From the IMG/VR virus record IMGVR_UViG_2693429562_000006: a stretch of 7,056 bases of DNA; one strand, 5' to 3'. Positions within the stretch are counted from its first letter, which is position 1. Each line of letters opens with the position of its first letter. Below the pieces are notes generated by a model that was given only the letters and a program-made list of their open reading frames with translations, was not told where the DNA came from and searched no databases. The translations under genes and the position numbers were made by a program. Source of the stretch: a virus (taxonomy: Duplodnaviria > Heunggongvirae > Uroviricota > Caudoviricetes). Shown one piece after another: positions 1 through 7,056 of the stretch.

Positions 1-1176
1 GCGCTGTACTGGATAGCCGCCAGTATCAATATCAGGCCGGGCCATGATTATTATTTTTACGTTCGCAGTGTGAACACCGTTGGCAAATCGGCATTTGTGG
101 AGGCCATCGGTCGGGCGAGCGATGATGCAGAAGGTTATCTGAATTTTTATAAAGGGTTGATCAATAAAACGCATCTCGGCAAGGAGTTGTGGACGCAGAT
201 TGATAACGGTCAGCTTGCGCCGGACCTGACTGAAATCAGGACGTCCATTACGAATGTCAGCAATGAAATCACGCAAACCGTCAATAAAAAACTGGAAAAT
301 CAGAGTGCTGCAATCCAGCAGATACAGAAAGTTCAGGTTGATACAAATAATAACCTGAACAGCATGTGGGCTGTGAAGCTGCAACAGATGAAGGACGGAC
401 GCCTTTATATTGCGGGTATCGGTGCCGGTATTGAGAATACGCCAGCAGGAATGCAGAGTCAGGTGCTGCTGGCGGCAGACAGGATTGCGATGATTAATCC
501 TGCGAATGGCAACACAAAGCCGATGTTTGTTGGTCAGGGCGATCAGATATTCATGAACGACGTGTTCCTGAAATGCCTGACGGCTCCGACCATTACCAGC
601 GGCGGTAATCCTCCGGCATTTTCCCTGACACCTGGCGGACGGCTGACGGCGAAAAATGCCGATATCAGCGGTAACGTGAACGCGAACTCCGGGACGCTCA
701 ACAACGTCACGATTAATAAGAACTGTCGGGTTCTGGGAAAATTGTCCGCGAACCAGATTGAAGGCGATCTCGTTAAAACAGTGGGCAAACCTTTCCCACG
801 GGACTCCCGGGCACCGGAGAGGTGGCCATCAGGGACCATTACCGTCAGGGTTTATGACGATCAGCCGTTTGATCGGCAAATTGTTATTCCCGCGGTGGCG
901 TTTCGCGGTGCTAAACATGAGCGGAAGAATAACAATATTTATTCGTCATGCCGCCTGATAGTGAAGAAAAACGGTGCTGAAATTTATAACCGAACGACCC
1001 TGGATAATACGCTGATATATACGGGTGTTATTGATATGCCTGCCGGTCACGGTCACATGACGCTGGAGTTTTCTGTATCGGCATGGCTGGTAAATGGCTG
1101 GTATCCCACAGCAAGTATCAGCGATTTGCTGGTTGTGGTGATGAAGAAAGCCACTGCAGGCATCACGATTAGCTGA
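1..1176 (+). CDS. J: Tail tip host-specificity protein J, C-terminal portion (5'-partial; the frame is open from base 1, so the listed ATG at 70 is internal)
   Basis: Frame 1 has no stop from base 1 to the TGA at 1174-1176. The translation ([35 protein letters not shown]..., ...[54 protein letters not shown]...) matches my recollection of the lambda J C-terminal region. Synteny J-lom-stf-tfa supports it. Confidence 0.8.
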
Positions 1177-1194
1177 ATTTTATAACCCAGATAC

Positions 1195-1219
1195 GGGCAC
1201 CAGAAATGGTGCCTTTTTT
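1195..1219 (+). terminator. Putative rho-independent terminator downstream of J
   Basis: Inverted repeat ggcacc (1196-1201) / ggtgcc (1208-1213) with a 6-nt loop, followed directly by tttttt (1214-1219). Confidence 0.5.
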
Positions 1220-1243
1220 ATTGCAGAAAAGCGAGAGGTAATT

Positions 1244-1843
1244 ATGCGTAAAGTTTGTGCAGCCATTTTGTCCGCAGCCATTTGCCTGGCCGTATCCGGT
1301 GCGCCTGCATGGGCGTCTGAACATCAGTCCACGCTGAGCGCCGGGTATCTTCAGACCCATACTGATATGCCAGGCAGCGATGACCTGAAGGGCATTAACG
1401 TGAAATACCGTTATGAGTTTACGGACACGCTGGGGCTGATTACGTCATTCAGTTATGCCAACGCTGAAGATGAGCAAAAAACGCATTACAGCGATACCCG
1501 CTGGCATGAGGATTCCGTGCGTAACCGCTGGTTCAGCGTGATGGCGGGGCCGTCTGTGCGCGTGAATGAATGGTTCAGCGCGTATGCGATGGCGGGCGTG
1601 GCTTACAGCCGTGTGTCGACCTTCTCCGGGGATTATCTCCGCGTAACTGACAACAAGGGGAAAACGCACGATGTGCTGACCGGAAGTGATGGCGGTCGCC
1701 ACAGCAACACGTCTCTGGCGTGGGGGGCTGGCGTGCAGTTTAACCCGACCGAATCCGTGGCCATTGACCTTGCTTATGAAGGTTCCGGCAGTGGTGACTG
1801 GCGCACTGACGGTTTCATCGTGGGTGTCGGTTATAAGTTCTGA
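1244..1843 (+). CDS. lom: Lom outer-membrane protein (Ail/Lom family beta-barrel; lysogenic-conversion moron)
   Basis: 199-aa ORF. SD-like gagagg sits 7 nt upstream of the ATG. N-terminus MRKVCAAILSAAICLAVSGAPAWA looks like a signal peptide with an AWA cleavage site. C-terminus ...GFIVGVGYKF ends in an aromatic residue, typical of outer-membrane beta-barrels. Overall it resembles lambda Lom and sits in the lambda position between J and stf. Confidence 0.9.
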   Translation: MRKVCAAILSAAICLAVSGAPAWASEHQSTLSAGYLQTHTDMPGSDDLKGINVKYRYEFTDTLGLITSFSYANAEDEQKTHYSDTRWHEDSVRNRWFSVMAGPSVRVNEWFSAYAMAGVAYSRVSTFSGDYLRVTDNKGKTHDVLTGSDGGRHSNTSLAWGAGVQFNPTESVAIDLAYEGSGSGDWRTDGFIVGVGYKF

Positions 1844-1938
1844 TTAGCCAGGTAACACAGTGTTATGACTGCCCGCTGGTTCAGGCGGGCTTTTTGTGGG
1901 GTGAATATGGCAGTAAAGATTTCAGGTGTACTGAAAGA
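1687..1938 (+). repeat. Copy A of a duplicated segment (lom 3' end + intergenic terminator + first 32 nt of stf)
   Basis: Direct repeat of 2474-2643 with near-identity by eye. Copy B lacks the 83 bp at 1721-1803 and differs by a few substitutions and one extra T. Confidence 0.85.
1871..1895 (+). terminator. Putative rho-independent terminator downstream of lom
   Basis: gcccgc (1871-1876) / gcgggc (1885-1890) stem followed by ttttt (1891-1895). Confidence 0.5.
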
Positions 1939-2233
1939 TGGGGCGGGTAAACCTGTCGTAAATTGTGCGATTGAACTGCGGGCCAGAAGAACCAGTCCGA
2001 CCGTTGTGGCACACGTTGTTGCCACTTGCGTGACGGACAATAACGGTGCTTATGTGATTGAGGCTGAGCCGGGGTATTACGAGGTTGCGCTTCACTGTAA
2101 CGGCTGGCAGCCAACCCGTGTCGGGGATATTGATGTGGCACCGACTGATGCACCGGGGACACTGAACGCGTTTCTGAATGCACCAAAGGATGGTGATTTA
2201 CGTCCGGAGGTGATGAAGTGTCAGCGCCAGTGA
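1907..2233 (+). pseudogene. Truncated side tail fibre gene: a diverged N-terminal domain (~102 aa of Stf-like sequence) followed by 6 foreign codons and a stop
   Basis: Begins [12 protein letters not shown], identical to the N-terminus of the intact stf at 2612, then runs colinear but diverged (...PGTLNAFLNAPKDGDLRPEV versus ...[20 protein letters not shown]). Similarity stops after codon ~102 (nt ~2212). The tail MKCQRQ-stop reads into the adjacent IS-like sequence. The listed ATG at 1865 lies inside the lom terminator hairpin, so 1907 is the more likely start. Confidence 0.55.
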
Positions 2234-2462
2234 TATAAGACGGTAATTCGCCATTTGGATTGTCCGCTCCACCCAACATGTTGTTTCCTTAAGGTTCTCA
2301 CACCAGAAAGGACATCAACATGCTGAGCAGAGAGGACTTTTACATGATAAAGCAAATGCGCCAGCAGGGCGCGTACATCGTCGATATTGCGACTCAGATT
2401 GGTTGCTCTGAACGGACGGTCAGACGCTACCTCAAATACCCTGAACCGCCAGCCAGAAAGAC
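2219..2462 (+). mobile_element. Left end of an IS21-family insertion sequence (IS100-like), truncated by the N gap; left boundary approximate (2211-2221)
   Basis: Stf homology ends at ~2212. The sequence from tgtcagcgcc onward carries, about 100 nt in, an ORF whose N-terminus (MLSREDFYMIKQMRQQGAYIVDIATQIGCSERTVRRYLKYPEPPARK) I recognise as the helix-turn-helix start of an IS21-family IstA transposase. Recognition is from memory, not a search. Confidence 0.5.
2320..2462 (+). CDS. istA: IstA transposase, N-terminal 47 codons only (3'-truncated at the assembly gap)
   Basis: ATG at 2320 preceded by aaagga. The HTH-like motif CSERTVRRYL is present. The ORF runs directly into the N run. Confidence 0.5.
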
Positions 2463-2473
2463 NNNNNNNNNNN
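2463..2473. other. Assembly or scaffold gap (11 N)
   Basis: A run of n characters in the sequence. The rest of the IS21-family element is not represented. Confidence 0.95.
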
Positions 2474-2547
2474 TGATGGCGGTCGCCACAGCAACACGTC
2501 TCTGGCGCACTGACGGTTTCATCGTGGGTGTCGGTTATAAATTCTGA
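2474..2547 (+). pseudogene. lom: Second-copy lom 3' remnant (5'-truncated, with an 83-bp internal deletion relative to 1687-1843)
   Basis: 2474-2507 matches 1687-1720 and 2508-2547 matches 1804-1843, ending in the same ...WRTDGFIVGVGYKF-stop. The missing block is bounded by ctggcg in copy A (1715-1720 and 1798-1803). The listed 75-aa ORF 2320-2547 is a chimera reading across the gap. Confidence 0.7.
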
Positions 2548-2574
2548 TTAGCCAGGTAACACAGTGTTATGACA

Positions 2575-2600
2575 GCCCGCCGGTTCAGGCGGGCTTTTTT
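2575..2600 (+). terminator. Putative rho-independent terminator (second copy of the lom terminator)
   Basis: gcccgcc / ggcgggc stem followed by tttttt (2595-2600). The t to c change relative to copy A adds one base pair to the stem. Confidence 0.5.
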
Positions 2601-2611
2601 GTGGGGTGAAT

Positions 2612-5600
2612 ATGGCAGTAAAGATTTCAGGTGTACTGAAAGACGGCACAGGAAAACCGGTACAGAACTGCACAATCCAGCTGAAAGCAAAACGTAACAG
2701 CACCACGGTGGTGGTGAACACGCTGGCCTCAGAAAATCCGGATGAAGCCGGGCGTTACAGCATGGACGTTGAGTACGGTCAGTACAGCGTTATTCTGTTG
2801 GTGGAAGGATTCCCGCCGTCACATGCCGGGACCATCACCGTGTATGAAGATTCCCGACCCGGTACGCTGAATGATTTTCTCGGTGCCATGACGGAGGATG
2901 ATGCCCGTCCGGAGGCACTGCGCCGTTTTGAGCTGATGGTGGAAGAGGTGGCGCGTAACGCGTCCGCGGTGGCACAGAACACGGCAGCCGCGAAGAAATC
3001 AGCCAGCGATGCCAGCACATCAGCCCGTGAGGCGGCAACCCATGCGACTGATGCTGCAGATTCAGCACGTGCAGCCAGCACGTCAGCCGGACAGGCCGCT
3101 TCGTCGGCTCAGTCAGCGTCTTCCAGCGCAGGAACGGCATCAACAAAGGCCACTGAAGCCTCAAAAAGTGCTGCCGCTGCAGAGTCCTCAAAAAGCGCGG
3201 CGGCTACCAGTGCCGGTGCGGCGAAAACGTTAGAAACGAATGCGGCAGCGTCACAACAATCAGCAGCCACTTCTGCATCCACCGCGACCACGAAAGCGTC
3301 AGAAGCTGCCACCTCAGCCCGGGATGCGTCGGCTTCAAAAGAGGCGGCAAAATCATCAGAAACGAACGCATCATCAAGCGCCAGTAGCGCAGCTTCCTCG
3401 GCGACGGCGGCTGCAAATTCTGCGAAGGCGGCCAAAACGTCCGAGACGAACGCCAGGTCTTCTGAAACGGCAGCGGGACAGAGTGCCTCAGCTGCGGCAG
3501 GCTCAAAAACAGCGGCTGCGTCGTCTGCCAGCGCCGCGTCAACAAGTGCCGGGCAGGCCTCAGCCAGTGCCACCGCCGCCGGAAAATCGGCAGAAAGCGC
3601 CGCATCATCCGCTTCAACAGCCACAACGAAGGCTGGCGAAGCCACTGAGCAGGCCACGGCAGCAGCGAGGTCAGCTTCCGCAGCGAAGACATCCGAAACG
3701 AACGCGAAAGCGTCGGAAACCCGTGCAGAATCCTCAAAAACGGCTGCCGCATCGTCCGCCAGTTCGGCGGCGTCATCGGCATCATCGGCGTCTGCTTCAA
3801 AAGATGAGGCGACCAGACAGGCGTCAGCAGCGAAGGGCAGCGCCACGACGGCATCCACGAAGGCGACAGAGGCTGCTGGTAGTGCGACGGCAGCAGCTCA
3901 GAGCAAAAGTACGGCGGAATCTGCAGCAACGCGCGCTGAGACAGCGGCAAAACGGGCAGAGGATATTGCATCCGCCGTGGCGCTTGAGGATGCGAGCACG
4001 ACGAAAAAGGGGATAGTACAGCTCAGTAGTGCGACTAACAGCACTTCCGAGTCACTGGCGGCAACACCAAAAGCCGTTAAGGCCGCGTATGACCTGGCTA
4101 ACGGGAAATACACCGCACAGGATGCAACGACAGCACAGAAAGGGATAATCCAGCTAAGCAGCGCGACCAACAGCACGTCTGAAACGCTGGCGGCAACGCC
4201 AAAGGCAGTAAAAGCAGCCAATGACAATGCTGAGAAACGTCTGCAGAAAGATCAGAACGGTGCGGATATCCCTGGCAAAGACACCTTTACGAAAAATATT
4301 GGTGCCTGCCGTGCCTTCGGTGGGTCAGTAAGCACAACAACAGGAAACTGGACGACTGCACAGTTTATCGAGTGGCTGGATTCTCAGGGAGCATTTAACC
4401 ATCCATACTGGATGTGCAAGGGTTCCTGGTCTTATGGCAATAATAAAATCATTACTGATACTGGCTGCGGTAATATTCATCTCGCCGGAGCTGTCATTGA
4501 AGTAATGGGGATAAAGTCAGCGATGACGATCCGCATTACCACTCCGACCACATCCAGCGGTGGCGGAACAACCAACGCCCAGTTTACCTATATTAATCAC
4601 GGAACAGATTATTCACCTGGCTGGCGAAGGGACTATAACTCCAGAAATAAGCCAACGGCATCAGAGATCGGGGCGCTACCGTCAGGTGGAACAGCAGTAT
4701 CATCAGTTAATCTGGCTTCAAAAGGTCGGGTAGCCGCGCTGACAGACAATACGCAGGGGGCAGCAGGTCTTGAGTTATACGAGGTGTATAACAACGGATA
4801 TCCAACAGCGTATGGAAATATCATTCACCTGAAAGGGATGACAGCCGTTGGCGAAGGTGAGTTACTCATCGGCTGGAGTGGTACAAGCGGTGCTCATGCT
4901 CCGGCATTTATTCGTTCACGACGGGATACGACCGACGCAAACTGGTCGCCGTGGGCGCAGCTTTACACCTCGGCTCATCCTCCTGCAGAGTTTTATCCAG
5001 TCGGTGCACCAATCCCGTGGCCATCAGATACCGTTCCGTCTGGTTATGCCCTGATGCAGGGGCAGACTTTTGACAAATCTGCTTACCCGAAACTTGCAGC
5101 CGCTTATCCGTCAGGCGTGATCCCTGATATGCGTGGCTGGACGATTAAGGGCAAGCCCGCCAGTGGTCGTGCCGTATTGTCTCAGGAACAGGATGGCATT
5201 AAATCGCACACCCACAGCGCCAGCGCATCCAGTACGGATTTGGGGACGAAAACCACATCGTCGTTTGATTACGGCACTAAATCCACGAATAACACCGGGG
5301 CGCATACGCACAGTCTGAGCGGCTCTACAAGTTCAGCTGGGGCCCACCAACATAGTCAGACTGGGCCCAGAACGAATAGCGGGAGTCAACCTACTGGAAT
5401 GTTTCCGGCAGGGAGTACTCAAGTTAGCGGGACTAATCAGGTTGGTATCAGTGGCTCATTAACCAGTGGCACCTCCCAATGGGTAGGTAAATCATCTTCA
5501 GAAGGAAACCATACACACTCACTGTCCGGCACAGCAGCATCTGCGGGTGCACACGCGCATACTGTCGGTATTGGTGCTCATACGCACTCTGTTGCGATTG

Positions 5601-5695
5601 GTTCACATGGACACACCATCACCGTTAACGCTGCTGGTAACGCGGAAAACACCGTCAAAAACATCGCATTTAACTATATTGTGAGGCTCGCATAA
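2612..5695 (+). CDS. stf: Side tail fibre protein, ~1027 aa, mosaic. ATG at 2612 is preferred; an upstream in-frame GTG at 2606 is the ORF-track start.
   Basis: N-terminus [20 protein letters not shown]... and C-terminus ...[31 protein letters not shown] match my recollection of lambda Stf. It contains a long Ala/Ser/Thr-rich low-complexity region (~2950-3990), two fibre repeats, the conserved GAPIPWPSD...SAYPKLA block, and HxH motif clusters in the tip. ggggtg lies upstream of the ATG. Confidence 0.9.
4004..4231 (+). repeat. Two intragenic tail-fibre repeats within stf (about 4004-4099 and 4136-4231)
   Basis: [32 protein letters not shown] and [32 protein letters not shown] are near-identical 32-aa units 44 codons apart. 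Confidence 0.6.
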
Positions 5696-6276
5696 TGGCA
5701 TTCAGAATGAGTGAACAAGCACGGACCATAAAAATTTATAACCTGCTGGCCGGAACTAATGAATTTATTGGTGAAGGTGACGCATATATTCCGCCTCATA
5801 CAGGTCTGCCTGCAAACAGTACCGATATTGCACCGCCAGATATTCCGGCTGGTTTCGTGGCTGTTTTCAACAGTGATGAGTCATCGTGGCATCTCGTTGA
5901 AGATCATCGGGGTAAAACGGTTTATGACGTGGCTTCCGGCGACGCGTTATTTATTTCTGAACTCGGCTCATTACCGGAAAATGTCACCTGGTTATCCCCG
6001 GAAGGGGAGTTTCAGAAGTGGAACGGCACAGCCTGGGTGAAGGATACGGAAGCAGAAAAACTGTTCCGGATCCGGGAGGCGGAAGAAACAAAAAACAGCC
6101 TGATGCAGGTAGCCAGTGAGCATATAGCGCCGCTTCAGGATGCTGTGGATCTGGAGATCGCAACGGAGAAAGAAACCTTGTTGCTGGAAGCTTGGAAAAA
6201 GTATCGGGTGTTGCTGAACCGTGTTGATACATCAACTGCACCGGATATTGAATGGCCAGTAGCACCTATAGGGTAA
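5695..6276 (+). CDS. tfa: Tail fibre assembly protein (chaperone for Stf)
   Basis: 193-aa [37 protein letters not shown]... resembling lambda Tfa. Its ATG overlaps the stf stop in TAATG (5693-5697), suggesting translational coupling. Confidence 0.9.
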
Positions 6277-6362
6277 ATTCGTAATGATTACCTAAATACG
6301 TTATTCTTTTGTTAAAAAAGTGATTTTGCTATAGGTAGGGAGTATGTTCTTGGATTAAGAAT

Positions 6363-6392
6363 AAAAAATCGCCATGAAAGAGCTTCATGGCG
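6363..6392 (-). terminator. Possible minus-strand rho-independent terminator
   Basis: Perfect 9-bp inverted repeat cgccatgaa (6370-6378) / ttcatggcg (6384-6392) with a 5-nt loop. The A6 run at 6363-6368 becomes a T run following the hairpin on the minus strand. Confidence 0.35.
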
Positions 6393-6541
6393 AGTACATA
6401 AACGTACAAAATGTGATGAAAGTAGAGTGGCGTAAGCCACTATATTAAGATATGACAATAGCGAAGAAAAGTAAATAACATTTTATGGACGTTTAATTGT
6501 TAATTATAAAAACTAGAGTGCCCGATATTGTTTATCTTGCT

Positions 6542-6643
6542 TTAAAATAATGTACTCAAACCAAATTTTTGAGCTAAAAGCTCAAATAATATAAATGCAA
6601 TAATAATGTTTAATAAGACAATTAGCTTGCTTTGTATTTTCAT
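6542..6643 (-). CDS. Speculative small hydrophobic ORF (33 aa, MKIQSKLIVLLNIIIAFILFELLAQKFGLSTLF)
   Basis: Hand translation of the minus strand: ATG at 6643 to TAA at 6542-6544. It has a ~18-residue hydrophobic core. There is no clear SD, and AT-rich DNA biases towards I/L/F/K codons, so this may be chance. Confidence 0.15.
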   Translation of the reverse strand: MKIQSKLIVLLNIIIAFILFELLAQKFGLSTLF

Positions 6644-6677
6644 TTCGGAATACTGTTAAGTAACTTTGATGACCCTA

Positions 6678-6706
6678 ACAATAGATCGGAATTTTCTTAG
6701 AGTCAA
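6678..6706 (-). promoter_or_regulatory. Candidate sigma70-like promoter on the minus strand, upstream of the small ORF
   Basis: On the minus strand: TTGACT (complement of + 6701-6706), a 17-bp spacer, then TATTGT (complement of + 6678-6683). This is about 35 nt upstream of the ATG at 6643. Confidence 0.2.
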
Positions 6707-7025
6707 TGGTCACTGTTTTTGCTTGCAAAGCAAATGTTTTGGTGGTTATAAGTCGTCTTAATATAGTCACGCATGCAACTTGTTCCATGCGGAGATTAAA
6801 GATTGGAATATAACGCGAAGATGGAATTAAATTACATTTGCAATAATTAATTTATTATTACTCAATAATTACCGATATTATTATTGTAAATTAATCATTA
6901 GAATGCAAAAAGAAATGTAACGGCAAAATAAGAGGACGATAGCTGAGAAAAAAGCGTGCTTTCCCAATCTGGGGCAAATCACGTCTGAATGACACCTGAA
7001 AACAGGTGGTAGCCTCAAGAAGGCT

Positions 7026-7056
7026 GGTGATGCTGCCAACTTACTGATTTAGTGTA
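7026..7056 (+). mobile_element. IS1 left terminal inverted repeat (element continues beyond the window)
   Basis: ggtgatgctgccaacttactgatttagtgta matches the IS1 left end as I recall it (GGTGATGCTGCCAACTTACTGAT...). Only 31 bp are present. Confidence 0.7.

What the first reader, a model, noticed from the sequence alone, without database searches (positions are those of the whole stretch)
1687..2643. Duplicated lom-3'/stf-5' junction flanking an IS21-family fragment and an N gap
The ~250-bp block covering the lom 3' end, its terminator and the first 11 codons of stf occurs twice (1687-1938 and 2474-2643). Between the copies lie a truncated diverged stf, an IS21-family left end and an 11-N gap. 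Copy B has an 83-bp deletion bounded by ctggcg in copy A plus point differences, so the copies are diverged paralogues, not a trivial assembly duplicate. This is either a real IS-mediated fusion of two lambdoid tail-fibre loci or a scaffold join of contigs from two different prophages.
Basis: seen in the sequence. Interest (0 to 1): 0.55.

Follow-up and report, generated by a model that had tools for sequence, protein, structure and literature searches.

The report
Scaffold join of two prophage tails
The apparent duplication is two different Shigella sonnei prophage tail-fibre regions, about 680 kb apart in finished genomes, placed side by side across an N gap by a draft-assembly scaffolder, so it is an assembly artefact and not a biological rearrangement.

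Summary
1687-1938 and 2474-2643 are diverged copies of the lom-3'/terminator/stf-5' block. Copy B has an 83-bp deletion between CTGGCG repeats. A truncated stf, an IS21 left end and 11 N lie between the copies.

The adjacency is not real. The source is Shigella sonnei. Window 1-2462 matches one lambdoid prophage remnant over its whole length (99.9%, e.g. FORC_011; region pp20 of strain 75/02). Window 2474-7056 matches another prophage (pp2 of 75/02) with one mismatch.

In three finished chromosomes that carry both loci, they lie 681-688 kb apart. In all 21 retrieved loci with the stf'::IS21 junction, IS21 simply continues past 2462, and none holds the start of contig 2 nearby. In all 10 loci of the second prophage, contig 2 is preceded by the 5' part of its own lom and a different J gene.

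All three base differences from finished genomes are swaps between the two paralogues. Other short-read S. sonnei drafts show chimeric consensus and N-joined paralogous fragments in this same region.

The real features are ordinary and known. They are an IS21 insertion in stf (4-bp target duplication GAAG), a lom pseudogene caused by an 83-bp microhomology deletion, and an IS1 end at the window's end. Interest is low.

The parts
1..1176 (+). 3' part of tail-tip gene J of prophage 1 (P1; the sit-linked lambdoid remnant, 75/02pp20)
   Evidence: Pfam Ig_J_second, Phage_Tail_Tip and Ig_GpJ_C. It is part of the 2462-nt contiguous 99.92% match to S. sonnei FORC_011 CP010829.1.
1244..1843 (+). Intact lom of P1 (199 aa)
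   Evidence: Pfam Ail_Lom 1-199/199, E 4e-129. The exact protein is in many S. sonnei chromosomes. Positions 1282 and 1285 carry the prophage-2 alleles.
1687..1938 (+). Copy A of the repeated block: lom 3' end, terminator and first 11 stf codons (P1)
1871..1896 (+). Intrinsic-terminator-like hairpin plus T run after lom (copy A)
1907..2218 (+). stf' of P1: the first 104 codons of a tail-fibre gene, cut by IS21. The ORF runs on to a stop at 2231-2233 inside the IS.
   Evidence: Pfam phage_tail_N 1-104/134. Near-identical to the intact stf of EIEC CFSAN029787 up to 2218 (one mismatch, at window 1870).
2219..2462 (+). Left end of IS21: terminal repeat TGTCAGCGCC... and the first 47 codons of istA (2320-2460). 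Contig 1 ends here.
   Evidence: 98.4% to elements annotated 'IS21-like element IS21 family transposase'. HTH Pfam hits. The full 2130-bp element with a GAAG target duplication is seen in CP179997.1.
2463..2473 (.). Scaffold gap of 11 N, joining two contigs that are not neighbours in the genome
2474..2547 (+). 3' remnant of the lom pseudogene of prophage 2 (P2; 75/02pp2). The 83-bp deletion junction lies at 2507/2508. Contig 2 begins here.
   Evidence: Contiguous match to 4 finished S. sonnei chromosomes with 1 mismatch (2479 G versus A). There it is preceded by the lom 5' part and a different J gene.
2474..2643 (+). Copy B of the repeated block (P2)
2574..2601 (+). Terminator-like hairpin plus T run after lom' (copy B)
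2612..5695 (+). Intact stf of P2 (1027 aa)
   Evidence: Pfam phage_tail_N 1-134/134, Phage_fiber_2 and Collar. The exact protein is indexed in 3688 blocks of the collection. All 10 places read have the same prophage-2 context, and three of the records are named S. sonnei strains (53G, 75/02 and, for P1, FORC_011) in PMC5447701.
5695..6276 (+). Tail-fibre assembly gene tfa of P2 (193 aa)
   Evidence: Pfam Caudo_TAP
7026..7056 (+). End of an IS1 copy. The window and contig 2 stop inside a multi-copy IS.
   Evidence: Many E. coli matches stop at 7025. In S. sonnei chromosomes an IS1 transposase gene starts 55 nt after the point that corresponds to 7026.

Best explanation
The window is a draft-assembly scaffold of Shigella sonnei in which two short-read contigs from two different lambdoid prophages were joined across a placeholder gap of 11 N.

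Contig 1 (1-2462) is J-lom-stf'::IS21 of the degraded, sit-linked prophage (P1). It stops inside the multi-copy IS21.

Contig 2 (2474-7056) is lom'(83-bp deletion)-stf-tfa of a second, largely intact lambda-like prophage (P2). It starts inside lom at a stretch shared exactly with P1 and stops inside IS1.

The duplication is therefore just the paralogous lom/stf junctions of the two prophages seen side by side.

Inferred cause: read pairs or k-mers from the near-identical lom and lom-stf block were attributed to the wrong paralogue. This gave the scaffolder a false link with a near-zero or negative gap.

Shown: both halves are real, contiguous sequences found at distant loci. Inferred: the exact software step that produced the join.
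For: (1) Contig 1 matches CP010829.1 (S. sonnei FORC_011) at 99.92% over all 2462 nt, including the stf'::IS21 junction. Contig 2 matches four finished chromosomes over all 4583 nt with 1 mismatch, including the 83-bp deletion junction.

(2) Both loci occur in the same chromosomes. In CP104423.1 the point equivalent to the contig-2 start is at 1,310,461 and the point equivalent to the contig-1 end is at 1,998,334, which is 687,873 bp apart on the same strand with P2 upstream of P1. In CBDDMI010000001.1 the separation is 682,476 bp. In CP019689.1 (strain 75/02) it is about 681 kb.

(3) In 75/02 the two loci fall in separately described prophage regions, pp2 and pp20 (PMC5447701).

(4) In all 21 loci with the stf'::IS21 junction that reach that far, the sequence after the 2462 equivalent is the next IS21 bases (CCGCCACAAAATGG...). 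None holds the contig-2 start within 10 kb.

(5) In all 10 P2 loci the contig-2 start is preceded by the lom 5' part and a 1165-aa J gene that is only about 89% identical to the J of contig 1.

(6) CP179997.1 has the intact 2130-bp IS21 with a GAAG target duplication, and the same stf continues on its far side.

(7) Both contigs end in repeats: IS21, the lom paralogue stretch and IS1. IS21 is one of the IS types listed for S. sonnei 53G (PMC7373316).

(8) All three base differences from finished genomes are paralogue swaps: 1282 and 1285 carry P2 alleles in contig 1, and 2479 carries the P1 allele in contig 2.

(9) Other short-read S. sonnei drafts (CXFP, CXFS, CXFO, CXCD...) carry copy-B variants inside the P1 contig. 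They also chain paralogous J fragments across 1-N and 7-N gaps.
Against: The reads and the assembly record of the source strain were not available, so the adjacency was not tested in that strain itself. S. sonnei does undergo IS-mediated rearrangement, and strain 75/02 has an IS600-bounded tandem duplication at this very locus. I could not reproduce the contig end points from a simple k-mer rule. Contig 1 stops at IS21 nt 244 with no visible repeat boundary. Contig 2 starts 34 nt before the deletion junction although the exact P1/P2 overlap there is 28 nt. The paralogue-swapped bases could in principle be gene conversion.
Confidence: 0.93

Rival explanations
1. Real IS-mediated rearrangement in the source strain. 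IS21, or an IS nested in it, brought the P2 lom'-stf-tfa segment next to the P1 stf', giving a true composite tail-fibre locus. The gap then only hides IS sequence.
For: Shigella genomes are rich in IS elements and rearrange often (PMC7373316; abstract of PMC8072062 listed). The P1 IS21 carries two nested IS600 copies. An IS600-bounded tandem duplication of the P1 segment exists in strain 75/02.
Against: None of the 17 large records retrieved for P1, and none of the 6 chromosomes and 4 drafts retrieved for P2, shows it. Contig 2 begins in mid-lom at a stretch shared with the paralogue, as expected for an assembly break. An IS-mediated junction would instead place an IS terminus there. On the left side the IS breaks off in mid-istA. 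What precedes contig 2 in every genome is lom 5' plus the P2 J gene, so a real join would have to lie kilobases upstream, out of reach of short-insert read pairs. The paralogue-swapped bases point to assembler cross-talk.
Confidence: 0.04
2. Trivial assembly duplicate: the same single locus assembled twice (overlapping contigs or an uncollapsed bubble), with the differences being sequencing errors.
For: 34 nt at the start of contig 2 are identical to contig 1, and the next 98 nt are 97% identical.
Against: Copy B continues into a different stf (about 75% identity after codon 11) and carries the 83-bp deletion. Every one of these differences is reproduced in independent finished genomes at a second locus.
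Confidence: 0.01
3. Correct scaffold across a true but much larger gap: the two contigs are the nearest unique neighbours in a strain whose chromosome was inverted or deleted between the two prophages.
For: P1 and P2 lie on the same strand about 680 kb apart and share homologous tail genes that could recombine.
Against: Homologous recombination between the prophages would give a hybrid J/lom/stf locus. It would not leave both lom-stf junctions in tandem with the IS21 end between them. In the reference order P2 lies upstream of P1, the opposite of the window order. An 11-N gap implies an estimated distance near zero.
Confidence: 0.02

Closest known systems
Prophage regions 75/02pp20 and 75/02pp2 of Shigella sonnei 75/02 (PMC5447701), conserved in Ss046, 53G and FORC_011
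   Same: Contig 1 corresponds to the tail end of pp20 (4,626,365-4,645,235) and contig 2 to the tail end of pp2 (414,035-462,932). The matches are 99.9-100% and contiguous.
   Different: In the finished genome the two regions are about 681 kb apart. In the window they abut across 11 N.
Short-read scaffold misjoins at paralogous prophage genes, as seen in the S. sonnei draft contigs CXFP01000191.1 and CXCD01000247.1 (CX-series drafts are the Holt et al. 2012 strains in PMC5447701)
   Same: Same genomic region and the same symptoms. Paralogous J/lom fragments are chained across short N runs, and consensus bases are taken from the other prophage copy.
   Different: Those drafts stop 31-53 nt into IS21 and do not append the P2 stf contig. 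Their gaps are 1 or 7 N, not 11 N.
Lambda J-lom-stf-tfa tail-fibre module
   Same: Same gene order and families: GpJ C-terminal domains, Ail/Lom, phage_tail_N/Phage_fiber_2/Collar, and Caudo_TAP. A terminator-like hairpin follows lom.
   Different: In P1, stf is cut after codon 104 by IS21. In P2, lom is a pseudogene.
IS21 (IS21 family; istA/istB)
   Same: 98.4% identity to annotated IS21 elements. The terminal repeat begins TGTCA. In the intact copy at this site, istA (390 aa) and istB (265 aa) are present, the element is 2130 bp and the target duplication is 4 bp.
   Different: The window holds only the first 244 nt. In most S. sonnei chromosomes this copy is itself disrupted by two IS600 insertions.
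IS600-bounded tandem duplication of the P1 tail segment in S. sonnei 75/02 (CP019689.1)
   Same: It duplicates the J-lom-stf'::IS21 junction at this locus.
   Different: Its copies are 9,417 bp apart, differ at 1 of 9,183 positions and are bounded by IS600. That is what a genuine IS-mediated duplication looks like here. The window's copies are diverged paralogues with different stf genes.

Membership tests
Scaffolding artefact (false join of contigs from paralogous loci) | The junction is an N run, not determined sequence | tested here: met
   11 N at 2463-2473
Scaffolding artefact (false join of contigs from paralogous loci) | Each flank is contiguous in independent finished genomes, at loci distant from each other | tested here: met
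   99.92% over 2462 nt and 1 mismatch over 4583 nt. The loci are 681-688 kb apart in three chromosomes.
Scaffolding artefact (false join of contigs from paralogous loci) | Contig ends lie in repeated sequence | tested here: met
   Contig 1 ends in IS21. Contig 2 starts in the lom stretch shared with the paralogue and ends in IS1. The exact end points are not explained by a single k value.
Scaffolding artefact (false join of contigs from paralogous loci) | No long-read or finished assembly supports the adjacency | tested here: met
   0 of 21 junction-bearing loci have the contig-2 start within 10 kb. All 10 P2 loci have lom 5' and J upstream.
Scaffolding artefact (false join of contigs from paralogous loci) | Read pairs of the source strain do not uniquely support the link | not testable with these tools
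   No reads or assembly metadata were available.
Real IS-mediated fusion or rearrangement | An IS terminus directly abuts the newly joined sequence | tested here: not met
   On the lom' side there is no IS sequence at all. On the left the IS breaks off at nt 244, inside istA.
Real IS-mediated fusion or rearrangement | The junction is reproducible in related genomes or in long reads | tested here: not met
   Absent from all retrieved S. sonnei chromosomes.
IS21 family insertion | Terminal inverted repeats, istA plus istB, short target duplication | tested here: met
   IRL is TGTCAGCGCC and the reverse complement of IRR is TGTCAACGCC. istA is 390 aa and istB 265 aa. The target duplication is GAAG in CP179997.1. 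The window itself holds only IRL and 47 istA codons.
Lambda-type lom/stf/tfa module | Ail/Lom barrel, tail-fibre N-terminal domain and Caudo_TAP chaperone, in this order downstream of J | tested here: met
   All Pfam hits are above the curated cut-offs.

The most novel reading that the evidence does not exclude
In this particular strain the join is real. An IS21- or IS600-mediated event moved the P2 lom'-stf-tfa segment next to the IS-disrupted stf of P1. That would restore a complete tail-fibre gene downstream of the degraded prophage, and the paralogue-swapped bases would be gene-conversion tracts between the two lom copies.
Probability: 0.04. Interest if true: 0.25.

Novelty: not a real feature. 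Interest (0 to 1): 0.05.

Why it matters
It matters mainly for quality control. Taken at face value the scaffold would give three false results: a prophage with two lom/stf junctions, a false fused ORF across the gap (2320-2547), and a spurious IS-mediated prophage fusion. It shows that N-joined scaffolds in IS-rich Shigella drafts should not be read as evidence of gene order. It also shows that near-identical lambdoid tail genes cause both false joins and consensus bases borrowed from the other copy. The real biology in the window is already part of the known reductive, IS-driven evolution of S. sonnei: IS21 in stf, nested IS600, an 83-bp microhomology deletion that inactivates lom, and an IS1 downstream of tfa.

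Tried and rejected
(1) I searched 5,426 complete E. coli genomes for the whole window. The best places cover at most 89% and are collinear J-lom-stf-tfa loci without the duplication. No E. coli genome reproduces the structure. The source species is not in that collection.

(2) I tried to find the source scaffold through exact-protein look-ups of the 108-aa and 122-aa Stf' products. They returned only finished chromosomes and drafts that end inside IS21. The source record was not found.

(3) I scanned the species-representative genome collection for the stf'::IS21 junction and for the lom deletion junction. Neither gave a match.

(4) I searched for the deletion allele in E. coli. The listed matches to 2474-2560 (the top 15) are two-piece matches spanning 170 nt, that is, intact lom. 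The best matches to 2474-3100 all start at query position 29. The full hit list could not be enumerated.

(5) I tried to explain the contig end points by a single de Bruijn k (k-1 = 34, 31 or 28). None fits all ends, so I dropped this as evidence.

(6) Rfam found only IS009 inside tfa, which has no bearing on the finding.
Full report
OBSERVATION. 1687-1720 is identical to 2474-2507 (34 nt). 1798-1895 matches 2502-2599 at 97%, differing at 1837 G/A, 1870 T/A and 1877 T/C, and the T run is one base longer in copy B. The similarity runs through the first 11 codons of stf and then drops to about 75%. The change in spacing from 787 to 704 shows that copy B lacks 83 bp. In copy A and in an intact E. 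coli orthologue this segment is flanked on both sides by CTGGCG. Eleven N occupy 2463-2473. These repeats are far too long and too similar to be chance.

ANATOMY.
- 1-1176 is the 3' part of a tail-tip J gene.
- 1244-1843 is an intact lom (Ail_Lom 1-199/199).
- 1907-2218 is the first 104 codons of a tail-fibre gene (phage_tail_N 1-104/134).
- 2320-2460 is a helix-turn-helix N-terminus of a transposase.
- 2612-5695 is a complete 1027-aa Stf (phage_tail_N, Phage_fiber_2, Collar).
- 5695-6276 is tfa (Caudo_TAP).
- Terminator-like hairpins follow both lom ends.

Alignment with the intact stf of EIEC CFSAN029787 shows that stf homology stops at 2218. From 2219 (TGTCAGCGCC...) the sequence is 98.4% identical to elements annotated as IS21, with istA and istB. 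The last 31 nt of the window (7026-7056) are the end of an IS1. Many E. coli matches stop at 7025, and in S. sonnei an IS1 transposase gene follows.

SOURCE AND TRUE CONTEXT. Exact-protein look-ups placed both halves in Shigella sonnei. The accessions returned include CP010829.1 (FORC_011), HE616528.1 (53G) and CP019689.1 (75/02), which are named in PMC5447701.

Window 1-2462 matches CP010829.1 over its full length at 99.92%. Window 2474-7056 matches four finished chromosomes over its full length with one mismatch, and that match includes the first 34 nt and the 83-bp deletion junction. So each half is a faithful, contiguous piece of a real S. sonnei locus, but the two are different loci.

The first locus (P1) reads J (1159 aa)-lom-stf'::IS21. 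In most genomes IS21 is followed by two nested IS600 copies. Then come a DUF4376 tail-fibre-assembly-like gene, a four-gene metal ABC transporter (sit-like: two ABC-3 permeases, an ATPase and a ZnuA-type binding protein, on Pfam evidence), usp and a porin gene.

The second locus (P2) is a full lambda-like tail module with a different J (1165 aa, about 89% nucleotide identity). It continues with a 160-aa truncated lom, the 1027-aa Stf, Tfa, IS1 and an integrase.

Three chromosomes appear in both sets. From the locus coordinates:
- In CP104423.1 the equivalent of the contig-2 start is at 1,310,461 and the equivalent of the contig-1 end is at 1,998,334. They are 687,873 bp apart on the same strand, with P2 upstream of P1.
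- In CBDDMI010000001.1 the separation is 682,476 bp.
- In CP019689.1 it is about 681 kb.

In strain 75/02 the two loci fall in separately described prophage regions, pp2 (414,035-462,932) and pp20 (4,626,365-4,645,235).

WHAT LIES BEYOND EACH CONTIG END. In every one of the 21 retrieved loci that contain the stf'::IS21 junction and reach far enough, the bases after the equivalent of 2462 are simply the next bases of IS21. None contains the start of contig 2 within 10 kb.

CP179997.1 (organism name not returned by the tool) has the undisrupted element at this site. It is 2130 bp long with terminal repeats TGTCAGCGCC/TGTCAACGCC and a 4-bp target duplication GAAG. The same stf continues on its far side. 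So the IS21 event was a simple insertion into stf.

In all 10 P2 sequences the start of contig 2 is preceded by the 5' part of its own lom. The 83-bp deletion is therefore real. It is present in all 10 P2 sequences retrieved. It was not seen in the listed E. coli matches (the top 25 and top 15) or in species-representative genomes. It is a deletion between 6-bp direct repeats that shifts the lom reading frame.

SIGNS OF ASSEMBLER CROSS-TALK. The window differs from finished S. sonnei genomes at only three positions, and all three are swaps between the paralogues.
- 1282 T and 1285 C in contig 1 are the P2 lom alleles. Twenty-three P1 sequences have C and T there, and ten P2 sequences have T and C.
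- 2479 G, six bases into contig 2, is the P1 allele. All ten P2 sequences and the intact E. coli orthologue have A.
- At the other 44 sites that distinguish the two lom 5' parts, contig 1 is P1-type.

The swapped sites sit next to exact shared stretches of 28-56 nt. Other short-read drafts of S. sonnei (CX... accessions) show the same trouble in the same place. Their P1 contigs carry the copy-B variants in the lom-stf spacer. They stop 31 or 53 nt into IS21. Two of them chain paralogous J/lom fragments across 1-N or 7-N gaps. The S. sonnei short-read collection analysed in PMC7373316 had a mean read length of 59 nt, and IS21 is among the IS types listed for S. sonnei 53G.

MECHANISM. It is shown that two real contigs from loci about 680 kb apart are separated only by 11 N, and that each contig end lies in repeated sequence. 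I infer that read pairs or k-mers from the near-identical lom and lom-stf block were assigned to the wrong paralogue. That would create links between contig 1 and the start of contig 2 with a near-zero or negative implied distance, which the scaffolder rendered as a short placeholder gap. I could not reconstruct the exact software step. Contig 1 stops at IS21 nt 244 with no repeat boundary that I can see. The 34-nt overlap at the start of contig 2 exceeds the 28-nt exact P1/P2 match found in finished genomes.

RIVALS.
- A real IS-mediated fusion in this strain cannot be excluded without its reads, but several things make it unlikely. No IS terminus faces lom'. The break points are those of an assembly, not of transposition. 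No related genome shows the structure. The reference order of the two prophages is the reverse of the window order.
- A trivial double assembly of one locus is refuted, because each copy's distinguishing features recur at separate loci in finished genomes.
- A genuine IS-mediated duplication does exist at this locus in strain 75/02, and it looks quite different. Its copies are 9,417 bp apart, differ at 1 of 9,183 positions and are bounded by IS600.

COMPARISON AND VERDICT. The components belong to well-known families: the lambda J-lom-stf-tfa module, IS21, IS600 and IS1. They correspond to prophage regions already described in S. sonnei. The apparent duplicated junction flanking an IS fragment is not a genomic feature. 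Novelty: not a real feature. Interest: 0.05. The residual novel reading, a strain-specific real join, has a probability of about 0.04.

Noticed in passing
window 1282, 1285 and 2479: These are the only three differences from finished S. sonnei chromosomes. Each carries the allele of the other lom paralogue: P2 alleles in contig 1 and the P1 allele six bases into contig 2. The cause is either consensus cross-talk in the draft or gene conversion.
   Followed up: partly
window 2462 (contig 1 end) and 2474 (contig 2 start): Contig 1 stops 244 nt into IS21, although IS21 runs on for 184 more nt before the nested IS600 in finished genomes. Contig 2 starts 34 nt before the deletion junction, although the exact P1/P2 overlap there is 28 nt. 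No single k-mer rule explains both end points.
   Followed up: partly
window 6038-6236 (+): Rfam family IS009 (RF02111) matches at 218 bits (gathering score 117) over the full model. The match lies inside the 3' half of the tfa coding sequence.
   Followed up: no
window 6277-7025: A 750-bp AT-rich stretch (GC about 0.30) with no called gene lies between tfa and the IS1 end. It is conserved downstream of tfa in several E. coli prophages. In E. coli STEC316 an AraC-family regulator gene lies further downstream. In S. sonnei, IS1 is inserted at 7026.
   Followed up: partly
L027/L028 (S. sonnei 75/02, CP019689.1, about 4.617-4.647 Mb): A 9,417-bp tandem duplication covers the P1 segment IS600-tail genes-J-lom-stf'::IS21'. 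The copies differ at 1 of 9,183 positions and are bounded by IS600 copies in the same orientation. It is either real unequal crossing-over or a long-read assembly artefact.
   Followed up: partly
L006-L011 (draft contigs CXFP01000191.1, CXFS01000212.1, CXFO01000210.1, CXCD01000247.1 and others): In other short-read S. sonnei drafts the P1 contig carries the copy-B (P2) variants in the lom-stf spacer. L006 and L009 also chain paralogous J/lom fragments across 1-N and 7-N gaps. This region is a recurrent trap for assemblers.
   Followed up: partly
L031 (CP179997.1) 10976-13109: This record has an undisrupted IS21 (2130 bp, target duplication GAAG) at the same stf site, with the remaining 363-aa stf part downstream. 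It is probably the ancestral state before the two IS600 insertions and the loss of the IS21 3' end and the stf remainder seen in the other chromosomes.
   Followed up: partly
L001 (EIEC CFSAN029787, CP011416.1) 6708-10516: The intact counterpart of the P1 stf lies in an EIEC prophage that carries a frameshifted ipaH effector gene downstream of the tail genes. At the equivalent P1 position S. sonnei instead has a four-gene metal ABC transporter (sit-like, on Pfam evidence).
   Followed up: no

Follow-up and report, generated by a model that had tools for sequence, protein, structure and literature searches.

The window (the whole stretch of DNA that was analyzed, 7056 bases) is made up of two discontinuous pieces, 1-2462 and 2474-7056, with 11 N between them. 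The left piece belongs to a prophage referred to here as prophage A and the right piece to a second one, prophage B. The following features were found.

1-1176, + strand: 3' part of J (tail tip, host-specificity protein) of prophage A, running off the window start, with the Pfam domains Phage_Tail_Tip and Ig_GpJ_C.
1244-1843, + strand: lom of prophage A, intact, 199 aa, an Ail/Lom outer-membrane beta-barrel (Pfam Ail_Lom 1-199 of 199, E = 4e-129).
1798-1938, + strand: copy A of the lom-stf junction, 97% identical to 2502-2643.
1871-1890, + strand: terminator-like hairpin and T run after lom, GCCCGCTGGTTCAGGCGGGC TTTTT, from a consensus scan.
1907-2218, + strand: stf', codons 1-104 of the fibre gene of prophage A, with a truncated phage_tail_N domain (PF08400 1-104 of 134, E = 1e-36).
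2219-2462, + strand: left end of an IS21-like element, stopping inside istA, 98.4% identical to RefSeq IS21-like loci.
2463-2473, no strand: run of 11 N in the window letters, a scaffold gap; closed genomes show istA after 2462.
2474-2547, + strand: lom' of prophage B, a 3' stub at the contig start with an 83-bp deletion, from alignment to the intact lom.
2502-2643, + strand: copy B of the lom-stf junction, from alignment to copy A.
2612-5695, + strand: stf of prophage B, an intact lambda-type side tail fibre of 1027 aa with its ATG at 2612, from Pfam.
5695-6276, + strand: tfa of prophage B, a tail fibre assembly gene, 193 aa (Pfam Caudo_TAP, E = 5e-44).
7026-7056, + strand: first 31 nt of an IS1 copy at the right contig end, from the closed-genome continuation.

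The stub stf' and the intact stf therefore sit on separate assembly pieces, and each of the four ends of these pieces falls within a repeat (J, the IS21-like element, lom, or IS1).

The open reading frame of the stub runs from the ATG at 1907 to a TGA at 2231-2233 and encodes 108 aa. Its product scores 126.4 bits against PF08400 (cut-off 26.6, E = 9.8e-37) and covers model positions 1-104 of 134; the intact stf covers 1-134 of 134. The stub occupies the expected place of a fibre gene in a lambdoid tail module, after J and lom, and in closed genomes the whole module from Phage_min_tail to J was found upstream of stf'. A full-length fibre carrying the same N-terminal variant was looked for and found among annotated E. 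coli genomes. In WP_151334812.1, a fibre of 470 aa from E. coli O121, the first 104 residues are identical to those of the stub (104/104). Its gene holds the same J-lom-stf position in E. coli O121 strain 201805972, and positions 1-2218 of the window are 99.1% identical to the prophage of this strain and to several EIEC-like strains (the gpJ of E. coli O121 and the window J are likewise 99.1% identical). Because an intact 470-aa counterpart has identical first 104 residues, the stub is the 5' end of a real fibre gene, and the original prediction of a truncated, diverged side-tail-fibre N-terminus was borne out.

The DNA match to the uninterrupted O121 fibre gene stops exactly at 2218. The IS at the stub site was absent from all 5426 complete E. 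coli genomes, a set that contains no Shigella, and the best matches in these genomes also end at 2218. A search for the exact stf'::IS junction in a genome contig collection with one genome per species gave no match. In a protein search with the 104-aa fragment all matches were short or partial proteins of at most 181 aa. Relatives of comparable length in the database all bear the label 'partial', and most are fragments at contig ends; the NCBI label on such pieces is 'prophage tail fiber N-terminal domain-containing protein, partial [Shigella sonnei]'. A complete small protein was considered and rejected, the domain being cut at 104 of 134 and the final residues being encoded by the IS. Nor is the stub a full-length fibre, as its frame ends after 104 fibre codons and 4 IS codons, the intact 470-aa form being confined to other strains. 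The region 1907-2233 is thus a pseudogene that retains the first 104 codons of a side-tail-fibre gene, and the prophage to which this gene belongs is a defective lambdoid one of S. sonnei. It is a member of the Stf family by descent, yet a pseudogene.

The IS21-like element starts with TGTCAGCGCC at 2219, which is the start of the match to other IS21-like copies. Its left terminus was defined by the meeting point of two alignments at 2218/2219, with the O121 fibre gene on one side and the IS on the other. The first 15 nt of the element give the residues CQRQ and the TGA to the stf' frame. Two figures proposed earlier were corrected by this boundary: the frame is closed by 4 codons and a stop rather than by six codons, and the fibre-derived part comprises 104 codons (1907-2218) rather than 102. 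The istA start lies at 2320, and HTH domains were detected by Pfam in the 47 residues encoded before the gap. The element is 98.4-98.6% identical to loci which RefSeq names 'IS21-like element IS21 family transposase', and a near-identical E. coli copy contains both istA and istB. When this E. coli copy was searched for inverted repeats, with the settings used only an internal 15-nt pair was found and no terminal repeat.

The fate of the element and of the rest of the fibre gene was followed in closed genomes. CP010829.1, the chromosome of S. sonnei FORC_011 (PMC5447701), is 99.92% identical to window 1-2462. Past the junction, istA is interrupted by an IS3-family insertion and then runs on to about position 1100 of the IS21-like element, where a second IS3-family copy follows; after that, stf resumes at O121 coordinate 8652 with 433 nt missing. 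The 3' remnant of stf is followed by a DUF4376 gene, found at this place in the S. sonnei closed genomes as in O121, and then by four metal-uptake ABC transporter genes. The nested IS structure 3' of the stub spans 10741-13854 of the examined CP010829.1 region. The IstA pieces of the closed genome contain rve and Mu-transpos_C_2 domains, and no istB accompanies them. The IS21-like copy is therefore itself dead: an IS3-family element splits it, it breaks off at about position 1100, and it has no istB. Prophage A as a whole is a remnant, and in the closed genome IS elements flank its surviving tail-tip module on both sides. The proposal that the gene was inactivated by an IS was thus correct as far as the IS21-like element goes, which does interrupt it, but incomplete, given the further IS3-family insertion and the 433-nt stf deletion in the closed genomes.

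A sequence of events can be proposed from these structures. An IS21-family element would have transposed into stf between codons 104 and 105, after which translation from the stf start would run 4 codons into the element and stop. Later, an IS3-family element would have inserted inside istA, and 433 nt of stf would have been lost along with the right portion of the IS21-like element in a deletion beside the second IS3-family copy. We infer both this order and simple transposition as the first event, since the right end of the element, where a target-site duplication would be read, is absent in the S. sonnei closed genomes. IS-driven gene decay is well established in Shigella.

Duplication of this region was also seen. 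The closed genome of S. sonnei 75/02 (CP019689.1) has, at about 4.62-4.64 Mb, two copies of the whole tail-tip module, lom and the stf'::IS junction included, about 9.4 kb apart; this is apparently a tandem duplication bounded by an IS3-family element. A draft scaffold, L007, contains two copies of the J-lom segment.

Could the 108-aa product still have a function? As judged from its domain content, it would lack the end of the N-terminal docking domain, the shaft, and the receptor-binding tip, so that no fibre could be made from it. It might instead be kept by selection as an unattached N-terminal domain that, for instance, competes with the fibres of other lambdoid phages for the docking sites on their tails. 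Neither the start codon nor the ribosome-binding site nor the frame is damaged, and an exact protein look-up found the identical 108-aa product in many S. sonnei assemblies, drafts as well as the closed CP010829.1. Such conservation is, however, expected from clonal descent in S. sonnei. Moreover, the Pfam domain breaks off at position 104 of 134, the IS contributes the stop and the 4 residues before it, the prophage remnant contains many IS elements, and the relatives of similar length are partial pieces. A functional product is therefore regarded as very improbable. The same low weight is given to the specific version in which the stub, with most of the tail-docking N-domain still in place, would be expressed and serve as a dominant-negative decoy at the Stf docking sites of co-resident or superinfecting lambdoid phages; the support for it is an intact ORF conserved in a clonal species, and nothing else. 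If this were true, it would be a prophage-remnant form of interference.

The stub and the intact stf share the DNA around their starts. An alignment of 1798-1938 with 2502-2643 has 142 columns, of which 138 are identical (97%); it needs a single 1-nt indel, in a T run. This junction runs from the 3' end of lom through the terminator hairpin and the ribosome-binding site to about codon 11 of stf, and most lambdoid prophages have it in conserved form. In copy B the hairpin lies at 2574-2595, and a T-to-C change there replaces a G-T pair by G-C. The shared DNA reaches 32 nt into the gene, the first mismatch (1939/2644) being the third base of codon 11, and after 1939 identity falls to 51% over 280 nt. 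By the maximum chi-square method the change point was placed at about 1938/1939, with a statistic that was not attained in any of 2000 permutations. The shared upstream DNA and first ~11 codons, as well as the abrupt stop of identity at codon ~11, were therefore confirmed, and no gradual decay was seen. At the protein level the two products align without gaps, in agreement with the predicted colinearity, at 52/104 identical residues (50%) overall and 41/93 (44%) past the first 11. The rough estimate of under half identity thus applies to the part past codon 11, while overall identity is exactly half.

The junction is far more widespread than the domain which follows it in the stub. At a threshold of at least 90% identity, the 141-nt junction was found at 12182 places in 4306 of the 5426 complete E. 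coli genomes, and it precedes stfR of the K-12 Rac prophage with 97.9% identity. The 280-nt body of the stub's N-domain type was found in only 11 of the 5426 by megablast, a search which needs roughly at least 85% identity. Among 50,697 deposited phage genomes the type was absent, the best protein match being 54% over the full length. The protein search showed several N-domain types, with about 100, 74, 65, and 53% identity to the fragment. The survey of lom-stf in the fetched loci gave essentially the two types of the window, the loci having been collected with type-specific patterns and forming a biased census; the unbiased counts of junction and body are those from the complete E. coli genomes. 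In a partial E. coli fibre (P0005) identity to the fragment extends for 34 residues and is then lost, and some E. coli genomes match the window only to 1995.

Mosaic boundaries, with conserved sequences between exchangeable modules, are well established in lambdoid phages. A conserved junction followed by about 50% identity, with several diverged N-domain types, is the normal lambdoid mosaic pattern, and homologous recombination in the conserved junction segments would swap fibre modules. The sharp step at codon 11 fits a mosaic boundary, and recombination would have made it. Codon 11 is not a unique site, as by sequence comparison mosaic switch points appear inside the N-domain as well, near residue 30-35. 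The predicted recombination breakpoint at the gene start hence holds as one such boundary and not as the only one.

Alternatively, the codon-11 step may be the edge of a constrained segment beside a fast-diverging domain, with no recombination breakpoint. In line with constraint, the first ~11 residues are kept in nearly all N-domain types, the terminator hairpin shows a pair-preserving change, and the segment is conserved at the 12182 E. coli places. Part of the sharpness of the boundary could indeed come from selection acting on the terminator, on the ribosome-binding site, and on the N-terminal residues, and constraint on the junction is sure to play a part. Against constraint alone, the first 10 codons show zero synonymous differences, and the lom 3' end is 97% identical when the rest of lom and J are about 89% identical in the same prophage pair. 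From prophage A to prophage B the gradient is thus about 89% in J and lom, 97% in the junction, and 51% in the N-domain, and because divergence differs between neighbouring modules (89% vs 51%), these modules have unlike histories. Hybrids that switch type at residue 30-35 also exist. Finally, selection and recombination are compatible, and a conserved segment is what recombination would use. Constraint in place of recombination is accordingly considered unlikely, and a mosaic boundary is the preferred reading of the step.

Eight closed chromosomes contain loci that match the right piece (2474-7056) with 99.89-99.98% identity. The stf of this piece contains phage_tail_N (1-134 of 134), Phage_fiber_2, and Collar domains and is likewise annotated as a 1027-aa gene in the closed genomes. 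The lom' which precedes it carries an 83-bp frameshifting deletion between CTGGCG 6-nt direct repeats, located by comparing 2474-2547 with 1687-1843; the repeats lie at 1715-1720 and 1798-1803 in the intact lom, and the deletion junction is at 2502-2507. The deletion is real, since the same junction recurs in 8 closed chromosomes and in 10 IMG/VR contigs, several of them free of N. In the closed chromosomes lom' extends upstream of the contig start at 2474. At the other end of the piece, the closed genome continues beyond window position 7056 with InsA/InsB genes (Pfam Zn_ribbon_InsA and DDE_Tnp_IS1), and we take 7026-7056 to be the IS1 terminal repeat. Between tfa and this terminus lies an AT-rich stretch (6400-7025, about 30% GC vs about 50-60% elsewhere), in which no ORF of at least 60 aa was found. 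Inside the 3' part of tfa, at 6038-6236 on the + strand, the Rfam model RF02111 (IS009), which describes a candidate small RNA, matches over its full length and scores 218 bits (gathering score 117).

It had been proposed that the stub and the intact stf are alternative N-termini in one fibre locus. This was not upheld: the two are separated by the 11-N gap, and in three closed S. sonnei chromosomes that hold both loci they lie about 0.68 Mb apart (the distance is about 685 kb in both CP023645.1 and CP066810.1 and, measured around the circle, about 681 kb in CP019689.1). By way of the lom protein, ten more closed-chromosome loci were identified that have the same junction as CP010829.1 and the same istA continuation past 2462. 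No prophage-B sequence was found within 10 kb of stf'::IS in CP010829.1, or within 5.6-10 kb at the 11 closed-chromosome loci with the stf'::IS junction. Conversely, in 8/8 closed prophage-B loci a full tail module lies upstream of stf; it ends in a J' and a lom' of its own, which are about 89% identical to J and lom of prophage A. The intact stf at 2612 is therefore the fibre gene of prophage B and not a second allele at one locus. A local tandem duplication of lom-stf was also considered and was rejected, given the ~89% identity of J and lom and the distance between the loci in closed genomes.

The reading that best accounts for the window is that the stub is an IS-broken fibre gene whose adjacency to the intact stf is a scaffold join of contigs from two prophages, with a probability of about 0.9. 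A short-read scaffolder would have joined the two contigs with 11 N, and the join was likely caused by read pairs anchored in the near-identical 141-nt lom-stf junction. In two other draft scaffolds the stf'::IS contig has other partners. In L007 the stf'::IS contig breaks at the same base, 2462, and is followed by a single N and then by mid-J'; in L013 it is followed by a single N and then by a different stf start. The right piece has one mismatch to the closed S. sonnei genome, at 2479, six bases from its start, and the base found there is that of copy A. The non-adjacency of the two loci would apply to the source strain by way of its close closed relatives, the source assembly being these 7056 bases only.

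The left piece differs from CP023645.1 only at 1282 and 1285, in the lom signal-peptide region. At both positions the closed genome has the bases of prophage B lom', as judged by eye from the L007 sequence, a pattern that could be due to gene conversion between lom copies or to read mixing in one assembly.

A contrary view is that the arrangement of the window is real, an IS-mediated rearrangement or deletion having fused 2462 to the lom' stub at 2474 to give tandem fibre starts in one prophage. The window does show a dead and a live fibre start 250 nt apart, and three independent scaffolds, L007 and L013 included, put a J-, lom-, or stf-containing contig after stf'::IS, a recurrent order that could be read as real linkage. 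IS-rich Shigella genomes also rearrange, and strain 75/02 apparently has this same module in tandem duplicate. The partner contig, however, differs each time, and the join itself consists of Ns between piece ends that lie in repeats, with a copy-A variant at 2479. In addition, 11/11 closed loci go on with istA past 2462 with no prophage B within 5.6-10 kb, and J' and lom' stand upstream in 8/8 closed prophage-B loci. A genuine fusion is on these grounds hardly credible, and the join of contigs from two prophages is preferred.

Taken as a scaffold join, the window serves as a caution that a short N run in a draft scaffold can mimic a duplicated gene start with an alternative allele; here the apparent allele arises from two prophages with a common conserved junction. 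The stub itself is the outcome of ordinary lambdoid mosaicism and ordinary Shigella IS decay, both already known, and it raises no new question. Mildly useful is the observation that the intact N-domain type is rare, with 11/5426 complete E. coli genomes carrying it, and that no deposited phage genome has it. The type is tied to EIEC/Shigella-type prophages that carry ipaH or lie beside the metal-uptake operon. In O121 strain 201805972 (10073-11824 of the examined region) the prophage has the type III effector gene ipaHd directly after the fibre and DUF4376 genes, next to yecD and aspS. By its genomic neighbours, the fibre type appears linked to effector-carrying prophages of the EIEC/Shigella type.

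Comparison with known systems places each part of the window. The order J, lom, stf, with an assembly gene (tfa) after the intact copy, is that of lambda Stf and of StfR of Rac, with the same N-domain family and the same junction, and the intact stf (2612-5695) carries all three Pfam domains expected of a lambda Stf-type fibre. Compared to lambda Stf, the stub has 104 codons and a rare N-domain type which is 50% identical to the window's lambda-type domain; its intact form is a short 470-aa fibre, with a DUF4376 gene where a Caudo_TAP tfa would otherwise stand. WP_151334812.1 of O121 strain 201805972, which is also found in EIEC-like strains such as CFSAN029787, is the uninterrupted form of the stub gene, without the IS. 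The O121 prophage has ipaHd downstream, whereas the S. sonnei locus has the four metal-uptake ABC transporter genes instead. The window copy of the IS21 family (istA/istB) amounts to 244 nt and is a member by its near-identity to annotated copies. With regard to lambdoid mosaic boundaries, no difference was seen, and the window is a typical example, with 89%, then 97%, then 51% identity along the two prophages.

Follow-up and report, generated by a model that had tools for sequence, protein, structure and literature searches.

That lambda, P2, Mu, P1 and T4 trade tail-fibre segments horizontally is classical knowledge (Montag, 1989; Haggard-Ljungquist, 1992; both cited in PMC3945230), and recombination of lambda with the stf-tfa regions of the Rac and Qin prophages has been shown experimentally (PMC3945230). 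The lambda side tail fibre, Stf (Ur-lambda stf; orf-401 plus orf-314 in lambda PaPa), occupies the position J-lom-stf-tfa, and E. coli K-12 encodes two comparable fibres, StfR (Rac) and the truncated StfQ (Qin). More distant systems include the myovirus fibre S' (gp52) of Mu, encoded inside the invertible G segment, which lacks the Stf N-terminal domain, Ala-rich tract, collar and gp37-like needle, and Sv' of P1, encoded within the Cin-invertible segment and carrying a different tip. The structure with PDB accession 8JU3 is that of the Mu alternative tail fibre (Mori et al., 2024, Virology 593:110017, cited in PMC11915804), and has been identified as gp52 (PMC11821841).

The stf gene and its neighbourhood

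The window (the whole 7,056-nt stretch of DNA analysed) covers the tail end of a lambdoid prophage. The gene order is J-lom-stf-tfa, as in lambda, strain NH-21, PhiR42_1 and SPF_0923: the C-terminus of J (70-1176; Pfam Phage_Tail_Tip and Ig_GpJ_C), lom (1244-1843; Pfam Ail_Lom), stf (2606-5695, plus strand; 1029 aa, from the open reading frame, Pfam and PHROG 295 tail fiber) and, directly downstream, the tail fibre assembly chaperone gene tfa (5695-6276, plus strand; Pfam Caudo_TAP, E 4.6e-44), which has 93% DNA identity to lambda orf-194. The stf reading frame opens with a GTG at 2606, and the lambda-like MAVKISG start is the ATG at 2612. Stf begins with a phage_tail_N domain (PF08400; aa 3-136, E 1.4e-71) and ends, as lambdoid side tail fibres do, with a Collar domain (aa 800-847, Pfam E 7e-12) and a His-rich gp37-like tip. 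NCBIfam holds no family for Stf or Tfa. The only Rfam match that we found is a full-length IS009 (RF02111, 218 bits) at 6038-6236, within the tfa coding sequence, with none in the segment 4232-4980.

This segment, which the first-pass annotation had singled out as a likely swapped domain, lies in frame within stf and corresponds to Stf aa 543-792; the Cys-containing peptides quoted for it recur in the translation. Its flanks are also as described there: two Phage_fiber_2 repeats (3987-4231, plus strand; Pfam, direct repeats and MAFFT) precede it, and the lambda-like GAPIPWPSD collar begins shortly 3' of it. The two direct repeats (3987-4093 and 4119-4225) are 74% identical to each other, and both copies match the single repeat of lambda; in a MAFFT alignment of Stf proteins, the second copy (~4094-4225) is extra relative to both lambda Stf and StfR. 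Tandem Phage_fiber_2 repeats thus number two in the window vs. one in lambda, and four in the gpH fibre of a P2-like phage (discussed below). Upstream of the repeats, the Ala/Ser/Thr-rich tract exceeds that of lambda Stf by ~100 aa (3521-3824), an insertion common to K-12 StfR and NH-21. A 63-aa open reading frame lies on the minus strand at 4633-4824.

Exchange relative to lambda and K-12 fibres

Lambda Stf and the window Stf have in common the N-terminal domain, Ala-rich tract, fibre repeat, collar, His-rich tip and Tfa, and the 5' part of stf has 88% DNA identity to lambda stf and 95% to K-12 stfR. The claimed module exchange relative to lambda is borne out by blastn, in that unrelated spacers lie between these conserved flanks. 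Window positions 2502-3520, 3825-4082 and 4119-4212 align with lambda, and the next alignment is at 5003-5329; the intervening 790 nt (4213-5002) have no lambda counterpart, and an unrelated spacer of 439 nt takes their place. At the protein level, this spacer is ~146 aa of the reconstructed lambda Stf (PLDSPALTGTP...GAGENSAF), whereas the window has the second repeat followed by two modules, A and B. The two fibres differ as well in the length of the Ala-rich tract and in a hypervariable tip insert that is unlike that of lambda.

K-12 StfR shares its N-terminal 568 aa with the window Stf at 89%, as well as the tip, but has a longer, unrelated central cassette between about the same flanks: DNA identity is 95% up to 4093, the sequences are alignable up to 4272, and homology resumes at 4962. 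Because homology breaks at 4212/5003 for lambda and at 4272/4962 for StfR, the segment aligns end to end with neither fibre, and on these two comparisons the proposed exchange stands. The outcome is different for K-12 StfQ, a 320-aa remnant without module A and everything upstream of module A, which is collinear with the window over 4731-6277 at 90% DNA identity (module B, tip and tfa). Thus, the 3' third of the segment does occur in a K-12 cryptic prophage.

The drop in GC that had been taken as a sign of module exchange is real: the segment has a GC content of 0.504-0.505, vs. 0.614-0.617 in the Ala-rich tract. Recent import of foreign low-GC DNA would account for a fall from 0.61 to 0.50 at the segment boundary, but amino-acid content alone, combined with the synonymous codon usage of the whole window, predicts a fall from 0.617 in the tract to 0.524 in the segment, against observed values of 0.614 and 0.504. 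The high GC of the tract sits at codon position 2 (0.76-0.86), and the segment, with a GC3 of 0.47, does not differ in this from the conserved C-terminus (0.475) or from tfa (0.46), the last two spanning 0.46-0.48. Since the drop is predicted by amino-acid content, and GC3 is the same in the segment and the C-terminus, the change in composition is uninformative on origin; codon-position and amino-acid-expected GC provide no independent signal of a swap. Import of foreign low-GC DNA is refuted by the codon-position analysis, and we regard it as highly improbable; nearly all of the GC drop comes from the amino-acid make-up of the Ala-rich tract, with no foreign-DNA signature. The segment, at ~50% GC, is average for the window.

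Modules A and B

The segment is two independent modules, such that the exchange proposed in the first-pass annotation holds but the single domain does not. The first, together with its linker, occupies 4232-4672 (plus strand); module A itself is a knob domain at aa ~546-689 (nt ~4241-4672). It contains all the cysteines of the segment, which are three (Cys568, Cys604 and Cys621) rather than the four that had been counted; the fourth Cys of the protein is at aa 22. Among relatives, C621 is conserved in 29 of 30 and C604 in 26 of 30, and C568 is poorly conserved (16/29); in some variants, a Cys has moved by two residues.

Module A already has a crystal structure. A sequence search in line with the one suggested in the first-pass annotation matches module A to the solved Mu S' fibre 8JU3 (phmmer domain E 1.8e-70, ~80% identity), with query positions 71-256 aligned to chain positions 178-363, including the linker and all three cysteines. 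In an AF2 model of aa 543-792, the core of module A has a pLDDT of 80-90 and module B is poorly modelled; the sole significant PDB match of this model is again 8JU3 (Foldseek E 1.5e-20, probability 1.00), at a TM of just 0.43-0.50, owing to the use of a monomer and to low confidence in part of the model. Module A is also found in P1 Sv' (aa 215-358, 82% aa identity) and in the gpH fibre of the P2-like phage vB_EcoM-12474III (~82% identity), in which the gene has 77% DNA identity to the window over the fibre repeats and module A, ending at 4647. Conservation of module A extends from Mu S' and P1 Sv' to fibres of T4-like Vibrio phages. Beyond module A, Mu S' departs from the window in both its knob and its C-terminal tip, the latter with the U' chaperone. 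P1 Sv' (P1 3862-5419) and the P2-like gpH (vB_EcoM-12474III 1993-3921) each carry one more knob after module A, KAVGWNWNSGVY...FYRSARDGYGFEA.WSEFYTTTRKPSAGDVGAY, and the tips differ, gpH ending in ...INGTWYNVAQV and P1 Sv' in ...INGTWYNAGSI.

The second part of the segment, a linker plus module B, occupies 4673-4980 (plus strand), with module B a predicted six-stranded beta shaft domain at aa ~700-790. Module B has 64% aa identity to P1 Sv' aa 47-153, and the same match is present in Sv, the other arm of the C segment. When modelled alone with a cleaned alignment, module B yields six strands with a pLDDT of ~90 over query residues 20-105; both AF2 models are monomers, and the real fibre is a trimer. 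Foldseek matches of the module B model are weak (E 0.03-0.3, probability 0.9-1.0, TMq ~0.55), and the top 13 are all phage fibres or tailspikes (E 0.03-0.2 for the best of them), namely the T4 gp34 C-terminal region, R-pyocin fibres, Mu S' and an Acinetobacter phage tailspike. The best fold matches are to T4 gp34 (4UXG, 4UXE and 5NXH; weak E of 0.04-0.08, probability ~1.0, TMq ~0.55), without significant sequence similarity; the Pfam family Gp34_trimer (PF21446) scored below threshold (14.3 bits vs. a cutoff of 27) at aa 656-715, across the A/B junction. At least four different contexts occur downstream of module B: the collar, KPSA..VGA linkers, Phage_fiber repeats, and Mu/P2-type tips.

The independence of the modules is apparent from their distribution. 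P1 Sv' has both, with B placed ahead of A, opposite to their order in the window, and with Phage_fiber repeats in between. A HMMER scan of 1.84 billion cluster representatives with the segment as query returned at least 1000 proteins at E<=1e-3, with 694 at <=1e-10 and 223 at <=1e-30; the matches, in proteins of 92-3594 aa, cover query positions ~1-150 or ~141-247, and seldom both. The allele is common in E. coli: the 749-nt segment is detected in 1383 of 5426 complete genomes (over >=80% of its length in 800; 626 records at >=99% identity), and an stf covering >=80% of the window gene is present in 636 of the 5426. Two phages have the cassette at ~99% identity, namely the lambdoid phage PhiR42_1 (ECOR13; product annotated 'side tail fiber protein Stf') and Salmonella phage SPF_0923, and strain NH-21 has the same allele in a Qin-locus prophage (tfaQ, pinQ, ydfK, ynfT, ydfJ).

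Homologues occur in the C segment of P1 and the G segment of Mu, which raises the alternative that the block is the remnant of a switching cassette driven by an invertase (Gin/Cin/Pin), gained by site-specific rather than homologous recombination. Sister prophages with the same stf allele carry pinQ/pinR-type recombinase genes right after tfa, and invertase-driven stf gene exchange is mentioned in the literature (PMC3945230). Against this, the breakpoints of the segment coincide with conserved coding linkers, and neither a gix- or cix-like crossover site (with up to three mismatches allowed) nor a serine invertase gene was detected in the window, where the core palindrome AAACCNNGGTTT is absent and there are no inverted repeats of >=30 nt; the sequence after tfa (6277-7056) is AT-rich and non-coding. 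An invertase-mediated origin is therefore not supported, and we consider such a remnant very unlikely.

Proposed role, distal tip and window ends

Our preferred reading, to which we assign a probability of about 0.75, is that A and B are shaft or spacer knobs of a lambdoid Stf, upstream of the receptor-binding tip, that have been exchanged by recombination at conserved linkers. The modules would be autonomous trimer-forming knobs, flanked by the Phage_fiber_2 repeats on one side and by the collar and tip on the other, and as structural spacers would most likely determine how long the distal fibre is and what geometry it has, with host recognition presumably performed by the gp37-like tip (aa ~797-1029), folded with Tfa. 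The cassettes would be traded between phages and prophages via homologous or relaxed homologous recombination at short conserved linkers. The breakpoints are at conserved coding linkers, comprising the fibre repeat plus linker on the left, KPTA..IGA in the middle and LYTS... on the right, and the modules are combined freely with different partners. We infer the spacer role and the recombination route from this arrangement; the direction and mechanism of exchange are those suggested by the breakpoints alone.

Module A, alone or with B, might instead be a receptor- or glycan-binding domain that provides a second specificity (e.g., for LPS core or O-antigen) besides the gp37-like tip. A share of module A in binding is possible because in Mu S' and P1 Sv' it is located in invertible parts that switch host range; the strong conservation of its core (C621 and C604) is in keeping with this, and the Stf of Gifsy-1, a lambda-like Salmonella phage, mediates O-polysaccharide-dependent targeting (PMC12312913). 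However, module A is internal in Mu S', P1 Sv' and the P2-like gpH, with a further knob and a separate C-terminal tip beyond it, and thus is not the distal end in any of these fibres; its pairing with many unrelated tips is more in keeping with a structural module than with a determinant of specificity. Binding by module A is on balance unlikely. Still less likely, in our estimate, is the more specific proposal that the Cys-bearing module A is a lectin-like secondary binding site that in lambdoid Stf adds LPS or glycan specificity independent of the tip; if it were, prophage host range in E. coli would be tuned by swapping of shaft modules as well as tips.

The spacer-knob reading leaves host recognition to the distal part of the fibre (4981-5695, plus strand), a tip of the lambda/T4 gp37 type with collar, His-rich needle and hypervariable insert. 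This tip has 70% aa identity to lambda orf-314, and is matched at the sequence level to the tip of T4 gp37 (2XGF; phmmer E 7.7e-15, aa ~797-1029). Inside it, 5323-5509 (Stf aa ~906-968) is a non-collinear cassette, at which homology to NH-21, SPF_0923, PhiR42_1, lambda and StfR is broken, to return at ~5510. This hypervariable region is probably the true receptor-specificity determinant.

The segment is already known, ordinary tail-fibre mosaicism and involves no new biology; because such exchange is classical and the structure of module A has been solved, its designation as a swapped module is a correct reading of a feature already known. Sandmeier reportedly described tail-fibre segment exchange too, in 1992. 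The allele is common in E. coli, annotated, and present in isolated phages. It is a clean example of fibre genes built from interchangeable cassettes common to lambda-like, P2-like, Mu, P1 and T4-like phages, and the natural junctions mapped here are useful for annotation and fibre engineering.

Upstream of the full stf, the region 1907-2606 contains an additional, divergent N-terminal piece of stf (PF08400, 108 aa) that is cut at ~2219 by an apparent IS end with the start of an HTH-containing transposase (2320-2462), which we take to be IS21/IstA-like. The apparent IS end is followed by 11 N at 2463-2473, and then, at 2474-2547, by 34 nt that repeat lom 1687-1720 exactly and run into a second lom 3' end, after which the full stf begins. 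The 1907-2606 junction occurs in no complete E. coli genome, and the region has the appearance of two prophage tail regions joined in a scaffold rather than of a real tandem duplication. At the other end of the window, the AT-rich stretch 6277-7056 (~29% GC, no open reading frame of >=60 aa wholly inside) takes the position next to tfa that pinQ holds in sister prophages; 280 complete genomes contain this stretch at 99.5% identity, with no feature annotated in it. The last 31 nt of the window (GGTGATGCTGCCAACTTACTGATTTAGTGTA) resemble an IS1 terminal inverted repeat.

Follow-up and report, generated by a model that had tools for sequence, protein, structure and literature searches.

The structures and receptors of two fibre systems frame the locus described here, namely the long tail fibre protein gp37 of phage T4 and the side tail fibre Stf of Ur-lambda. 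The receptor-binding tip of T4 gp37 is available as a crystal structure of residues 785-1026 (2XGF); it holds seven iron sites, with H929 among the iron ligands (PMC6957217), and its residues 932-965 form a tip subdomain, known to contact the receptor, that has been designated the 'receptor specificity domain' (PMC6957217; PMC9659904). Stf of Ur-lambda binds OmpC, its tip having been modelled in the cavity of the OmpC trimer, and the N-terminal domain of such fibres provides the attachment to the lambdoid tail (PMC12617516). Moreover, a screen of 255 phages comprises 17 OmpC-specific T4-type gp37 fibres with extensive variation of the tip. The layout of conserved flanks surrounding a variable tip is already published. 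A literature search on the 'His box' or GXHXH returned no open-access text; work by Tetart et al. from 1996 and 1998 is reportedly tied to this subject.

Here we analyzed a stretch of 7,056 nucleotides (the window) from a virus of the Caudoviricetes (IMG/VR record IMGVR_UViG_2693429562_000006). We consider it likely that positions 5200-5695 encode the part of a lambda-type Stf that lies distally and binds the receptor, with the architecture of T4 gp37 and a swappable tip allele, probably serving adsorption to OmpC. The gene is classed as a lambda-type stf on the basis of its PF08400 domain and its place after lom and before tfa (Table 1), and the order lom-stf-tfa is common to the window, lambda, MP1 and E. 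coli A34. The start codon is probably ATG 2612, yielding a 1027-residue protein (MAVKISG...), which is found in identical form on three IMG/VR contigs (L009, L011 and L016); residue numbers are counted from the GTG at 2606, and are lowered by two if counted from the ATG. The 3' end of lom is located just upstream of stf (2474-2547), and as only some 50 nucleotides of it lie on the stf side of a scaffold gap, the completeness of the prophage is not readable from the window. Within the fibre, the Collar domain stands directly before the needle, and the stf of strain MP1 is devoid of roughly nucleotides 4016-4136, where the identity between the window and MP1 is 0-0.15. No named NCBIfam family was recovered for Stf or Tfa.

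Table 1. Features of the stf-tfa region (positions in the window; residues counted from GTG 2606)
Feature	Position	Strand	Basis or remark
stf, side tail fibre gene	2606..5695	+	ORF list; GTG 2606, 1029 codons plus stop
Prophage tail fibre N-terminal domain	2612..3013	+	PF08400, E=1.4e-71, aa 3-136
Shaft, Ala/Ser/Thr-rich	3014..3970	+	Composition (A+S+T 75%), as in lambda Stf; alignable with lambda Stf
Phage_fiber_2 repeats, two	4007..4216	+	PF03406, two stretches, aa 468-493 and 512-537
Collar domain (D10 'knob' of T4 gp37)	5003..5146	+	PF07484, E=7e-12, aa 800-847, score above gathering; aligned with 2XGF
Needle stem, putative descending half	5204..5353	+	H-x-H motifs 1-3 (H868/870, H900/902, H914/916)
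SHTHS	5207-5215		H868
GAHTHS (first)	5303-5311		H900
Recombination cassette, ~215 bp	about 5315..5530	+	Replaced in E. coli A34, whose stf is 98-100% identical elsewhere
GAHQHS	5345-5353		H914
Variable insert, 52 aa	5354..5509	+	aa 917-968; matches T4 tip subdomain 932-959 plus linker to H966; presumed receptor-contact surface
Needle stem, putative ascending half	5510..5692	+	H-x-H motifs 4-7 (H969, H983, H992, H1001) and C-terminal strand back to collar
GNHTHS	5510-5518		H969
GAHAHT	5552-5560		H983
GAHTHS (second)	5579-5587		H992
GSHGHT	5606-5614		H1001
tfa, tail fibre assembly chaperone, 193 aa	5695..6276	+	PF02413 Caudo_TAP, E=4.6e-44; start codon overlaps stf stop codon

The initial annotation had recognized seven H-x-H motifs, taken them as the signature of the metal-coordinating needle of a T4 gp37- or lambda Stf-type fibre, and expected the insert between them to govern receptor specificity. 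All seven are present in a single reading frame, the ORF at 2606-5695, and all reside in the last 162 residues of Stf; when the protein was shuffled 20,000 times, 0.44 such motifs occurred on average and never more than 5. The homology is confirmed by the Pfam domains, the adjacent Caudo_TAP gene and, above all, by a phmmer search of the PDB, in which the C-terminal 234 residues of Stf (query 8-241) matched 2xgf_A (chain 28-242) with an E-value of 3.3e-84. All H-x-H motifs are in register with T4 gp37, three before the insert and four after it, with H914 aligned to the iron ligand H929, and the alignment breaks down solely in the insert. The structural residues that are conserved across 43 relatives are all retained, including the glycine equivalent to T4 G964.

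Since the flanks are approximately 75% identical to 2XGF, the tip of Stf would likewise be an intertwined homotrimer with octahedrally coordinated iron ions, and its metal binding and tip geometry are predicted from the homologues. An AF2 model of one chain of the 241-residue tip domain, based on an alignment of 43 sequences, was unusable (mean pLDDT 45, pTM 0.17, no secondary structure), a poor score that is expected for a single chain of an obligate metal-bound intertwined trimer. According to the proposed architecture, three Stf chains would form the collar, followed by a six-stranded needle running down and back up, the core of which would be held by seven metal (iron) ions, with every chain contributing both histidines of one H-x-H motif to each ion. 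The segment between motifs 3 and 4 would then constitute a bulb at the distal end of the needle, in contact with the host receptor, and Tfa would serve as the chaperone folding the Stf trimer.

The sequence of this insert had been quoted exactly, and it is located between H-x-H motifs 3 and 4. As annotated, it differs from that of lambda (a global alignment of 52 columns has 13 identities, with z=2.8 relative to shuffles), and identity to a well-characterised fibre was not found, the nearest sequenced phage tip being 57% identical. Aligning with T4 gp37 residues 932-965, the insert is likely positioned at the needle tip, and by analogy with its homologues it may determine receptor specificity. 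Its divergence is the norm for the T4/lambda family of receptor-binding proteins, not an anomaly. The lower GC content ascribed to it holds numerically (0.50 versus a gene mean of 0.56), but not as a distinctive trait, since 14.5% of the 55-codon windows of stf used as reference (SD 0.053) are as low or lower. The GC3 of 0.385 corresponds to the 5.7th percentile, and the inserts of lambda, Turner and PhiR29_1 are likewise low (0.31-0.39). We therefore rejected low GC as a sign of foreign origin, the dip being neither significant nor private to this allele. Internal duplication, as in T4 host-range mutants, was also considered as the origin of the longer insert and discarded, as neither tandem nor direct repeats occur within it; the sole repeats detected are short ones of the His box, 12-15 nucleotides in length.

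In an alignment of lambda, Turner, PhiR29_1 and a P1-like phage, the flanks are almost invariant and the insert varies in sequence and length, and the ascending half shows almost no variation across 43 family members. Among the 120 nearest database clusters and the reference fibres, about 15 insert classes of 31-53 residues are present, discrete and conserved rather than forming a continuum. Comparison of the window with A34/L018 and MP1/L019, by sliding identity and alignment, places both cassette junctions inside G-x-H-x-H-S-(L/V)-S-G His-box motifs, and BLAST pieces stop at 5322 and resume at 5514. A34 combines the same stf backbone with another cassette, and MP1 and L013 carry the same cassette on other backbones; tfa is 95-100% identical in A34 despite the differing tip cassette. 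The pattern is congruent with homologous recombination in the conserved His-box flanks, by which the insert would be moved between fibre backbones as a cassette. The insert represents a rare allele of one among several interchangeable tip classes, a class that also occurs in lytic T-even phages.

Of 5426 complete E. coli genomes, 25 carry the cassette, with 98-100% conservation, and it is also present in 11 IMG/VR contigs, with 100% identity at the amino-acid level. A DNA search with the insert in 'distant' mode gave no match among 50,697 phage records, and none of the GTDB species-representative genomes encodes a relative of it, so that this collection offers no sign of the allele beyond E. 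coli. The protein clusters of the allele have 2-14 members, versus hundreds for the common E. coli and E. fergusonii classes. A 67-residue query (insert and flanks) yielded two candidates in a set of 5.8 billion proteins; this low number is probably explained by the 90% clustering of full-length fibres, in which tip alleles are masked by representatives that carry different inserts. A 241-residue query was productive. The exhaustive search also drew the unrelated repeat proteins P0123 and P0125.

The T-even relatives of the insert were detected solely by tblastn, not by DNA search: the 26 closest of 34 phage records display 53.7-57.4% identity over 52/52 insert residues (E 4e-9 to 2e-7). In global alignments the insert shares 31/54 identities with the gp37 tip of JK42 (z=15.7) and 30/54 with that of slur03 (z=14.6), and the exhaustive protein search recovered a sequence with 59% identity (P0124). 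On these similarities we assign the insert to the JK42/slur03-type tip class; the tip segment is rare but has precedent, and is not an orphan.

These data bear on two further readings. The composition of the insert, 56% of which is G, S or T, and the repeat proteins drawn by the exhaustive search could suggest a neutral, low-complexity Gly/Ser/Thr-rich spacer, the sequence of which is irrelevant to specificity. We regard this as extremely improbable, considering the discrete classes, the conservation of the allele across the 25 genomes, the QPTG.(F/Y)P.GST and GTSQ(W/Y) motifs that are maintained between the prophage and T-even versions, and the finding that point mutations in the equivalent T4 segment alter receptor use (PMC6957217). 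Alternatively, stf may be a non-functional relic of a cryptic prophage, with the odd insert as a product of decay. Damaged copies do exist, as the GDSC2239PM version is a pseudogene truncated by IS5, P0089 is frameshifted inside the insert and P0122 is a chimeric ORF, and the window is itself a gapped scaffold, the gap lying shortly before stf. However, the 1029-codon frame is open and tfa intact, the family-wide structural residues are all in place, several independent isolates encode exactly this protein, and the insert can be aligned end to end with functional lytic-phage tips, rendering decay very improbable.

For the preferred reading, a functional tip allele, the receptor can be approached through the relatives. 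JK42, a Shigella phage, is the only relative for which our literature search found an assigned receptor, the papers retrieved for slur03 and mar005P1 being confined to genomes and diversity; genome-wide screens with JK42 recovered ompC and envZ, assigning OmpC (bioRxiv 10.64898/2026.04.02.716166). Judging from lambda Stf, T4 gp37 and, above all, JK42, which has the same tip class, Stf most likely mediates fast, reversible adsorption through docking of its tip into the OmpC trimer, and the allele would probably tune the range of OmpC variants or LPS contexts that the fibre accepts. The transfer of the receptor is uncertain, as the insert shares no more than 54-57% identity with the JK42-type tips and exceeds the T4 segment by 18 residues. 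With the same architecture, the tip might instead recognize a sugar of the LPS core or a different outer-membrane protein, which we view as possible although clearly less likely than OmpC. ORF6 of PhiNP uses Glc-II of LPS (PMC9659904), T4 gp37 binds both LPS and OmpC via overlapping patches (PMC6957217), and AV122 is LPS-dependent, as has merely been proposed for AV116 (PMC10844046); together with the limited identity to the OmpC-assigned tips, these cases favor such a scenario. On the other hand, OmpC is used by all three of the nearest experimentally characterised fibres (lambda Stf, T4 on K-12 and JK42), and T4-type gp37 proteins constituted the OmpC-specific group in the 255-phage screen despite their tip variation.

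In phage engineering, it is the tip cassettes of the T4/lambda family that are exchanged to retarget lambda-derived delivery particles and T4-type phages, and the membership in the JK42 class together with the natural junctions in the His boxes (about nucleotides 5315 and 5530) offers a concrete swap design. That the 52-residue allele recognizes a receptor, or a group of OmpC alleles, covered by no characterised lambda- or T4-type fibre appears unlikely; if so, it would provide a ready-made, His-box-swappable cassette with which lambda-derived delivery particles or T4-type phages could be retargeted. Beyond the swap design, it is one further allele in a well-described hypervariable system, raising no new mechanism or open question.

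Compared with the known systems, the tip resembles that of T4 gp37 (2XGF; D10 collar/knob, D11 stem and tip) in its flanks, the register of its seven H-x-H motifs and its collar, and both proteins share an 11-residue C-terminal sequence and a dedicated downstream chaperone. The two differ in the segment between the H-x-H motifs, for which Stf has 52 residues and T4 has 34, with no sequence relationship between them (9 identities, z=-0.5), and in the fibre body, which is lambda-type and not T-even. With Stf and Tfa of Ur-lambda, the locus has in common the order (J)-lom-stf-tfa, the N-terminal domain, the Ala/Ser-rich shaft, the collar, the needle and a homologous Tfa, whereas lambda Stf has 774 residues, eight H-x-H motifs, an extra FDYGTK repeat, a 45-residue insert of another class and another mid-fibre region. 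The 'T4- and lambda-based RBP family' of Magaziner & Salmond 2022 (PhiNP ORF6, more than 200 phages) displays the same conserved distal module of about 215 residues, with divergence centred on T4 932-965 and a conserved assembly protein downstream, as here; the present allele is absent at the DNA level from the 50,697 phage records searched, and the family member PhiNP uses LPS. The common E. coli and E. fergusonii prophage tips (P0008, 49-residue class; P0020, 50-residue class) belong to the same backbone family, and their inserts show a weak but significant similarity (z=4-9; shared (F)P.G.T..S ... GK.SS.G), being just 37-44% identical (19-23 identities in 52-54 columns). Finally, gp37 of the T-even phages JK42, mar005P1, slur03/08/14 and relatives (Mosigvirus/Tequatrovirus) carries the same tip class, there 53 residues long, with two shared motifs, a 13-residue stretch followed by.(F/Y)P.GST..SGT, and GTSQ(W/Y)..KSS.EGNHTH. 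Unlike Stf, these proteins are part of the long tail fibre of lytic myoviruses and have eight H-x-H motifs, and the DNA of their tips, the insert GC of which is lower (0.45), is not detectably similar to the insert described here.

The last 234 residues of the side tail fibre protein (Stf; residue numbers count from GTG 2606) matched the 2XGF crystal chain of the T4 gp37 receptor-binding tip with E=3e-84, in an alignment that is nearly gap-free except for the stretch between the third and fourth H-x-H motifs. All seven H-x-H motifs listed in the initial annotation were recovered in the stf frame (nt 5207-5614), with histidines 868, 900 and 914 ahead of that stretch and 969, 983, 992 and 1001 behind it; 20,000 shuffles of the protein gave a mean count of 0.44 and a maximum of 5. 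In T4 chain numbering, H914/H916 correspond to H929/H931 and H969/H971 to H966/H968, while the invariant Gly967 aligns with G964, which in T4 packs against H929 (PMC6957217). Together with the Pfam domains tabulated below, this bears out the proposed T4 gp37/lambda Stf-type tip. The T4 needle holds seven iron atoms along its length (PMC6957217). As a single-chain AF2 model of the tip was unusable (mean pLDDT 45), we infer the trimer, metal sites and geometry from the ~75% identical flanks, which point to a putative metal-bound trimeric needle as in T4 gp37. That stf is a decayed, non-functional gene is unlikely, considering that the window retains its intact frame, an intact tfa (encoding the assembly chaperone) and every conserved structural residue, and that the identical protein is found again in independent isolates.

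The insert between these motifs, whose quoted sequence matches the window exactly, is indeed unlike the 45-aa segment of lambda (13 identities, z=2.8). In T4 gp37, residues 882-931 and 960-1009 form the stem and 932-959 the tip subdomain, with the LPS and OmpC contact patches lying in 933-953 according to alanine and amber scans (PMC6957217). Since the insert aligns at this position, it takes the place of the T4 tip subdomain, and the equivalent segment, aa 917-962, comprises 46 residues versus 28 in T4, suggesting a larger bulb. No internal duplication accounting for the length was found. The insert had also been described as lower in GC, which holds numerically (0.50 versus 0.56 for the gene) but is not informative, as 14.5% of equal-sized windows of the gene have a GC no higher than this. 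Its GC3 of 0.385 represents the 5.7th percentile within the gene (gene-wide GC3 0.51, computed for the window stf only), and the inserts of lambda, phage Turner and PhiR29_1 are equally low, the four ranging from 0.31 to 0.39, below whole-gene GC of 0.53-0.56. The insert of phage JK42 has a GC3 of 0.26. Repeated exchange with low-GC T-even phages may be responsible for the low GC3.

Comparison with related loci exposed the insert as part of an exchanged cassette. In E. coli A34, stf follows the window at 98-100% identity between 2606 and about 5314; after a PhiR29_1-class insert, this level of identity resumes at about 5530 and extends through tfa. Conversely, the stf of E. coli MP1 combines an identical cassette (100% over about 5216-5810) with a backbone that is elsewhere 88-100% identical in 60-nt windows and is without roughly 120 nt of the fibre-repeat region at about 4016-4136, and in a metagenomic contig (L013) the cassette occurs in a fibre of 946 aa whose middle part differs. 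Both junctions fall within repeated G-x-H-x-H-S-(L/V)-S-G motifs. Conserved 'His boxes' were reportedly described by Tetart et al. in 1996 and 1998 as recombination sites for adhesin specificity swaps, an idea that the junctions fit. Despite the different cassette, Tfa of A34 remains 95-100% identical to that of the window, and this absence of co-variation is consistent with a chaperone acting on conserved fibre parts.

Features of the window and of its Stf protein
Feature	Position	Part	Remark
gpJ-type tail tip protein	70-1176	A	C-terminal end only
lom	1244-1843	A	
stf N-terminus	1865-2233	A	different from part B stf; 122 codons, ends early; PF08400 positions 1-104 only
IS21-family transposase	2320-2460	A	first 47 codons; after short stf N-terminus, before 11 N
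11-N run	2463-2473		separates part A (1-2462) from part B (2474-7056)
second lom		B	3' end only; start of part B, right after N-run
stf	GTG 2606 (probable start ATG 2612), stop at 5695	B	complete
tail-fibre N-terminal domain, prophage	aa 3-136 of Stf	B	Pfam
Phage_fiber_2, two repeats	Stf	B	Pfam
Collar domain	aa 800-847 of Stf	B	Pfam
insert	aa 917-968; nt 5354-5509	B	52 aa; between H-x-H motifs 3 and 4
tfa	5695-6276	B	Caudo_TAP chaperone family (Pfam)
AT-rich stretch	6277-7056	B	GC 0.25-0.35; downstream of tfa

The tip lies entirely within part B, which is 99.98% identical to the isolate-derived IMG/VR contigs L011 and L016, whereas the sequence upstream in these contigs is only 88-97% identical to part A. 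The parts thus match different prophage backgrounds, and the window is a scaffold join in which the N-run links two different prophage tail regions. Within tfa, a full-length match to Rfam RF02111 'IS009' was detected (6038-6236, plus strand; 218 bits, gathering score 117), and as it is wholly inside the coding sequence, this family seems to describe a conserved segment of tfa genes. Just 3' of tfa, a DNA invertase/recombinase gene or a second partial tfa is present in Turner (4821-5411), A34 (5206-5796) and PhiR29_1 (5503-5808), and such genes are a hallmark of invertible tail-fibre segments. The AT-rich end of the window has no ORF longer than 52 codons, and hence neither of these. In MP1 the genes that come after the counterpart of this stretch are sitD-sitC-sitB, encoding an iron/manganese transporter and read from the other strand, which places stf-tfa at a prophage end adjoining the sit genes. 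Several E. coli genomes (GDSC2239PM, 2850-4438 of its locus; matches H142, H144, H151 and others) have a macro-domain protein gene between stf and tfa. In GDSC2239PM the stf that bears the cassette is a pseudogene incomplete at its N-terminus, an IS5 transposase gene lies ~350 nt upstream of it, and its cassette differs from the window at three nucleotides, all nonsynonymous (S927I, Q939K, L952S).

Among the reference fibres and the 120 nearest database clusters, 50 distinct inserts were distinguished, grouped by eye into ~15 classes of 31 to 53 aa. Of 5426 complete E. coli genomes, 25 contain DNA of the present allele (98-100% identity); its protein occurs at 100% in 11 IMG/VR contigs, and neither 50,697 phage records (DNA search) nor 185,579 species-representative genomes yielded it. 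Within the listed protein clusters at 90% identity, it is confined to four (P0002-P0005, 2-14 members each). By tblastn, 26 T-even phage records, JK42, mar005P1 and slur03/08/14 among them, showed 53.7-57.4% identity in gp37 across all 52 residues (E from 4e-9 to 2e-7), and three more phage records reached 44-48%. The T-even tips align collinearly and have motifs in common with the insert (global-alignment z of 15.7 for JK42 and 14.6 for slur03), the abundant 49-50 aa prophage classes of E. coli and E. fergusonii being more remote kin (z=4-9). Besides two broken copies of the allele (P0089, P0122), an exhaustive phmmer search against 1.84 billion representatives retrieved one fragment of a slur03-type gp37 (P0124) and, as unrelated repeat proteins, P0125 and P0123 (E=3e-4 and 3e-10, over multiple stretches). 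The motif of the latter two, SGGRPTG.LPAGTTQTT, resembles a 17-residue segment of the insert, probably by chance or composition. P0122 (938 aa) is a chimeric ORF. It corresponds to window-type Stf from the fibre repeats into the insert, as far as GTSQWV, and continues as the mid-region of another fibre, ending in a second collar and needle, both complete, that bear an RDGRRFNPS-class tip; its origin is either misassembly or genuine recombination at a breakpoint within the tip.

Regarding function, Stf of Ur-lambda speeds adsorption via reversible OmpC binding (PMC12617516; PMC11338833), its tip having been modelled inside the OmpC trimer cavity (PMC12617516), and the T4 gp37 tip binds OmpC and LPS (PMC6957217). 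JK42, the top tblastn match at 57.4% and among the closest sequenced-phage relatives, has OmpC as primary receptor (ompC and envZ emerging from genome-wide screens) and Kdo as secondary LPS determinant (bioRxiv 10.64898/2026.04.02.716166 supplement). As lambda Stf, T4 gp37 and JK42 all use OmpC, we lean, with modest conviction, towards OmpC docking as the most likely mechanism for the window fibre. The main competing explanation, recognition of the LPS core by the tip, draws on LPS users within the same fibre family, PhiNP ORF6 (PMC9659904) and AV122 (PMC10844046), and appears rather doubtful to us. Which OmpC variants or LPS contexts the fibre accepts is probably fine-tuned by the allele of the insert.

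The design described here is the normal one for a well-characterised fibre family: a conserved module of ~215 aa, with divergence concentrated around T4 932-965 and a conserved assembly gene behind it, has been published for >200 phages (PMC9659904), and that lambdoid and T-even phages exchange the tip module is textbook knowledge (PMC3157838). The insert allele itself is uncharacterised and rare, yet belongs to a tip class known in lytic phages, one of them with a mapped receptor.

Follow-up and report, generated by a model that had tools for sequence, protein, structure and literature searches.

Extra genes carried by lambdoid phages at their tail ends, known as morons, include lom and bor of lambda, cor of phi80 and N15, and gp15 of HK97. 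The unit described below belongs to this setting, and its predicted product most closely resembles a chromosomal peptide called YncL (E. coli K-12 b4598; NCBIfam equivalog family NF000537; Salmonella STM14_1932/STnc1110).

Heat shock and growth in minimal medium induce chromosomal YncL; the K-12 protein resides in the inner membrane, and its production depolarises the membrane at a sublethal level, condenses the nucleoid and sensitises cells to pore-forming peptides (PMC12542507). Depolarisation is also observed when YohP, another stress-induced small membrane protein, is made (PMC12542507). Furthermore, YncL is a candidate substrate of RseP (PMC10470546), and the sigma-S-dependent Salmonella yncL transcript was first listed as an sRNA, STnc1110 (PMC5437024).

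The DNA analysed here is a stretch of 7,056 nucleotides (the window), whose gene order identifies it as the tail end of a lambdoid prophage. An AT-rich block at 6277-7025 follows the tail fibre assembly gene tfa, and the core of this block is probably a prophage moron encoding a YncL paralogue. Like lambdoid morons, the unit places an extra gene with its own predicted promoter and terminator between or after tail genes, has a base composition that deviates from its surroundings, is carried by some relatives and missing from others, and would encode an envelope protein expected in the lysogen. It departs from those morons in its far smaller size and in pointing against the late operon, and its peptide has no sequence similarity to the products of lom, bor, cor or gp15. 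The peptide is also like YohP and the type I toxins Hok, TisB, DinQ and ZorO in having no more than 50 amino acids and a single helix, but it lacks a sequence match to these proteins and an antisense partner was not found.

The AT-rich block between tfa and IS1

The left edge of the block is set by the tfa stop codon at 6276 and the right edge by the end of an IS1 element at 7026. The window is laid out as follows.

70-1176: end of J
1244-1843: lom
2606-5695: stf
5695-6276, plus strand: tfa (tail fibre assembly), a 193-aa ORF; homologous loci are annotated as tail fiber assembly protein
6277-6854: module A, the AT-rich moron module (block positions 1-578)
6855-6940: module B, an 86-bp AT-rich joint (block positions 579-664)
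6941-7025: module C, the initial 85 bp of terminal DNA from a serU-integrating prophage (block positions 665-749)
7026-7056, plus strand: left terminal inverted repeat of IS1, GGTGATGCTGCCAACTTACTGATTTAGTGTA, forming the last 31 bases of the window

The GC fraction is 0.315 within the block and 0.532 in the remaining window. No ORF of the block reaches 60 aa, the largest being one of 52 aa (6881-7039, minus strand), which runs into IS1, and one of 48 aa. The original prediction of an AT-rich block without a sizeable ORF is thereby borne out (31.5% versus 53% GC, and no ORF above 52 codons). However, the phrase 'no sizeable ORF' is true yet misleading, because a conserved 33-codon gene is present on the minus strand. 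The other ORFs in the block (48, 37, 35 and 31 aa) are all broken in a copy of module A that occurs at 78% identity in a Rac-like context (L007, L031), and searches with four block ORFs against Pfam, PHROGs and PADLOC returned nothing relevant.

Five hairpins had been listed for this block, and all are present.

6369-6393: stem of 10-11 bp
6426-6441 (within 6423-6444): core of 6 bp, or 9 bp with one mismatch
6568-6586: stem of 8 bp
6718-6734: stem of 7 bp
6993-7008: stem of 6 bp

Hairpins in the block are more numerous than chance predicts. Perfect hairpins with stems of at least 6 bp occur in 13 counted configurations (9 distinct) against an expectation of 2.3 ± 1.9, and a count as high as 13 was reached in 0 of 500 dinucleotide shuffles of the block itself. 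The segment 6556-6583 was compared with Hin/Gin/Pin crossover sites, a likeness that is unconvincing by eye.

The YncL-like gene and selection on its reading frame

The core of the block is a minus-strand unit, convergent with tfa, that has the following architecture.

6678-6706, minus strand (read 6706-6678): predicted sigma-70-type promoter, TTGACT-17-TATTGT, from a consensus scan
6542-6643, minus strand (ORF 6643-6542, stop included): yncL-like gene of 33 aa, MKIQSKLIVLLNIIIAFILFELLAQKFGLSTLF, predicted single-pass membrane protein
6394-6444, minus strand: conserved 3′-UTR module, comprising a hairpin at 6423-6444 and an AU-rich linker at 6394-6422
6362-6393, minus strand (6393-6359 in the terminator scan): intrinsic terminator of the unit, 11 pairs and then TTTTTTATTC

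In a search of NCBIfam, YncL was the sole family matched by the peptide (E 1.3e-5; profile positions 1-28 of 30), with a score of 25.0 bits that falls below the curated NF000537 cutoff of 35 bits. Two natural variants also match YncL alone (23.5 and 22.5 bits), and none of eight decoys (one reversed and seven shuffled copies) gave an NCBIfam match. BLASTP against K-12 YncL yielded 11/28 identities with an E value of 2e-7, and identity to Citrobacter orthologues is 13/31. An independent YncL hidden Markov model (HMM) was built from the chromosomal orthologues of E. coli and 11 Citrobacter species. It gave the ORF 20.5 bits (E 1.8e-6) and placed it first of the 98 ORFs in the window, the next scoring 5.0 bits; in the set of 8,241 ORFs from all the prophage loci collected, scores were confined to copies of this ORF. 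For a short hydrophobic peptide such as this, any homology statistic is weakened.

An alignment with the K-12 and Citrobacter orthologues reveals that the traits of YncL are present in the phage peptide, namely a short polar N-terminus with a basic residue, one hydrophobic helix carrying N12, and a C-terminal [KR]FG. The residues in common are M1, S5, K/R6, V9, L10, N12, A16, L19, F20, L22, K/R26, F27 and G28. Moreover, both proteins (33 aa in the phage, 31 aa in K-12) have one predicted transmembrane helix, and both genes are short monocistronic units that resemble an sRNA gene. These comparisons establish homology to YncL and link a poorly understood chromosomal stress peptide to what is probably a mobile, phage-borne paralogue.

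The two genes also differ in several respects. The phage copy scores below the equivalog cutoff and is borne by a prophage, whereas chromosomal yncL lies between patD and ortT. No Shine-Dalgarno sequence precedes the phage start codon (ttccgaaATG), in contrast to the AAAGGTGG carried by the E. coli and Citrobacter chromosomal copies. In addition, the phage unit has a 3′ UTR of roughly 175 nt with a conserved two-hairpin end where chromosomal yncL has a short tail, and its peptide ends in LSTLF where YncL ends in WFI or WFA. Because of its prophage position after tfa and its missing Shine-Dalgarno sequence, both unlike yncL in the patD-yncL-ortT arrangement, we regard the ORF as a YncL paralogue at most, and not as an equivalog.

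A scan of 1.84 billion proteins found nothing beyond this peptide and a single frameshifted variant of it, and thus gene callers almost never call this ORF. Among the RefSeq matches listed, no annotated feature underlies the unit (6360-6720); in two phage records, different short hypothetical ORFs are annotated within the block stretch. Literature searches with the peptide, with YncL together with prophage, and with mEp332 found no description of the gene. The first 14 codons of the ORF gave 0 matches in GTDB species representatives, and a looser YncL-type pattern matched nothing in the same representatives other than chromosomal yncL, in E. coli and in 11 Citrobacter species. These scans therefore provide no evidence for a phage copy outside E. 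coli.

To describe variation in the gene, we used 35 distinct DNA variants drawn from 56 copies in genomes and IMG/VR contigs, which encode four protein variants. The ORF is intact in 35 of 35, and its variable sites are distributed as 13 at third, 8 at first and 2 at second codon positions. Relative to the 78%-identical copy there are 18 nucleotide changes and only 5 amino-acid changes, all conservative. The resulting dN/dS is about 0.09, a value to be read in light of the fact that all copies come from E. coli prophages of about four lineages and that the selection test turns essentially on one divergent pair. When changes were placed at random in a simulation, 1 in 10,000 placements left the frame stop-free with five or fewer replacements (p ~1e-4). 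This substitution pattern indicates that the yncL-like ORF is protein-coding and under purifying selection.

Signals of the minus-strand unit and its 3′ untranslated region

Transcription of the unit would begin near 6671, judging from the position of the predicted promoter. Of the 35 variants, 34 retain its −35 element TTGACT, and the −10 element is either TATTGT or TATCGT, although consensus matches as such are not enriched in the block (4 promoter-like sites versus 3.6 in shuffles). The terminator stem is formed by TCGCCATGAA and TTCATGGCGA (6393-6369) and is followed by a U6 tract; the terminator scan reports the hairpin as TCGCCATGAAGCTCTTTCATGGCGA, directly before TTTTTTATTC. Stems are kept in 35 of 35 variants, with changes confined to the loop or the stem base, and in the divergent lineage the U tract is weakened to TTTCTT.

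The last ~85 nt of the unit, which encompass the hairpin, the AU-rich linker and the terminator, are its best-conserved part. Relative to the 78% homologue, this 3′ module is 91-97% identical, compared with 80% across the ORF and 64% across the distal UTR. A 93-nt segment folds with −27.1 kcal/mol (z = −6.56 versus shuffles), and the two polymorphisms in the stem of hairpin 1 are compatible with pairing (as G.U) in minus-strand RNA but not in plus-strand RNA. The module has the arrangement of an Hfq-type sRNA, with a U-tract terminator preceded by AU-rich single-stranded RNA and a hairpin, and conservation above that of the flanks. The 3′ module may be an sRNA or Hfq-binding module, or it may be an mRNA-stability element.

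All of these features, along with the long-standing listing of the Salmonella yncL transcript as an sRNA, STnc1110 (PMC5437024), are consistent with an alternative in which the functional product is a prophage sRNA comprising the last ~85-110 nt, either processed out of the 3′ UTR or transcribed from a promoter of its own. Such an RNA might regulate host or phage mRNAs, leaving the small ORF secondary or the locus dual in function. We consider this possible, but on the unlikely side. A search of 5600-7056 against Rfam returned IS009, inside tfa, as the sole real match, and the block itself matched no family at the gathering score or at E values up to 0.5; relaxed settings brought up chance-level matches to MicC (E 0.68), Esr41 (E 3.4) and also Aar. 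Furthermore, the module is never found apart from the ORF (827 versus 828 genomes), four lineages are too few for covariation, and the divergent lineage has the weakened U tract noted above. The high local identity could be a recombination patch, and the dN/dS of the ORF argues that the protein matters. The original prediction had offered a small RNA locus as one reading of the block; the sRNA-like 3′ module (z = −6.6) agrees with that suggestion, which missed the conserved 33-aa coding gene.

A combined model, in which a YncL-like membrane peptide is paired with a 3′-UTR-derived, Hfq-type sRNA that rewires host expression, strikes us as quite unlikely. The same low expectation applies to the corollary that the peptide would lower the membrane potential and thereby exclude or abort superinfecting phages or promote tolerance. 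Were this model correct, both products would have gone unannotated in some 15% of complete E. coli genomes.

The size and hydrophobicity of the single-helix product also bring to mind a type I toxin–antitoxin pair, in which the 33-aa membrane toxin would be held in check by a plus-strand antisense RNA. Overproduction of YncL lowers viability and depolarises cells (PMC12542507), a long structured UTR and a prophage location are typical of such systems, and a weak promoter-like site lies on the plus strand at 6452-6481. However, there is no conserved promoter–terminator pair on the plus strand and no plus-strand terminator, the −35 of the plus-strand site is degraded in the 78% copy (L007), and the hairpin at 6718-6734 is not conserved there. 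The peptide matches no known toxin family or PADLOC model, and chromosomal YncL is without a known antitoxin. A toxin–antitoxin arrangement is therefore most improbable.

The reading we favour remains that of a self-contained moron occupying approximately 6362-6706, in which a sigma-70-like promoter would drive the 33-codon YncL-like gene and a long 3′ UTR ending in a hairpin and a strong terminator. The unit would be transcribed from the repressed prophage, that is, in the lysogen, because it runs opposite to the late operon and carries signals of its own. We infer, from the analogy with chromosomal YncL, that the gene is transcribed and translated and that the peptide inserts into the inner membrane and partly dissipates the membrane potential. 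Depolarisation might then move the lysogen towards a state of low activity and stress tolerance, or hamper incoming phages, and either tolerance or the exclusion or abortion of phages is a speculative benefit to the lysogen.

Distribution and mosaic structure of the block

The full block is about 99% identical across 280 of 5,426 complete E. coli genomes and the genome records of the lambdoid phages mEp332, PhiR70_1 and ev099. It is thus not decaying DNA, contrary to one suggestion of the original prediction, a decayed remnant. As a whole, the block is likely to represent an accessory segment, conserved and mosaic in structure, that lies at the tail end of a lambdoid prophage with mEp332 and ev099 among its relatives. 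Annotation routinely overlooks small membrane proteins, and this one, in the unit at 6360-6720, is carried by 816 of the 5,426 genomes and by lambdoid phages. The original prediction named conservation of the block as non-coding sequence at this position in many prophages as a finding that would count against it; the block is indeed conserved in many prophages, but it is coding.

The prophage contexts of the unit number at least three. In L010, a Qin-type prophage, ~430 bp are missing that correspond to window positions 6297-6726, the entire unit, and this gap gives the presence/absence pattern expected of a moron. The expectation that the DNA after tfa is a cargo position is upheld. The Qin and Rac prophages of K-12 are without the unit, as deduced from the 0 matches given by the E. 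coli representative in GTDB. The phage copy would offer a natural gain-of-function system for YncL-type peptides, for which a natural deletion of the L010 type exists.

Matches to the block in E. coli genomes fall into four coverage classes (block positions 1-578, 1-626, 665-749 and full length), which outline its modules. Module A (578 bp) is ~96% identical in many genomes, where it lies downstream of tfaQ in Qin-type prophages; in this context (L006) it adjoins ydfJ′, a second tfa 3′-end remnant comes after, and homology to the Qin-type copy stops at 6854. Module B has no separate matches in E. coli genomes and occurs only within the full block. Module C, which includes the hairpins at 6993-7008 and 7011-7025, is found alone at prophage ends in ST131, APEC, EHEC and other strains. 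Mosaic recombination is evident near the unit and could inflate apparent conservation.

The origin of module C is indicated by an IS1-free relative (L001), in which 195 bp beyond the module are followed by a 62-nt 3′ fragment of tRNA-Ser(CGA), serU, and then by 277 bp matching, at 97% identity, the chromosomal DNA that lies downstream of serU in K-12. ARAGORN detected no complete tRNA in L001 or L009, the serU piece being this 3′ fragment. The fragment and the chromosomal 277 bp together imply that the phage lineage carries a fossil serU-integrating prophage end with captured chromosome. The remaining part of the block, 6707-7025, would accordingly comprise AT-rich joint DNA and the opening 85 bp of a fossil serU-type end that IS1 has entered. 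What looks like 'empty' AT-rich DNA after tfa is a succession of scars left by recombination (remnants of tfa 3′ ends, an att fossil of serU that carries captured chromosome, and IS1), a make-up that is useful for reading prophage ends.

IS1 sits in this fossil serU-type arm and cuts module C, and the window stops 31 nt into the element. The 81-nt block–IS1 junction matches that of strain 2009C-3133 at 100% identity, and the annotation of that strain places a complete IS1A with its transposase immediately beyond it; the identical junction occurs in 79 complete genomes. Window positions 7026-7056 are identical to 6750-6780 of L002, where the sequence goes on as a 768-bp IS1 whose IS1A transposase is annotated. 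In L002, the one genome read through, the sequence resumes right after the full IS1 at the counterpart of L001 position 7300, without target duplication, and the adjacent 550-bp deletion that this represents leaves IS1 206 bp from the ATG of a regulator gene.

This regulator is best viewed in IS1-free carriers, where tfa is followed by 1,505 bp of unannotated DNA, a 247-aa AraC-family regulator, IS remnants and att/int, and where the prophage adjoins ybhB/bioA. The regulator is YdeO/GadX-like, with scores under the cutoffs of both families. Disruption by IS1, as originally proposed, is confirmed in that the element interrupts an AT-rich stretch running 1.5 kb to the AraC-family cargo gene in these relatives. 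By contrast, the idea that the block is the promoter-proximal remnant of this cargo gene is too simple, since the left 578 bp of the block occur after tfaQ without an AraC gene.

The same arrangement raises the alternative that the block is purely non-coding, an H-NS-silenced upstream region of the AraC-family cargo gene severed by IS1, which corresponds to the silenced or decayed region of the original prediction. The AT-rich composition, the continuity of the stretch in IS1-free relatives with the 1.5-kb unannotated region before the YdeO/GadX-like regulator, and the lack of an annotated gene in the stretch among the RefSeq matches listed are all compatible with this model. However, module A with its ORF is present after tfaQ in hundreds of genomes with no AraC gene nearby, and the ORF exhibits a coding substitution pattern as well as similarity to YncL. 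A strong minus-strand terminator would make no sense in a plus-strand upstream region, and the stretch from the block to the regulator is a patchwork that includes the serU fragment and 277 bp of chromosome, not one regulatory region. We therefore judge a purely non-coding block highly unlikely, and the moron encoding a YncL-like peptide is the explanation retained for the core.

A final feature marks the boundary between the first two modules.

6836-6899: cluster of imperfect inverted repeats (I1-I3, I8) in very AT-rich DNA

The direct repeat CAATAATTA, which had been singled out in the original prediction, is present here at 6841 and 6863. A 9-mer repeat within 60 nt arises in 35% of shuffles of the AT-rich block, and therefore the pair is not beyond chance. 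The cluster that contains it spans the junction of modules A and B, and may represent a recombination joint or an H-NS-type tract.

The tfa 3′ end as a candidate recombination joint

The Rfam family IS009 was matched over its full length (218 bits) at window positions 6038–6236 on the plus strand, wholly within the tfa coding sequence, and this 'RNA family' match is here the same stretch as the conserved 3′ end of tfa. Short, successive remnants of this 3′ end (…WKKYRVLL…EWP…) flank AT-rich cargo pieces in Qin-type prophages (locus L006, 5580–5687 and 6345–6445), where one bracketed piece is the 65-aa hypothetical protein WP_000348576.1. This bracketing of cargo pieces suggests that moron swapping proceeds via the conserved tfa 3′ end as a recombination joint.

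About 430 bp, equivalent to window positions 6297–6726, are absent from the Qin-type prophage of strain OkiPb01681 (L010, 3980–4010). The missing DNA is exactly the yncL-like transcription unit predicted on the minus strand of the AT-rich block after tfa, and the joint carries a short AAA microhomology. This locus represents either a natural deletion or else an empty site.

Captured chromosomal DNA and the downstream cargo gene

An IS1-free relative (L001, 6860–7199) carries a 62-nt 3′ fragment of the tRNA-Ser gene serU together with 277 bp of Escherichia coli chromosome from downstream of serU, the latter matching K-12 at 97%. Both pieces are also found in phages mEp332, PhiR70_1 and ev099 (L003–L005, about 4860–5199), and the phage genomes that carry them integrate beside bio. 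The serU fragment and captured chromosome are a scar that an imprecise excision from the serU site left long ago.

The cargo gene that follows the AT-rich block is located as follows.

L001 7506–8249, and L002 (IS1-bearing locus of strain 2009C-3133) 7724–8467: AraC-family regulator, 247 aa

The regulator is closest to YdeO (149 bits) and GadX (111 bits), both well under the family cutoffs. In the IS1 lineage, a 550-bp deletion leaves only 206 bp between IS1 and the downstream ATG of the regulator, and expression of the regulator may be altered by this placement of IS1 nearby.

Repeated lom–stf sequence

The lom–stf part of the window runs as follows.

1907 to near 2233: first stf copy, breaking off in the region 2221–2606
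2320–2462: N-terminus of an IS21-family IstA-like ORF, after the broken stf copy
2463–2473: run of 11 N, directly after the IstA-like ORF part

Beyond the N run, the 3′ end of lom recurs, along with the beginning of stf. In the assembly, positions 2221–2606 resemble a scaffold gap or a duplication mediated by an IS element, and not a clean sequence.

Possible further YncL links

An unrelated IMG/VR contig (L074, 3428–3544, plus strand) encodes the 32-aa peptide MKKAITLILMNIISALFLFFLIIQNFGFWGHE, which has the N…LF…FG layout in common with the YncL-like peptide. The YncL profile HMM built here gives it 11.5 bits (E = 0.1). This peptide may be a phage-borne relative at a greater distance, or the resemblance may be due to chance.

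L011 5100–5195: chromosomal yncL of K-12

The mRNA of chromosomal yncL is among the targets listed in a RIL-seq-based study for KilS, a predicted sRNA from the kilR 3′ UTR of the Rac prophage, and such targeting would tie prophages to the YncL peptide family in a further way (PMC8175672).

What the first reader, a model, noticed from the sequence alone, without database searches (positions are those of the whole stretch)
6542..6706. Candidate small hydrophobic peptide gene with sigma70-like promoter on the minus strand
Minus-strand ORF 6643 to 6542 encodes the 33-aa peptide MKIQSKLIVLLNIIIAFILFELLAQKFGLSTLF, with a single predicted membrane-spanning stretch. Upstream on the same strand are TTGACT, a 17-bp spacer and TATTGT. 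A strong minus-strand terminator-like hairpin lies ~150 nt further on at 6363-6392. Size and hydrophobicity recall type I toxins or small membrane proteins. The case is weak: no clear SD, and AT-rich DNA yields such ORFs by chance.
Basis: inference. Interest (0 to 1): 0.4.

Follow-up and report, generated by a model that had tools for sequence, protein, structure and literature searches.

The report
Unannotated prophage YncL-like small membrane protein
The 33-codon reading frame looks like a real, never-annotated gene, carried by tailed prophages in about 15% of complete E. coli genomes, for a tiny membrane protein distantly related to the host stress protein YncL, followed on the same transcript by an even better conserved RNA tail.

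Summary
None is remarkable alone: 78% of shuffles of this AT-rich stretch give such an ORF. Comparison with other copies supports a gene. The unit follows the tail fibre assembly gene tfa in lambdoid prophages of 828 of 5426 complete E. coli genomes, and is never annotated there. The frame is intact in 31 of 32 distinct copies, including an allele only 77-80% identical. Changes are mostly synonymous (dN/dS about 0.09; 16 synonymous against 9 non-synonymous, P about 2e-6). Neighbouring chance ORFs decay. The peptide's only family match is YncL, a 31-aa E. coli stress membrane protein (39% identity, no gaps; 22-27 bits against a cut-off of 35). Shuffles and other small hydrophobic peptides do not match that model. 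I read it as a prophage moron encoding a divergent YncL-like single-pass inner-membrane peptide. No antitoxin RNA was found, so a type I toxin is not supported. The last 80 nt of the transcript (hairpin, linker, terminator) are 91-96% conserved between alleles, more than the ORF, and may be a 3'-derived sRNA. Expression is untested and there is no Shine-Dalgarno sequence.

The parts
6678..6706 (-). Promoter-like site TTGACT, 17 bp, TATTGT, with a C directly upstream of the -10 hexamer. The predicted transcription start is near 6670.
   Evidence: Consensus scan. As a match it is at chance level. However, the segment is 90% identical between the two deep alleles while the adjacent 5'UTR is 74% and the upstream region 71%. 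Function as a promoter is inferred, not shown.
6644..6677 (-). Short AU-rich 5' leader with no Shine-Dalgarno sequence. An in-frame stop lies 15 nt before the ATG (TAA here, TAG in the L002 type).
   Evidence: Read directly. The leader is mostly unpaired in the centroid fold of the predicted transcript. Chromosomal yncL orthologues carry a conserved AAAGGTGG in this position; this gene does not.
6542..6643 (-). 33-codon gene for a YncL-like single-pass small membrane protein, MKIQSKLIVLLNIIIAFILFELLAQKFGLSTLF.
   Evidence: ORF. Intact in 31 of 32 distinct copies. dN/dS about 0.09, specific to this frame. Variable columns by codon position 8/2/13. Synonymous to non-synonymous 16:9, P=2e-6. NCBIfam YncL E=1.3e-5. 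BLASTP against K-12 YncL: 39% identity over 28 aa, no gaps. Shuffle controls. Hydrophobic segment at residues 7-25.
6481..6541 (-). Poorly conserved proximal 3'UTR, acting as a spacer.
   Evidence: 58% identity with 8 gap columns between the two alleles. A 5-bp indel lies immediately after the stop codon and leaves the frame untouched.
6394..6445 (-). Conserved 3' element: hairpin GUGGCUUACGCCAC followed by a single-stranded linker of about 33 nt, CUCUACUUUCAUCACAUUUUGUACGUUUAUGUAC.
   Evidence: 96% identical between alleles, more than the ORF at 80%. Present in 827 genomes, all copies at least 90% identical, and always found with the ORF. The 3' region folds with z=-5.2. Alifold gives hairpin plus terminator, but there are no compensatory changes to test the structure. 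A weak full-length MicC-like match (22.8 bits, gathering score 90) is not significant.
6359..6393 (-). Intrinsic terminator for the minus strand: 11-bp stem, 3-nt loop, U-run. It ends the unit about 85 nt before the convergent tfa stop codon at 6276.
   Evidence: Scan. 91% identical between alleles. The plus-strand side has no T-run, so it acts in one direction only.

Best explanation
Window 6710-6360 (minus strand) is a self-contained accessory transcription unit, a 'moron', of a lambdoid prophage. It sits just past the tail fibre assembly gene tfa and points towards it.

The unit is AT-rich and has its own promoter-like site and intrinsic terminator. It would give a transcript of about 310 nt. 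That transcript encodes a 33-aa single-pass inner-membrane peptide that is a divergent homologue of the enterobacterial stress protein YncL.

By analogy with YncL, the peptide would insert into the inner membrane of the lysogen. YncL production causes sublethal membrane depolarisation. The prophage peptide would lower or modulate membrane energisation, or act on a membrane partner. The conserved polar residues inside the helix (N12 and position 21) are likely contact points.

During lytic growth, late transcription reading through stf-tfa would run antisense to the unit.

The 3' terminal 80 nt are under nucleotide-level constraint of their own. They probably act as an RNA element: a stabilising end or a 3'-derived small RNA.

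What is shown: the features are present, the frame is under purifying selection, the similarity to YncL is specific, the unit is linked to tfa in prophages at several integration sites, and the 3' element is conserved. What is inferred: promoter use, translation without a Shine-Dalgarno sequence, membrane insertion, depolarising activity, expression in lysogens, and any function of the 3' element.
For: Context:
- The window carries J, lom, stf and tfa, then 750 bp at 31% GC against 48-63% for the tail genes.
- The same roughly 550-bp module follows tfa in prophages at the lambda attachment site (bioA-ybhB), next to the sit operon and at ydfJ. It is also in the isolated phages mEp332, PhiR70_1 and ev099.
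- It occurs in 828 of 5426 complete E. coli genomes, 941 copies, all chromosomal, never annotated.

Coding evidence:
- The ORF is intact in 31 of 32 distinct copies from 78 loci.
- Window type against L002 type: 11 synonymous and 7 non-synonymous differences on 19.7 and 79.3 sites, dN/dS 0.09. The other frames scored, four of the five, show no such skew.
- Within the window type there are 5 synonymous and 2 non-synonymous differences. Combined binomial P=2e-6.
- The ORF survives 20 random substitutions in only 7.8% of trials.
- Indels are frequent on both sides of the ORF and absent inside it.
- Four other ORFs in the module are broken in 6 to 24 of 33 sequences.

Homology:
- The only NCBIfam hit is NF000537 YncL, covering positions 1-28 of 30, E 1e-5 to 1e-6.
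- BLASTP 39% identity, no gaps, E=2e-7.
- Ungapped score 60-68 against 20 +/- 4 for composition-matched shuffles, maximum 47 of 3000. All real peptides outrank 20000 shuffles against an HMM of four YncL orthologues.
- Eight other small hydrophobic peptides do not hit the YncL model.
- The hydrophobic segment lies at residues 7-25 in both proteins, with basic residues on both sides.

YncL biology:
- It is a 31-aa membrane protein induced by heat shock and minimal medium. Its production depolarises the membrane and condenses the nucleoid (PMC12542507).
- The Salmonella yncL transcript was first listed as the sRNA STnc1110, and its expression needs sigma-S (PMC5437024).
Against: - There is no Shine-Dalgarno sequence, whereas all chromosomal yncL orthologues found have AAAGGTGG.
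- The promoter match is no better than chance.
- There are no transcriptome, ribosome-profiling or proteomic data. No paper in the searchable library contains the sequence.
- Gene callers almost never call it: a cluster of 2 among 15 billion proteins. PGAP never does.
- The selection signal rests on one deep split between two alleles plus a few shallow variants, 25 substitutions in all.
- The score against the YncL model is below the curated cut-off (22-27 against 35 bits; true YncL scores 68-72). No intermediate sequences were found in phage or metagenome collections.
- For 30-aa hydrophobic helices, convergence cannot be excluded.
- A frameshifted variant exists in two short low-coverage contigs.
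Confidence: 0.68

Rival explanations
1. It is a type I toxin-antitoxin module. The peptide is a membrane-depolarising toxin whose translation is normally blocked by a small antisense RNA, and it stabilises the prophage or triggers dormancy or abortive infection.
For: The peptide has the size and hydrophobicity of type I toxins. It lacks a Shine-Dalgarno sequence, so translation could be intrinsically low or regulated. Its homologue YncL depolarises the membrane when produced (PMC12542507). A plus-strand promoter-like site at 6452-6481 could in principle drive an RNA antisense to the 3'UTR and ORF.
Against: - No type I toxin model matches; YncL was the only family hit in the whole NCBIfam library. 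The TisB, DinQ and Fst models were shown to recognise their own toxins.
- No direct repeat of useful length that could encode a trans-pairing RNA. The best are 11-12 nt with mismatches.
- Synonymous sites in the ORF (pS 0.56), the 5'UTR (74%) and the proximal 3'UTR (58%) evolve freely. An overlapping cis-antisense regulator would not allow that.
- The plus-strand promoter-like site is a chance-level match.
- The 5'UTR is short (about 27 nt), unlike the long structured leaders of hok, tisB, zorO or shoB (my own knowledge).
- YncL itself is not classed as a toxin.
Confidence: 0.12
2. The functional product is RNA only. The unit is a small regulatory RNA gene, either the whole 310 nt or a 3' fragment of 80-120 nt, and the ORF is not translated. 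Its conservation would be a relic of capture from a yncL-like gene.
For: The most conserved part is non-coding: hairpin plus linker 96% and terminator 91%, against 80% for the ORF. The 3' end has the hairpin, single-stranded stretch, terminator and U-tail typical of Hfq-binding sRNAs. Its best, though non-significant, Rfam match is full-length MicC. There is no Shine-Dalgarno sequence. The Salmonella yncL transcript was itself first catalogued as an sRNA (PMC5437024).
Against: Both alleles diverged while already in the same prophage position, and yet changes in the ORF are strongly biased to synonymous sites, in this frame only. Indels avoid the ORF. That requires selection on the protein after capture. 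An RNA function of the 3' end is compatible with the best explanation and does not replace it. No target pairing was found with the unit's own start region or with K-12 yncL.
Confidence: 0.12
3. It is a chance ORF in AT-rich intergenic DNA. The module is conserved only because it is young and spreads with the prophage.
For: ORFs of this size are expected by chance here. Most copies are at least 95% identical. Annotation pipelines ignore it.
Against: The 77-80% identical allele keeps the start, the stop and the frame. Four other chance ORFs in the same DNA decay. The substitution pattern is that of a coding sequence. The product specifically resembles a known small protein.
Confidence: 0.06

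Closest known systems
YncL (E. coli b4598; NCBIfam NF000537; Salmonella STM14_1932 / STnc1110)
   Same: About 31-33 aa with one hydrophobic segment at residues 7-25. Shared pattern: M-x-[IV]-x-S-[KR]-x-[IV]-[VI]-L-[LI]-N-[IF]-[IF]-x-A-x-x-L-F-x-L-[LI]-x-x-[KR]-F-G. 39% identity without gaps. Both are encoded on a short stand-alone transcript. This is the only family that matches.
   Different: It scores 22-27 bits against a cut-off of 35, where orthologues score 68-72. It sits in a prophage beside tfa, not between patD and ortT. It has no Shine-Dalgarno sequence, whereas yncL has a conserved AAAGGTGG. It has a different promoter and a long 3'UTR with a conserved terminal element. It has a charged residue, E or K, at position 21 inside the helix, and a longer C-terminal tail (LSTLF).
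Phage morons of lambdoid prophages (for example lom and bor of lambda, gp15 of HK97, cor of phi80/N15). The comparison rests on my own knowledge.
   Same: An extra gene placed among or just after the late tail genes. It has its own promoter and terminator and a deviant base composition (31% against about 50% GC). It is present in only some related phages, with different neighbours. It encodes a membrane protein.
   Different: It is far smaller than the described examples and lies on the strand opposite to the late operon. No phenotype is known. It carries a conserved non-coding tail.
Type I toxins (TisB, ShoB, ZorO, DinQ, Ldr, Hok, Fst)
   Same: A small hydrophobic single-helix peptide. Its homologue YncL depolarises the membrane when produced (PMC12542507).
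   Different: There is no sequence match to any of these families. No antitoxin RNA was detected. The leader is short and unstructured.
3'UTR-derived Hfq-dependent sRNAs (for example CpxQ, MicL and KilS from the Rac prophage kilR 3'UTR). KilS is cited from PMC8175672; the others are from my own knowledge.
   Same: The last 80 nt of an mRNA form a hairpin, a conserved single-stranded stretch and an intrinsic terminator with a U-tail. This part is more conserved than the upstream UTR.
   Different: There is no evidence of processing, Hfq binding or targets. No Rfam family matches at a significant level.

Membership tests
YncL (NCBIfam NF000537, equivalog) | Whole-protein score at or above the curated cut-off of 35 bits | tested here: not met
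   The four prophage variants score 22.5-27.1 bits (E 7.5e-5 to 2.8e-6). K-12 YncL and a second orthologue score 68.6 and 72.5 bits.
YncL (NCBIfam NF000537, equivalog) | Full-length collinear similarity that exceeds what composition gives | tested here: met
   The alignment covers positions 1-28 of 30 without gaps, at 39% identity. Ungapped BLOSUM62 score 60-68 against 20 +/- 4 for shuffles (0 of 3000 reach it). The real peptides outrank 20000 shuffles against a YncL HMM. Eight other small hydrophobic peptides give no YncL hit.
YncL (NCBIfam NF000537, equivalog) | Chromosomal position patD - yncL - ortT, with the conserved Shine-Dalgarno sequence AAAGGTGG | tested here: not met
   The K-12 locus is shown. 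The prophage gene lies after tfa and has no Shine-Dalgarno sequence.
YncL (NCBIfam NF000537, equivalog) | Inner-membrane localisation, stress induction, and depolarisation on production | not testable with these tools
   Known for YncL (PMC12542507; PMC5437024). Only a hydropathy calculation was possible here.
Type I toxin-antitoxin system | Small hydrophobic toxin peptide | tested here: met
   33 aa, GRAVY 1.51, one hydrophobic segment.
Type I toxin-antitoxin system | A cognate antisense RNA, either overlapping or trans-pairing from a nearby repeat | tested here: not met
   No meaningful direct repeats. No nucleotide-level constraint over the ORF, 5'UTR or proximal 3'UTR. The only plus-strand promoter-like site is a chance-level match. 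Without RNA data, absence cannot be proven.
Type I toxin-antitoxin system | Sequence membership of a known toxin family | tested here: not met
   YncL was the only family hit in NCBIfam, so no type I toxin model matched. The TisB, DinQ and Fst models recognise their own toxins in the control run. Nothing in Pfam, no significant match in PHROGs (E=0.59), and nothing in PADLOC.
Type I toxin-antitoxin system | Growth arrest or killing on expression, relieved by the RNA | not testable with these tools
   This needs an inducible expression experiment.
Phage moron | Accessory gene within or next to late genes of a prophage, present in some relatives and absent in others | tested here: met
   It lies directly after stf-tfa. 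It is found in 15% of genomes at several integration sites with different right-hand neighbours.
Phage moron | Own promoter and terminator, and a deviant base composition | tested here: inconclusive
   The terminator is clear and the composition is 31% against about 50% GC. The promoter is only a conserved consensus match.
Phage moron | Expressed from the repressed prophage | not testable with these tools
   No expression data are available.
3'UTR-derived Hfq-binding sRNA | Intrinsic terminator with a U-tail, preceded by a conserved single-stranded seed | tested here: met
3'UTR-derived Hfq-binding sRNA | A stable short RNA species, Hfq association, and defined targets | not testable with these tools
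   Pairing with the unit's own start region or with yncL is no better than shuffles.

The most novel reading that the evidence does not exclude
One prophage transcript of about 310 nt would have two products. The first is a YncL-like peptide that lowers the membrane potential of the lysogen, for instance to exclude superinfecting phages or to push the host into a low-energy tolerant state. The second is an RNA of about 80 nt released from its 3' end, which is more conserved than the coding part and would regulate host genes through Hfq. The prophage would then deploy a divergent counterpart of a host stress-response peptide and couple it to an RNA regulator.
Probability: 0.2. Interest if true: 0.65.

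Novelty: new member of a known kind. Interest (0 to 1): 0.45.

Why it matters
Small membrane proteins are systematically missed by annotation. This one is carried by about one complete E. coli genome in seven, up to four copies each, and is named in none of the rows these searches listed. Its only relative, YncL, is one of the few small proteins with a reported cellular effect: sublethal depolarisation and nucleoid condensation.

A phage-borne, sequence-diverged copy gives a natural variant for structure-function work, through the invariant N12 and F27-G28 and the variable charged position 21. It also raises a testable question: do prophages use such peptides to alter host energisation, phage exclusion or antibiotic tolerance?

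The tightly linked, highly conserved 3' element is a concrete candidate for a prophage-encoded regulatory RNA. On the practical side, the NCBIfam cut-off excludes this subfamily, so a dedicated model would annotate it in hundreds of genomes.

Tried and rejected
1. Protein database searches largely failed for technical reasons.
- The word-indexed search refuses queries under 40 aa.
- tblastn against phage records found nothing, probably because the low-complexity filter masks the peptide.
- The alignment-driven scan of species-representative genomes matched 436 stretches, but none passed its tblastn check. The first scan of that collection, with a DNA pattern, found nothing.
- The exhaustive HMMER search returned only the peptide itself and a frameshifted variant.

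2. More distant phage-borne relatives were sought with two degenerate back-translated patterns in the viral collection. Only the same E. coli module came back, plus one ordinary yncL. The metagenome scan gave the three known prophage variants and YncL orthologues, with no intermediates.

3. The hairpin inside the ORF (6586-6568), flagged as terminator-like, is broken without compensation in the L002 allele. It is not functional.

4. The 37-aa ORF at 6675-6788, annotated as hypothetical in phage PhiR70_1, loses its start codon in other copies and is intact in only 16 of 33. It is not a gene.

5. The 48-aa ORF spanning the terminator is intact in 9 of 33.

6. Pairing of the conserved 3' linker with the unit's own translation start, as in hok-like fold-back, or with the K-12 yncL start region is no better than shuffles.

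7. The MicC (22.8 bits) and Esr41 (15.6 bits) Rfam matches are far below the gathering scores.

8. The 12-nt perfect inverted repeat TCTTAATATAGT flanking the gene (6439-6450 and 6756-6767) is not kept in the L002 allele and is probably chance.

9. A sigma-54 reading of TGGAACAAGTTGCAT at about 6790-6776 was rejected by eye, because the GG to GC spacing is wrong.

10. Searching the paper library for the sequences found nothing.

Full report
WHAT THE WINDOW IS

The window is the tail end of a lambdoid prophage of Escherichia coli.
- The plus strand carries the C-terminal part of the host-specificity protein J (70-1176), lom (1244-1843), a long side tail fibre gene stf (2606-5695) and the tail fibre assembly gene tfa (5695-6276).
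- After tfa the G+C content falls from 48-63% to 31%.
- The window ends in 31 bases that I recognise as an IS1 terminus. The otherwise identical locus L001 diverges from the window exactly at 7026.
- The finding lies in the AT-rich stretch, on the strand opposite to the tail genes.

CHECK OF THE OBSERVATION

- The ORF at 6643-6542 encodes the stated peptide.
- TTGACT, 17 bp, TATTGT lies at 6706-6678. A strong hairpin with a T-run lies at 6393-6369.
- There is no Shine-Dalgarno sequence.

Taken alone these features prove little.
- Shuffled versions of the 749-bp stretch contain an ATG-ORF of at least 33 codons 78% of the time.
- The number of promoter-like matches equals the shuffle expectation: 4 against 3.8.
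- Only the terminator exceeds chance.

THE MODULE IS WIDESPREAD AND NEVER ANNOTATED

- The transcription unit (6710-6360) is found in 828 of 5426 complete E. coli genomes. There are 941 copies, all chromosomal, and no feature is annotated under the match in any listed row.
- It follows tfa in prophages integrated at the lambda site next to ybhB-bioA (L001), beside the sit operon (L002, L003) and at ydfJ (L004). The right-hand neighbours differ.
- It is also present in three isolated phages, mEp332, PhiR70_1 and ev099, in 49 IMG/VR contigs and in 24 metagenome contigs.
- In the L002 and L004 lineages the right flank of the module is a remnant of a tfa 3' end. PGAP annotates it in L002, and the alignment reads ...[10 protein letters not shown].... 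The module has therefore moved by recombination around tfa.

IS THE ORF A GENE?

There are two deep alleles, the window type and the L002 type. They are 77-80% identical over the module. L003 and L037 are intermediates.

Frame conservation:
- Across 78 loci there are 32 distinct sequences of the whole unit. The ORF keeps its ATG, frame and stop in 31 of them.
- The exception is a one-base deletion in an A-run, seen in two short low-coverage assemblies.
- A 5-bp indel sits immediately after the stop codon. The proximal 3'UTR has 8 gap columns. The ORF has none.

Substitution pattern:
- Between the two alleles there are 11 synonymous and 7 non-synonymous differences on 19.7 and 79.3 sites. That gives pS 0.56, pN 0.09 and dN/dS about 0.09.
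- The script scored this frame and four of the other five frames over the same nucleotides before it stopped. None of those four shows the skew.
- Within the window type, 5 of 7 variable sites are synonymous.
- Taken together, 16 of 25 changes are synonymous where 20% is expected (P=2e-6).
- Variable columns fall 8/2/13 on codon positions 1/2/3.

Controls:
- Under 20 random substitutions the ORF would survive in 7.8% of trials.
- The four other ORFs of 31-48 codons in the same module are intact in only 9, 16, 24 and 27 of 33 sequences, with many protein variants.
- In one search the candidate shows 31 of 33. That is an artefact of how the alignment places the gap at the L002-type stop codon. 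One search shows the L002-type ORF is intact, with 33 aa and the stop in place.

The amino-acid changes between alleles are V9I, I15F, F17L, E21K and S30Y.

I conclude that selection has acted on the protein while it was in this prophage position.

WHAT THE PROTEIN IS

- Pfam and PADLOC give nothing. PHROGs gives only a non-significant match for one variant (phrog_25644, E=0.59).
- NCBIfam gives a single match, NF000537 'stress response membrane protein YncL', covering positions 1-28 of the 30-position model. The scores are E=1.3e-5 and 25 bits, and 22.5-27.1 bits across the four variants. This is below the curated cut-off of 35. Genuine YncL proteins score 68-72 bits.
- BLASTP against K-12 YncL (MNVSSRTVVLINFFAAVGLFTLISMRFGWFI) gives 11 of 28 identities and 18 of 28 positives with no gap.

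The similarity is not just hydrophobic composition.
- Ungapped scores are 60-68, against 20 +/- 4 for shuffles of the peptide (maximum 47 of 3000).
- Against an HMM of four YncL orthologues recovered from metagenomes, the real peptides outrank all 20000 shuffles.
The window peptide's only NCBIfam hit is YncL, so it matches none of the library's type I toxin models.

Shared positions are M1, S5, K/R6, I/V8, V/I9, L10, L/I11, N12, I/F13-14, A16, L19, F20, L22, L/I23, K/R26, F27 and G28. The hydrophobic segment is at residues 7-25 in both proteins, with basic residues on each side.

It is therefore a divergent YncL-like protein, not a YncL orthologue. It fails the family cut-off and lies in a different genomic place. 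It also lacks the conserved AAAGGTGG ribosome-binding site that all chromosomal yncL genes in my sample carry.

WHAT IS KNOWN OF YncL

- YncL is a 31-aa membrane protein that is up-regulated in minimal medium and by heat shock. Producing it, like YohP, causes sublethal membrane depolarisation, nucleoid condensation and hypersensitivity to pore-forming peptides (PMC12542507).
- In Salmonella its transcript had been catalogued as the sRNA STnc1110, and expression of a translational fusion requires sigma-S (PMC5437024).
- It is an in vivo substrate of the intramembrane protease RseP (PMC10470546).
- Its mRNA appears as a RIL-seq partner of KilS, an sRNA from the Rac prophage (PMC8175672).

HOW THE LOCUS PROBABLY WORKS

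I regard it as a moron: an AT-rich insert after the last late gene, with its own signals, present in only some related phages.

- Promoter. The promoter-like segment is 90% conserved between alleles while its flanks are 71-74%. It has a C directly before the -10 hexamer in both alleles. From general knowledge that fits sigma-S use. This is inference only.
- Start region. The predicted leader is about 27 nt, AU-rich and largely unpaired. The second codon is AAA or AAG. Translation would have to start without a Shine-Dalgarno sequence.
- Peptide. It would insert as a single helix. By analogy with YncL it would lower membrane energisation or bind a membrane partner. The invariant Asn in the middle of the helix and the polar or charged position 21 (E, K, T or S) are obvious candidates for helix-helix contacts.
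- Lytic growth. The unit converges on tfa, so antiterminated late transcription would run antisense through it during lytic growth.

None of these steps has been shown experimentally.

THE 3' ELEMENT

Identity between the two alleles, by segment:

| Segment | Identity |
|---|---|
| Hairpin plus linker (6440-6394) | 96% |
| Terminator (6393-6360) | 91% |
| ORF | 80% |
| Proximal 3'UTR | 58% |

- An 88-nt query covering the element finds 827 genomes, all copies at least 90% identical. That is essentially the same count as for the whole unit, so the element never occurs without the gene.
- It folds into hairpin, single strand of about 33 nt, terminator and U-tail (z=-5.2).
- There are no compensatory changes with which to test the structure.
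- Its best Rfam match is a full-length but non-significant alignment to MicC.
- This is the architecture of 3'-derived Hfq-binding sRNAs. I found no pairing with the unit's own start region or with host yncL beyond shuffle level.
- I list it as part of the unit with unknown function.

RIVALS

- Type I toxin-antitoxin module: disfavoured. No partner RNA can be located. The free evolution of synonymous sites and of both UTR segments next to the ORF argues against an overlapping antisense regulator. It is not excluded, since YncL is depolarising.
- RNA-only gene: contradicted by the coding signature.
- Chance ORF: contradicted by the coding signature, the decay of the control ORFs and the specific YncL similarity.

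VERDICT

The locus is a new, divergent, phage-borne member of the YncL kind of small membrane proteins, unannotated in hundreds of genomes, with a linked conserved RNA tail. It is moderately interesting. What is missing is any direct evidence of expression.

Noticed in passing
window 6358-6445 (minus strand): The last roughly 80 nt of the predicted transcript (hairpin, 33-nt linker, terminator) are 91-96% identical between alleles whose ORFs are only 80% identical. The element is always linked to the ORF (827 genomes). It is a possible 3'-derived sRNA. The weak full-length MicC-like Rfam match is not significant.
   Followed up: partly
window 7026-7056: The window ends in what I recognise as an IS1 terminal repeat (GGTGATGCTGCCAACTTACTGATTTAGTGTA). 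The intact locus L001 diverges exactly at 7026 and continues for about 750 bp to an AraC-family regulator gene.
   Followed up: partly
window 1865-2605: This stretch holds a truncated stf start (1865-2233), a fragment resembling the N-terminus of an IS21-family transposase (from 2320), a run of N at 2464-2474, then a second copy of the lom 3' end and stf start. It looks like an assembly join or a rearranged or duplicated lom-stf junction.
   Followed up: no
window 6038-6236 (plus strand, inside tfa): Strong Rfam match to IS009 (218 bits, gathering score 117), a catalogued E. coli candidate RNA that here lies wholly within the tfa coding sequence.
   Followed up: no
L002 3546-3645; L004 about 3580-3640: In the L002 and L004 lineages the right flank of the module is a remnant of a tfa 3' end (…[10 protein letters not shown]…). 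The module is therefore sandwiched between a full tfa and a tfa fragment, which suggests acquisition or exchange by recombination within tfa.
   Followed up: partly
window 6439-6450 and 6756-6767: A perfect 12-nt inverted repeat, TCTTAATATAGT, brackets the gene, within a 25-nt imperfect repeat. It is not kept in the L002 allele, so it is probably chance.
   Followed up: partly
window 6452-6481 (plus strand): A promoter-like site, ATGACA, 18 bp, TAACAT, points antisense into the 3'UTR and ORF. It is a chance-level match.
   Followed up: partly
window about 3000-4050 (within stf): The stf product has a very long Ala/Ser/Thr-rich low-complexity middle section, which gives long spurious ORFs in several other frames and a local G+C of 60-63%.
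   Followed up: no
L055 22100-22195 and metagenome loci L060-L107: Chromosomal yncL orthologues share a conserved upstream block (CCGTACTATAC…AAAGGTGG). This is a useful contrast showing that the prophage gene has entirely different expression signals.
   Followed up: partly
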